DNA from: Mobula hypostoma
Lineage: Eukaryota
DNA: 64,000 bases
Reading direction: 5' to 3'
Assembly (NCBI RefSeq): GCF_963921235.1
Contig: NC_086108.1
Span: 48,982,001-49,046,000 of the forward strand
The translations under genes and the position numbers were made by a program. A model generated the notes under the pieces. That model was not told the origin of the DNA. It did no database searches and worked only from the letters and a program-made list of their open reading frames with translations. Below are positions 1 through 64,000 of this stretch, piece by piece; within the stretch, counting starts at the first letter, position 1, and the number at the start of each line of letters is the position of its first letter.

Positions 1-289
1 ATCCTTCCATTGTGGTTTGTATTGTGAGATTCTATTCTACTTTGAAATCATCAGGAAATCATTCAGTTGCATTGAAGCAATGGAATCTAAATAGATGTTG
101 AAGTTGGTTTAATCTCAATACTGATTGAGTATTTAATTTGACCAAGCTACAGTGCTATTCAGCCTTTCGCCATAATTCAAATTACTAATTTACTGCAGTT
201 AGAGGGACGAAATGAGAAAGATGGTTAATTGAGAAGGTCAAGAAAAATATTAAATGAAAAATAGTGAATGCTAAGTGATTAAAGCTAGT

Positions 290-1150
290 AATAGACCAGA
301 AAGCAGTGGATCTTTCAGGACCCATCTACAACTGGTGGAGGAAATTGATCTGAAAACTGGCAAGTCATAGCAGCAGGAGCTTCTGTAGACATATTAATAG
401 GAAGAGGGCAGCTTGGGTAAAAAATCATTGGAGGCCAAGATGAAGGAATTAATAATGGGAAACAAGGAAAAGGCAGGGAATCAGAACTTTGCATCGTTCT
501 TTGTGGGGGAGACAGTAGAAATATCCCACAGATATGATAGGTTGGTTTCATTTAGAATAGGAAAATTTGTAATAACTCATATCCCAAAGGCACGGGTTGG
601 TAGATTGGCCACTTAAGATTGCGCATTGTGTGTAGATCTGTGACAGAATCTTTTAGGTAGAATCCAGAGGTTGATGGGAGTAAGGTGGGTAAAGGTTACA
701 TTGATGTAAAAATTGGTGCTCGATGTTTAGTATGGTCTCTAGGCTGAAGGACCTCCTTCCAAGCTATATCTGTGATTTTCTTCCCTATCACAGTGTTTAA
801 GATCTGAAAAAGTAATGGGACTGCAATGTTCCAAGGGTTCTGAAGCATGTGGTGAAAAGATGTGGCTGCAGATTTGTTTGAAGTTTTTCAAAACTCATTG
901 ATTTCTGGGAGTGTATCTGTAGATAACAAAACTATGAATGTGATGACTTTGTTCAAGAAGAAAACAATAGGCCATTTAACACCTGTTGGCAAAATTCTGG
1001 AAGAAACTAGCTGTTTACTTAGAGAAGCTTATTAATCAAGTCAGCATGGATTTTTGAAAAGAAATTTATGTTTGACTAATGTTCTGGAGTCCATTTGTGA
1101 AAACAGAAGGAAACGTGTAGATGTAGTGTTTGTATTTTCAGAAGGCATAT
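290..1150 (+). mobile_element. Highly decayed CR1-type LINE ORF2 fragments
   Basis: Degenerate matches to the window's CR1 copies (e.g. agtcagcatggattt...gaaaagaaatttatgtttgactaat, ttttcagaaggcat). Confidence 0.55.
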
Positions 1151-1152
1151 CA

Positions 1153-1340
1153 TGATGCTGCTTTTTTGCCGGTGGTGGGGTGGGGGGGATTGTTGCTTGC
1201 TGCTGCTTCACGTGGCGGGGGGGGGAGCTGGGAGGACTTTTAGATTCTAGCATTTAACTGTCGTTCATTGTTTGCGAAGAAAAAGCATTTCAGGATGTAT
1301 ATTGTCTGCATTTCTCGGACGTTAAATTGTACCTTTGAAG
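1153..1340 (+). repeat. 3' part of a non-coding retroposon family also present at 42890-43718
   Basis: Shares gggggattgttgcttgctgctgct, catttaactgtc, tttcaggatgt and aaattgtacctttgaa with 43490-43718. Confidence 0.65.
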
Positions 1341-3778
1341 CAGGCTAGTGCACACGATGAGCTCACTGTCTTGGAGGTACATGTCAACATTCACAGAAGA
1401 CTGGCCTTCACTGATAAAACAGAATTGGAATAAATTAATCTTTTTTTCAGGCTGGATAGATGACATTAGTGGATTGCCATGAAGATCAGTTATTCTCAAA
1501 TATTTACCACCTTTTTAAATTCATTCAAATGATGTGGATTGTGTCGGCTGAGTTGCTGTTTACTTGCTCATCCCTCTTTGCCCATGAGAAGGTAGTGGTG
1601 AACTGCTGTAAGCCCTGAGGTTTGTGCGTACCACAATACTGTTCAGGAGAGAGATCCAGAAATAATGAAGTAATGGCAATATATTTCCATGGCAAGGTGG
1701 TGTAATGCTTGGAAAGCAACTTCCATTTGGTGCTCGTCCCATCCTTTTGCTGTTGTCCATCTAGCTGATAGAGGTACTAGGTCTGGAAGGTGCTGTCTAA
1801 GGAATCCTGGAGAGTTGTTGTAGTGCATTCTGTTATTGGTACTAATTGCTGCTACAGTATGTTGGTGATAGTAGAAATGAATGATTGTGGATGGGGTGCC
1901 TATCAAGTAGACTGCTTGTTGTTGGAACTGTACTTATCTAAACAAATAGATGTATTCCATTACACTCCTGACTTGAGCCTTGTAGAGATTGGATAGACTT
2001 TGGAGAGTTGAGTTAATTGCTGCAGAATTTAAATCTCTGGTCTCTTGTGGGCATGTTATGTATGTGGTTACTCTAGATCTGTTTCTGGTCAATGGCAACT
2101 CACAGGAAATTGATAGTGGTGGAGTTAAATGCTAATGGTAGAATTGCATGTCTGGGAGTGATAGATGGCTCTTCTCTTGTTGGATATTGTCATAATCTGA
2201 CACTTGTATGACATGTATGTTATTTTTTATCTATCAGCCCAGACCTGATAACGTCCAGATCTTGCTATATTTACTTGTTGACTGCTTAATTATGTGAAGA
2301 ATTGTGAATGTTGCAGAACATTCTATGCTCATTTCAGTGCTCATTTCTACTTCTGACCTTGTTGCAGCAGTATGGGAATGGCTTGGTCAAGAACTCTTAT
2401 TACCATCTACCATGGTGAGATATGAACCCAGGTTTGCCGATACCCTGGGTATTTAGATTATTCATCAGATCACAAACACAAGAGATCTGCAGATGCTGGA
2501 AATCCAGAGAAACACACAAAAGATGTTGGTGGAACACAGCAGGTCAGCAGGAAATAAATAAGCAGTCAATGCTTTGGGCTGAGACCCTTCATCAGGACTG
2601 GAAAGGAAAGGGGAGAATGTCAGAATAAGAAGGTGGGGGGAGGGGAAGGACGACAAGCTAGAAAGTGATAGGTGCAGTCAGATGTGTGGAAGAGGGGGAT
2701 GAAGTAAGAAGCTGGAAGATGATAGGTGGAACAGGCAAAGAGCTGGAGAAGAAGGAATCTGATAGGAGAGGAGAGAGGACCATGGAAGAAAGGCATTGGG
2801 GAGGTGAGAGGTAGGTGAGGAGAAGAGGCTTGATGGGAAATAGAAGAGGGAAGGGGTAGAGAAAAAAATACTGGGTTGGAGAAAGCGATGTTTATCCCAC
2901 CAAGTTGGAGGCTAACTGGATAGAGTAAGAGGTATTGCTCCTCTAAACTGAGAGTGTTCTCATTGTGGCAGAAGAGGAGGCCATGGACTGACATGTCAGA
3001 ATGGCAATGAGGATAGGAATTAAAATTGTTGGCCACTTGGATTTTAAACTTTTTGCATACAGGGTGGAGGTGCTCAACAAAGTGCTCCCCAATTTACATT
3101 GGATCTCACCAATATAGAGGAGGCTGCCTTGGAAGCACCTGATACAGTTGATGACCCCAAAGCATTCGTAGGTGAAATATTGCATCACCTGGAAAGACTT
3201 TTCAGGGCTCTAAATGGAGACTAGGAAGGTGGCAAATGGTCAGGTGTAGCATTACTGTTGCTTGCAGGGATGTGTGCTAGGAGGGAGATTAGCGCGAAGG
3301 GATGAATGGACAAGGGAATCATGGTGGAATGATCCCTGTGGAGAATTGGGGGGGGGGGGGCGGTGCTAAAGATCTGTTTGGTGGTAGGATCACATTGAAG
3401 ATGGTGGAGGTTGTTGAGAATGATATGTAAGATGTGGATCCTCAGGGGTGGTAGGTGAGGAACTTTCCCTGTTAAAGCGGTGAGAGGATGGGCTCGGATG
3501 TCTGGGAAATTAAAGGAGATGTGAGTGAGGGCAGCAATGGAAGGAGGGACACCCTATTCTTTGAAGAAAGAGTTAATTTCTGTCCTAGAAAGGAAAGCTT
3601 CATCCTGGGAACAAATGTGGCAGAGACAAAGGGAATGACAATTTTACAGGAGAAGGAGTGGAAAGAGCTATCGTCAAGATGGCCATGGGCAATGGTGGGT
3701 TTATATAAGTTATCAGTAGGCTGTTGGTCTCCAGTCATGGAGACTGAGTAATCGAGAAAAGGGAGAGAGGTATCAGAA

Positions 3779-4019
3779 CACAAAATAATCTGCAGATGTT
3801 GGGGTCAAAGCAACACTCACAACACGCTGGAGGAACTCAGCAGGTCGGGCAGCATCCGTGGAAAAGATCGGTCGACGTTTCGGGCCGGAACCCTTTGTTA
3901 GGACAATGAACCCTTCGTCATTGTCCTGACGAAGGGTTCCAGCCCGAAACGTCGACCGATCTTTTCCACGGATGCTGCCCGACCTGCTGAGTTCCTCCAG
4001 CGTGTTGTGAGTGAAAGAC
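3779..4019. mobile_element. Palindromic Penelope-terminus mini-element nested in the Penelope copy
   Basis: About 95-bp near-perfect inverted arms (3815-3909 and 3918-4013), flanked by the direct repeat gtatcagaa (3770-3778 and 4020-4028). Confidence 0.75.
3923..3956 (+). ncRNA. Minimal type-I hammerhead ribozyme motif (Penelope-associated)
   Basis: gtc-CTGACGA-a-gggttccagccc-GAAAC-GTC-gac: conserved core, stem II GGGU/GCCC, loopless stem III, stem I gtc/gac. Confidence 0.6.
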
Positions 4020-5737
4020 GTATCAGAATGGGCCAAGTGAGTTTAAGGGCTGGAAGTTGGAGGCAAAAGTGATGAAATTGACAGGCTCAGTATGGGTGCA
4101 TGAAACAGCACCAGTGCAGTTTGGGGTGAAGCCAGAGCTGGATGCTGCATCTGAAGGCACTTATGATCATTGGAATTGGGCTGTTGATAATGGTATTTGT
4201 GGTCTGGCTGTGTCCAATTGAATTGAGGTCCAAATGGGAGGCAGCAGGAACCACGGTCTGGAGGCATTGGAGACAGCAGGGTGCACTAGGGGTTGAGGAG
4301 AAGTCCAGAGGGAAGTAATCCCTGGAGCTGTGACAGAGACTGAGACAGGGCCCATAGGTATCCGTATAGCAGAGAGGGTGGCGTGTAGACTTCGGAGGGG
4401 GAAAATACGCAAAAAGTGCAATTTCCCGGTGGCCAACCACTTTAGTACCTATCCCCATTCCCATTCCGACATGTCAGTCCATAGCCTCCTCTTCTGCCAA
4501 AATGAGGGCACTCTCAGGTTGTCAGAGCAACACGTTATGTGCCTTCTATGTAGCCTCCAACCTGCTGGCATGAGTATTGATCTCTCCAACTTGTAATTTT
4601 TCCCCCTCCCCCTAGTCCCCTCTTCTCACCTACCCCAGCTGCCCCTCTTCCTCCCCTTTCTCCCATGCTCCACTCTTCTCTCCTTATCAGATTCTCATCT
4701 CCCCTCCCTGACCCCTTGGCTTCACCTATCACCTGCTAGCTTGTTTTCCTTTCCCTCCCCTCCCCCATTTTCCTGGCACCTTTCCCCTTCCTTTCCAGTC
4801 CCGATGAAGGGTCTCAGTCTGAAATGTCAACTGTTTATTCACTTCAATAGATGCTCGCTGACCAGCATTTTGTGTGTGTTATTAATTGGATGTTAATACC
4901 ACTGTACCACCACCACTTCGGTGCTCATAACTTAAAGGAAGGGGTGTTAGTAAAGATGCTGAGTTTGTTGATGAGACAAAAATAGGTAGGAAAGCATGCT
5001 ACAATGAGGATACTTGGATTCTGCAATTGAATATAGGTTAAGTGTGTAGGCGAAAATGTGGTAAATGGAGTTTAGTGTAGACAGTTGTGAGGTTATGCCC
5101 TTAAGTGGGAAATATGGCATGCTATTATTGAGATGGAGAGAAACTACCACAGAGGGATTGAACTGTTGTGCTTGTAGGTGCTGCAAGGAGCTTGAAACAC
5201 AACTGACATAGATGTGACAGGTAAATTGGAGTTTAGAGATACATAATTGGATTTGGTGTTGGGTAGGTCACACCTGGAATACCCATTCAGCCTTTGGTTG
5301 CTCTGGAGTCAGTTCGGAAGATATTCACTACTGTAATTCCTGGGATGAGAGTGTTGTCATACATTCTTTGCAGTTCAGAAGAATGAAGGGAGATCTTTTT
5401 GAAAAAATAACATGATCTTGACGGGGCATGCTTGATGTTGAGAGATTTTTGCTTACAAGTCTGATAATTACCAGATAATGTTTGAGCTTTAAAATTGGAA
5501 GCTGTACGATGATTTTTAAATGGTCATGGAATTGAAGGTAGAAAAGGACTTCTGACCTTGGACAATTCGGCGGTGATGATGGTGAGCACAAGGCTAGTTG
5601 GAAGGACGAGGTGGCTTACCCTACTCATAATTTCTTTTGTGTAATGAATAATGCAGCGACGTACTTAAAAAAGTGGATTGACACTTAGGAAGTATGACTA
5701 ATTCTAATACTGCTGTGCTAATTTTTATGTTCTTGAC

Positions 5738-5962
5738 AGCTGGTAGGTCGAATGGCTTCCATTTTGTCACCCAAAGATATAATTAAAGCAATCACAAAAA
5801 TAAAAATGCATTTTAGCACAAACAAGAGAAAATCTGCAGATGCTGGTTCCAGCCCAACATCTGCATATTTTCTCTTCTTTGTGCTAAAATGCAGTCTTAT
5901 TTTTGTGAATACTTTAATTATATCTTTATGTGACAAAAAGGAAGCCATTCGGCCTACCAGCT
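5738..5962. repeat. Inverted repeat with about 109-bp arms centred on a Penelope terminus
   Basis: Arms 5738-5846 and 5854-5962 are reverse complements with scattered mismatches; 7-nt loop. Confidence 0.85.
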
Positions 5963-7121
5963 TTCAAAGAGCATTTGTATCAGTTCCTTCCATTTGTCAA
6001 GGTGGATTGACCCGATGCAAGAGCGCAAATACCACGAACACAATAACACAAGCAATACTTTATCAAACTTTACTCTTTATTCATAACATGCTATGGGGGA
6101 AGTTACAGACTGATTTCCCAAAGAACCAGTCCAGACACTACCCTCCCCCGAATCACAATTTATAACATTGATCATTATGTACACGGGAAATCTTACAATT
6201 ACGCGAGTTAAGATGGTTTTAGAATAGTTTTGATCACATGTTAATATGCTATTAGATGTAAAATCATCATTGGTTAGTTATAATTATTTTCTGCCAAAGT
6301 TAGCCTGGATACAACATCAGTTCCCTATATTGATACCTTCCCCTTTCTCTTGAATGTTCTGTCCCCTATGCTATTCTTCCCATATTTAGTTATACCTTGA
6401 GATGCTTTGTATTTTCAGAGAACAATGTCTAGTACATCACCTGTTGCTGGGTAGGGTTTCTTTCTGACTTGCCCAGCAACAGTATCATAAGGTACTCATA
6501 AGGTAATTGATCATTAGCTAATCATTGTTCTGAGTCTATACCCATATTTACCTGTCCCTCTACTCTACCACACATACCTGTAGCCTATTCTCTGTTACAT
6601 CTAATCAAGTTCTCTCTAATTTTCCTGCTCTCAGCTACAATTCTGGTGTTTTATAGTGGCCAGTTAACCTGCTTGCAAATATTTAGGATGTAGACGGAAA
6701 TTATAGCACCTGGAAACTTGTGTCTTGGGGAGAATGTGCAAACATTACTCAGACTGTACCTCATGTCCGGATTAAAGCTGGGATGCTGGAATTGTCCGGC
6801 AGGTCTACTTGCTGCGTAATTATGCTCTCTAAATTATTCCAGCATAAGAGGCATCTTGTAAACGTACTGCATCTGGCACAAATTTCAAATATTGCTCTTG
6901 ATATTTCAAAACTCTGAACCTGAAGGGAATAGGGACTACATTCTGTAGAAATGTTAAAATGTGTAAATAAACAAGTATGTTGCTGATTCATTGTCCTAAA
7001 AGTCTCTTTCCAGCACATGAATTGCTTACTTCAGATCATACCTTTGATGCCTACATATCAAATATGGTTTGCTTGCATGTAGTATATATGTGTTTTTAAT
7101 AAAATGTATTCTCTTCATCAG

Positions 7122-7233
7122 AACTTGATGCTTTGGATACCAATGATGAGCTGACTCCATTGGGCCGCATCTTAGCTCGGCTTCCTATTGAACCACGTCT
7201 AGGCAAAATGATGATTATGGGCTGCATTTTCCA
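7122..7233 (+). CDS. DHX9: DHX9 (RNA helicase A) internal exon, HA2 region
   Basis: ttcatcag acceptor and gtaagt donor; translates (E)[36 protein letters not shown](H), recognisable as DHX9; phase joins the next exon. Confidence 0.95.
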
Positions 7234-7329
7234 GTAAGTCAAAGCAGAGATTACTTGAAAAGATTGTATTCAATAAAATGCAACAGTGCTTCTCAGGGTA
7301 TGGAATTCAAAACATTTATTAAATTACTT

Positions 7330-7612
7330 CTTTCAAGATACAATAGGGAATTTGCCCTTCTAGCCTAATGAGTTTCACTGCTCAGCAACCCACCTATTTA
7401 ACCCTAGCCTAATTGTTGTAAATTATAACTTACAATGCTCAGTTAATTTACTAACCGATACGTCTTTGGAATATGGGAGGAAACTGGAGCACCCGAAGGA
7501 AACTCACACATTTCACAGGGACAACATACAAACTCTTTACAGATGGCATCAGAATTAAACGCGGAACTCTGACACCTCGAATTGGAATAGTGTCACTTTA
7601 ACTGCTACACTA
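7330..7612 (-). mobile_element. HE1/V-SINE-like SINE
   Basis: gtctttggaatatgggaggaaactggagcacccgaaggaaactcac central domain; related copies at 18905-19150 and about 6600-6820. Confidence 0.65.
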
Positions 7613-8214
7613 CGTTTAGTGCATATTTCTGTGAAGATTGCCACATCCTGTTTAATGCATTCTTTTTGCCAAATGAGGATCTGTGAAACAAAACTGTGCT
7701 ATGTATTAATACGTGGCTTCTTTGCCTATGGATTACAAATTTAATTTGCTTTCATTGTACTTCACATTAAGGATATTCAAATGGAAGGCTATTTTTGAGA
7801 TGTCTGTAAGAGAAAGGATTTCTGAGTGCCCTACATAATAGTTCCTATTTGAATAATTTCTATAAGTTAAACTTCTGCAACTTGAGATCTTGGGACAGAT
7901 TGAAACTACATAATGACTTTTTAGTCCAGATATACAAATTCTTTGATATATCTTTAACACATAATTATTTTCTATTTACATAGTTCTCGAATTAAATTTG
8001 TTTCTGATATTGTTCCAATATGTTTACATTCCAAGATTCCTTTCATACATGTATGTAAATTCCAGTTAGGCAACAAAATGCTCCAAATGACCACATGTTA
8101 AATGAATGTGCACGGTACTTTGTGATTTAATGCACAGTACAGTAGATAGGAAAATGAATATCAAATGTTCTCCAACTCCAATCATGCCAGAGGAAGTCCA
8201 TCAAGGGCAAAATG

Positions 8215-8662
8215 GACCAGCTTTTTTACATTGTATGTCAATGACATGGGTGCTGGAATTGATGGCCTTGTTGCAAATTTTGTGGACGATACGAAGACAG
8301 GTGGGGGGGGAGGTAGTTTTGAAGGAGTAAAGCTACAGAAGGGCTTGGACAGATTAGGAGAATGGGCAAAGAGTGGCAGATGGAATACAGTGACAGGAAG
8401 TGTATGGTTATGTACTTGGGTTTTTAAATTCTCTCTCCATTTAGAAAATAGTCTACCCTTTTACTTCTTCTACCAGAGGGCACAGAGGGACTTGGGCACC
8501 CTTGTACAGGATTTCCTAAAAGTTAATTTGCAGGTTGAGAGTGTGGTGAGGAAGGCAAATGAAATATTAGCATTCATTTCTAGAGTACTAGAATATAGAG
8601 GCAAGGATATATTGTTGAAAATTTATAAAGCACTGGTGAGGCCTCACTTGGAGTATTGTGAA
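8215..8662 (+). mobile_element. CR1 LINE RT fragment with an internal micro-inversion
   Basis: [25 protein letters not shown]; 8420-8475 is inverted relative to the other copies. Confidence 0.8.
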
Positions 8663-8664
8663 TA

Positions 8665-9457
8665 CAGTCAGCCCTCCTTATCCGCAGGTTCTGCATGCGC
8701 GGATTCAACCAACCGCGTTATAGGGAAAACCCGGAAGTTCACTCTACAGCACTTGTTGTTTGAGCATGTACAGACCTTTTTTTTGTCATTATTCCCTAAA
8801 CAATGCAGTATAGCAACTATTTACATAGCATTTACATTGTATTCGGTATTATAAGTAATCTAGAGATGATTTAAAGTATACGGGAGGATGTGCGTAGGTT
8901 ACCGTGGATCGGGATCGAAAAAAACTGGAAGTCCCCTTACTAAGTAAGTTGGAACAGGTACATCCGGTATTATTTAGCGTCAGTTGGTCAAACGTTTGTC
9001 TTAGTATATAGTATATATTTTACCATTCTATGCATATAAAACACTTAGAAACTTATGTATTACAATAATTAAACCACTGCGTTGTTTAGTAATAATTGTA
9101 GCCTTCATCGGGGCAGGGCCTTTATCCTTTAAAATTGTTCCGATCATTGACCGACTGTAACCTAACGCTTTTCCAATGACCGATGGCATTTCACCTCTTT
9201 CCAATCGCTTTATTATTTCCACTTTATTTTCAATTGTGATCGTGATTATTTTCGTGAACAGAAACACTGCGGATTCAGAGCTCTGCCGGGTCCTAAAGTC
9301 CACTGCACCGAGACAGGTTAAATAAGGGCTGGGGCTCCGCTGGGTCCTAAAGTCCACCGCTGTGAGACAGGTTAAATAAGGGACTTGAGCAGCCGCGTTT
9401 TTTGGTATCCGCGGGGGGTCCCGGAACCAATCACCTGCAGATAAAGAGGGCCGACTA
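8665..9457 (-). mobile_element. Internally deleted Tigger/pogo (TcMar) DNA transposon with MER2-like ends
   Basis: TA|cagtcagccctccttatccgcagg ... cctgcagataaagagggccgacta|TA terminal inverted repeats; minus-strand CENP-B/psq-type HTH remnant ITIENKVEIIKRLERGEMPSVIGKALGYSRSMIGTILKDK. Confidence 0.88.
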
Positions 9458-9459
9458 TA

Positions 9460-11630
9460 ATTTGAGAACGAGAAGCTAAAGTCAGATGTATCAGTATTAT
9501 GGTGGAGTAAAGGGAATTACAGAGGTATGAGAGAGGAGTTGGCCAGAAACACTGGCAGGGATTTGCTGAGCAGCAATGGCTGGAATTTCTGGAAGCAATT
9601 TTGAAGGTAAGGAAATGTATACATCCCAAAGAGAAAGAAGTATTCTTAAGGAAAGATGACACAACCATGCTAACAACAAAAGTCAAAGCCAACATAAAAG
9701 CTAAAGAGAGGGCAGATAATAGGGGAAAACTTAGTGGGAAAGTTAGAGGATCGTGAAGCTTTTAAAAACCAACAGAAAGCAACTAAAAAAAGTCAAAGAG
9801 AAAAAGATGAAATACGAAGGTGAGCTAGCCAATAATATTAAAGAGGATACCAGAAGTTTCTGAAGATATATAAAGTGTAAATAAAGAGGTGACAGTAGAT
9901 ATCGGACCACTGGAAAATGATGCTGGAGAGGTAGCAATCGGGGAACAAGGAAATGCTGGATAAGTATTTTTTTTATCAGTCTTCACTGTGGAAGAGTGCC
10001 AGAAGGTCAAGAGCATTTAGGGGGTAGAAATGAATGAAGTTGCCATTTCTTAGGAGAAGGTGCTTGGGATACTGACAGTTCTGAAGGTAGTTAAGTCACT
10101 TGGAGTAGAAGATCTACTCCCCATGGTTCTGAAAGAGGTGGCTGATTGTGAAGGCATTAATAATGACCTTGCTAGAATCAGTAGATTCTGGCATGGTTCT
10201 GGAGGACTGGAAAATTACAAACGTCTCTCCACTCTTCAAGTAGGGAGAGGGGCAGAAGAAAAGAAACTATGGGCTACTTAGATAGACCTCAGTGTTTGGG
10301 ATGATGTTGGAGTCGCTTATTAAGGACAAGGTCTCAGGGTACTTGGAGAAACATGATAAAATAGGCCATAGTCAGCATGGTTTCCACAAGGGAAAATCTT
10401 GTCTGACAAATCTTCGAAGAAATAACAAGACAAAGAAGAATCAGTTAATGTTGCGTATCTAGATTTTCAGAAGGCACTTGACGAGATGCCACACGAGGCT
10501 GTTTAACAAGCTAGGAGTCCATGGTATTACAGGAAAGATTAGAGGAATGGATAATACTGCTTGGCAAGAGGCAAAGTGTGGGAATAAAGGAAGTCTTTTC
10601 TGGCTGGCTGTCGGTAACTAGTGGTGTTCCATATGAGTGTGTTGGGATCGATTCCTTTTGTATTATATGTCAATGATTTAGATGATGGAATTTGTGACTT
10701 TGTTGAAATGTTTGCAGACGATATGAAGATATGTGGAGGGGCAGGTAGTTTTGAGGAAGTAGAGAGACTAGAGAAGGACTTAAGACAGATTAGGAGAATG
10801 GACAAAGAAATGGCAGATGGAATACAGTATCAGGAAGTGTATAGTCATGCATTTTGATAGAAGAAATGAAAGGGTTGATTGTTTTCTAAATGGAGAAAAA
10901 CTACAAAAAAGTGAAGTGCAAAGGGAGTTGAGAGTCCTTGTGCAGGATTCTCTAAAGGTTAATTTGCAGGGTAAGTCTGTGGTGAGGAAGGCAAATGCAA
11001 TGTTAGCATTCATTTCAAGAGGACTAGAATAGAAAAGCAAAGATGTAATGTTGAGCCTTTATAAAGTACTGGTGAGGCCTCACTTGGAGTATCGTGAACA
11101 ATTTATCTTAGAAAGGATGTGCTGAAATTGGAGAGGATTCCAAGGAAGCTCACAAAAGTGATTCCACAATTGAACGGCTTATCATATGAAGAGCATTTGA
11201 TAGCTCTTGGGGCTGTATTCACTGGAATTCAGAAGAATGAGGGATGACCTAATTGACATCTATTGAATGTTGAAAGCCTTGATAGAGTGGATGTGGAGAG
11301 GATGTTTCATCTGGTGGGAGAGTCTAAGACCAGGGGAACATCCTCAGAATAGGGGGCCATCCTTTTAGAATGGAGTTGAGGAGCAATTTCTTTAGCCAGT
11401 AAGTGGTGAATCTGTGGAATTCTTTGCCATAGGCAGCTGTGGAGACCAAGTCTTTGGGTATATTTAAGGCAGAGGTTTATTGATTGTTGATTGATCAGGC
11501 ATGATGGGATACGGGGAAAAGGCAGGAGAGTGTCTCTGAGATGAAAAATGGATCAGCTGTATAGCAAGGCAGAGCAGACTCGATGAGGCAAATGGCCTAA
11601 TTTGTTCCTATGTCATATGGTATTATGGTC
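9460..11630 (+). mobile_element. Decayed 5'-truncated CR1 LINE
   Basis: RT motifs (YVNDLDDG..FADDMKI), CR1 C-terminus and 3' tail cctatgtcatatggtattatggtc. Confidence 0.85.
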
Positions 11631-12182
11631 ATGCCTATATTAAGTTTTGCACCTGCTATCAGTGAACGGGGAGAACTCGGTGGGGACTGATGGTGCAAGT
11701 GTTATCAAACAAGATTTGATTCAAGTGGGCTTGCATCTGGAGTTCAAAGCTATGAGCCTAAAGCTACAACAGGGGGAGAAACCTTAAATGGTAAAAAAAA
11801 TATATAGAATTATGATAGTACAATAAACTTCTTAGAATTGCTTTGTGCAAGGGGTCTGGAAAATTCAGGGATACACTCAATTCCTCAACTTCTTCAAATG
11901 TGAGATCTAAATTTAGTAAATTTCTGTTTAAGTTATGTTTGGTTGCAGCAAAAATCAAGTTAGATTTGAATTTAGACTATGATGTTTTAACATCGATTTG
12001 TTAAGGGTTTGGCATTAAACCAGTGATACAGCTTGGGAAATCCATTAGTTGAAGCGTTCATTATTTTGTTTGAATGTGTCTAGTATGGCAAATGTTGTTC
12101 AATATTTTGAAATGTCTTTAGTTATGAATGAAGTTGGAAAATTGATGGAAGTCTTAAAGTGGATTGTCTTTATTTGTTGCAG

Positions 12183-12344
12183 TGTTGGTGATGCTGTGTG
12201 CACCATATCTGCCGCTACTTGTTTTCCAGAGCCTTTTATTAATGAAGGCAAACGTCTTGGCTATGTGCACAGGAATTTTGCAGGAACAAGATTTTCAGAT
12301 CATGTGGCTCTACTTTCAGTATTCCAAGCCTGGGATGATGCAAG
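12183..12344 (+). CDS. DHX9: DHX9 internal exon
   Basis: ttgcag acceptor, gtattc donor; VGDAVCTISAATCFPEPFINEGKRLGYVHRNFAGTRFSDHVALLSVFQAWDDA(R). Confidence 0.96.
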
Positions 12345-12464
12345 GTATTCCAGGGAATGGGCAGGGAAATTTATAAATACCAAACTGTATTCCATTTCTG
12401 TTCAGTATTGTTATAGTACTGGCAAGTGAACTACATTTGAGCATTGATACATTTTTATTCCTAG

Positions 12465-12592
12465 AATGGGAGGGGAAGATGCAGAAATCAGATTTTGTGA
12501 GCATAAAAGGTTAAACATGGCAACTTTACGGATGACATGGGAAGCTAAGGTTCAGCTGAAGGACATTCTCATCAACTCCGGCTTTCCTGAAG
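12465..12592 (+). CDS. DHX9: DHX9 internal exon (after a 120-bp intron)
   Basis: ttcctag acceptor, gtacat donor; MGGEDAEIRFCEHKRLNMATLRMTWEAKVQLKDILINSGFPE. Confidence 0.95.
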
Positions 12593-13249
12593 GTACATTT
12601 ATATTTTTTAATCTTTTAAAATCTAGATTGCTTATGTAACTATTAAATGTAGTGTGTTACTCATGACATGGAAAAAAAGAGTCTATACCACTTTTAGCAC
12701 ACTGTTGCCAGGTTGTTTGTTCATTCTAGTTGGTGCTCTTACAAAATACATTTTTTAAATATCAGGAATCATAGAGCATAATATAATTAAATTTGCTCAT
12801 TATGTGAGGACAGCTATTAAATAGTCTTGATGGAATGCACTGGAGGCAAGCACTAAGTGAATACTTTTAGCCTGTCATATAATGCTAATTCTTAAAAAAA
12901 AATCATAGGATCTTAAAACTTGGGTGTGTCAGTTTGGTCTATTAATTTTAGGCCAATACTTCAAAGAATTATTGAAAGAGCCACATATTTGTCTCCCTTG
13001 CAGCAGAAACAATATTTTGCCTTTAGATTAAAAAAAATCCTTTTGAGGTTTGAACATTAAGTTTTCTTACTTCAACCTTCCAGGCTGATCTTCTGAACTA
13101 GGGCAACCTTTGCATATAAACTCCACATTCTTTCATTCGTTTAACATTCATAGATCTATCTCCTGTCTTTAATATTCTCAATGAGAACTGACAGAACTGC
13201 TAAGATTCACTACCTTCTGTCTGACCTGAATGGCAGACTTTTATATTGT

Positions 13250-13331
13250 AAACACAAGAGATTCAGCAGATGCTGGAAATCTTGAGCAACATATTCAAAG
13301 TACTGGAAAAACTCAGTAAATCAGGCAGCAT
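13250..13331 (+). mobile_element. 82-bp Penelope-terminus insertion with a 12-bp target-site duplication
   Basis: aaacacaagagattcagcagatgctggaaat..., flanked by cttttatattgt at 13238-13249 and 13332-13343. Confidence 0.7.
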
Positions 13332-13470
13332 CTTTTATATTGTGATTTCAAGCCAGGTTCATGCCAGCTGATACTTTCTTGATTTGATATTGTTTAGGAG
13401 GGAACATGTGTTTTTTTAAACAAATACAGTTTGAATATTGAACAAAATTTTCTCCCTTCTTTCTAAATAG

Positions 13471-13700
13471 AATGTCTGATGACACAGGTATTTAACAATA
13501 CCGGACCAGATAATAATCTTGATCTGGTTATTTCGCTTCTGTGTTTTGGACTGTATCCTAATGTCTGCTACCACAAGGAAAAGCGGAAAATATTAACAAC
13601 AGAGGGCCGTAATGCACTTATCCACAAGTCTTCTGTCAATTGTCCTTTCAGCAATCAAGATTCAAAATATCCTTCTCCGTTCTTTGTGTTTGGGGAAAAG
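13471..13700 (+). CDS. DHX9: DHX9 internal exon, OB-fold region
   Basis: pyrimidine tract plus aaatag acceptor, gtgagt donor; CLMTQVFNNTGPDNNLDLVISLLCFGLYPNVCYHKEKRKILTTEGRNALIHKSSVNCPFSNQDSKYPSPFFVFGEK. Confidence 0.96.
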
Positions 13701-14789
13701 GTGAGTAACACAACTGAGCATTTCTCATTGTCCTGAGCAAGATGTATAGCTAGTTTAGACTCAGGTCATAATTTCACATTCAGATTCATTACTACCATAT
13801 TCCTTAATTCTTTTCGTAGAATATTCGAGATAACTTGGTGGCGGGGGGGGGGGGGTTGAAAATTGTGGACTAAATTTATTTTTTTTTATTCTCCACTTTC
13901 CAACTTACCCTCTTTCACCACAATCCCCAGCCCAGCTATTATCTAATTCTAATCCTCATTAAAATGAGGTAAGGTGTAATTTAGAAAGCATACTTTTAAT
14001 GTATAAGGAATGGTCAATTTTTGACATCCATTGGTTCATATACTGTAGTTAGCTTTTCTCCAAGAATGCAGTGATCCTTAAGGAATGTTGAACAGTTAAA
14101 ACTGAAGAATTCTGATCACATTAATCTAGCCATGGAACTTACTGACTGTTGTGCAACAGGGATATCCTGTGCAGAAACAATTGATCACATGGATTGAGAG
14201 ATTATTGACTTCAGTAAAATCAATTAACTAGTTGCTATGCATGTTGAACAAAATTTAAGATTAGATTTATTTTAAATTGAGTATTACAGGGGATATTGTT
14301 TTCCCCATTTGCTTTGAATTCTCCTTTCAGCTTTAAGAAACTCCAAGGCAGCATGATTCCTTGATTCTTAGATAAGTTGGATTGCATGTTTAATTGAATC
14401 TAATCATGCAGTTGGATGCAAAAGTTCCTTCCTTGTCTGTTTGAGAAAGCTGCAGTCCAGTCACATTCTAAGTGTTAAATACAAGTGTTCCAAGATGAAG
14501 AAGCAGACAATGTGAATAAACTGAATCGTCTTTGAACAGTGTTCAAGAATTTCTTCCTGTCTCACCGAAGTTAGTGGGCTTTGAAACTGGATGCTACTTT
14601 AATACTGATTCTGAATTTGTTACACCAGATACAGTTACAGTCTTTGTGGGACAATACTATTTATAGCTACAATTATTTATTTATATATATTATAATTTTT
14701 TTTTCTCTTTTATTCTTTTAAGTAAAGTGTTTGGGAAAATCAGTGGATATTTAGATTACTTGGGTATGTGATTCTTTATTATTCTTCAG

Positions 14790-14905
14790 ATCCGAACCCG
14801 TGCTGTATCTGCAAAGGCAATGACTTTAGTTAGTCCACTCCAACTGCTGTTTTATGGTTCAAAGAAGGTGACAGGAAATGGTGATATTATTTTGATGGAT
14901 GAATG
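14790..14905 (+). CDS. DHX9: DHX9 internal exon
   Basis: ttcttcag acceptor, gtaaga donor; IRTRAVSAKAMTLVSPLQLLFYGSKKVTGNGDIILMDE(W). Confidence 0.94.
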
Positions 14906-15102
14906 GTAAGAAACTTTAAAGCTTCACTTTAAAGCTCAGTTTAAGGTGAATAACAAATTGGTGTTTTTGAATGTTTCAACATGATACTTGATGGAATATT
15001 ATTTACAGTTTTCTGTTTTCAAGATATGTGTTTTACTAGTGATCTCAGCAATACTTTGCCCATCCCAGTGCCCTTGAGTTGATGACAAGTCACAAGCTTA
15101 GT

Positions 15103-15358
15103 CCCTCCCAGCGTGTTGCACCAGTCAGCCTTTCTTGGCTGGTGCGTAGTGTCAGGATTGGTCTCCTTTCAGATTAACCAGGTCACAATATGAACGTTCC
15201 TGACTCGACCCTTTTTTTTTTATGAGGCCGAGTGGCTAGCTCGATGCTCAACCCGGCACAGATGGAAAGCTTGCTTGGGGGGTGGCCCAACTTGGATTCG
15301 AACTCAGGAGCCTTCGCTCTGAGGTCCGGCGCTAACGCCACTACACCACCAGCTGACC
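15103..15358 (-). mobile_element. tRNA-derived SINE
   Basis: Minus strand has A box TGGTGTAGTGG, B box GAGTTCGAATCC and an internal A-run (15212-15221); candidate target-site duplication acaagctYagt at 15092-15102 and 15360-15370. Confidence 0.75.
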
Positions 15359-15479
15359 TACAAGCTCAGTGATGGTGAAGTTACTCCATTAGTGTTTTGA
15401 AGATCTAGGAATGATGAAGCCTTTCCAAGATAGGATTGCATCTACTTGAAAGGTGATAGCATTCCCATGTTTTTGTGCA

Positions 15480-15963
15480 GGAGAAGGCATTTAAATGATG
15501 CAAAAAGACTAAATAAACTCATCAAAAAGGCTGGATTTGTCCTTGGCTACAGTGGTGGAATGGAGGTCACTAAACAAACTGTTATCCATTATGGACAATT
15601 AGGCACATCCTCTCCATGACCTCCTGGATAAGCAGCAGAGCACCCTTTCAAACAGGCTCATTCAGCTCCGCTGTCACAAGGATCGTTACAGAAAATCTTT
15701 CCTACCAGATTCAATCAGCATATACAACAGTTCACCTCTGTGCAACAGGAGAACACACATTATAGTACAATAGTCTCTGTTTTATTATTTCGTATATGAT
15801 TATTGCTCAGTACTGCACATTGCTAAATTATTATTGTGTATATCATTATTCTGTATTTTATTATTAGTTAATATTATATTATTAATTAGTATTGCTAAAT
15901 GTGTTGTTAAATGCTGCTGCTGTAACAAGATAATTTCCCACCAGGGAACAATAAAATACTTAT
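15480..15963 (+). mobile_element. Rex1/Babar-type LINE 3' fragment
   Basis: Encodes DAKRLNKLIKKAG..IMDN..HPLH..RYRKSFLP, similar to the 21243-21917 protein; ends gaacaataaaatactt. Confidence 0.7.
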
Positions 15964-16822
15964 TAAGAGCATATATGAATGTTATAAATTTCAGTAAGGT
16001 AATGTCAGGTTGCTTTTGACTTGTTTTATTGGCAGCCCTCCCAGTGTTCCCAAATGGTTTCTCTCTCTGGACTTGCTGAGTGTTTCCAGAAAATTCTATC
16101 TTTGGTTTTCAAAGTCAAAGTTCAGTTTATTGTCATATACACAAGAACATGCGTGCACAGATGCAATGATAACTTACTTGCAACAGCATAACAGGCATAT
16201 ACAGTAGCATATAAGCATCATTCACAGGAAAAACAGAAATCAGTAATAAATTATTTTACAAGAAAACACAATTAGACCAAAAACAAAAGTCCGTTTTAGT
16301 GCAAGTTGGTCAAAGTGTTCATAGCATTGCTAAACTGTAGTTATTAGGGTTTTGCTGCTGGTTCAAGAACCAAATGGTTGAAAGTAGCTGTTCTTGAACC
16401 TGGTGGTGAGGGAGTTAAGACTTCTGTACCTTCTGCCCGAAGGTAGCTGCGAATTGACAGCATGGGCCAGGTGGTGGGAAGATTTGATGTTGCAATCTTG
16501 GGGCAGTGTCCCCTTTAGACACTACCAGTGGTGGAGAGAGAAGTGCATGTGATGTCCTTTTTTTCCTTTAAGATGACAGTACTCTCAAACGTGGCAGCTT
16601 TTATGGGACCAACTAAAGGTGTTACTGTCTTTTAAACATTTTTTTTAAATGATCACAATACTCTTCTGAATGTTAAGAACTTCAAACACTGCAGATCTAC
16701 CCCATCAGTGAGTTGCTCATTGGTGGAGGAGCTGGACTTGCTGCAGTCTTAACAGCGAGTGATTGTCTTGGATGTTTTTTTTGTGATCACAAAACCCTGT
16801 TGGACATATATAATGTAGAGTA

Positions 16823-17802
16823 CACTCAGGTCCCACATAACGCTACCCTGCATAGCACTGATTCGCTACAACGTGGTTATTCAATTTTTTATTGAAATAT
16901 TTTTAAATGACGGAAGTTCATTCTAAACAACACACAGAACTTTTCAAGACAGTAAACATTCAGTCAGACAATGAGAGTGCTTTACATACGCTCTGAGTCA
17001 CTCACAGCCAATTATGTATTAGTTCACGCTCTGCCTTCCCCACATGTGTAAACATTCTTGCTCCCTTGCCAATTTATTCTATTTTTTTTCCCACCTATAA
17101 TGTCTGGAAAATGGTCTACCCAGTGAGGGTAGTACATCTAAGATATCTAGGAAAAGCATTAGCATGGATGTGAAACTGCAAATGATACGGCGTAAGGATG
17201 TTAATGATGGCAATGTTGAAGAGTTACTGCATTCTCTTGGTGAAAGCCTTAATAACAAAGAGCTTCAAGGATTGACAGAGCAACAAATCCTGGTTGAATC
17301 TGAGGACACGGATGGAAGAAGAGGAAACACCAGCAAAAAAAAACCTCACCATAAAATTCCTCAGCACTAGCATCACCAATCATGGACTGGTTCATTGATA
17401 ACAGTCCTGACCGGGAGTGAAGCAACAAGGCAAAGAGAGGTGTTCTTGAAATAATTTCTGCTACTGAAAACTGCTTTGTGAGAGGAAACAAGTAAAGGTA
17501 GTCAAATCTTGATGCCTACTTGAAGAAGAAGCCGAAGTTAGAGGAAGAGCCACAGCCTGGTCCCTCCTCTAAGGTGCAACCACCACCTGCTTCCCTCTGC
17601 TGCTGCAAGTCAGGCCCATTTGCATGTTTGTTACTCCACGAATTACTGTGTATACATAAAATAATACATATCTCGGGTTTGATTTTTTAAAAATCAGACA
17701 TGTGTCCGTTTGCTTAATGTCATAATGACCCCGCATAGCACTGATTTACATAGCGCTCCACCTCTGAAGAATGCATCCTCAGTGATAAGCAGGGTTTGAG
17801 TG
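16823..17802 (+). mobile_element. Internally deleted Tigger-like DNA transposon
   Basis: TA|cactcaggtccc ... gggtttgagtg|TA imperfect inverted termini; N-terminal RKSISMDVKLQMIRR fused directly to the Tigger-type C-terminal DVNDGNVEELLHSLGESLNNKEL. Confidence 0.7.
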
Positions 17803-18129
17803 TACTACACGTCTAGTTCACTGGTTAATTGTCAAGACTGATGCTAGGGAAGCTGCGAGGCCTCATGTTATGGTGTCACCTGTTTCAACCACCCAGCAAG
17901 TGTGGCACGGCATCCATGTTGGATTGGGGGACGGGTTGTCAGTGTTCGTTTGGCGGAAACAAGCTGCGGACTTGTTTTAGGTGACAACATTCATGGACTC
18001 AGTCTTGGCACACACTTGGACTTTGTGTGTGACTGCATGCTTACTGCTATTTTATATGTGTTATATATGTCTTGTACTGTATATGACTGTTGGTATTGTG
18101 CTTTGCTTTGCTTTGTTCTTCAACACGAA

Positions 18130-18294
18130 GAAACTCAACACAGTGGCATAGAAACCCCACCGCCAACTAGCGTTTTGGCGGTGAATTGCAGAGCGACACA
18201 GACACACCAACGCACAAGTATAAATGCTCACAATGGCGTAGGCCACTTGTGTAGGCTACGGCGTAAGCTAGTATGCACAAATATAAATCAGCCT
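18130..18294. mobile_element. Possible Harbinger-type MITE end fragment
   Basis: CpG-rich patch ending tataaatcagcct|ttaa, resembling recalled Harbinger termini; the other end was not identified. Confidence 0.3.
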
Positions 18295-18904
18295 TTAATC
18301 TTTCCAGTTTAACTTGTCCTTGATTTATGCATTTACATTCCAAATCTCTTTGATCAGTGTGGCTCTTTCAGAATTATGCTGTCTAGTGAATAGTTGTTCC
18401 CTTCATCTTTCTCATGGAAATGAGACACCCTGTTCATCTGAAATAAGTTTTATTTGCTCTTTGCCCATCTGTTCCACTAACCAGACTATATGTTATTGAA
18501 GTCAATTACTAGCCTCAGCACAGTACACAACACTTCCAAGTTTTATGTCATTGCAGTTTTTGGAATTAGTCTGGATATATCTTGACTGAATCTATTAGAA
18601 ATATGTAGAGGTTATAGTTCCAATACCAGGAGGAATACTACTGTTCATTTCAATCTAGTCCAAAACAATGCTCTTTGCCAATAGCCTTTGTTCCTAATTA
18701 CTACTTTTTTTTTTATTATTCTCACTGCTTAATGCTCTGCCATGGGCTTCAGATTTTTTTATAAGCCAATTATGTATCACTTTCTCAAACAACTTTTGAT
18801 TCCATTTACGTTATATGAACTGCACTTCCTGCTTGTCCCTCTCTGGTTTGTCACCATTTTTTCCCCACTTATATAATCTTGCACCTGGGATTCAGTTATT
18901 TTTT

Positions 18905-19150
18905 TAGAGATACAACACAGAACATATCCTTCTAGCCTATTCTGCCCCACCACCCAGCAACCACGGATTTAACCCTAGCCTCATCACAGGGCAATTTACA
19001 ATGACCAATTAACCTACTAACCGGTGTGTCTGGACTGTGGAGGGAGCCCATATTTCATGCGGCGGACATGAAAACTCCTTGCAGAGACACCAGGATTGAA
19101 CTCTGAACTCTGATGTCCTGAGCTGTAATAGGGTGGTGCGCTACCATGTC
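18905..19150 (-). mobile_element. HE1/V-SINE-like SINE
   Basis: Similar to 7330-7612 (tttaaccctagcct, aacctactaaccgg, ggattgaactctgaactctga). Confidence 0.65.
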
Positions 19151-19512
19151 TTTGTTGTACAGTTTAATCCATTCAGTGATAATAAAATGGACCTTTGAAT
19201 TTTATCCAGTATACAATCAGATACTCACCTTATCAGATAAAATCTGTACGTTACATTGTAAGTTATGCCATATTCTTTAACTTGTTCTTCTCAAAAGATC
19301 TCCATTCCATGTCAAGCTTAGCCATCTTAGAAAGGCTGTAAAGCAATAGTTTTATGATTTCTCTTTTTTGCAGCAAGACTTGTTTCCTGTAAATCAGTGC
19401 AGTTGTTGTATGATTGTTTCCCAGGAGGGCGGCTGAGAGCAACCATACCACTTTGATTCTTTTTGTGTTGGTTGCTTGAAATACTTATGATATGATTATT
19501 TTTGCCTTGTAG

Positions 19513-19710
19513 GATAAAGTTGAAGATGTCACACTACGCTGCAGCTGCAATTGTTGCTTTGCGCGCAGGAATGGAGGCACTGGTTGTTGAAGTTGCTAAG
19601 GATCCTGAATTTGTACGGCATCTGGATCCCAAACATGAACGGTTGCTGAATGTGATTCGGCAGATTTCAAAACCTGGGGCAGCAGGCATTAACCTTATGG
19701 CAAACTCAAG
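19513..19710 (+). CDS. DHX9: DHX9 penultimate coding exon
   Basis: ccttgtag acceptor, gtaaac donor; IKLKMSHYAAAAIVALRAGMEALVVEVAKDPEFVRHLDPKHERLLNVIRQISKPGAAGINLMANS(R). Confidence 0.94.
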
Positions 19711-19749
19711 GTAAACTGCACTTAAAGTATTCAGAACACTCAGTGATCC

Positions 19750-19950
19750 AGCTGAACTGTTCCATAAACTGTTCCAGCTGCTACCATCCAGGAAACGGTA
19801 CCGCAGCAATAAAGCCAGGACCAACAGACTCTGCGACAGCTTCTTCCACCAGGTCATCAGACTGTTTAATTCACGCTGAGATAACAGACGGAGACATAAC
19901 GTAAAGATTTTTACTCCTCACGTATGTGGGGGATGTAAGAAATAGTCAGT
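19750..19950 (+). mobile_element. Short Rex1/Babar-type 3' fragment
   Basis: Encodes LFQLLPSRKRYRSNKARTNRLCDSFFHQVIRLFN, a typical C-terminus of this clade. Confidence 0.65.
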
Positions 19951-20107
19951 TCAGTTATATGAAGTTCCAGTGCTCTCAGAGCACTCTCATTAATTAGCAT
20001 TCATAAACTGATCAATGTGAATTCTAATGCTTCAATGCCAAGCTTTCAGAAAAATTCTCAGAAGGCTGTATAAAGAGGGAACTGTTAGTTACTAACCAAC
20101 CACCATA

Positions 20108-22570
20108 TAAATTGTGATCACTGGTTCCTAAGGGTTTCTTTACCTTAAGCTCCCTAATCGCCTCTGGTGCATTACATAACACCCAGTCCAGTATAGCTGA
20201 ACCCCTAGTAGGCTCAATGACAAACTGCTCTAAAAAGCCATCTCTTAGACATTCAACAAACTCACTCTCTTGAGATCCATTACCAACTTGATTTTCCCAA
20301 TCGACCTGCATGTTAAAATCTCTCATGACTACCATAACATTGCCCTTTTGACATGTCTTTTCTATTTCCTGTTGTAATCTGTGGTTCACCTCCCAGCTAC
20401 TGTTGAGAGGCCTGTATATTACTGCCATCAGGGTCCTTTTACCCTTGCAGTTTCTTAACTCAACCCTCAAGGATTCAACATCTTCCGATCCTGTGTCACA
20501 TCTTCCTACTGATTTGATGCCATTCCTTACCAGTAGAGCCACACCACCCCCTCTGCCTATCTTCCTATCCCTCTGATATAATGTGTAACCTTGGACATTC
20601 CCAACTGCAACCATCCTTCAGCCACAATTCAGTGATAGCTGCAACATCATACCTGGCAATCTGTAGTGCAACCAGATCATCCACCTTATTTCTTATACGA
20701 TGCACATTTAGATACAACACCTTGAGTTGTATTTGCTATCCTTTCTGATTCTGCTTCCCTAATGATTTGATACTCAGCCTGTTAGCTGCAGCTAAGTCTC
20801 ATCACCTGCCTGCTCTACCTGGCAGTCTGCATGCTACCTTTACTTTTTTACCATCTGCCCTATCCTGAGTCCCTTCGCTCCAGTTCCTACTCTCCTGCCA
20901 AATTAGTTTAAATCCTTGCCAACAGGTCTAACAAACCTGCCCGCAAGAATATTGGTCCCCCTCGGCTTCAGGTGCAACTCGTCACTTTTGAACAGGTCAA
21001 ATCTCCCCCAGAAGAGATCCCAATGATCCAAGAACCTGAAACCCTGCCCCCTGCAACAGCTTCTCAGCCACGCATTTATTTGCCAAATATTCGGTTTCTA
21101 CTCATGGTCATAGTCATACTTTATTGATCCCGGGGGAAATTGGTTTTCATTACAGTTGCACCATAAATAATAAATAGTAATAAAATCATAAATAGTTAAA
21201 TAGTAATATGTAAATTATGCCAGAAATAAGTCCAGGACCAGCCTATTGGCTCAGGGTGTCTGACTCTCCAAGGGAGGAGTTGTAAAGTTTGATGGCCACA
21301 GGCAGGAATGACTTCCTATGACGTTCTGTGTTGCATCTCGGTGGAATGAGTCTCTGGCTGAATGTACTGCTGTGCACAACCAGTACATTATGTAGTGGAT
21401 GGGAGACATTGTCCAAGATGGCATGCAACTTGGACAGCATCCTTTTTTGAGACACCACCGTGAGAGAGTCCAGTTCCATCCCCACAACATCACTGGCCTT
21501 ACGAATGAGTTTGTTGATTCTGTTGGTGTCTGCTACCCTCAGCGTGCTGCCCCAACACACAACAGCAAACATGATCGCACTGGCCACCACAGACTCGTAG
21601 AACATCCTCAGCATCGTCCGGCAGATGTTAAAAGACGTCAGTCTCCTCAAAAATAGACGGCTCTGACCCTTCTTGTAGACAGCCTCAGTGTTCTTAGACC
21701 AGTCCATTTTATTGTCAATTCGTATCCCCAGGTATTTGTAATCCTCCACCATGTCCACCCTGACCTCCTGGATGGAAACAGGGGTCACCAGTACCTTAGC
21801 TCTCCTCAGGTCTACCACCAGCTCCTTAGTCTTTTTTACATTAAGCTGCAGATAATTCTGCTCACACCATGTGACAAAGTTTCCTACCGTAGCCCTGCCT
21901 CGTGCCACAGGCAGCAATCTGGAAATTACTACCCAGGAGGTCCTGTTCCTCAGCCTTCAACCTAGCTCTCTAAGTTCTCTTTTCAGGACCTCTTTGCTTT
22001 TCCTTCCTATGTCATTGGTACCAAATGCTACCCTTCCCTCTCCCAAAATGTTGCGGATGCGATCTGACATGTCCCTGACCCTGGTGCCTAGGAGGCAACA
22101 TGCCATCTGGGTGTCCACAGAATCTCCTGTCTGTTTCCCTCACTATTGAGTCCCCTGTCACTGTCGCTCCCATCTTCTCTCTTTTTCCCTTCTGCACCAT
22201 GGACCCATGCTCAGTGCCTGTAACCCAGTCGTCATGGCATTCTTCTGGGAGGTCATACCCCACAAAAGTATCCAAAGCGGTATACTATTGAGGGGAATGG
22301 CCACAGATGTGCTCTGCTCTAATTGCCTATTTCCATTTCTCCTGACAGTCATCCAGCTATGCGCTTCCTGCAACTTCAGGGTGACTACTTCCCTGTAGCT
22401 TTGATCAATTACTCCTTGCTCTCCTGTACAAGTCAAAGGTCATCCAGTTGCTGCTCCAGATCCCTAACACGTTCTTCAAGGAGCTGCAGCCGGATGCACT
22501 TTACGCAGATGTAGTTCACTGGGAGACTCTGGGTCTCACAGTTCTCTAACATCCGGCAGAAGAACACACC
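20108..22570 (-). mobile_element. CR1 5' portion (ORF1 zinc finger/esterase and endonuclease), interrupted by a Rex1 insertion
   Basis: YICVKC..LLEERVRDLEQQLDDL, VTGDSIVR, GTNILAGRF..DLN* and endonuclease motifs GGGVALLVR..IYRP..DFN..SDHN. Confidence 0.85.
21103..21896 (-). mobile_element. 5'-truncated Rex1/Babar-type LINE nested in CR1 ORF1
   Basis: ORF 21243-21917 LNVKKTKELVVDLRR..YKYLG..FYESVVASAIMFAVVCWG..HPLH..SFLPVAIKLYN; 3' end aataaagtatgactatgacc. Confidence 0.85.
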
Positions 22571-22764
22571 ACAGCCATTTAAATGGTACAGTAAGGCGGA
22601 TGAATCTTCCCCAATACTGTCAGCAGTACTGTGCAATATGTCCAAATAAACCATTTTCACCTATGTACATTTAGGCTGGGTAAGTTTCATTTATGTATTT
22701 GCCATAGATTTTCAGCCAAGTTTCTTGTTCATCAATGATTCCTGTTCCTCTCCTCCCCTCCCCC

Positions 22765-23023
22765 GGAATCGGGGTCATGTGAAGCCATGGGAGCAGGTTG
22801 TATGATCAGCTGGTGCATATCACGTCCTTCTTATGCGACCACTGACGAGGCCGACAGTTTCTGAAGAATACTGATAATGGTTGGGGTCACCCATCTTGTA
22901 ATGACTCTGTCCAGAAGAAGGCAGTGGTAAACCACTTTTGTAGAAAAATTTGCCAAGAACAATAATGGTCATAGAAACACTATGATCACTCATGTCATAC
23001 AACACGGCACATAAAGAACGAAC
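22765..23023 (+). mobile_element. RTE-related SINE or LINE 3' end
   Basis: gaagaaggcagtggtaaaccact..ttgccaagaac motif and a short-repeat tail (aagaacgaac), resembling RTE-partner SINE tails. Confidence 0.45.
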
Positions 23024-23754
23024 AAGCCACTTCTGTGTCTGAACATTCCAACTGAAAACCTATTTGGGCGGGCACTAAAGCTTGTCTATTGCTTTGCAAC
23101 TGATTAGCCTGTTAGTAGTTTTAAAAGATAAAGTGGTAAAGAAAACTTAAGAATTTTTTGGTTGGGTATGGGGATAAGTAAGTGTTGTATAGCTTCCCTA
23201 TCACCAAGCTTTGATAAGATAGTTCCTAAATTGTTTAGAAAATTAACTAAATGTGATAAATGTTGGTAATTTGAACATGAAAAGTTTGTTAGTCTGTTTT
23301 CATGCTGGTATTAAATACCAGAGAGGTTAAGAATCTTCTACTACAACTGTAGAATTCAGGATTAGGTGTGTTTGGTTGGACTGATTTACAAGACACTGAC
23401 AACTTAAGTTCAAGATTCTGCCAACTTTATTGTTACCAGTGTGCCAAAATTAATTTTAAGTTGTAAATATATTCTGAAATTTGTAATGAAGGTTAACAAG
23501 AATGGTAAACTAATTTTAAGTTTTCAGATTTCATGGTTGTGATGAGCTTCAGCATGAGGACTAGAATGCCAGTACGATTACAACAAGTTTCATTTTTTTC
23601 ATGAGCAATTTATATAATTAAATGGTATACCTTGGATTGAATAGAGAGAAGTATTAACTGGAAAAATTAGCAACTAAGTTGTGCAATTTGCATAATTTTT
23701 CCATACTGTTAATTTGACTAATGAAATTTACTATCTTAATTTTATTTCTTACAG

Positions 23755-24802
23755 ATTTGGTGATGGTCCTCGTCCTCCCAAGATGGCACGTTATGACAAT
23801 CAAGGATTTGGTGGAAGAGGGAGTGGTCGTGGTTCAGGTTATAGGGGAGGAGGAGGTTATGGTGGGTCCCGTGACAGTTATAGTTCTGGATATTTTTCTG
23901 GAGGGAGAGGAGGAGGTGGTGGATACAATAGCTACCAAAGTGGTAGTGGAGGATATGGTAGCTACCAAAGTGGTGGTGGAAGGGGAGGATATAGTGACTA
24001 CCAAAGTAAAGGTGGATATGGTGGTAAGCTGGATGGTGGTGGATTTGGTGCTAACAGGACTGATGGTGGATTTGGTGGTAGCCAGAGTGGTACTGGTGGA
24101 TTTGGTGGCCGTGGTGGTACTGGTGGATTTGGTGGTGGCCGTGGTGGTACTAGTGGGTTTGGTGGTAGCCGTGGTGGTACTGGTGGATATGGCGGTAGCC
24201 GTGGTGGTACTGGTGGATATGGTGGTAGCCAGGGTGGTGATGGTGGTGGATACGGTGGTAGCCTGGGTGGTGGTGGATATGGTGGTAGCCTGGGTGGTGG
24301 TGGATACAGTAGTAGCCTGGGTAGTGGTGGATATGGTGGGAACAAGAGTGGTGGTGGATTCAGTAGTAATCAGGATGGCGGTGGATATGGTGGTAACAGG
24401 AGTGGTGGATACAGTGGTAGCCAGGGTGGTGGTGGTTACAGTGGCAACAGGAGTGGTGGTTACAGTGGTAGCCAGGGTGGTGGTGGATACAGTAGTAGCC
24501 TGGGTGGTGGTGGATATGGTAGTAGCCAGGGTGGTGGATACGGTGGTAGCCAGGATGGTGGTGGATACGGTGGTAGCCTGGGTGGTGGTGGATACGGTGG
24601 TAGCCAGGATGGTGGTGGATATGGTGGTAGCCAGGGTGGTGGTGGTGGATATAGTGGTAGCCAGGGTGGTGGTGGTGGATACGGTGGTAGCCAGGGTGGT
24701 GGTGGTGGATACGGTGGTAACCGGAGTGGTGGTGGATACGGTGGTAACCGGAGTTTTGGGGCAGGTTATGGAGGAGGATATGAAGGCAAAGGTGTCTTCT
24801 AG
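23755..24802 (+). CDS. DHX9: DHX9 terminal coding exon: nuclear transport motif plus expanded RGG / Gly-Tyr-Ser low-complexity tail
   Basis: ttcttacag acceptor; [15 protein letters not shown] is the conserved DHX9 NLS-region motif, followed by about 330 aa of G/S/Y repeats up to TAG at 24800-24802. Confidence 0.93.
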
Positions 24803-25080
24803 AAAAATGCAGATGACCAAAAGTTGCATTTGTGCACAATTTATATTCATTGATAAGTAACATGGCTTTGTATTAATTATTTTATGTAAAACAACACTGC
24901 ATGCACATTGCAAATGTGATCAGTTTCAGTTGTTATGCAAATATTTTCTGTACTTAGTGTGCACTTACAGCAAGGGTATATACTTATGATATCTAAAATA
25001 CCAATTAAAATGTCCAAGCACATTGAAGTTCAGAGTGGATGGTTTTCAATGTGTTCGTATTTTTGTTGTATTGCAGAAGA

Positions 25081-25178
25081 AATAAAAGTTAGAAAACAGA
25101 TGCGTTTTTGCATAAATTAATACTGATGACAAATAATAAACTCTTTTGCTACCTATTATTTTAGGTCCATTCAATAAA
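25081..25178 (+). promoter_or_regulatory. Candidate DHX9 polyadenylation signals
   Basis: AATAAA at 25081, 25135 and 25173, about 280-370 nt after the stop codon. Confidence 0.55.
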
Positions 25179-25754
25179 TGAACATGTTGCTGCAAATTTA
25201 TTAAAAGGAGCACAAATGGAGAGGTATTGTCACAATGCCTTATGTTAAAGTTATTAACTTATATTAAAATGAATGGATTTTATAAACAGCAGATTACTAC
25301 AGCCAGTTGTGAGTACTGTGCCAGTGAGTCGAGGGAATACGGCAAGTATTCTGTACCAACGAAAATTTCACTTACACCAGTATTTTGGTCAATGCTTATT
25401 CCTCATTCCATATTACTGAAATTTATCGGGTCATGGATTTCATTAGTCTTTGGCCATGATATACCCAAAAAATCTGCTGGTTGGGAATGGGTCATCAGTG
25501 GAGTCATGAGGATTTGTTATTGGGTCCATTGTTCGCATTTTATTAATGATCAATGTCTGAGTTGTAGAACAAAATGTATATTTGCTCATTATACCTAGAA
25601 GCATGTAACATCAGGGTTAGATCTGGCTTGACCACTATAGGCAGATATTTATCTGCAGGGGACTGGATGTGACTGGTCGGCGGTGGATAGTAGTAGAATT
25701 TCAGAGTGGAAAAGATTTTAAAATACTATTCACAAAGACAATGTGAGTGTTGAG

Positions 25755-27439
25755 CATAGAAACATAGAAAATAGGTGCAGGAGTAGGCCATTCGGCCTTT
25801 TGAGCCTGCACTGCCATTCATTATGATCATGGCTGATCATCCAACTCAGAACCCTGTACCAGCCTTCCCTGCATACCCCCTGATCCCTTTAGCCACCAGG
25901 GCCATATTTAACTCCCTCTTAAATATAGCCAATGAACTGGCCTCAACTGTTTCCTGTGGCAGAGAATTCCACAGATTCACCACTCTCTGTGTGAAGAAGT
26001 TTTTCCTAATCTCGGTCCTAAAAGGCTTCCCCTTTATCCTCAAACTGTGACCCCTCGTTCTGGACTTCCCCGACATCGGGAACAATCTTCCTGCATCTAG
26101 CCTGTCCAATCCCTTTAGGATTTTATACGTTTCAATAAGATCCCCCCTCAATCTTCTAAATTCTGACAAATATAAGCCTAGTTGATCCAGTCTTTCATCA
26201 TATTAAAGTCCTGCCATCCCAGGAAGCAATCTGGTGAACCTTCTTTGTACTCCCTCTATGGCAAGGATGTCCTTCCTCAGATTAGGGGACCAAAACTGCA
26301 CACAATACTCCAGGTGTGGTCTCACCAAGGCCTTGTACAACTGCAGTAGTACCTCCCTGCTCCTGTACTTGAATCCTCTTCTATGAATGCCAGCATACCA
26401 TTCGCCTTTTTCACCGCCTGCTGTACCTGCATGCCCACTTTCAATGACTGGTGTATAATGACACCCAGGTCTCGTTGCACCTCCCCTTTTCCTAATTGGC
26501 CACCATTCAGATAATCTGTTTTCCTGTTTTTGCCACCAAAGTGGATGACCTCACATTTATCCACATTAAATTGCATCTGCCATGAATTTGCCCACTCACC
26601 TAACCTACCCAAGTCACTCTGCATCCTCTTAGCATCCTCCTCACAGCTAACACTGCCGCCCAGCTTCGTGTCATCCGCAAACTTGGAGATGCTGCATTTA
26701 ATTCCCTCATCTAAGTCATAAATATATATTGTAAACAACTGTGGTCCCAGCACTGAGCCTTGCGGTACCCCACTAGTCACCGCCTGCCATTCTGAAAAAG
26801 TCCCGTTTATGCCCACTCTTTGCTTCCTGTCTGCCAACCAATTCTCTATCCACATCAATACCTTACCCCCAATACCGTGTGCTTTAAGTTTGCACACTAA
26901 TCTCCTGTGTGGGACTGTCAAAAGCCTTTTGAAAATCCAAATATACCACATCCACTGGTTCTCCCCTATCCACTCTACTAGTTACATCCTCAAAAAATTC
27001 TATGAGATTCATCAGACACGATTTTCCTTTCACAAATCCATGCTGACTTTGTCCGATGATTTCACTGCTTTCCAAATGTGCTGTTATCACATCTTTGATA
27101 ACTGACTCTAGCATCTTCCCCACCACCGATGTTAGGCTAACTGGTCTATAATTCCCCGGTTTCTCTCTCCCTCCTTTTTTAAAAAGTGGGGTTACATTAG
27201 CCACCCTCTAGTCCTCAGGAACTAGTCCAGAATCTAAAGAGTTTTGAAAAATTATCACTAATGCATCCACTCTGGGATGCAGACCATCTGGCCCTGGGGA
27301 TTTATCTGCCTTTAATCCCCTCAATTCACCTAACACCACTTCCCTACTAACATGTATTTCCCTCAGTTTCTCCATCTCACTGGACCCTCTGTCCCCTACT
27401 ATTTCTGGAAGATTATTTATGTCCTCCTTAGTGAAGACA
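25755..27439 (-). mobile_element. 5'-truncated young CR1 LINE (same family as the 44189-47067 and 51506-56040 copies)
   Basis: Near-identical RT sequence; (TTTCTATG)n 3' tail at 25755; several small deletions. Confidence 0.95.
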
Positions 27440-28301
27440 TGAAGACATCTGGGCACTCTGGACTAAAAGGTTGTTTGAAAAAGAGATCTAGGCATTATTG
27501 TGCATGGACCTCAAATGATTCATGGTCATTGCTGTGGCAATGAGTATTTAGGAGAGGTTCAGTGGAAACCAAAGCCTTTTTTACTTTTGACATTCAGTGT
27601 TGACCTTGCAGTAGACAATCAATTTTGGTTTCCCTTAAAGCTGGGTGATAGTAAATAATTGGAAAGGTGCTGAGGCAGCTACACAGCATTAAAGTTATCA
27701 GGGTAGACACAATAGAGTGGTCTGTATGTCCTGAGAAGCATAGATCTAGTGACTTTTGATTCCATCAGATGATACACAACTTTTCAGTTTATTTTCTGTA
27801 TCATTGCATTTTAAAGATCCATTCCCTACAATTTCCCTGTAAGTCTCCCTGAAAAGGAATTGCTTCCAGCTTTTCCAGCAGGTTATCATTCTAGGGAATC
27901 TGAGATTTACCCAATCTGAAAATTTTGTACCACAGTTTTGCCAGACACTTAACATTTTTCTGTCCTTGTGATTTTATATTTCTAACTTTTATATTATTTA
28001 CAGTTAGTTATAGTAATCGAAAACTACACTAAAACAGGCCATTTGGCCCATGCCGAACCATTTAAATTGCCTAGTCCCATTGACCTGCACCTGGATCATA
28101 GCTTTGCATCCATGCACCTATCGAAATATCTCGGTAAAGTTAATAGAGTAGTTAGGAACATGTCAACCCAAGCCACATTAAAAGACTGGCTGAAACTTTT
28201 CAAAGTAGTCATTATTTACTTGATCCATATTTATAGATTCTAGTAACTTCCAATGAATATTAAGTGGTTTATCCATGATACATACACTTAACTCATTCGT
28301 G

Positions 28302-28332
<31 letters not shown>
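28302..28332. repeat. Compound (CT)n(CA)n microsatellite
   Basis: ctctctctct...cacacacac. Confidence 0.85.
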
Positions 28333-30773
28333 TCTCACTCCAGGCCTTACAGAATCTGGTAGGTTTCAATGAGCAAATTATAATTGAGCAAAAATTGTAG
28401 AATTTCGCTGTCAATGATATCAAATACTCTTGAGGTACTTGATTTGGAAGGTTTGGATAGTGTGAACGTAGAAAAGATGTTCTATTAGTAGGAGTGTGCC
28501 AGAATAGAGATTAAGCCAGAGGATGACGAATCTGTGGAATTTGTTGCTACAGAGTGATGTGGAGATCAAATAATTGGGTGCATGTAATGCAGAGATTGAT
28601 AATTTCTTGATTGGTAAAGGGGTTGAGTGTTACAGGACGAAGACAGGAGAATGAGATTGGGGGTAAAAACGGCAAAAATTGCAAAGCAAATTCAATAGGA
28701 AGAATAGCCTAATCTTGCTCTTATATGTTATGGTCTAACACCAAGTCACAGACCCAATTGCAATCTTAAACTCAATCACAGACACCAACATGATGCCTAA
28801 ACTACAGGCCCAACCCAGTCACCCATTGCCTATTCCTGTCTAGCTGTCTAACTCTGCTACTGCAGACTTTCACACTGCTAACTCGCCATCCTCAATCTCC
28901 AGACACTAGTCGCCAACTGAGGTCTCCAGTTTCACATATAGGGACAATCACAAGTGACAGGTTCCTGTTTTTAAATCAAGGTTCAACCCCTGGTCACTGT
29001 TCTAGGCTTATTGTCAACTCCAGATTCTCACCCCAGTCCTAAACTAAGGCCTCAACTGCACATCTAGCCTGGCTGTTACATCACACTCAATCAAAATCCC
29101 AACTCGAGGCCCAATTATACCCAGCCATAGGTCCTAATTTCAGACTACAATCCCTTATTTCATACCTGAGCTATGGCTTTTCTCCTTGGAGCAGAGGAGG
29201 ATGAGAGGTAAGCTGATGTGTGTAAGAGGCATAGAGTGGTTAATCGGTGCCTTCTTCTCAGGGCAGAAATGGCTAATGAGAGGCCACAATTTTAAGGTGA
29301 TTGGAGACAAGTATAGAAGGGATGCAAGTGGCAGTTTTTTTTTTCCACACACAGGATGGTGGGTGTGTAGAACACTACCAGGATGTAAGCAAAATGGAGG
29401 CCTGTGTAGGATGGAAGGGTTAGATTGATTGGTCAAAAGATCAGCACAATATCATGGGCCAAAGGGCTGTGCTGTACTCTACTGTTGGATGTTCTGTATT
29501 ATTGAAGGGGTTGACTTATGAAACAAATATTTGTGAAAGCACAATGTTCTGGTTAATTCTATCCTGATTCAATAAATTAAGCAGTTTTGTTGTTTGTTTT
29601 CTTTAATTTTGAATTCCATGACTGTTCTTGTTTAACTGAATTGGTAATGAACAGCCAACAAATTGATGAAATTGTAATCTTCAACTGAACTGGGCATTAT
29701 CTGTAGTTATCAGCTTCTTAACTTGTGGTTGAACCAATTAAGTATCTTCTGTAAATGTTTGCAATATTCATTCAGTGATGGGAACCATTGCCCAGTTCTT
29801 GCTGGAAGAGTTGAGATATGATTTTAAAATATAATCCAGGATCTACATCATTAAGTTTTATTTGACATTTGTGGTGTACCTATAATATTACAGAAACAAT
29901 TATCATTTGAATTCAAAAATCAGTTTACTGATCAATTATAATCACTTGCATTTTGAATGTCAGAAGTAGTAGATGTAATAAGGCAGCTTTAAATCAATAA
30001 GACTTATTGATACAGATTTATTTCAAATTTGTAAATAATCTTCAAAGTTTGGTAATTCTGCAGAGGTTTAATACCTAAATACATTGCTCATAAGGCAGTC
30101 TCAATAGACACCACAATTCAAACATCATTGAATGAAATAAGTACATACTCCATTATACCCTTAAATATAACTACAAACTGTACTGAAAAGTACATTATTT
30201 CATTGGTTGATGGTTAGTACTTTTAGATGTTAGGCTGCAAAGACCTTTATTTAGCTTCAGGGCTTCAGGTTATGTCTGTGTGGATGAATCTGAGACATTC
30301 TTTGGTTTGGCTGTTTTTTCTCCCTCTGAAAATCAGTACCATTTCAATGCCTTTGTACATGTTTGTAACAAATTCTAAATGTTCAACCTTTCTGCTCCTA
30401 AATATAAACATTGAATCAAACGAGTGTGGAAAGATCATAAACTCGGGTGGCAAAGGGAATTTGCAAGTAAACAATCGGCTTTAAATATATATATATTTTC
30501 CTAAAGCTTGCAGCAGAAAGCTGGAAACTTAAACAGGTTTAAAGCACAGATTAAGGAAGTTCCCGACATACTGACAGAGAAGTTAGTTTACATAGTTTTG
30601 TATACTGAACTATTGACTTACTTTTGATTTGTTTTTAATTTATATCTGAGCTGTATGCCTTTCTTAAACAATGTACTTTCTGCAAATAAGATGAAACAAA
30701 TTGTCAACAAAATTCTAAATTGAGTTTGGCTCAAGGCAAATTGATTAGAATTTCTAACCTTATATTAGCATAA

Positions 30774-31019
30774 TTAATGAACAATTACACCTATTTCTCC
30801 CATTGAATTGTTTTCAAATTTATTATTGGTCATTTCAAGACTCAAATTCTGTATTGCTTTCACAAGATCATCTCTTTTGTCACCTCCTGCAGCACACTCC
30901 AATACACCTTCATCTGCATCATGGCAATGTCTACCATCTGGCTGAATTATGGTAATACCATAGCCATTATTGGAGTGAACATAATTATTATGGAGTTTCA
31001 GTTTTGGTGGTGGCAGAAC
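30774..31019 (-). CDS. SHCBP1L: SHCBP1L terminal coding exon (parallel beta-helix C-terminus)
   Basis: ttttctttcag acceptor on the minus strand; VLPPPKLKLHNNYVHSNNGYGITIIQPDGRHCHDADEGVLECAAGGDKRDDLVKAIQNLSLEMTNNKFENNSMGEIGVIVH*, resembling the recalled SHCBP1L C-terminus; SHCBP1L is the convergent neighbour of DHX9 in mammals. Confidence 0.88.
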   Translation of the reverse strand, partial: VLPPPKLKLHNNYVHSNNGYGITIIQPDGRHCHDADEGVLECAAGGDKRDDLVKAIQNLSLEMTNNKFENNSMGEIGVIVH

Positions 31020-31789
31020 CTGAAAGAAAAGTTTTCATACAATTAAATATCAGGTGATGTCTCAGGACTCCCCTCAACCACATCCATAATCTTTATGGAA
31101 ACTTTCCCTCTTGCCAAACAAATGAATATTGATTAGAGTAAACCATCTCAAGATATTTCACATATTCATAATTGAAGAATGAGAAATGGGTCACAGAATT
31201 TGGTTGTTTTGTACCAGCAGAAATGTCCACTGACCTCCACTAACACCACATTATTAACAAAAAGAGAGCTTAAAGCTTTGAGCCCCACCCTCACCCCATT
31301 TTAGCAATATTTAAAGGATCAATTAAAAGTTAATTACTGACTTAACAACTGCTCTATAGAAATCAGATTCTTGTAAATTTATAAACTTTGAAAATATTAA
31401 AAGTGAATTACTTGACAGGAATTGGTCTGTCACGTTCGGTAAGTTTTAAGTTTTCTGTAGTACTCAGCTGTCAGGAGATTTTGGGTGTTTCAGAGCCCTT
31501 CTTGGGAGTGCAGTACAACAAGGAGAATGAAAGAGCATTCTCTGGGTAACCTCCTGGAAGAGGAAGGTAGTTTGGGTGCTCAGCAAGAAGCCACAGCCAT
31601 CAAAGGTCTTTCAATAAACTTGATTCTGATCTAGCTGCTTCCCAGTCGGTAAATGAGATTCTCAAACATGCCCTGTGCAATGGTTATAATTATTGCTACA
31701 CAAGCTTTATCCATACGTATTATTCTCAAGATTACTCCTAGTGTCAAATGCAAGTTATTAGTATGGAGATAAATCCTATTGATATGACT

Positions 31790-32930
31790 TGAGATATAAT
31801 GTAATGAGGCAGGGGAGGAGATTTGGATTCCTTATGTCAGAACTGCTTCTGGGAGATGGGGTCAATTCAAACTGGTCCCAAGCTACCCTGGGACCAATGT
31901 CCTGCGAGCACTGTTAGAACAGTAGTGTTTGCTAGTGTTGTCCAAGATATTTGAATGGCAGGGGGTATGGAATTTGAACAGGGAGATAGTAGATGGGAAG
32001 ACAAAAAAAAAACAACCAAAAATATAAGGTAAAAGTAGAAGAGCAGGAGGCAAATAGAGTCACAAAATAAATGTTATTATTGTTAAAAGGGCAAGTGGGA
32101 AGGCATTGTCTCTAAATATGAATTAACTAAATTTAAATAGCTTTGATTATTGTTGCTCTTTTGGAGATGTCGCTGCAGGGAGTGAAGAATGGAAGATCCA
32201 GATTTGTTATTATTTAGGAAGGAAAGGCATAAAGGGATAGAAGATGGGGTGACATTTCAGTAAAGTGGGAAATCAGTATGATAGTGGACAAAGATGTTGC
32301 CTGTCAACATCAAGATGTGGAATCATTCTGGGTGGGGGTTGTCTACAAGTCTCATCATGTTGATGTAGGGGCTGAAATAAGTAATTAGAAATGCAACTAG
32401 CAAGTGTTCAATATCACTTTGGGTGACTTTAATCTGTGAACATATTTGTCAAACCAAATTGTCAATGATACTGTGGAAGAGAAATTTCTGAACTACTTAC
32501 ATGGTGTTTATTGAGGTCAATATATTAAGGACACAAATAATAAGAAAACTTAAATGAACTCTAGTTGGATGAATGTGCAATGAGGAACAAATAATTAACA
32601 ATCTAGTTCCATGGTACCTTGGGGAAAAAATAATCACAATATATTAAGACAGTGTGTGAAATCATTGAATTAGAATTGAGGATCCTGAATCTGAACAAAG
32701 GAAATGACAAAGCCATGATGCACAAGATAGGAACTTTATTAAATGGATCAATGTGGAATAGCCATATGCAATATTTTAGATGTTTTATCTGAAGTACATT
32801 TCAGAATGCATAGAACTAAGTCACAAAAGAGGGCATATTTATGGGTTAAGAAGGGAATTAAGGATATTATTAGAATCAAACGGGTGATATATGAATTGCC
32901 AGGAAAAACAGTAAACTTGAGGATTAGGGG
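31790..32930 (+). mobile_element. Highly decayed CR1 (ORF1 end and endonuclease region), continuing at about 35470-35620
   Basis: Degenerate gggaccaatgtcct, gatgtggaatcattctggg and ggtgactttaatct matches to CR1. Confidence 0.55.
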
Positions 32931-35005
32931 CATAGAACATAGAATAGTACAGCACAGTACAGGCCCTTTGGCCCACAATGTTGTGCTGACCCTTAAACCC
33001 TGCCTCCCATATAAGCCCCCAACCTAAATTGCTCCATATACCTGTCCAGTAGTCTCTTAAACTTCACTAGTGTATCTGCCTCCACCACCGACTCAGGCAG
33101 TGCATTCCACGCACCAACCACTCTCTGAGTAAAAAGCATTCCTCTAATATCCCCCTTGAACTTCCCACCCCTTACCTTAAAGCCATGTCCTCTTGCATTG
33201 AGCAGTGGTGCCCTGGGGAAGAGGCGCTGGCTATCCACTCTATCTATTCCTCTTATTATCTTGTACACCTCTATCATGTCTCCTCTCATCCTCCTCCTCT
33301 CCAAAGAGTTAAGCCCTAGCTCCCTTAATCTCTGATCATAATGCATACTTTCTAAACCAGGCAGCATCCTGGTAAATCTCCTCTGTACCCTTTCCAATGC
33401 TTCCACATCCTTCCTATAGTGAGGTGACCAGAACTGGACACAGTACTCCAAGTGTGGCCTAACCAGAGTTTTATAGAGCTGCATCATTACATCGCGACTC
33501 TTAAACTCTATCCCTCGACTTATGAAAGCTAACACTCCATAAGCTTTCTTAACTACCCTATCCACCTGTGAGGCAACTTACAGGGATCTGTGGACACGTA
33601 CCCCCAGATCCCTCTGCTCCTCCACACTACCAAGTATCCTGCCATTTACTTTATACTCTGCCTTGGAGTTTGTCCTTCCAAAGTGTACCACCTCTCACTT
33701 CTCCAGATTGAACTCCATCTGCCACTTCTCAGCCCATGTCTGCATCCTATCAATGTCTCTCTGCAATCTTTGACAATCCTCTACACTATCTACAACACCA
33801 CCAACCTTTGTATCGTCTACAAACTTGTCAACCCACCCTTCTACCCCCACAACGAGATCGTTAATAAAAAATCATGAAAAGTAGAGGTCCCAGAACAGAT
33901 CCTTGCGGGACACCACTAGTCACAATCCTCCAATCTGAATGTACTCCCTCCACCACCACCCTCTGCCTTCTGCAGGCAAGCCAATTCTGAATCCGCCGGG
34001 CCAAACTTCCCTGGATCCCATGCCTTCTGACTTTCTGAATAAGCCTACCGTGTGGAACCTTGTCAAATGCCTTACTAAAATCCATATAGATCACATCTAC
34101 TACACTACCCTCATCTATATGCCTGGTCACCTCCTCAAAGAACTCTATTAAGCTTGTTAGACACATTCTGCCCTTCACAAAGCCATGCTGACTGTCCCTG
34201 ATCGGACCATGATTCTCTAAATGCCCATAGATCCTATCTCTAAGAATCTTTTCCAACAGCTTTCCCACCACAGACATAAGGCTCACTGGTCTATAATTAC
34301 CTGGACTATCCCTACTACCTTTTTTGAACAAGGGGACAACATTCGCCTCCCTCCAATCCTCCAGTACCATTCCTGTGGACAACGAGGACATAAAGATCCT
34401 AGCCAGAGGCTCAGCAATCTCTTCTCGCTTCGTGGAGCAGCCTGGGGAATATTTCATCAGGCCCCAGGGACTTATCCATCCTAATGTATTTTAACAACTG
34501 CAATACCTCCTCTCCCTTAATATCAACATGCTCCAGAACATCAACCTCACTCATATTGTCCTCACCATCATCAAGTTCCCTCTCATTGGTGAATACCGAA
34601 GAGAAGTATTCATTGAGGACCTCGCTCACTTCCACAGCCTCCAGGCATATCTTCCCACCTTTATCTCTAATCGGTCCTACCTTCACTCGTGTCATCCTTT
34701 TTTTCTTCACATAATTGAAGAATGCCTTGGGGTTTTCCTTTACCCTACTCGCCAAGGCCTTCTCATGCCCCCTTCTTGCTCTTCTCAGCCCCTTCTTAAA
34801 CTCCTTTCTTGCTTCCCTATATTCCTCAATAGACCCATCTGATCCTTGCTTCCTAAACCTCATGTATGCTGCCTTCTTCCACCTGACTAGATTTTCCACC
34901 TCACTTGTCACCCATGGTTCCTTCACCCTACCATTCTTTATCTTCCTCACCAGGACAAATTTATCCCTAACATCCTGCAAGAGATCTCTAAACATCGACC
35001 ACATG
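32931..35005 (-). mobile_element. 5'-truncated CR1 LINE ORF2 (second family)
   Basis: ORFs 34411-35052, 33861-34457 and 32993-33565 carry RT motifs (NYRPVSL, DFSKAFD, GVPQGSVLGP, RPHLEYC); tail at 32931. Confidence 0.92.
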
Positions 35006-35009
35006 TCCC

Positions 35010-35360
35010 TTCTGCACCACTGGGTCAGACTCAGTGCCAGAGGCCCTGCCACCGTGGCTCACACCTGGTCGGTCATCCCCGCCAACAGTATCCAGGACAG
35101 TAAACTTATTATTCAGGGGAATGGCTACAGGGGTGCTCTGCTCACCCAACGACCTGCTTCCGACAGCCTAGGTGTGACTACCTCCCTGTAGCTCTCATCT
35201 ATGACTGCCTCATTCTCCCTCATGAGTCGAAGGTCATCCAGCTGCTGCTCCAGATTCCTTATACGGTCTTCCAGATCGCCCAGCCATATGCACTTCTGGC
35301 AGATGTGACTCTGCGGGAGAGGGGAACTCCCCCAAGAGAATTCTCACATGAGAGGCACAT
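35010..35360 (-). mobile_element. CR1 ORF1 fragment
   Basis: Minus strand encodes HICQKC..LEQQLDDLRL..REVVTP, like the other ORF1 copies. Confidence 0.65.
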
Positions 35361-35624
35361 CACCGTCTCAGGAGACATTGTAAAGACTAACTGCAAGCAA
35401 GCTTGTCCTCCGCTTCTTCTCGTTGAAGCCTCTCAAAGCTCCACTCCTTCACTGGCCGCTTTGTAATTCAGTTTGTAATTCAGCAAAAAATAAACAAATT
35501 GAAAGGAAGGCAAATGTATTATGAGAACAAACTTGCAGGTAACATAAAAACTCATCAAAATAACTTGTATAAATATGTGAAGAAAAAAGGTTAATAAAGA
35601 TCAATTTAGATCCTTTATAGTGGG

Positions 35625-36450
35625 GTAACATAATTGTAATGTGACGAAAACCAAGTTATCAGAAGATGAGAGAGCGATAAGGGAGACAATGGAGAAACAT
35701 TCAAAATGCTAATAAGAGAGAAGAGAGAGATTAACGAGAAAGAAACACATTTCAGATATTGACAGACCGATTGCTTTGAACCTGAACCGTTTGAAGTTTG
35801 GTGGACAGGCAATACTCCAGGGGATAAAAAGAACATGTTTGCTAAGGCACGACCCACACCACGAGATAACGAGACCCTGGAAGAGCGGTGTGCCCCCACA
35901 AGTTGATGGAAGTTTGGAGGTCTGGTCGCGGGAACCGACCATAGACGCACAGGGTGAAATGGGTACGATCGGTGGGAAGCTGGTGTGTGTGTCCGCCCTT
36001 GCCTGGGTGCCGGGTTCACCGCGGAAGAACGGTCGTATCCGGAACGGAGGGGTCACAGTCAGTGACCACAGAAAACATAAAAAGGGTTCGCCCAAAAGCT
36101 AACTGCGAAGAACATCAAAGGTCTGTTTGAATAAAAATTTTCATTCTCTCTCTCTCTCCAATGGCACAACAGCGATTACTGCGAGCTGTACTAAGCTGAA
36201 CTGAACTCTGTGTCACTTAAGACTGATCATTTTACCCCTAGACTGCGATAGCGCTTGGTTGATTCCTATTACCCAGGTTCTGTGTACATGGGTGTTTTAT
36301 CATTGCTAACCTGTTGCATTTATATCCTTACGATTAGAGTACTGTGTTACTTATTTCTTTAATAAAACTTTATTAGTTTCTGTTAAACCAGACTCCAACT
36401 AAGTGGTCCATTTCTGCTGGTTTGGCAACCCAGTTACGGGGTACGTAACA
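35625..36450 (+). mobile_element. Probable LTR (partial or solo) of an LTR retrotransposon
   Basis: Non-coding CpG-containing block with AATAAA at 36361, ending ...ggggtacgtaACA; the 5' TG end is not clearly seen. Confidence 0.5.
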
Positions 36451-36454
36451 GTAA

Positions 36455-36555
36455 CCACAACTGATATACAACATATCAAGGGGAAATATAATCCCATGGT
36501 TGACTGCCTCTCAGAGCCAGCCATTGAGGCCATACACATAGGGGTTGACTATGTG
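36455..36555 (+). mobile_element. Gypsy-type pol fragment (end of RNase H)
   Basis: TTDIQHIKGKYNPMVDCLS resembles the DI.H..GK.N..AD.LS motif. Confidence 0.6.
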
Positions 36556-36569
36556 TATGTTGATTTCAG

Positions 36570-37330
36570 CTTATACAGGAGAGTGAGGAGATGATCTGAG
36601 TTACAGGGAAATGTAGTCACCCCGAAGTTGCAGGAGGCAAGTAGCTGGGTGACTGTCAGGAGAAATGGAAATGTCAATAGGCAGTTAGTGCAGAGCACCC
36701 CTTTGGTCATTCTCAAAAAAAAGTATATAGTTTTGGATACTGTTGTAGGAGACGAACTTCCAGTGGAATGCCAGAGACCAGGTTGCTGGCACTGAGCATG
36801 AGTCCATGGTGCAGAAGGTAAAGAGGGAGAAGAGGGGAGTGGTAGTGATAGGGGGCTCAATTGTCAGGAAAAGAAAGGAGATTCTGTAGATGTGAATGGA
36901 ACATCTTGATGGTATGTTGCCTCCCAGGTGCCAGTGTCACAGATATTTCTGATCATGTCCACGGCATTTTTGAGAGGGAGGGAGAATAACCAAGTCTTCT
37001 GGTAAATATTGGTACCAATGACATAGGAATAAAAAGCAATGAGGTCTTGAAGAGAGAATTTAGAGAGCTATGTAGGAAGCTGAGAAGCAGGACCTCCAGG
37101 ATAGTAATTTCTGGATTACTACCTGTGCCACTTGCCACTAAGGTTAGAAACAGGATGATTTGGCAATCGGATATGTGGCTGAGAAGCTAGTGCAGGGGGC
37201 AGGATTTCAGATTCTTGGATCATGGGGATCTCTTCTGGGAGAAGTATGACCTGTACAAAAGGAATGGGTTGTACCTGAACCCCAGAGAGACCAATATTCT
37301 TGCAGGCAGGTTTATTAGAGCTGTTGGGGA
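36570..37330 (+). mobile_element. CR1 ORF1 (esterase) fragment, resuming at about 40044-40085 after a nested CR1
   Basis: IGTNDIG, VISGLLPVP and TNILAGRFIRAVG|EGLN* read across the insertion. Confidence 0.8.
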
Positions 37331-37332
37331 AG

Positions 37333-40042
37333 AAACATAGAAAACCTACAGCACAATACAGGCCCTTCGGCCCACAAAATTGTGCCGAACATGTCCCTAC
37401 CTTAGAAATTACTAGGGTTACCCATAGCCCTCTATTTTTCTAAGCTCCATGTACCTATCCAAAAGTCTCTTATAAGACCCTATCATATCTACCTCCACCA
37501 CTGTTGCCGGCAGTCCATTCCATGCACTCACCACTCTCTGCATAAAAAACTTACTCCTGACATCTCCTCTGTACCTACTCCCAAGCACCTTAAACCTGTG
37601 CCCTCTTGTGGCAAGCATTTCAGCTCTGGGAAAAAGCTCTGACTATCTACACAATCAATGCCTATCATCATCTTATACACCTCTATCAGGTCACCTCTCA
37701 TCCTCCGTCACTCCAAGGAGAAAAGGCCGAGTTCACTCAACCTGTTTTCATAAGGCATGCTCCCCAAACCAGACAACATCCTTGTAAATCTCCTCTGCAC
37801 CCTTTCTATGGCTTCCACATCCTTCCTGTAGTGAGGTAACCAGAACTGAGCACAGTACTCCAAGTGGGGTCTGACCAGGGTCCTATATAGCTGCAACATT
37901 ACCTCCCAGCTCCTAAATTCAATTCCACGATTGATAAAGGCCACTATGCCATATGCCTTCTTAACCACAGAGTCAACCTGCGCAGCTGCTTTGAGCGTCC
38001 TATGGACTCGGACCCCAAGATCCCTCTGATCTTCCAGACTGCCAAGAGTCTTACCATTAATACAATATTCTGCCATCATATTTGACCTACCAAACTGAAC
38101 CACTTCACACTTATCTGGGTCGAACTCCATCTGGCACTTCTCAGCTCAGTTTTGCATCCAATCAATGTCCCGCTGCAACCTCCGACAGCCCTCTACACTA
38201 TCAACAACACCCCCAACCTTTATGTCATCAGCAAACTTACTAATCCATCCCTCCACTTCCTCATCCAGGTCATTTATAAAAATCATGAAGAGTAAAGATC
38301 CCAGAACTGATCCCTGAGGCACACCACTGGTGACCGACCTCCATGCAGAATATGACCCATCTACAACTACTCTTTGCCTTCTGTGGGCAAGCCAGTTCTG
38401 GATCCACAAAGCAATGTCCCCTTGGATCCCATGCTGAAATCCATATACACTACATCTACTGCTCTTCCTTCATCAATGTGTTTAGTTATATCCTCAAAAA
38501 ATTCAATCAGGCTTGTAAGGCACAACCTGCCCTTGAAAAAGCCATGCTGACTATTCCTAATCATATTATACCTCTCCAAATGTTCATAAATCTTCTCCAT
38601 CAACTTACCAACCACTGAAGTAAGACTCACTGGTCTATAATTTCCTGGGCTATCTCTACTCCCTTTCTTGAATAAGGGAAAAACATCCGCAACCCTCCAA
38701 ACCTCTGGAACCTCTCCCATCCCCATTGATGATGCAAAGATCATTGCCAGAGGCTCAGCAATCTCCTCCCTTGCCTCCCACAGTAGCCTGGGGTACATCT
38801 CATCCAGTCCTGGCCACTTACTTAACTTGATGCTTTCCAAAAGCTCCAGCACATCCTCTTTCTTAATATCTACATGCCCAAGCTTTTCAGTCTGCTGCAA
38901 GTCAGCACTACAATCACCAAGATCCTTTTCCGTAGTGAATACTGAAGTAAAGTATTCATTAAGTACCTCTGCTATTTCCTCCGGTTCCATACACACTTTC
39001 CCACTGTCACACTTGATAGGCCCTATTCTTTCACATCTTATCCTCTTGCTCTTCACATACTTGTAGAATGCCTTGGGGGTTTTCCTTAATCCTACCTGCC
39101 AAGGCCTTGTCATGGCTGCTGCTGGCTCTCCTAATTTCCTTCTTAAACTCATTCCTGTGAGCCTTATAATCCAGATCTCTAACATTATCTAGCTCTTTGA
39201 ACCTTTTGTAAGCTTTTCTTCTTGACTAGATTTACTACAGCCTTTGTACACCACGGTTCCTGTATCCTACCATAACCTCCCTGTCTCATTGGAACGTACC
39301 TATGCAGAACTCCATACAAATATCCCCTGAACATTTGCTACATTTCTTCCATACCTTTCCCTGAGAACATCTGTTCCCAATTTAAGCTTCCAAGTTCCTG
39401 CTTCATAATTCCCCTTACTCCAAATAAATGCTTTTCTAACTTGTCTGTTCCTATCTCTCTCCAGTGCTATTGTAAAGGAGATAGAATTATGATCACCGTC
39501 TCCAAAATGCTCTCCCGCTAAGAGATCTGACACCTGACCAGGTTCATTTCCCAACAGCAAATCAAGTACAGTCTCTCCTCTTGTAGGCTTATCCACATAT
39601 TGTGTCAAGAAACCTTCCCGAACACACCTAACAAACTCCACCTCATCTAAACCCCTTGCTCTAGGGAGATGCCAATCGATATTTGGGAAATTAAAATCTC
39701 CTACCATGACAACTCTGTTATTATTACGCCTTTACAGGATCTGTTTCCCTATCCGCTCCTTAATATCCCTGTTACTATTGGGCAGCCTATAAAAAACACC
39801 CAGTAGAGTTATTGACCCCTTCCTGTTCCTAACCTCCACCCAGAGACTCCGTAGACAATCCCTCCATGACAACCCCCTTTTCTGCAGCCATGACACTATC
39901 TCTGATCAACAGTGCCACACCCCCACCTCTTTTGCCTCCCTCCCTGTCCTCTCTGAAACATCTAAAACCCGGCACTTGAAGTAACCATTCCTGTCCCTGA
40001 GCCATCCAAGTCTCTGTAATGGGCACCACATCATAGCTCCAA
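37333..40042 (-). mobile_element. 5'-truncated CR1 LINE ORF2 (third family), nested in CR1 ORF1
   Basis: Endonuclease (ITETW, GGGVALLIR, GDFN) and RT ORF fragments 37418-40029; tail gtttctatgtttct. Confidence 0.92.
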
Positions 40043-40089
40043 GAAGGTTTAAACTAATCTGGCAGAGGGATGAGGACTGGAATGAAGGG

Positions 40090-40570
40090 CCTCACCACCA
40101 TTGCACCCATCTACACGGAGAGCTGTTGTAGTAAAACAACGTTCATCAAGGACCCCCACCATCTAGGCCATGCTCTCTTCTTGCTGCTGCCATCAGGAAG
40201 GGAGATGAAGGAGCCTCATGTTCCACACCACCAGATTCAAGAACATTACCCCTCAACCGTGAGCCAGAGGAGATAACATCATTCAACATCACTCACCCTA
40301 ACACTGATCCCACAACCTATGGGCTCACCTTCAAGGACTCCAACTTGTGTTCTTGATATTTATAGCTTATTTATTATTATTTTGTTTTTGTATTTGCCCA
40401 GTTTGTTGTCTTTTGCACATTGATTGCTGTCATTCTTTGTTGTGTGCAGTTTTCCATTGATTCTATTGAGTTCCTTTGTATTTATTGTGAATGCCTTCAA
40501 GAAAATGAATCTCAGTATAGTATATGGTGAGATATACAGTATGTACTTTGATAACAAATTTACTTTGAAC
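40090..40570 (+). mobile_element. Rex1/Babar-type 3' fragment
   Basis: IKDPHHLGHALFLLLPSGR; tail gataacaaatttactttgaac. Confidence 0.65.
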
Positions 40571-40574
40571 CTCT

Positions 40575-41395
40575 TCCCCTGTAGGCACTATCCCTACAAC
40601 CACACTAAGTGATGCACATGTCCCTACACCTCCTCTTTCACCACCATCCAGGGCCCTAAACAGTCCTCGCAGTTGAGACAGCCTTTCACATGTGCATCCA
40701 TCAAATGTAATTTATTGCACCCGGTGCAGTATCCTCCACAACACATCGGCTAGACAAAATGCTGAGGGACATTGAGCACCTTCAATTCTTCCACCATACC
40801 AGCCAAGTTCTCTCACTGGCCAACCATTCCAATTCCGCTTTCCGCTTCTGTACATGGCCTCTTCCACTGCCTAGTCAAGGCTAGATAAGATTAAAAGAAC
40901 AGCACTTTATATTCTACCTTGGTAGTCTCCAACCTGATGGCACGAACTTTGACATCTAACTTTGCTGCCTCCTGCTTTTATTTTCCCCTGGTCCCATTGT
41001 CCTCATCACCGTATCTCTTAACCCTCTCCATTTGCTCATCACCATCACATGGTCCGCATCTCCATGATCCACTGTTCTCTCAGATTCCATCTTCTTCGGC
41101 CTTTTGTCTCTTCCATCTACCATTTCCCAGTTTCATTACATCATTTCCACACTCCTCCATCCCCCACCCCCACCTCACTTGATTCCACGTATCACCCATC
41201 AGCTCTTGCTCAACCCTTTCCCTCTCCTTATTCTACTGGCTATCTCCCCTTTCTTTTCAAGTCTTGATAAAGGGTTGCAACATAAACTGTCGACTGTTCA
41301 TTTCCCTCCACAGATGCTTCCTCACCTGGGTGAATTTGTCCAGCTTCTTTTTGTGTTGCTTCAGGTTTCCACATCTGCACTCACTTGTGTCTCGA
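40575..41395 (+). mobile_element. Decayed Penelope-like 3' portion (GIY-YIG and terminus)
   Basis: Homologous to the reverse complement of about 2470-3270; ends with a degenerate hammerhead motif and catctgcactcacttgtgtc. Confidence 0.7.
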
Positions 41396-42078
41396 TTCTT
41401 AAAATCTCTTCCTTCATTTTACATTCCAGTATCTTAACTATGTCTGCTTTTTCTACTTTCCCTATTCCTCTTTTCTAATTAGTAGGATCACATTTGCTTC
41501 CTCCTATCCACTAAAATATTATATCCCTCCTCAGTCCACTAATCACTTTGTATTCCTATCCCAATACTCGCCTTCCCTTCTTGCAGAACACTGTTGCTCC
41601 AGGCAACAGCAACTGCAGTCTTTAGTTTATCCAATGTTTCCGGCTTTTTGCTTTTTCTTAACTCAGCTCAATTTGATTCTCTGTTAACTAAGATAATTTT
41701 TCACCACGGCACTGATTTCCTCCATTATTAATAATGGTATCCTTTACCTTTATGCCTCTCTTTCATTATATGTTGAATACTCTGACGTAATTAAAACTTA
41801 GCTTTGACCATCCTGCAGTCACATTTTCAAATCAGCAATTAGACCATACTTGTTTACCATTATTTGTGCCAGTACTTAATTTACTGAGTTGCAAATGCTG
41901 TATGCATTTAGATATGATATCTTTTATTTTCTCATCTTAACATTGTCTGTTCCTTTATTTTTGCTATTTATTTTGTATACTCTTTTTCTAACTTCCTTTT
42001 GCTGCTTTGCACCACTCCAAATTCTATTTCAAATTCCCATCCGCACAACTAGCTAGTTCACACCACCCTGCAAGTATG

Positions 42079-42539
42079 TTTCCATAGATGCACTGCAACT
42101 TACAAGGTCATAGAAAAGTACAGCACATAAACAAGCCCTTTGGCCCATCTAGTATGTACCAAACCATTTAAACTCCCATTGAACTGCACTGGGGCCATAG
42201 TCCTGCATAACCCTACCATTCATGTACATGTCCAAACTTATCTTAAAAATTAAAATTGAGCTTGCATGCACCATTGTGCTGGCAGCTCGTTCCACACTCT
42301 CAAGACCCTCTGGGTGACGATTCCCTTCATGTTCCCCTTAAATTTTTCACCTTTCACCCTTAACACATGGCTTCTACTAGATGCAGTCCCACCTACCTCA
42401 ATAGAAAAAGCCTGCTTATACGTACCCTACCTATACCCCTCATAATTTTGTATACCTCTATGAAATTTCCTCTCAATCTACATCCAAGGTATAAAGACTC
42501 AACCTATTCAGTCTTTGCTTGTAACTTAGGTCCTCCAGA
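42079..42539. repeat. About 460-bp direct duplication, copy 1 (CR1 3' fragment plus flank)
   Basis: Near-identical to 59272-59735. Confidence 0.85.
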
Positions 42540-42889
42540 CCCGGTTGGTCTAGAGGTGCAACCTGTCCCCAAAAATACTTCCAGTGCCTCAGAGGTCTAG
42601 AGCCTCTTTCCTGCTGCATCTTTCCAACCATGCGTTCAAATACTCTGATCACCCATTTTTATAATTATGAGCATGTAGCATGTTCTTTTTAATCTCTTTC
42701 CTAGCTCCTTTATCTCGCCCTACAGAATCCATGCCATTGGTACTGATGTGGAATATATCTCCTAAAAGGATACAATGCATTTTTCTGTAATTTTCTTCAT
42801 CCTGACATTAGAGATGCAACATACCATCTAGGCATCACATTCAGGGCTACATAAATAGGAGGAATAGGAGGAGAAGCTTAGGAGGAGAC

Positions 42890-43718
42890 AATGGCGCCTA
42901 ACGGCGACTCCTATGCTTGCATCTTCAGAAACAGCTCTATTTCTATACTAAATATCTCTGATTTTTCCCTTTCATGGTTCTTTTGAAGACCCTGACCTGG
43001 AGTTACACACTGACTTCCGTTCTTTGTGGGAATGGGATCTGCTCTCAGGGTTTCACAACTGGCTGTTGTTCGATATGCCAAGGATGCGGCCTAAGAGGTT
43101 AGCTTGCCTTCAGAGTTCCGGGATCTCATGGCTCTGGAGACGGGTGGACCGAAGGTCAGTATCTCTGCAGGAATTCAATGTGCTGTTGGAGGCAGAAGAT
43201 CGAAAGCAGCAAGCTGGCTGCTGGCTGTATGCCCAGAGACCTGAGTTCTTTGGGCACAGAACTCGGAAAAAGCAACGCAACAGACTTTTAACATCGTAAA
43301 TCAATGAGTTGTTTGTTATGTCCCCCCTCTCGCTGTGAAATGGAGACTTCTCTTTCTCCCTTATTAGGGGGAGAGAGTGAGAGCCTGTGATATGTCGAAT
43401 ACCGGGAGAACGAGTAGTCCTTGGGGTACTGCAAGTCTATGTCTTTGCTGGTGCTTTGCTGCAACAGTTGAGTGGTCAGTGGTGGGTGCCGATGATTTTT
43501 TCTGTTGGTGGCGGGGGGGGATTGTTGCTTTGCTGCTGCTTACATGTGGGAGAGGGTAGCTAGGGAGGGTTGGGGTTCTAACATTTAACTGTCATTCATT
43601 CCTTGGGGGCACTCCTCTGTTTTTGTGGATGGTTGAGAAGAAGAAGTATTTCAGGATGTTAACATTGTATACATTTCTCTGACATTAAATGTACCTTTGA
43701 AACCTCTGAAACTTTGAA
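42890..43718 (+). mobile_element. Non-coding retroposon-like element
   Basis: Begins aatggcgcc and ends in a short-repeat tail cctttgaaacctctgaaactttgaa; 3' part shared with 1153-1340. Confidence 0.55.
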
Positions 43719-44188
43719 CATTGGTCTGTCCCATTAACTGCCAAATTCCCTATCACTTTTGATCTTTCACACTTCACGCTCTATGCAATTGATCCAATCA
43801 TAGTACTGTGCACTGGATCTGAATCTAAGGGACCATCACATCCATCATTATATGAAGGGGATATTCGGTTACAGAATGACCTTGACTAGAGGACTCCTGC
43901 ATTACTTATCTGCTCTTCCTTGTTTATCTGATGATCTGTGTCTGCCTCTGTAAGCTGTGGTGTGACCACTTCTTTAAACTTGCTATCTGCATATAGCTCC
44001 AGCTGCAACTTCAGCTCCTAAATAAACATGGAATTGGAATTGAAATGATATTTGCAGAGACAATGCCCTTATGTGATTCTCTGGAATACAGGAATAATCT
44101 ATCTCTTCCCATGTAATCCAGAATGTGCATTCCACTTGGCTGAGCTGCCCAGGAATGCACATCGTGCTCTGTGTGGGGTGGCACATAT

Positions 44189-47067
44189 CATAGAAACATA
44201 GAAACATAGAAAATAGGTGCAGGAGTAGGCCATTCGGCCCTTCGAGCCTGCACCGCCATTTATTATGATCATGGCTGATCATCCAACTCAGAACCCAGCC
44301 TTCCCTCCATACCCCCTGACCCCTGTAGCCACAAGGGCCATATCTAACTTCCTTTTAAACATAGCTAATGAACTGGCCTCAACAGTTTGCTGTGGCAGAG
44401 AATTCCACAGATTCACCACTCTCTGTGTGAAGAAGTTTTTCCTAACCTCGGTCCTAAAAGGCTTCCCCTCTATCCTCAAACTGTGACCCCTCGTTCTAGA
44501 CCTCCCCAACATCGGGAACAATCTTCCTGCATCTAGCCTGTCCAATCCCTTTAGGATCTTATACGTTTCAATCAGATCCCCCCTCAATCTTCTAAATTCC
44601 AACGAGTACAAGCCCAGTTCATCCAGTCTTTCTTCATATGAAAGACCTGCCATCCCAGGAATCAATCTGGTGAACCTTCTTTGTACTCCCTCTATGGCAA
44701 AGATGTCTTTCCTCAGATTAGGGGACCAAAACTGCACACAATACTCCAGGTGTGGTCTCACCAAGGCCTTGTACAACTGCAGTAGTACCTCCCTGCTCCT
44801 GTACTCGAATCCTCTCGCTATAAATGCCAGCATACCGTTCGCCTTTTTCACCGCCTGCTGTACCTGCATGCCCACTTTCAATGACTGGTGTATAATGACA
44901 CCCAGGTCTCGTTGCACCTCCCCTTTTCCTAATCGGCCACCATTCAGATAATAATCTGTTTTCCTATTTTTGCCACCAAAGTGGATAACTTCACATTTAT
45001 CCACATTAAATTGCATCTGCCATGAGTTTGCCCACTCACCCAACCTATCCAAGTCACCCTGCATCCTCTTAGCATCCTCCTCACTGCTAACACTGCCACC
45101 CAGCTTCGTGTCATCCGCAAACTTGGAGATGCTGCATTTAATTCCCTCATCCAAGTCATTAATATATATTGTAAACAACTGGGGTCCCAGCACTGAGCCT
45201 TGCGGTACCCCACTAGTCACCGCCTGCCATTCTGAAAAGGTCCCGTTTATTCCCACTCTTTGCTTCCTGTCTGCTAACCAATTCTCCACCCACACCAATA
45301 CCTTACCCCCAATACCGTGTGCTTTAAGTTTGCACACTAATCTCCTATGTGGGACCTTGTCAAAAGCCTTTTGAAAATCCAAATATACCACATCCACTGG
45401 TTCTCCCCTATCCACTCTACTAGTTACATCCTCAAAAAATTCTATGAGATTCGTCAGACATGATTTTCCTTTCACAAATCCATGCTGACTTTGTCCGATC
45501 ATTTCACCGCTTTCCAAATGCGCTGTTATCACATCCTTGATAACTGACTCCAGCAGTTTCCCCACCACCGACGTTAGGCTAACCGGCCTATAATTCCCCG
45601 GTTTCTCTCTCCCTCCTTTTTTAAAAAGTGGGGTTACATTAGCCACCCTCCAATCCTCAGGAACTAGTCCAGAATCTAACGAGTTTTGAAAAATTATCAC
45701 TAATGCATCCACTATTTCTTGGGCCACTTCCTTAAGCACTCTGGGATGCAGACCATCTGGCCCTGGGGATTTATCTGCCTTCAATCCCTTCAATTTACCT
45801 AACACCACTTCCCTACTAACATGTATTTCGCTCAGTTCCTCCATCTCACTGGACCCTCTGTCCCTTACTATTTCTGGAAGATTATTTATGTCCTCCTTAG
45901 TGAAGACAGAACCAAAGTAATTATTCAATTGGTCTGCCATGTCCTTGCTCCCCATAATCAATTCACCTGTTTCTGTTTGCAGGGGACCTACATTTGTCTT
46001 TATCAGTCTTTTCCTTTTTACATATCTATAAAAGCTTTTACAGTCCGTTTTTATGTTCTCTGCCAGTTTTCTCTCATAATCTTTTTTCCCCTTCCTAATT
46101 AAGCCCTTTGTCCTCCTCTGCTGAACTCTGAATTTCTCCCAGTCCTCAGGTGAGCCACTTTCTCTGGCTAATTTGTATGCTACTTCTTTGGAATTGATAC
46201 TATCCCTAATTTCTCTTGTCAGCCACGGGTGCACTACCTTCCTTGATTTATTCTTTTGCCAAACTGGGATGAACAATTGTTGTAGTTCATCCATGCAACC
46301 TTTAAATGCCTGCCATTGCATATCCACCGTCAATCCTTGAAGTGTCATTTGCCAGTCTATCTTAGCTAATTCATGTCTCATACCTTCAAAGTTACCCCTC
46401 TTTAAGTTCAGAACCTTTGTTTCTGAATTAACTACGTCACTCTCCATGTTAATGAAGAATTCCACCATATTATGGTCACTCTTACCCAAGGGGCCTCTCA
46501 CGACAAGATCGCTAATTAACCCTTCCTCATTGCTCAAAACCCAGTCCAGAATAGCCTGCTCTCTAGTCGGTTCCTCGACATGTTGGTTCAAAAAACCATC
46601 CCGCATACATTCCAAGAAATCCTCTTCCTCAGCACCTTTACCAATTTGGTTCACCCAGTCTACATGTAGATTGAAGTCACCCATTATAACTGCTGTTCCT
46701 TTATTGCACACATTTCTAATTTCCTGTTTAATACCATCTCCGACCTCACTACTACTGTTAGGTGGCCTGTACACAACTCCCACCAGCGTCTTCTGCCCCT
46801 TAGTGTTACGCAGCTCTACCCATATCGATTCCACATCTTCCCGGCTTATGTCCTTCCTTTCTATTGCGTTAATCTCTTTTTTAACCAGCAACGCCACCCC
46901 ACCTCCCCTTCCTTCGTGTCTATCCCTCCTGAATATTGAATATCCCTGAACGTTGAGCTCCCACCCCTGGTCACCCTGGAGCCATGTCTCTGTGATCCCA
47001 ACTATATCATAATCATTAATAACAATCTGCACTTTCAATTCATCCACCTTATTACGAATGCTCCTTG
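44189..47067 (-). mobile_element. Young 5'-truncated CR1 LINE with an uninterrupted ORF2 (APE endonuclease and RT, about 925 codons)
   Basis: ORF 44288-47089 has no stop; homology to the full-length copy ends at 47067; (TTTCTATG)n tail at 44189. Confidence 0.97.
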
Positions 47068-48534
47068 AAATATCGATTTCAAGATGCAAATGTTTTACTG
47101 AAGGTCATTCTGCCTTCAATCTCTGCACCTTCACTACAATCGGAAAGGTGGCTGTTGGGTAACAATGACCATCTTCTGGTCACCCTATCCATTCACAAAT
47201 ACTCCGGTGCAAAACCAACACAAAGGCAACAGGAACAATGAAAGTCATCACGCTATACATAATCCACCTAAGCTGCTGTAATACTCAAACAAATGCTCTG
47301 TTGCCTGTACCACTATGGATGAACTCTGCACCATTCAGCAGAATGGGTCGCAAGACACGAGGTGGTATTGTACAGATCTTCCTACCATCAACTCCAAGGA
47401 ATACCAGAAGGATGCAATCTGGTGAGCCAGGCTTCTGATTGGGCTGTTAAGACCAACTACTACCTTTAAGCATTTATTCCCCAATGTGTATACTCAGTTT
47501 ACAATGACCTCGGATGACCTTCCGCCATACTGTGTGTACAATGTCTGGTTTCTGGTAACAGATTCTCAATTCAACATGTTTTAACCCCTATTGTTAAAAT
47601 GGCAAAGGAAAACAACATTTTCAGGAGAAAAACTAGAACTTAAATCTGTTAAAGAGTTTCTAGTTTGGAATTTAAAATACTAGCCAGAAGACAATGGAGA
47701 ATATTTGTCTGCAAATAAGCTACTGAATTTACCAATAACTTTATGTTGGGAAGAATAAATTCCAACCTCAGTACAAAGATTAATAATTATTTTTTCCCAC
47801 TTTTTTTGAATTAAACATAGACCAAGCCAAATGCCAGGAATTTTACAGTGTGTACCCATTAGAGGCTTCAGTTGGTTGCCCAACTGAAATCATCAGCCGA
47901 GTCCTTTGTACAACTGTTTCATCCACCTGCCTGGCTATAATCTATGTATAATTTCATAATAAGCAACATTATACAAAGTGTTTTCATCTGAGTTTGTGCT
48001 GCAAATCTAAAATTTAAAAATGATTTGATCTTTACTTAGTCTTCCACAAGTTAGGCCAAGTAGTTAGGACTTAAGATTTTTCTTTTCAAATAGAAAAGTT
48101 GATTTAAGCTGTGTTGGTGGGAAAGCAATATGCTTTTGCTATCTGCAGACTTGTGTAGAGAAAATTAGTGTGATTTGAGTAGGTGAATTAAACTTTAGGA
48201 CACATAAACTTCAATAGGTCTCTGGCTTACTGCTCACCACGAACATACCACTCCAATTATGACCATCACACTCTATACATAGTAGTAAAAATTATGGCGC
48301 TAGGTTTATTGTCTGATTCTGATGGTGTTAGTTGTTATTATGTGTAACCTTGTCCAGACAGAAGTGTGCCACTACAAAGAAGTGATTTTGGTTAATATGT
48401 TGTTACGGTTCAATAGCTGGCAGTATAAGTTGTGAAAAGTGGATATGAGCCTTGGTGTGAAGGGATGTGAGAACATGGTGGGCTTTCTAAATATTTTATA
48501 ATAAAAATCCTGAATGGAACAATATAGGTCTACA

Positions 48535-48745
48535 ACACACACAGGAAAAAAAAATCAAAATGCTGGAAGAACTTAGCCGGTCAGGCAGCCATCTGTTTTA
48601 GAAAATGGACAGATGTTCTGGTTTGAGATCCTCCATCTGGAGTAAGAGTTAGAGGAAATATAGCCAATAGACAAAGGTAAAGGAATCAGTGCTGACAAGA
48701 TTCAAGCACTTTGGTCCAGATTATTTCATCTGCAGTCTCTTGTTT
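48535..48745. mobile_element. Decayed Penelope-terminus remnant
   Basis: aaaatgctggaagaacttagccggtcaggcagc ... catctgcagtctcttgtt. Confidence 0.5.
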
Positions 48746-49254
48746 TTTAGGTTAATGACTAATGGAATTTTGGCGCATTGAGCAATATGTGATGAGTTGA
48801 TGATGTTTGCTCAAAAAACTTGTCCATGTATCCGAGATCTCTTAACATTTTGCAGCTCTGCATTCAGAACATCAACTCCTCACATTCACCTCCAAAGCTG
48901 GATCTTTCTGCTACCTTTTATTGGACCAAGAGCCCCTTGGCTTCTACAGGTACAGAACAACAGTCATCCTCTCTACTCCCTCCACAAGAACTTTCACCAG
49001 ATGTTACGTGAAATGTGGAATATATTTGCTTCTCTGAAGATCTTCAAAATGGCTTCTACTACTAGCTGCGATTTTACTATCTACCCACAAGAAGATACAG
49101 GTTTTCTAAAGCAGTGCAAGATGATCTGAATTGGTACTAGCCACATTGGTACAATGTGGTCAACCCTGTTGATAACTTAGACTGGTAAAGAAAGATGACG
49201 TGGAATAATTTATAATTTTTCTCATCACACAGGATATCAATTGCTTTGAATAGA

Positions 49255-49860
49255 AAATTTTCAGTACTGTGGAAGTGTGGAAAAAACTTGGAGCAATTCA
49301 ATGTTGAAATTGCAGGAAAGAACTTGGAAGGAGGCAACACATCCAAGAACTTTGGAAAGCAAATCACTGAGATTTATTTCAAGTGTGAAAGAATTGAAAA
49401 GCAGAAACCTATTAAACTTGTAAAGATCTTGGTCAAACTACACTTTGAAAATGATACATCATTCTGGTCACCATAAAAGACATTGTGGAAGATGAAACAA
49501 ATATTTACAAGGATGATATGAAACAATTGATCAGTTCAACACTCTTTTAACTCAAAAAAGAGTGAAATGTCTAAAGAGTTTTCTCATTAATCCTTATTAA
49601 AGGATTTGATCAAAAATAGAAATTTCCTCTTGAATTGATAAATAGGAGACAAATCATAAAGAACATAAGTCACTAATAAATCTATTTCAAAATTTGAGAA
49701 ATATCTTTATCCAGAAAGTTGTTAAACGTGGAATGTAAATAATGAGAAGCAGTTGAGGCTAATTGCATGAATGCCTTTAAAAGAATTCTAAATAACTACA
49801 TAAAGAAGATTTGAATGCAACAACGTGCCAATAGGTTAGACGAAGAAATCTGGGCTTATT
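49255..49860 (+). mobile_element. Ancient CR1 3' remnant
   Basis: Degenerate ttggtcaaactacactttgaaa..ttctggtcacca ([12 protein letters not shown]) region. Confidence 0.45.
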
Positions 49861-50617
49861 CAGGGTATAAATACTGGTATATGCCAGTTGGTTATGAATT
49901 AATAGCTTTAGTGAGATATACTGGAAACTTTTAAATGTGATGTATACAGTTCTGGCATATAGGCATCCAAGGTGATATGCTTTACTACTGGATACACAAA
50001 CTCAGAAATTTTTTATTCTATATACAAATTTCAGCTCCAAACCAAGTGCATGGTTATGGTTGCCTTTGTACCTTCATGGTCCCAGGTTTCAGCCCTGATT
50101 TCTGGTGAATTACATAGTAATTTTAACCAGTAATTGGGCATTTTGAACTCGAGGGGGTTACAAAATAGTCAAGGTTCTAATTCCTCATTGCTGTTTAATG
50201 ACCTGCATACTGTTTTATGGTGTCATGAACTGAGAATAGGATTGAGTTCATTGGTGTTCTCTCCAAAGGCCCATGATGATTATTAAGCCGCAGCCAGCAA
50301 CTTAAAGAATGTGGGGAAATAAGAAAACATTATGTGAGAAATCAAAAATTTCACCTTCTTTAACGTATTACCAAATAATGCCTAAAATCTAATTTAATTA
50401 TTTAAAACAGAACACTGTACTTGCAATGTTCATGTTTTAATAGATTATTTAACAAAACAATAGCCTTTTGTAGCACAAAATCTAATATAATTACATTTTA
50501 ATAGCAAATAGTTCAAGGTTTCCATTGCTAAATTGTTTCCAGTGTCATCACCTCTCTAGAATTAAAATATTCTTCAAAAATATTTGTGTTAGTAGGTATG
50601 AATGAAAACTATATTTA

Positions 50618-50815
<198 letters not shown>

Positions 50816-50994
50816 TTAAACCTCTTGATAAATAAAAGATCAAATTCTATGGAAAGTTGAATTAAATTTAAATGCTATTAAATCAATTAAGCTGAACAAT
50901 CACATTTCAATAAGGGAAAAGGCATTCAATAAAAGAATACCCACTTACATGCCATTTGTGTCCCCTTTCCCATTGTCACAATGGCCTGACCATG

Positions 50995-51505
50995 CATAAG
51001 ACTATAAGATATATGATCAGAATTGGGCCAGTTAGCCCTTCGAATCTATTCCACCATTCCATCATGGCTGATCTAGTTCCCTCTCAGCTGCCACCTGCTG
51101 CCTGCCTTCCCCCCCATATTCCTTTGTGCCCTGACTAATCAAGAATCTATTAACCTCTGCCTTAAATATACCCAATGACTTGGCCTCCACAGTCGCTTGT
51201 AGCAACAATGAAGTTCCACAGATTCACCACTCTCTGGCTAAAGAAATTCCTCACGTCTATTCTAAAAGGACACCCTTCTATTCTGAGGCTGTGTCCTCTG
51301 GTTTCAGACTCTCCTACGACACGAAACATCTCCACATCCATTTTATTAAGGCCTTTGAACATTCGATACGTTTCAGTGAGATCCCACTCATTCATCTGAA
51401 TTCCAGTAAGTACAGGCCCAAAGCTATCAAATGCTCCTCATATGATAAGCCTTTCAATCCCAGAATTATATCCGTGATCTCCTTTGAACTCCCTCCAATG
51501 TCAGC
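50995..51505 (-). mobile_element. Older CR1 3' end, split by the full-length CR1 and continuing at 56041-57210
   Basis: ...ctccaatgtcagc|insertion|cctttttcagata... rejoins as continuous CR1 sequence. Confidence 0.8.
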
Positions 51506-51822
51506 GAAGAAGGAGTCTGAGAGTCTGAGTGGGAGTGCCGAGAAAGATATTTTTGAAATTTTCGTTTTTTTTTCTCCAACGGCGTTCTGAGAGGCGGGAC
51601 TGCGCAGGCATGTGACGTCGGGCAGTGCAGCGCGGCAGATTTAAAAGGGCAGAAATCCTGCTTCAGGTTTGATTCGAAGAAGGAGTCTGAGAGTCTGAGT
51701 GGGAGTGCCGAGAAAGATATTTTTGAAATTTTCGTTATTTTTTTTTCTCCAACAGCGTTCTGAGAGGCGGGACTGCTCAGGCATGTGACGTCGGGCTGTG
51801 CAGCGCGGCAGATTTAAAAGGA
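51506..51822 (+). promoter_or_regulatory. Tandem 170-bp CpG-rich CR1 5' monomers (putative Pol II promoter)
   Basis: Units start at 51506 and 51676; each has GAGGCGGGAC, TGACGTCG and GATTTAAAAG. Confidence 0.7.
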
Positions 51823-51983
51823 ACAGAGCCTCATAGAGCGGGCAGCGTAGTTTGCGGGCGGCGGAGTGAGCCGGGAGCAGAGTGAAGGCTTAAGGGCTTC
51901 GGCTCAACGGGCTTAGGCAAAAACGGGCGAGGCGAGGAAGGTTTGGCATTCATTTTCTGTTGCTATTTGAGGAGAGGGGCAGT

Positions 51984-52919
51984 ATGAGTGTGAGGGCAGT
52001 TTGCTGTTCTCGGTGTCGGATGTGGGAGGCCCTGGAGTCTCCAAGCCTCCCGGACGTCTACATCTGCGCCAAGTGCATCGAGATGCAGCTCCTAAGGGAC
52101 CGCGTTACGGAACTGGAGCTGCAGCTCGATGACCTTCGTCTGGTCAGGGAGAGTGAGGAGGTGATAGAGAGGAGTTGCAGGCAGGTGGTCACGCCGGGGC
52201 CACGGGAGGCAGACAAGTGGGTCACAGTTAGGAGGGGGAAGGGGAAGAGTCAGGTAATAGGGAGTACCCCGGTGGCTGTGCCCCTTAACAATAGGTACTC
52301 CTGTTTGAGTACTGTTGGGAGGGACAGCTTACCCGGGGGAAGCGACAGTGGCCGTGCCTCCAGCACAGAGTCTGGCCCTGTAGCTCAGAAGGGTAGGGCA
52401 AGGAAGAGGAGGGCAATTGTGATAGGGGACTCGATAGTAAGGGGGTCAGACAGGCGATTCTGTGGACGCAGTCCAGAGACCCGGATGGTAGCTTGGTTCC
52501 CTGGTGCCAGGGTCCGGGATATTTCTGATCATGTCCAAGATATCCTGAAGTGGGAGGGTGAGGAGCCAGAGGTCGTGGTACATATAGGTACCAATGACAT
52601 AGGTAGGAAAAGGGATGAGGTCCTGAAAGGAGAATATAGGGAGCTAGGAAGGGAGTTGAGAAAAAGGACCGCAAAGGTAGTAATCTCGGGATTACTGCCT
52701 GTGCCACGCGACAGTGAGAGTAGGAATGCGATGAGGTGGAGGATAAATGTGTGGCTGAGGGATTGGAGCAGGGGGCAGGGATTCAAGTTTTTGGATCATT
52801 GGGACCTCTTTTGGCGCAGGCGTGACCCGTACAAAAAGGACGGGTTACACTTAAATCCTAGGGGGACCAATATCCTGGCAGGGAGATTAGCGAGGGCTAC
52901 TGAGGTGACTTTAAATTAG
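51984..52919 (+). CDS. CR1 ORF1p: C-x2-C zinc finger, coiled coil and SGNH esterase-like domain (intact)
   Basis: CSRC..CAKC, LRDRVTELELQLDDL, IGDSIVR, HIGTND, DGLH; first ATG at 51984. Confidence 0.9.
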   Translation: MSVRAVCCSRCRMWEALESPSLPDVYICAKCIEMQLLRDRVTELELQLDDLRLVRESEEVIERSCRQVVTPGPREADKWVTVRRGKGKSQVIGSTPVAVPLNNRYSCLSTVGRDSLPGGSDSGRASSTESGPVAQKGRARKRRAIVIGDSIVRGSDRRFCGRSPETRMVAWFPGARVRDISDHVQDILKWEGEEPEVVVHIGTNDIGRKRDEVLKGEYRELGRELRKRTAKVVISGLLPVPRDSESRNAMRWRINVWLRDWSRGQGFKFLDHWDLFWRRRDPYKKDGLHLNPRGTNILAGRLARATEVTLN

Positions 52920-55900
52920 AATGGTTGGGGGGCGGGAATCAAATTAAAGAGGCTAGGCGTGAGGAGGTTAGTTCACAACAGGGGGATGGGAACCAGTGCA
53001 GAGAGACAGAGGGGTGTAAAGTGAGGGTAGAAGCAAAAAGTACTAAGGAGAAAAGTAAAAGTGGCAGGCCGACAAATCCAGGGCAAGCATTAAAAAGGGC
53101 CACTTTTCAACATAATTGTATAAGGGCTAAGAGAGTTGTAAAAGAGCGCCTGAAGGCTTTGTGTGTCAATGCAAGGAGTATTCGTAATAAGGTGGATGAA
53201 TTGAAAGTGCAGATTGTTATTAATGATTATGATATAGTTGGGATCACAGAGACATGGCTCCAGGGTGACCAAGGATGGGAGCTCAATGTTCAGGGATATT
53301 CAATATTCAGGAGGGATAGACATGAAGGAAGGGGAGGTGGGGTGGCGTTGCTGGTTAAGAGATTAACGCAATAGAAAGGAAGGGCATAAGCCGGGAAGAT
53401 GTGGAATCGATATGGGTAGAGCTGCGTAACACTAAGGGGCAGTAGACGCTGGTGGGAGTTGTGTACAGGCCACCTAACAGTAGTAGTGAAGTCGGAGATG
53501 GTATTAAACAGGAAATTAGAAATGTGTGCAATAAAGGAACAGCAGTTATAATGGGTGACTTCAATCTACATGTAGATTGGGTGAACCAAATTGGTAAAGG
53601 TGCTGAGGAAGAGGATGTCTTGGAATGTATGCGGGATAGTTTTTTGAACCAACATGTCAAGGAACCAACTAGAGAGCAGGCTATTCTGGACTGGGTTTTG
53701 AGCAATGAGGAAGGGTTAATTAGCAATCTTGTCGTGAGAGGCCCCTTGGGTAAGAGTGACCATAATATGGTGGAATTCTTCATTAAGATGGAGAGTGACA
53801 TAGTTAATTCAGAAACAAAGGTTCTGAACTTAAAAAGGGGTAACTTTGAAGGTATGAGACGTGAATTAGCTAAGATAGACTAGCAAATGACACTTAAAGG
53901 ATTGACGGTGGATATGCAATGGCAAGCATTTAAAGGTTGCATGGATGAACTACAACAATTGTTCATCCCAGTTTGGCAAAAGAATAAATCAAGGAAGGTA
54001 GTGCACCCGTGGCTGACAAGAGAAATTAGGGATAGTATCAATTCCAAAGAAGAAGCATACAAATTAGCCAGAGAAAGTGGCTCACCTGAGGACTGGGAGA
54101 AATTCAGAGTTCAGCAGAGGAGGACAAAGGGCTTAATTAGGAAGGGGAAAAAAGATTATGAGAGAAAACTGGCAGAGAACATAAAAACGGACTGTAAAAG
54201 CTTTTATAGCTATGTAAAAAGGAAAAGACTGGTGAAGACAAATGTAGGTTCCCTACAGACAGAAACAGGTGAATTGATTATGGGGAGCAAGGACATGGCT
54301 GACCAATTGAATAATTACTTTAGTTCTGTCTTCACTAAGGAGGACATAAATAATCTTCCAGAAATAGTAGGGACAGAGGGTCCAGTGAGATGGAGGAACT
54401 GAGTGAAATACTTGTTAGTAGGGAAGTGGTGTTAGGTAAATTGAAGGGATTGAAGGCAGATAAATCCCCAGGGCCAGATGGTCTGCATCCTAGAGTGCTT
54501 AAGGAAGTAGCCCAAGAAATAGTGGATGCATTAGTGATAATTTTTCAAAACTCATTAAGATTCTGGACTAGTTCCTGAGGATTGGAGGGTGGCTAATGTA
54601 ACCCCACTTTTTAAAAAAGGAGGGAGAGAGAAACCGGGGAATTATAGACCGGTTAGCCTAACGTCGGTGGTGGGGAAACTGCTGGAGTCAGTTATCAAAG
54701 ATGTGATAACAGCACATTTGGAAAGCGGTGAAATCATCGGACAAAGTCAGCATGGATTTGTGAAAGGAAAATCATGTCTGACGAATCTCATAGAATTTTT
54801 TGAGGATGTAACCAGTAGAGTGGATAGGGGAGAACCAGTGGATGTGGTATATTTGGATTTTCAAAAGGCTTTTGACAAGGTCCCACACAGGAGATTAGTG
54901 TGCAAACTTAAAGCACACGGTATTGGGGGTAAGGTATTGATGTGGATGGAGAATTGGTTAGCAGACAGGAAGCAAAGAGTGGGAATAAACGGGACCTTTT
55001 CAGAATGGCAGGCGGTGACTAGTGGGGTACCGCAAGGCTCAGTGCTGGGACCCCAGTTGTTTACAATATATATTAATGACTTGGATGAGGGAATTAAATG
55101 CAGCATCTCCAAGTTTGCGGATGACACGAAGCTGGATGGCAGTGTTAGCTGTGAGGAGGATGCTAAGAGGATGCAGAGTGACTTGGATAGGTTGGGTGAG
55201 TGGGCAAATTCATGGCAGATGCAATTTAATGTGGATAAATGTGAAGTTATCCACTTTGGTGGCAAAAATAGGAAAACAGATTATTATCTGAATGGTGGCC
55301 AATTAGGAAAAGGGGAGGTGCAACGAGACCTGGGTGTCATTATAAACCAGTCATTGAAAGTGGGCATGCAGGTACAGCAGGTGGTGAAAAAGGCGAATGG
55401 TATGCTGGCATTTATAGCGAGAGGATTCGAGTACAGGAGCAGGGAGGTACTACTGCAGTTGTACAAGGCCTTGGTGAGACCACACCTGGAGTATTGTGTG
55501 CAGTTTTGGTCCCCTAATCTGAGGAAGGACATCCTTGCCATAGAGGGAGTACAAAGAAGGTTCACCAGATTGATTCCTGGGATGGCAGGACTTTAATATG
55601 ATGAAAGACTGGATCGACTAGGCTTATATTTGTCAGAATTTAGAAGATTGAGGGGGGATCTTATTGAAACGTATAAAATCCTAAAGGGATTGGACAGGCT
55701 AGATGCAGGAAGATTGTTCCCGATGTCGGGGAAGTCCAGAACGAGGGGTCACAGTTTGAGGATAAAGGGGAAGCCTTTTAGGACCGAGATTAGGAAAAAC
55801 TTCTTCACACAGAGAGTGGTGAATCTGTGGAATTCTCTGCCACAAACAGTTGAGGCCAGTTCATTGGCTATATTTAAGAGGGAGTTAGATATGGCCCTTG

Positions 55901-55950
55901 TGGCTACGGGGATCAGGGGGTATGGAGGGAAGGCTGGGGCGGGGTTCTGA
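52904..55950 (+). pseudogene. CR1 ORF2 (endonuclease and RT), disrupted
   Basis: Compared with the intact 44288-47067 copy: frameshifts near 53358, 54370 and 54557, and stops at 53443, 53881 and 55594. Confidence 0.9.
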
Positions 55951-56040
55951 GTTGGATGATCAGCCATGATCATAATAAATGGCGGTGCAGGCTCGAAGGG
56001 CCGAATGGCCTACTCCTGAACCTATTTTCTATGTTTCTAT

Positions 56041-58740
56041 CCTTTTTCAGATAATGAGTTCAAAGCAGCTCACAATACTCTTAGTGAGGCCTCACCAGTG
56101 CCTTAAAAGCCTTAACATTATATTCTGACTTCATATTTTAGTCCTCTCAAAATGAACACTAACATTGCATTTGGCTTCCTCCCCACCGACTCAACCTGCA
56201 ATTAACCTTTAGGGAATCCTGTACGAGGACTCCCAAGTCCCAAGCCCCTTTGCACCTCAGATTTTTGAATTTCCTCTTCATTTAGAAAATAGTCTACGCT
56301 TTTATTTCTTCTAATGAAGTGCATGACCATACACTTTCCTGACACTATATTCCTTCTGCCACTTCTTTGCCTATTCTCCTAATCTGTTTAAGTCTTTCTG
56401 CAACTTCTCCACTTCCTCAACACTACCTGCTCCTCCACCTATCTCTGTTCGGTCTGCAAACTTGGCCATAAAGCTATCTATTCCACCATCCAATCATTTA
56501 TAGGGTTAAAAAAAAGCAGTCCAAATACAGACCCCTGTGAAATACCACTGGTCATCAACAACCAAACAGAAAAGCCTGCATTTTTTTTCCCACTCTTTGC
56601 CTTCTGCCAATCAACCAAAGCCTCTATCCATGCTGGTATCTTTCCTGTAATACCATGGGCTCTTAACTTGTTCAGCAGCCACGTGTGTCACACTTTGTCA
56701 AAGGCCTTTTGAAAATCCAAGTACACAACATCCACCAATTCTCCTTTGTCTACTCTGCTTGTTATTTCTTCAAAGAATTCCAACAGATTTATCAGGCAAT
56801 ATTTTCCTTTAATGAAACCATGCTGACTTCAGCCTATTTTAGCATGTGCATCCAAGTACCTTGAAACTACATCCTTAACAATCGACTCTAACATCTTCCC
56901 TCTACAGGAGGCCAGGCTAACTGACCTATAAGTACCTTTCTTCTGCCTCTCACCTTTCCTGAAGAGTGGAGTGACATTTGTAACTTTCCAGTTTTCTAGA
57001 ACCGTGCCAGAATCTATCGATTCTTGCAAGATCATTACCAACTCCTTCACAATCTCTTCAGAAACCTCTTTCAGAACCCTGGGGCGAGGAACATTTGGTC
57101 CAGGTGACTTTTCTACCCTCAGACCTTTTAATATCCAAGCGCCTTCTCTCTAGTAATGGCAACTTCACTCACCTCTGCCCCCTGACACTCTTGAACTTCT
57201 AGCATCTTGCACAAGATTGTCTTCCCATTTAGTCACATCCTCAAAAAATCAATCAGGCTCATAAGGCACGACCTGTCCTTCACAAAGCCATGCTGACCAT
57301 TCCTAATCATATTATGCCTCTCCAAATGTTCATAAGTCCTGCCTCTCAGGATCTTCTCCATCAACTTAACAACCACTGAAGTAAGACTCACTAGCCTCTA
57401 ATTTCCTGGGCTACCTCTACTCTCTTTCTTGAATAATGGAACAGCATCTGCAACTCTCCAATCCTCTGGAACCTCTTCCGACCCCATTGATGATGCAAAG
57501 ATCATTGCCAGAGGCTCAGCAATCTCCTCCCTGCCTCCCACAGTAGCCTGGAGTACATCTCATCTAGTCCCAGTGACATATCCAACTTATGCTTTCCAAA
57601 AGCTCCAGCACATACTCTTCCTACATGCTCAAGCTTTTCAGTCCACTGTAAGTCATCCCTACAATCGCCAAGATCCTTTTCCGTAGTGAATATTGAAGCA
57701 AAGTACTCATTAATTGCCTCTGCTATCTCCTCCGGTTCCATACACACTTTTCCACTGTCACACTTGATTGGTCCTATTCTCTCACGTCTTATCCTCTTGC
57801 TCTTCACATACTTGTAGAATGTCTTGAGGTTTTCCTTAATCCTGTCCGCCAAGGCCTTCTCATGGCCCCTGCTGGCTCTCCTAATTTCTTTCTTAAGCTC
57901 CTTCTGCATCTCTATCATATTACTTAGTTTTTTGAATCTTTCATAAGCTCTTCTTTTCTTCTTGACTAGATTTACAACAGCCTTTGTACACCATGGTTCC
58001 TGTACCCTACCATCCTTTCCCTGTCTCATTGGAATGTACCAATGCAAAACAACTGCCCCATCCTCAGCCCTATCAATCCAGTTGCCATGCACCCCCCCCC
58101 CCCCCACCGGCCAAAATCTGTTTAAACTTTCCTGAACAGTTTAGCAAACTTGCATGCAAGGATATTGGGCCCGTCGGGTTCAGGTGTAACCCACCCTTTT
58201 GTACAGGACATATCTTCCCCAGAAGAGATCCCACTGGTTCAGAAATCTGAAAAACTGCATTCATCTGCCAAATCATCCTATTCTTACCCTCACTGGTGTG
58301 TGGCACAGGCAGCAATCCAGAGATTACTACCCTAGAGCTCCTGTTTTTCACTTTCAGCCAAGCTCCCTGAAATCTTTCTTCAGGACCTCTTCACCTTTCC
58401 TACCTATGTCATTGGTGCCAATATGTACCAAGAATTCTGGTGTTTCACCCTCCCCATTTCAAATGTGTGAACTCAATCCAAGACAACCCTGATCCTGGCA
58501 CCTGAGAGCAACATAGCATAAGTGTGCCTATCTCGTTGAAAGAATTTCGTCTCTAATCCTCTAACTATTGTATTTACTATCACTACTGTAGCCCTCTTTA
58601 CCTCTCTTCTCTTCTGAGCCACAGCACTAGACTCAGTGCCAGAGACCTTGTTGCTACGGCTCCCCTCTGTAAGTTGTCCCCCTCAACAGTATCCAAAGTG
58701 GTACACTTATTATTGATAGGAATGGCCACAGTGGTACTCT
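56041..58740 (-). mobile_element. Cluster of decayed CR1 fragments (ORF2 pieces 56041-58045, ORF1 piece about 58070-58740)
   Basis: RT-region ORF remnants and ORF1 esterase motifs VVISGLLPVP, GGLHLNP. Confidence 0.8.
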
Positions 58741-59167
58741 TCCCAGCTATCTTCTTCTCTAGTTTTAGCCCTTATGAGGGTTGAGGACTAAAACATACAT
58801 AATTCCCTCCTTACACCTACCCCTCCTAACAAATGCTATTTGACCTACTGAGTTCCTCCAGCAGATTGTTTGGTGCTCTTCTGTACCTACTTAACTAGCT
58901 CTTCCTAATAAATCATGCAGCATTAGTTGCAAAGTTTCATTCAAAATATAGTGAATGCAAATTACCAAAGAGACTTCACAAGAAGCCTGAGTAGTAATTA
59001 TGCCAAAGTATATTTTCAACTTAAAGTTTGGGTGAAACATTGGCTTGATGAATCAAATGACCATTATGAAAATAGCCCAAACTCCAACACCATGAAAATC
59101 TACCTCATTATTTGTATTCTTCAAAAAATGTCAAAATTAGAAAGAGAAAATTGCTGGTTAAATGAAG

Positions 59168-59224
59168 CAACACACATCAAAGTTGCTTGAATTTCCAGCA
59201 TCTGCAGAATTCCTGTTGTTTGTG
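59168..59224 (-). mobile_element. 57-bp Penelope-terminus insertion with a 13-bp target-site duplication
   Basis: tttccagcatctgcagaattcctgttgtttgtg, flanked by tggttaaatgaag at 59155-59167 and 59225-59237. Confidence 0.7.
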
Positions 59225-59271
59225 TGGTTAAATGAAGGTTGACCAGATCACACCAAGATTGCTTGCTTTTT

Positions 59272-59735
59272 TTTCCATAGATGCACTGCAACTTACAAAG
59301 TCATAGAAGAAAAGTACAGCACAGAAACAAGTCCTTCAGCCCATCTAGTATGTACCAAACCATTTAAACTCCCATTGAACTGCACCGGGGCCATAGTCCT
59401 CCATAACCCTACCATTCATGTACCTGTCCAAACTTCTCTTAAACGTTAAAATTGAGCTTGCATGCACCATTGTGCTGGCAGCTCGTTCCACACTCTCAAG
59501 ACTTTCTGGGTGAAGCTTCCCTTCATGTTCCCCTTAAACCTTTCACCTTTCACCCTTAACACATGACTTCTACTAGATGCAGTCCCACCCACCTCAATAG
59601 AAAAAGCCTGCTTATACGTACCCTACTTATACCCCTCATAATTTTGTATACGTCGATGAAATTTCCTCTCAATCTACATCCAAGGTATAAAGTCCTAACC
59701 TATTCAGTCTTTGTTTGTAACTTAGGTCCTCCAGA
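59272..59735. repeat. About 460-bp direct duplication, copy 2
   Basis: Near-identical to 42079-42539. Confidence 0.85.
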
Positions 59736-60835
59736 ACAAGTTATATTCTTGTAATTTATTTCTAATTTACTACTTACCCAATCCCCCACACAACATTCCT
59801 ACTATGTTGTGCTATAAGCTTAATTCAAATCACTGGATAAAATAATAGTCTAATCAAATCAGAACACACTGTACTGCTTGGCCACATGACACTAAAATAT
59901 TTCTGTGACTAGCTAAAATACAACTACTAGAAAGAGGGTTTCTTTTTTTTCTACTTCACTAAAATATTGTTGTAAGCTATACCACCGCCAATTCATGTGT
60001 GCATTTCAAAATATAGTGAAGCTTACTAAATACAAATGTGCAACAGTGTTAATGCATTTTCTACACCAACAGTAATGCCACAAAGTAAATATGCATGGTT
60101 TCCAAACATGATTTGAAGCCACCAAATTAGGGGTTTAGAAATGTAAGCAATGGCAATGGATTTTGTAGATGTTAAATTTTGCGGGATTGTTGAAGTGTCA
60201 ATCAAGCTGGTGTTGTATATTTTTGAATATGCTTTATTATTTTTTCTTTCTAGGTTGAATCAAACACAAATTTTATTATTTTCCTGTCCATATGGATCAA
60301 CTGTAATTAGTCATGACCTTTTGGGATATTCCTTTTTGGAAAATTTACTAAATCAGAGAAACACAGAGTTTGTTAATTTAGCAACTAACTTCCAAAAGTG
60401 ATGACATGACAGATGCATTGGGAAAGCAGTTAGAATCTATTCACTGAAAATATTTCACCTACTGTGATTGCTGAGAGTGGCCTTTATCACTTACTTTTCA
60501 CTTTCATGACATTATATCCATATGTACAACACATATCCTTTTATGAAGTTTTTCAGCTCAGTTAACATGTCTTTGCACCTACCCATTTTTAGCAATATTA
60601 GGGTATGTTCCTCTGGCAGCATACTTGTTTTCCTGGATTTGAGATCATATGAACATACTGGAAACTATTAACTTAAAGATGCCCATAATTGAATTCTATC
60701 AACCTATGAGTAATATAGTGAACTCCATTCCTGAAAATTTTAAATGCCAATAAAGACCATTTGGTATTATAAAGAGAGCCAAGCTATTCCCCAAGATATG
60801 GCTAAAGCTATGAAAGCTTTTTTTCAGATGACATT

Positions 60836-61385
60836 CACTCAGTGGCCACTTTATTGGGTACTTCCTGTACCTAATAAAGTTTGTGGTCTTCTGCTGCTGT
60901 AACCCATTCACTTCAAGGTTCGACATGTCGTTCATTCAGACATGCTTTTCTGCACACCACTGTTGCAATGCGTGGTTATTTGAATTACAGTTGCCTTTCT
61001 GTCAGCTTGTACTATTCTGGCAATTCCCCTCTACCACTCTCATTAACAAGGTGTTTCACCCACAGAACTGCGGCTCACTGGATATTTTTTTGTTTTTCGC
61101 ATCATTCTCTAAAATGTCTAGAGACTGTAGTAGGTGAAAATTCCAGCAATCAACAGTTTCTGAGATACTCAAACCATCACATCTGGTACCAACAAGCATT
61201 CCACAGTCAAGGTCACTTGGATTATATTTCTTCCCCATTCTGATGTTTGGTCTGAACAACAAATGGACTGCTTGACCATGCCTGCATGCTTTTATGCACT
61301 GAGTTGTCGGCTCATGTTTGGCTGATCAGATATTTGCATTATCCAGCAGGTGTACAAGGGTACCTAGTAAAGTGGCCAACGTTTG
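60836..61385. mobile_element. Tc1/mariner-type MITE
   Basis: cactcagtggccactttattgggtac ... gtacctagtaaagtggccaacgtttg|TA imperfect inverted termini; no ORF. Confidence 0.75.
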
Positions 61386-61759
61386 TATGTTGGTGTTCAC
61401 AAACCCATCTTGGAAAAATCTGTACATTTTATTTTTGAGTGCAAAGTAAGATTAGGCTCAGAAACCATCACATGGCCCTCAAACTCCCCTAGTTCTTTAA
61501 AAGCGCTCTGGAGAACATCCTTCTTCTATGAGGATTCTGCTAAGAAGATGCATTTGTTTTTATTTGAAAGAAGTAGTTAGATAATCTAAATGTGTACAGT
61601 ATGGAGAAAACCTAAAATATATTTTACCTGGAAATGAGATATCATTATTTTTTTCTGTGGTCTGCCAAGCACTTGATGCATATAGAACTTATACCAAACA
61701 AACTTTTGTGAAATTGTCTGGAGGTACATTAAAAATAACTCTATTGCTGTCTCCACACA

Positions 61760-63900
61760 AAATTTTGTACAGTGTTCATCCTCTAAGTGAAGAAGTTGCC
61801 CTTCAGATTCTCCTTAAATATTTCACTTTTCACCCTTAACCTATGACCTCTAGTTCTAGTCTCATCCAACCTCAGTTGTAAAAGTCTGCTTGCGTTTGCC
61901 CTATCTATACCCCTCATAATTTTGTATACTGTATCTCTTTCGAATCTCTCTTTCTCTTAGCTCCCAGCAGCATGCTTGTAAACTTTCCTTGTACAGTTTT
62001 AATTTTATTGATATCTTTCCAATAGTTAGGAATCCAGAACTGCATATAATACTCCAAATATGGTCTTACCATTGTCTTATACAACTTCAACATCACATCC
62101 CAACTCCTGTTCTCAAGTCTCTGATTTATAAAAGTCAATATGGTAAAAGCTCTCTTTATGATGCTATCAACTTGTGCTGCCACTTTTGAGGAATTATGGA
62201 TCTGTATTCCCAGATCCCTTTGTCCTACTGCACTCCTTGGTAACTTTGGAAGTTTTTTCAGCTGGTTCATATCTGGCTATAAGCTTTGATAGCCTTCCTC
62301 ATGGTTCACTACAACCCCAAACTTGGTGTCACCCACAAATTTGCAGATCATAATGGACTATAAAGGTCCAAACATAATGGACCCTGCTTTGATTCCTGTT
62401 GCATACCACTAATAACAGGCCTTCAAGTCTGAGTGGCAGCTATCTACTACCACCCTGCCTTCTCCTGCTAAACCAATGTCAAATCCAATTTACTACTTCA
62501 CTCTTAATGTCAAACGGCTGAACCTTCTAGACCAGCTTCTCACTCAGGACCTTATCAAAGGCCTTACTAAATTCAACACAGACAATGTCCACTGATTTTC
62601 CTTCATCAGCGTTCCTGGTAATGTCCTCAAAAAACTCTATAAGATTGGTTAGACATGCACAAAGCTATGTTGACTATCTCTGATCAGGCCCTGACTATCC
62701 AAATATTTATATATCCTGTCCCTCAAAATGCCTTCTAATAATTTACCCCTACTGACATCAGGCTCATTGACCTATAATTTCCTGGCTTATTCTTAGAGCC
62801 TTTCTTGAACCACAGAACAGGATTAGCTAGCCACTCGTCCCCCTGTACCTAAGGGTGTTTTAAATAGTTCTGCAATTTCTGCACTAGCCTTCCACAAGGT
62901 GTGAGGGGATACCTTGTCAGGCCCTGGGGTTATGTCCACCCTAATTTGCCTCAAGACAGCAAGCAACTCCTCCTCTATAATCCAGACATGGTCCACAAGC
63001 TCACTACTGTTTTGCCTCAAATTCTATGGACTCTGTTTCTATCTCCTGAGGAAATACAGATGCAAAAACTCCATTTAGCATCTCTCCCATCTCTTTCAGC
63101 TCCACACATAGATTGACCATGCTGATCTTTAAGTAGTATTTTTCCCCCATTGTAATTTCCTAAGTAATTTTATCCTTTGGTACCCCTTTGCTCTTATATA
63201 TCTGTAGAAGCCTTTGGTATTCTCCTTTACTGAGTCTTCCAGGAAAACCTCATGTCTTCTTTTAGCCCTCCTGAATTCCCCTCGTGTTATCATGCATTTC
63301 TTATACTCAAGCACCTCTTTTGTTCCTTGCTGCCTATACCTGCTACGCTTCTTTTTCTTAACCAGGGCCTCAATATCCCTCAAAAGCCAAGGTTCCCTAA
63401 GCTTCTTAGCCTTTTTATTCTAACAGGAGCATACAAGCTCAGTACTCTCAATATTTTACTATGGAAAGCCTCTCAATTACTAAGAATCCCTTTGCCAGAA
63501 AACAACCTATCCTAATCCACACCTTGCCTGTTCTTTCTGATACCATCAAAACTGGCCTTTCTCCAATTTAGAATCTCAACCCCAGGCCCAGTCCTATCCT
63601 TTTCTAATTATTTTGAAGCTATAAGGGAATTATGTTCCCTAGAACCAAGGTGCTTCCCTTTACACACTTTGTCACCTGCCCTGTCTTGTTCTCTAATAGG
63701 AGATCTAGTATTGCACTCTCTCTAGTTGGAATATCCCTATATAAGGAAGCTTTCTTGAACATATTTGACACTCTCCCAATCCAATCCTTTTACAGTATGC
63801 AAGTCCCAGTTAACATATGGAAAGTTAATATCACTTACCATCACAATCTTATCCTTCTTGCAGCTATTTCTCTACAATTTTGCTATTCTAAATCCCACTG
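61760..63900 (-). mobile_element. Decayed CR1 ORF2 fragments
   Basis: RDLGIQIH..MLKLYKTMVRPYLEYY, PGPDK and GDINF-like remnants. Confidence 0.8.
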
Positions 63901-63987
63901 ATAATGCAATGCAAAATCCTGCATAAAGTTAAATATTTCTATATAAATCCCATATAAAATTGAATACTGTCAATAGAATACACTAAC

Positions 63988-64000
63988 CTGAGCTCCTGTC
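63988..64000 (-). CDS. SHCBP1L: 3' end of the upstream SHCBP1L exon (truncated by the window edge)
   Basis: Minus strand reads G ACA GGA GCT CAG|gttagt (TGAQ plus a phase-0 donor), which fits before GSGVELYPG; only 13 nt visible. Confidence 0.6.

Follow-up and report, generated by a model that had tools for sequence, protein, structure and literature searches.

The heptamer U_UUA_AAC is the shift site of coronavirus ORF1a/1b and is also used at the pro-pol junctions of some retroviruses. SART1 relies on UAAUG stop-start coupling, and the restart signals of caliciviruses contain UGGGA. CR1-group LINEs, which are the dominant retrotransposons of many vertebrates, are defined by a 3′ end that carries a hairpin followed by short repeats of microsatellite type in place of poly(A). 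According to the accessible text of Atkins et al. (2016, PMC5009743), 28 of the 51 animal retroelements surveyed carried pol in frame −1, many with classical heptanucleotides, and a minority of stimulators start 12–15 nt downstream and act with trans factors. The accessible text of PMC13343379 gives the esterase type as the sole identifiable ORF1 type of vertebrate CR1 and L2. A full-text literature search, beyond whose reach the older papers on CR1 structure lie, returned no report of frameshifting in CR1 elements; a first-pass annotation had raised the possibility of earlier proposals of this kind for other CR1s, which was not confirmed.

In this study, we analyzed a 64,000-nucleotide stretch of the Mobula hypostoma genome (the window), which carries a CR1 copy whose ORF1 ends at a heptamer of this kind. 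The junction resembles the coronavirus and retrovirus sites in its identical heptamer and register and in the downstream polymerase-type ORF, which lies in the −1 frame and, in the family of this copy, lacks a usable start of its own.

Structure of the ORF1-ORF2 junction

The window copy has the following features.

51984..52919, plus strand: ORF1, 311 codons and a TAG stop (ORF listing; frame 0, open over 51894..52919, Met at 51984)
52901..52903, plus strand: TGA two codons ahead of the heptamer, where it closes the −1 frame
52904..55950, plus strand: ORF2 (endonuclease and reverse transcriptase), starting in the −1 frame relative to ORF1 (ORF pieces and Pfam)
52910..52916, plus strand: slippery heptamer T_TTA_AAT in the ORF1 register; T_TTA_AAC is the form most often found in the family
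52917..52919, plus strand: ORF1 stop TAG, abutting the heptamer
52921..52947, plus strand: short ATG ORF (ATG, seven codons and TAA) in neither the ORF1 nor the ORF2 frame
52923..52938, plus strand: conserved G-rich tract GG TT GGGGGG C GGG AA, a candidate 3′ stimulator (linear RNA or two-tetrad G-quadruplex)

The domains of both ORFs place the element among the CR1-group LINEs (CR1/L2 with esterase-type ORF1). ORF1 has CxxC...CxxC cysteine pairs in its N-terminal part, a GDSL/SGNH esterase domain (residues 146–294, Pfam Lipase_GDSL_2, E 2.4e-16) and a C-terminal end of Leu-Asn-stop; an alignment of 17 sequences shows conservation of the cysteine pairs and of the last Asn. ORF2 matches Exo_endo_phos, Exo_endo_phos_2 and RVT_1 (E 2.5e-34). 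The element had been described as a full-length CR1 with an ORF1 and an AUG-less ORF2. ORF2 of this copy is, however, broken: the frame changes between 53374 and 53446, and there are in-frame stops as well. Its first −1 piece (52904..53374) comprises 156 amino acids without a Met. A candidate 3′ end, read by eye only, is the palindrome GGCCGAATGGCC followed by TTTCTATG-like repeats at about 55995–56041.

The layout proposed in the first-pass annotation was borne out by the window sequence. ORF1 ends in ACT TTA AAT TAG with T_TTA_AAT in X_XXY_YYZ register, ORF2 is open in the −1 frame from 52904, directly behind the TGA, and ATG 52921 is out of frame and closes after eight codons. Because the TGA closes the −1 frame, entry from ORF1 into ORF2 is confined to 52904–52916, and the overlap in the main family is these 13 nt. 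Counted without regard to context, TTTAAAYTAR is found 3 times in the window versus 1.53 expected; 25 of 100 shuffles reach 3, so the count by itself is not significant. The significance of the heptamer rests on its register, position and conservation.

Conservation in the young main family

We compared 30 copies of the main family (97–100% identity); an initial search gave 1365 candidates. The heptamer reads TTTAAAC in 21, TTTAAAT in eight, including the window copy, and CTTAAAC in one; the T_TTA_AAT of the annotation is real in the window copy, but the usual family form is TTTAAAC. Contigs of four other organisms were also compared across the junction, and variants reaching 10% were recorded. 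Position 52916 reads C in approximately 100% of the contig depth, and this T-to-C difference is the sole such variant between 52907 and 52932, while the flanks vary.

The −1 frame is closed two codons upstream of the heptamer in 29 of the 30 copies; in nine, it runs from the heptamer through at least 563 codons without a stop. The first in-frame Met of ORF2 in these nine long-open copies is at codon 206–215 in eight and at codon 37 in one. The endonuclease motifs ...CVNARS... and ...ITETW... precede the Met at codon 206–215. The main family has amplified recently without an ORF2 AUG, and the earlier statement that there is no Met until deep inside the endonuclease holds for this family, but not for the older family A, which has a Met at codon 38 (see below).

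A change in the length of the G6 run (52927–52932), by slippage in transcription or between copies, could supply a start codon, since deletion of one G would put ATG 52921 in the ORF2 frame. The run has six G in 27 copies, seven in one and eight in one, and a further copy carries a G-to-T substitution that leaves the length unchanged. None of the 30 is one base shorter, and the family majority leaves ATG 52921 out of frame. In the contigs of the four other organisms, indels are limited to one additional G, seen in one contig, with no deletion, and ATG 52921 is absent from other lineages. This explanation is largely refuted at the DNA level and is, in our view, barely credible.

Other junctions in the Mobula hypostoma genome

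Three further copies in the window had been reported to carry TTTAAAC at the same place.

20906..20912, minus strand: junction GAT TTA AAC TAA of the older family A (heptamer and stop)
40048..40054, plus strand: junction GGT TTA AAC TAA of a CR1 fragment (heptamer and stop)
58120..58126, minus strand: AGT TTA AAC AGA of a decayed copy (stop lost to AGA; long G-run behind the heptamer)

All three positions were recovered, but the copy at 40048 is a fragment of about 50 nt. TTTAAAC is kept in 27 of 30 family A copies, and of the 12 whose −1 frame stays open longest, 10 have an in-frame ORF2 Met at codon 38. Further lineages were sampled blind to the junction: family A and those whose ORF1 ends in ..EALN, ..EDLN/EGLN, ..REGLN, ..RVCLN and ..PVDLN. 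All 16 further junctions sampled from this genome read NNT TTA AAC and a stop, with ORF2 in the −1 frame, and the stop is directly behind the heptamer in L134–L136 as well. Over the 30 codons behind the heptamer, the −1 frame contains no stops in 10 of 10 loci, versus 1–5 in frame 0 and 2–6 in frame +1. The ORF1s of the main family and family A are 55–69% identical and use the same codon at 317 of 513 identical-residue sites; lineages related at this level are not independent samples, and the comparison across deeper distances weighs most.

Deep comparison and codon signature

Unrelated metagenome contigs have NNT TTA AAC and a stop in six of seven readable ORF1 C-termini. One of them, L105, encodes a −1 ORF of 831 codons with endonuclease and RT domains, and is 32% (ORF1) and 36% (ORF2) identical to the window family, a distance at which synonymous sites should be randomized. 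In the 13 junctions tabulated, the heptamer is identical throughout, and the stop abuts it in every case (TAA in five, TAG in seven, TGA in one). The codon before Leu is ACT, GGT, GCT, GAT, TGT or TCT; it specifies six amino acids (T, G, A, D, C and S) and always has T as its third base. As background, T is the third base in 70 of 341 ORF1 codons, and TTA accounts for 6 of 35 Leu codons. No synonymous variation of the Leu-Asn codons was found across lineages. Since the residue before Leu-Asn varies while the third base is fixed, and since TTA and AAC are kept at 32–36% identity, conservation at the junction is, as read from these alignments, at the nucleotide rather than the protein level. The shift site is thus conserved past what coding explains. 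The window copy, the 21 family copies with T_TTA_AAC and all 13 junctions have, within a −1 overlap, an X_XXY_YYZ heptamer that matches the reading frame of the upstream ORF. The heptamer is not universal in the group, because in the related lineage L101 ORF2 is in frame behind a single TGA.

Some of these junctions also offer material for termination-coupled reinitiation, in which ribosomes would finish ORF1 and restart in the −1 frame at an AUG or non-AUG codon, a route also proposed for ORF2 of human L1, with TTTAAAC, the stop and the G-tract serving as a retention and restart signal and ORF2p being made as a free protein. An in-frame ATG is present at ORF2 codon 4, 5 nt after the stop, in three of six metagenome junctions (L103, L105 and L111), and L107 has GTG at that place. 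The Met at codon 38 in family A, the stop that abuts the motif in every lineage, which a termination-dependent mechanism could explain, and the occurrence of the calicivirus element UGGGA in most of the G-tracts here are consistent with the same model. L1 ORF2, moreover, is thought to use AUG-independent initiation of unknown kind, as stated in the accessible text of PMC5009743. Neither the window family nor the other lineages sampled from this genome have a restart codon near the ORF1 stop. Against the model, eight of nine long-open main-family copies have no in-frame AUG before ORF2 codon 206. The near-cognate codons past the stop vary by lineage (TGG, TTG, TGC, AGT, ATG, GTG and TCG), and known restart signals are found upstream of the stop, not downstream of it like the G-tract. 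Reinitiation needs neither the X_XXY_YYZ register, nor the preceding third-base T, nor a −1 frame open from the heptamer, all of which are conserved. We consider reinitiation unlikely.

ORF1 relatives in protein databases

A database search with ORF1 returned 2288 relatives at E values up to 0.001, the nearest named ones being uncharacterized proteins of sawshark, turtle, snake, lizard and swallow. Among the 150 relatives listed, the C-terminus aligns to that of the query in 70, and 51 of these 70 end in Asn: 37 in LN, including proteins of sawshark, turtle, snake, monitor lizard and swallow, eight in QGN, three in EN, two in SN and one in KN. Of the final 30 columns, aligned at the right, the last residue shows the strongest conservation. 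The residue before LN has no T-ending codon in only one of the 37 (a Glu).

The prevalence of a final Asn could reflect slippage of a single tRNA that depends on the stop. With AAC in the P site and the stop in the A site, termination would be slow enough for tRNA-Asn to slip from AAC to AAA, and CUA or UUA would be read, yielding the same fusion from A_AAC and a stop as the essential elements. Consistent with such a mechanism, the stop follows AAC directly in all 13 tabulated junctions, the penultimate residue of the 51 listed relatives that end in Asn is L, G, E, S or K, all of which have A-ending codons, and several plant-virus −1 sites also have a stop directly behind the heptamer. The model does not require TTA and the preceding T, which in all nucleotide junctions vary no more than AAC does, and the QGN, EN, SN and KN endings are known from proteins alone and not from DNA codons. 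Slippage of tRNA-Asn alone is, on balance, distinctly improbable.

G-rich tract and RNA structure

The G6 run of the window copy begins 11 nt past the heptamer, and a G-rich tract is found about 10–11 nt downstream elsewhere, including the metagenome junctions, where it is at approximately the same distance. In six lineages, the conserved columns past the heptamer all fall within roughly 30 nt of it. For its second Gly, the tract uses GGG in 12 of 13 junctions, versus 30–38% GGG among the other Gly codons of ORF2. The tract also encodes G-x-G-N/D in ORF2, and its conservation may be at the peptide level. With G-quadruplexes allowed, ViennaRNA predicted a quadruplex 6 nt past the heptamer in three of seven lineages.

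No hairpin or pseudoknot was detected past the heptamer, and the folding energies of segments of 40–160 nt were close to those of shuffled sequences (z −0.15 to +0.94). No stem past the heptamer was shared across seven lineages, RNAalifold returned 0 pairs for six lineages, an Rfam search of the junction gave no match, and no 3′ stimulatory hairpin or pseudoknot was found 5–9 nt downstream of the heptamer.

The lack of a structured stimulator in the folding tests and RNAalifold, together with the in-frame Met codons of some lineages, is what one might expect if ORF2 were initiated independently, from an internal entry site or by ribosomes that scan as far as an AUG or non-AUG codon downstream, with Leu-Asn kept for ORF1p function or for a DNA or RNA role apart from decoding. 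Independent initiation does not sit well with the fixed third base before a Leu-Asn whose preceding residue varies, with the retention of TTA and AAC at 32–36% protein identity, with a −1 frame that is stop-free from the heptamer on in all 10 loci, or with the main family, in which eight of nine long-open copies have no AUG ahead of the catalytic endonuclease residues. We regard it as very improbable.

Proposed mechanism

We propose that ORF2 is reached by programmed −1 frameshifting on the final two ORF1 codons, giving an ORF1-ORF2 fusion, and put the probability of this reading at roughly 0.6. Every computational test able to refute frameshifting came out in its favor, and ribosomes most likely shift at this junction, as far as sequence comparison can tell. 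The tRNAs on UUA in the P site and on AAC (or AAU) in the A site would both slip one base back onto UUU and AAA, and the ribosome would then decode C/UUA GAA UGG ..., bypassing the UAG stop. A minority of ribosomes would produce the ORF1p-ORF2p fusion (...EVTLN-LEWLGGGN...), and the remainder would terminate to give ORF1p alone, so that slippage would fix a low ORF2:ORF1 ratio, like retroviral gag-pol frameshifting. The G-rich tract 10–11 nt downstream, the adjacent stop, or both, may raise the efficiency of the shift, and we infer that the fusion would be the active form of ORF2p.

More tentatively, and at somewhat less than even odds, CR1-group LINEs may share an ancient recoding cassette, composed of U_UUA_AAC, an abutting stop, about seven variable bases and a G-rich tract, that drives −1 frameshifting independently of structure. 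The stimulator would be the G-tract in linear form, a G-quadruplex or a protein that binds there, perhaps ORF1p, and sister lineages would have swapped the heptamer for other slippery endings or for readthrough of an in-frame stop. The predicted endings are G_GGA_AAC behind QGN and A_AAA_AAC behind KN. If this is correct, an ORF1p-ORF2p fusion would provide cis-preference and stoichiometry in one step, and the heptamer and readthrough lineages would parallel the frameshift/readthrough split among retroviruses.

Comparison with known systems

The Dictyostelium non-LTR retrotransposons TRE5-A and TRE3-A belong to another LINE lineage and host than CR1, and we know of no conservation analysis for them. 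The gag-pol arrangement of animal LTR retrotransposons is similar in having two ORFs, the second in the −1 frame, with a classical tandem-shift heptamer in the overlap. CR1 differs from these elements as a LINE that uses target-primed reverse transcription, with an esterase-type ORF1 rather than Gag and an overlap of 4–10 codons. The arterivirus nsp2TF and cardiovirus 2A sites depend on a protein and have a 3′ element set some way off from the shift site. Comparably, the conserved 3′ element of CR1 is short, apparently lacks structure and starts about 10–11 nt after the shift site; unlike theirs, it is G-rich rather than C-rich or a stem-loop, and its putative role is deduced from conservation alone. 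In human L1, little ORF2p is likewise made from a bicistronic LINE RNA independently of its own AUG, according to the accessible text of PMC5009743. The L1 ORFs are split by a spacer, with no slippery site or fusion, whereas those of CR1 overlap in the −1 frame at a conserved heptamer.

Unlike the coronavirus and retrovirus sites, the CR1 junction has no detectable pseudoknot or hairpin, its zero-frame stop abuts the heptamer, and its G-rich tract lies about 10–11 nt downstream; the element that carries it is a non-LTR retrotransposon without a protease to cut the fusion. The proposal for CR1 nevertheless matches the logic of these viral systems, in which frameshifting holds the enzyme at a constant, low proportion relative to the structural protein.

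Organization of the window copy and its ORF1/ORF2 junction

The first reading frame of the CR1 copy that carries the candidate frameshift site is as follows.

51894-52919, plus strand: ORF1, frame 0 in the ORF listing, open throughout, with its Met at 51984

ORF1 encodes a GDSL/SGNH esterase (Pfam, E = 2.4e-16), and the pieces downstream of it match an apurinic-type endonuclease and a reverse transcriptase (RT; Pfam, E = 2.5e-34 for the RT). These domains place the element among the CR1-group LINEs whose ORF1 is of the esterase type. ORF1 indeed ends ACT TTA AAT TAG, so that T_TTA_AAT (52910-52916) lies in the X_XXY_YYZ register with the stop codon immediately after it. As the first-pass annotation described, the -1 frame is open from 52904, its closing TGA being at 52901-52903, and the ATG at 52921 is out of frame, belonging to the third frame, which is closed after 8 codons. 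The copy had been described as full-length, and its ORF2 is defective, with a frame change between 53374 and 53446 and in-frame stops. A bare count of TTTAAAYTAR in the window was rejected as an argument; the count is not above chance.

The 5' UTR of the full-length copy (51508-51810) contains two tandem units of ~130 bp each (GAAGAAGGAGTCTGAGAG... to ...GCAGATTTAAAAGG), which resemble promoter monomers known from certain LINEs. At the 3' end (55995-56041), a short palindrome, GGCCGAATGGCC, precedes TTTCTATG-like repeats and there is no poly(A) tail, an arrangement that resembles the CR1-type 3' end.

The main family in the genome

A search of the 3.48-Gb assembly with a 401-base junction query gave 1365 first-look candidates, of which 40 were scored and 30 loci fetched, the window copy included. 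The 40 scored copies of this main family show 97-100% identity, which together with the number of candidates indicates that the family is very young. The heptamer is TTTAAAC in 21 of the 30 loci, TTTAAAT in eight and CTTAAAC in one. Eight TTTAAAT copies exceed the expectation from single-site decay at ~2% divergence, and TTTAAAT may be a subfamily variant of the main family, which is possible because AAT and AAC are both Asn codons and both fit the slippery site. The loci with TTTAAAT are L001, L003, L006, L017, L018, L021, L028, and L029.

The G-run that follows the heptamer consists of six G in 27 loci, seven in one, and eight in one, and one further copy has a G-to-T substitution in the run. 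A family consensus with one G fewer, which would bring the ATG at 52921 into frame with ORF2, had been named as evidence against frameshifting; a run one base shorter was not found among the 30 loci. Two codons upstream of the heptamer, the -1 frame is closed in 29 of the 30 copies. Downstream, nine copies keep it open over the whole remaining locus, for at least 563 codons. The first in-frame ORF2 Met is at codon 206-215 in eight of these nine, within an ...IMGDFN... motif that lies well downstream of ...CVNARS... and ...ITETW..., and the ninth has a private Met at ORF2 codon 37. The recent amplification of the main family thus took place without a usable ORF2 start codon.

Further CR1 lineages of this genome

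Family A is the older CR1 family to which the window copy with its heptamer at 20906-20912 (minus strand) belongs. Its copies are 86-88% identical to that window copy at 20.9 kb, and 27 of 30 keep TTTAAAC, in the register GGT TTA AAC TAA. An in-frame Met is present at ORF2 codon 38, upstream of the endonuclease domain, in 10 of the 12 longest-open copies. In the family A loci (L031-L060), this Met lies ~115 nt past the ORF1 stop, and the -1 frame is open from the heptamer to it, with no frame-breaking indels relative to a lineage whose ORF1 ends ..REGLN.

Genome searches with three distant database relatives of ORF1 (P0023, P0076, and P0021) gave tens of thousands of candidates, from which 13 short junction stretches were fetched, chosen from hit coordinates alone. 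Two belong to the main family, and the other 11 fall into five additional lineages, whose ORF1 C-termini are ..EALN, ..EDLN/EGLN, ..REGLN, ..RVCLN, and ..PVDLN. All 11 read NNT TTA AAC followed immediately by TAA or TAG. At the 10 loci checked, the 30 codons past the heptamer contain no stop in the -1 frame, versus 1-5 stops in frame 0 and 2-6 in frame +1. The ORF1 sequences of the main family and family A are 55-69% identical and use the same codon at 317 of 513 identical-residue sites (40 of 74 for Leu); because they are related in this way, the lineages within the genome are not independent samples, though they are useful. A lineage with ORF1 ending in Gln-Gly-Asn (QGN-type) is not evident in this genome, where the matches to P0076 end before its C-terminus.

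A query from the decayed copy near 58.1 kb (57920-58320) matches many genome copies, at 95-97%, only over its last 131 bases (57920-58050, minus strand), and none of the 40 scored matches is a close copy of its junction part. This copy may be composite, or may come from a family in which 5' truncation at this point is usual.

Conservation of the junction at the nucleotide level

Public metagenome contigs were scanned with a narrow ORF1 profile (alignment A3), which yielded 33 loci. We examined 17 of them and left out 16 in which the match ended far from the ORF1 C-terminus or the locus ended at the match. Four of the 17 run past the end of the sequence, six are decayed (stop inside the esterase), and seven have a readable ORF1 end. 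NNT TTA AAC with an abutting stop is present at six of the seven readable junctions (TAG in five, TGA in one); one of these six junctions belongs to a decayed copy. ORF2 is open in the -1 frame for 831 codons in locus L105 and 438 codons in L109. The -1 ORF of L105 carries the endonuclease and RT domains; its identity to the ORF2 of the window family is 36% (189/524), and that of its ORF1 to the window ORF1 is 32% (55/174). The profile scan yielded Leu-Asn-type junctions and one TGA-type junction, with none of the QGN type, and a scan of metagenome contigs with another ORF1 relative, P0157, gave no matches.

Across 13 tabulated junctions, the heptamer is invariant and the stop abuts it in all. 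The codon before the Leu of the heptamer is ACT, GGT, GCT, GAT, TGT, or TCT, which gives six different amino acids with a third base that is always T. In the main-family ORF1, by comparison, T is the third base of 70 of 341 codons, and TTA accounts for 6 of 35 Leu codons. As read from these junctions, a fixed third base under a varying amino acid inverts what coding sequence usually shows. Because this T, TTA, and AAC are all fixed against the coding background, the synonymous variation of the Leu-Asn codons that the first-pass annotation regarded as contrary evidence is not seen across the 13 junctions. In contigs of four other organisms aligned to the junction, position 52916 is C in essentially all depth, and no other variant reaches 10% within 52907-52932, with variable flanks; the sole indel, seen in a single contig, adds one G.

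Three of the six metagenome junctions have an ATG at ORF2 codon 4, 5 nt past the ORF1 stop, and the remaining ones have GTG, TCG, or nothing there. The claim that ORF2 is AUG-less thus holds for the main family and not for these three junctions or for family A. In lineages with an ORF2 ATG, the second protein could be made by termination-reinitiation, as is thought for L1 and SART1, and both the codon-4 ATG and the codon-38 Met of family A speak for it. That the motif always touches the stop would likewise suit a termination-dependent mechanism. As a general mechanism, reinitiation is at odds with the absence of an AUG in the most successful family here and with the lack of conservation of near-cognate codons past the stop, and it leaves the register, the third-base T, and the specific TTA and AAC codons unexplained.

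One metagenome locus (L101:699-4313) is a related esterase-ORF1 LINE in which ORF1 ends ...TLRH TGA and ORF2 continues in the same frame for 831 codons, with endonuclease and RT domains and a first downstream Met at codon 49. Judged from its reading frames, this layout is of the stop-readthrough type, and we would expect such a layout if the shared strategy of the group were ORF1-ORF2 fusion via recoding. The in-frame TGA also means that the heptamer is not universal in the group.

Conservation of the ORF1 C-terminus

In an exhaustive database search run without a profile, ORF1 has 2288 relatives at E <= 0.001. Among the 150 listed, 70 have a C-terminus that aligns to within 6 residues of the end of the query, and 51 of these 70 end in Asn, preceded by Leu in 37, Gln-Gly in eight, Glu in three, Ser in two, and Lys in one; the remaining 19 of the 70 have non-Asn endings. 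When the listed relatives are right-aligned, the final residue is better conserved than any other of the last 30 columns, and in a 17-sequence alignment it is among just ten columns without variation. The residue preceding Leu-Asn is very variable, and in only one of the 37 is it an amino acid without any T-ending codon. Among the matches listed, Leu-Asn endings from named sources occur in sawshark, turtle, snake, monitor lizard, and swallow. The Gln-Gly-Asn endings are those of P0051, P0058, P0069, P0076, P0078, P0104, P0105, and P0115, the Glu-Asn endings those of P0073, P0142, and P0149, and the Lys-Asn ending that of P0117. Read from the protein ends, these three types would fit the predicted AAC-ending sites G_GGA_AAC, G_GAA_AAC, and A_AAA_AAC, respectively. 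P0151, an automatic bird gene model of 860 aa, joins the middle of the ORF1 esterase to the middle of the endonuclease via an invented intron; it was rejected as junction evidence because this join bypasses the ORF1/ORF2 junction.

That Asn-stop is the most conserved feature would be explained if tRNA-Asn alone slipped while the stop codon occupied the A site. We consider this sub-variant improbable, and it does not account for the invariance of T_TTA.

The downstream G-rich tract

Conservation 3' of the heptamer is limited to ~30 bases. The conserved part is the G-rich tract that had been noted downstream of the heptamer; it has the form GGGGGNNGGGRA, with a main G-run that begins ~10-11 nt after the heptamer, and its spacing from the heptamer is similar in the shark lineages and in the metagenome junctions. 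Folding of 40-160 nt past the heptamer (ViennaRNA) gave energies no better than those of shuffled sequences (z from -0.15 to +0.94). Per-lineage folds had no common stem in seven lineages, RNAalifold found no pairs in six lineages, and Rfam gave no match at E up to 1. When quadruplexes were allowed in ViennaRNA, a G-quadruplex was predicted a few bases past the heptamer in three of seven lineages; because it is predicted in only these three, we do not propose that it is the stimulator.

The tract encodes Gly-x-Gly-Asn/Asp in the ORF2 frame. At 12 of 13 junctions the second Gly is encoded by GGG, versus 30-38% GGG at other ORF2 Gly codons, and this preference hints at a constraint at the RNA level. 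We infer that the G-rich tract, the abutting stop, or both would raise shifting.

Discussion

The frameshift reading was supported in every comparative test available. On this comparative evidence, we propose that ORF2 is probably reached via -1 frameshifting at this heptamer (probability roughly 0.6), which would yield an ORF1-ORF2 fusion; with the stop-dependent variant included, -1 frameshifting becomes distinctly likely. The step itself would be tandem slippage at U_UUA_AAC, which is the textbook mechanism of -1 frameshifting.

The question of how LINEs synthesize their second protein has long stood open, with only partial answers for L1 (unconventional and AUG-independent) and for SART1 (stop-start coupling). 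Birds, reptiles, sharks, and many fishes have the CR1 group as their main LINE, and the deep conservation of a slippery site in this group, the main one in many vertebrates, touches on this question. If the proposal is correct, it provides a concrete mechanism for CR1 ORF2 synthesis that is directly testable with a small reporter. The ORF2 protein would be born fused to the ORF1 protein, a point of relevance to cis-preference and RNP assembly. Vertebrate genomes would contain a deeply conserved -1 frameshift with a stimulator that is neither a hairpin nor a pseudoknot. Annotation would also improve, as gene predictors currently truncate ORF2 or invent introns at the junction, as in P0151.

We found no proposal of a translation mechanism for the second protein of the CR1 group in the searchable literature, and none of a slippery site or frameshift at the CR1 ORF1/ORF2 junction in the full-text-searchable literature; older chicken and turtle CR1 papers and Kapitonov & Jurka 2003 may remark on the overlap. 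In a 2026 survey of the vertebrate CR1 group (PMC13343379), the terms frameshift, overlap, slippery, reinitiation, and start codon do not occur.

Tandem slippage is known for the gag-pol of many LTR retroelements (Atkins 2016, PMC5009743), and non-LTR elements appear in the accessible part of that review only as HeT-A, TART, and L1. The same text describes a minority of frameshift stimulators that start 12-15 nt downstream and involve 'linear' RNA with trans-acting factors (PMC5009743); among the systems in that part of the review, these are the closest described analogue of the G-rich tract. The abutting stop and the unstructured G-rich 3' element are two features that may prove to mark a variant of known frameshifting.
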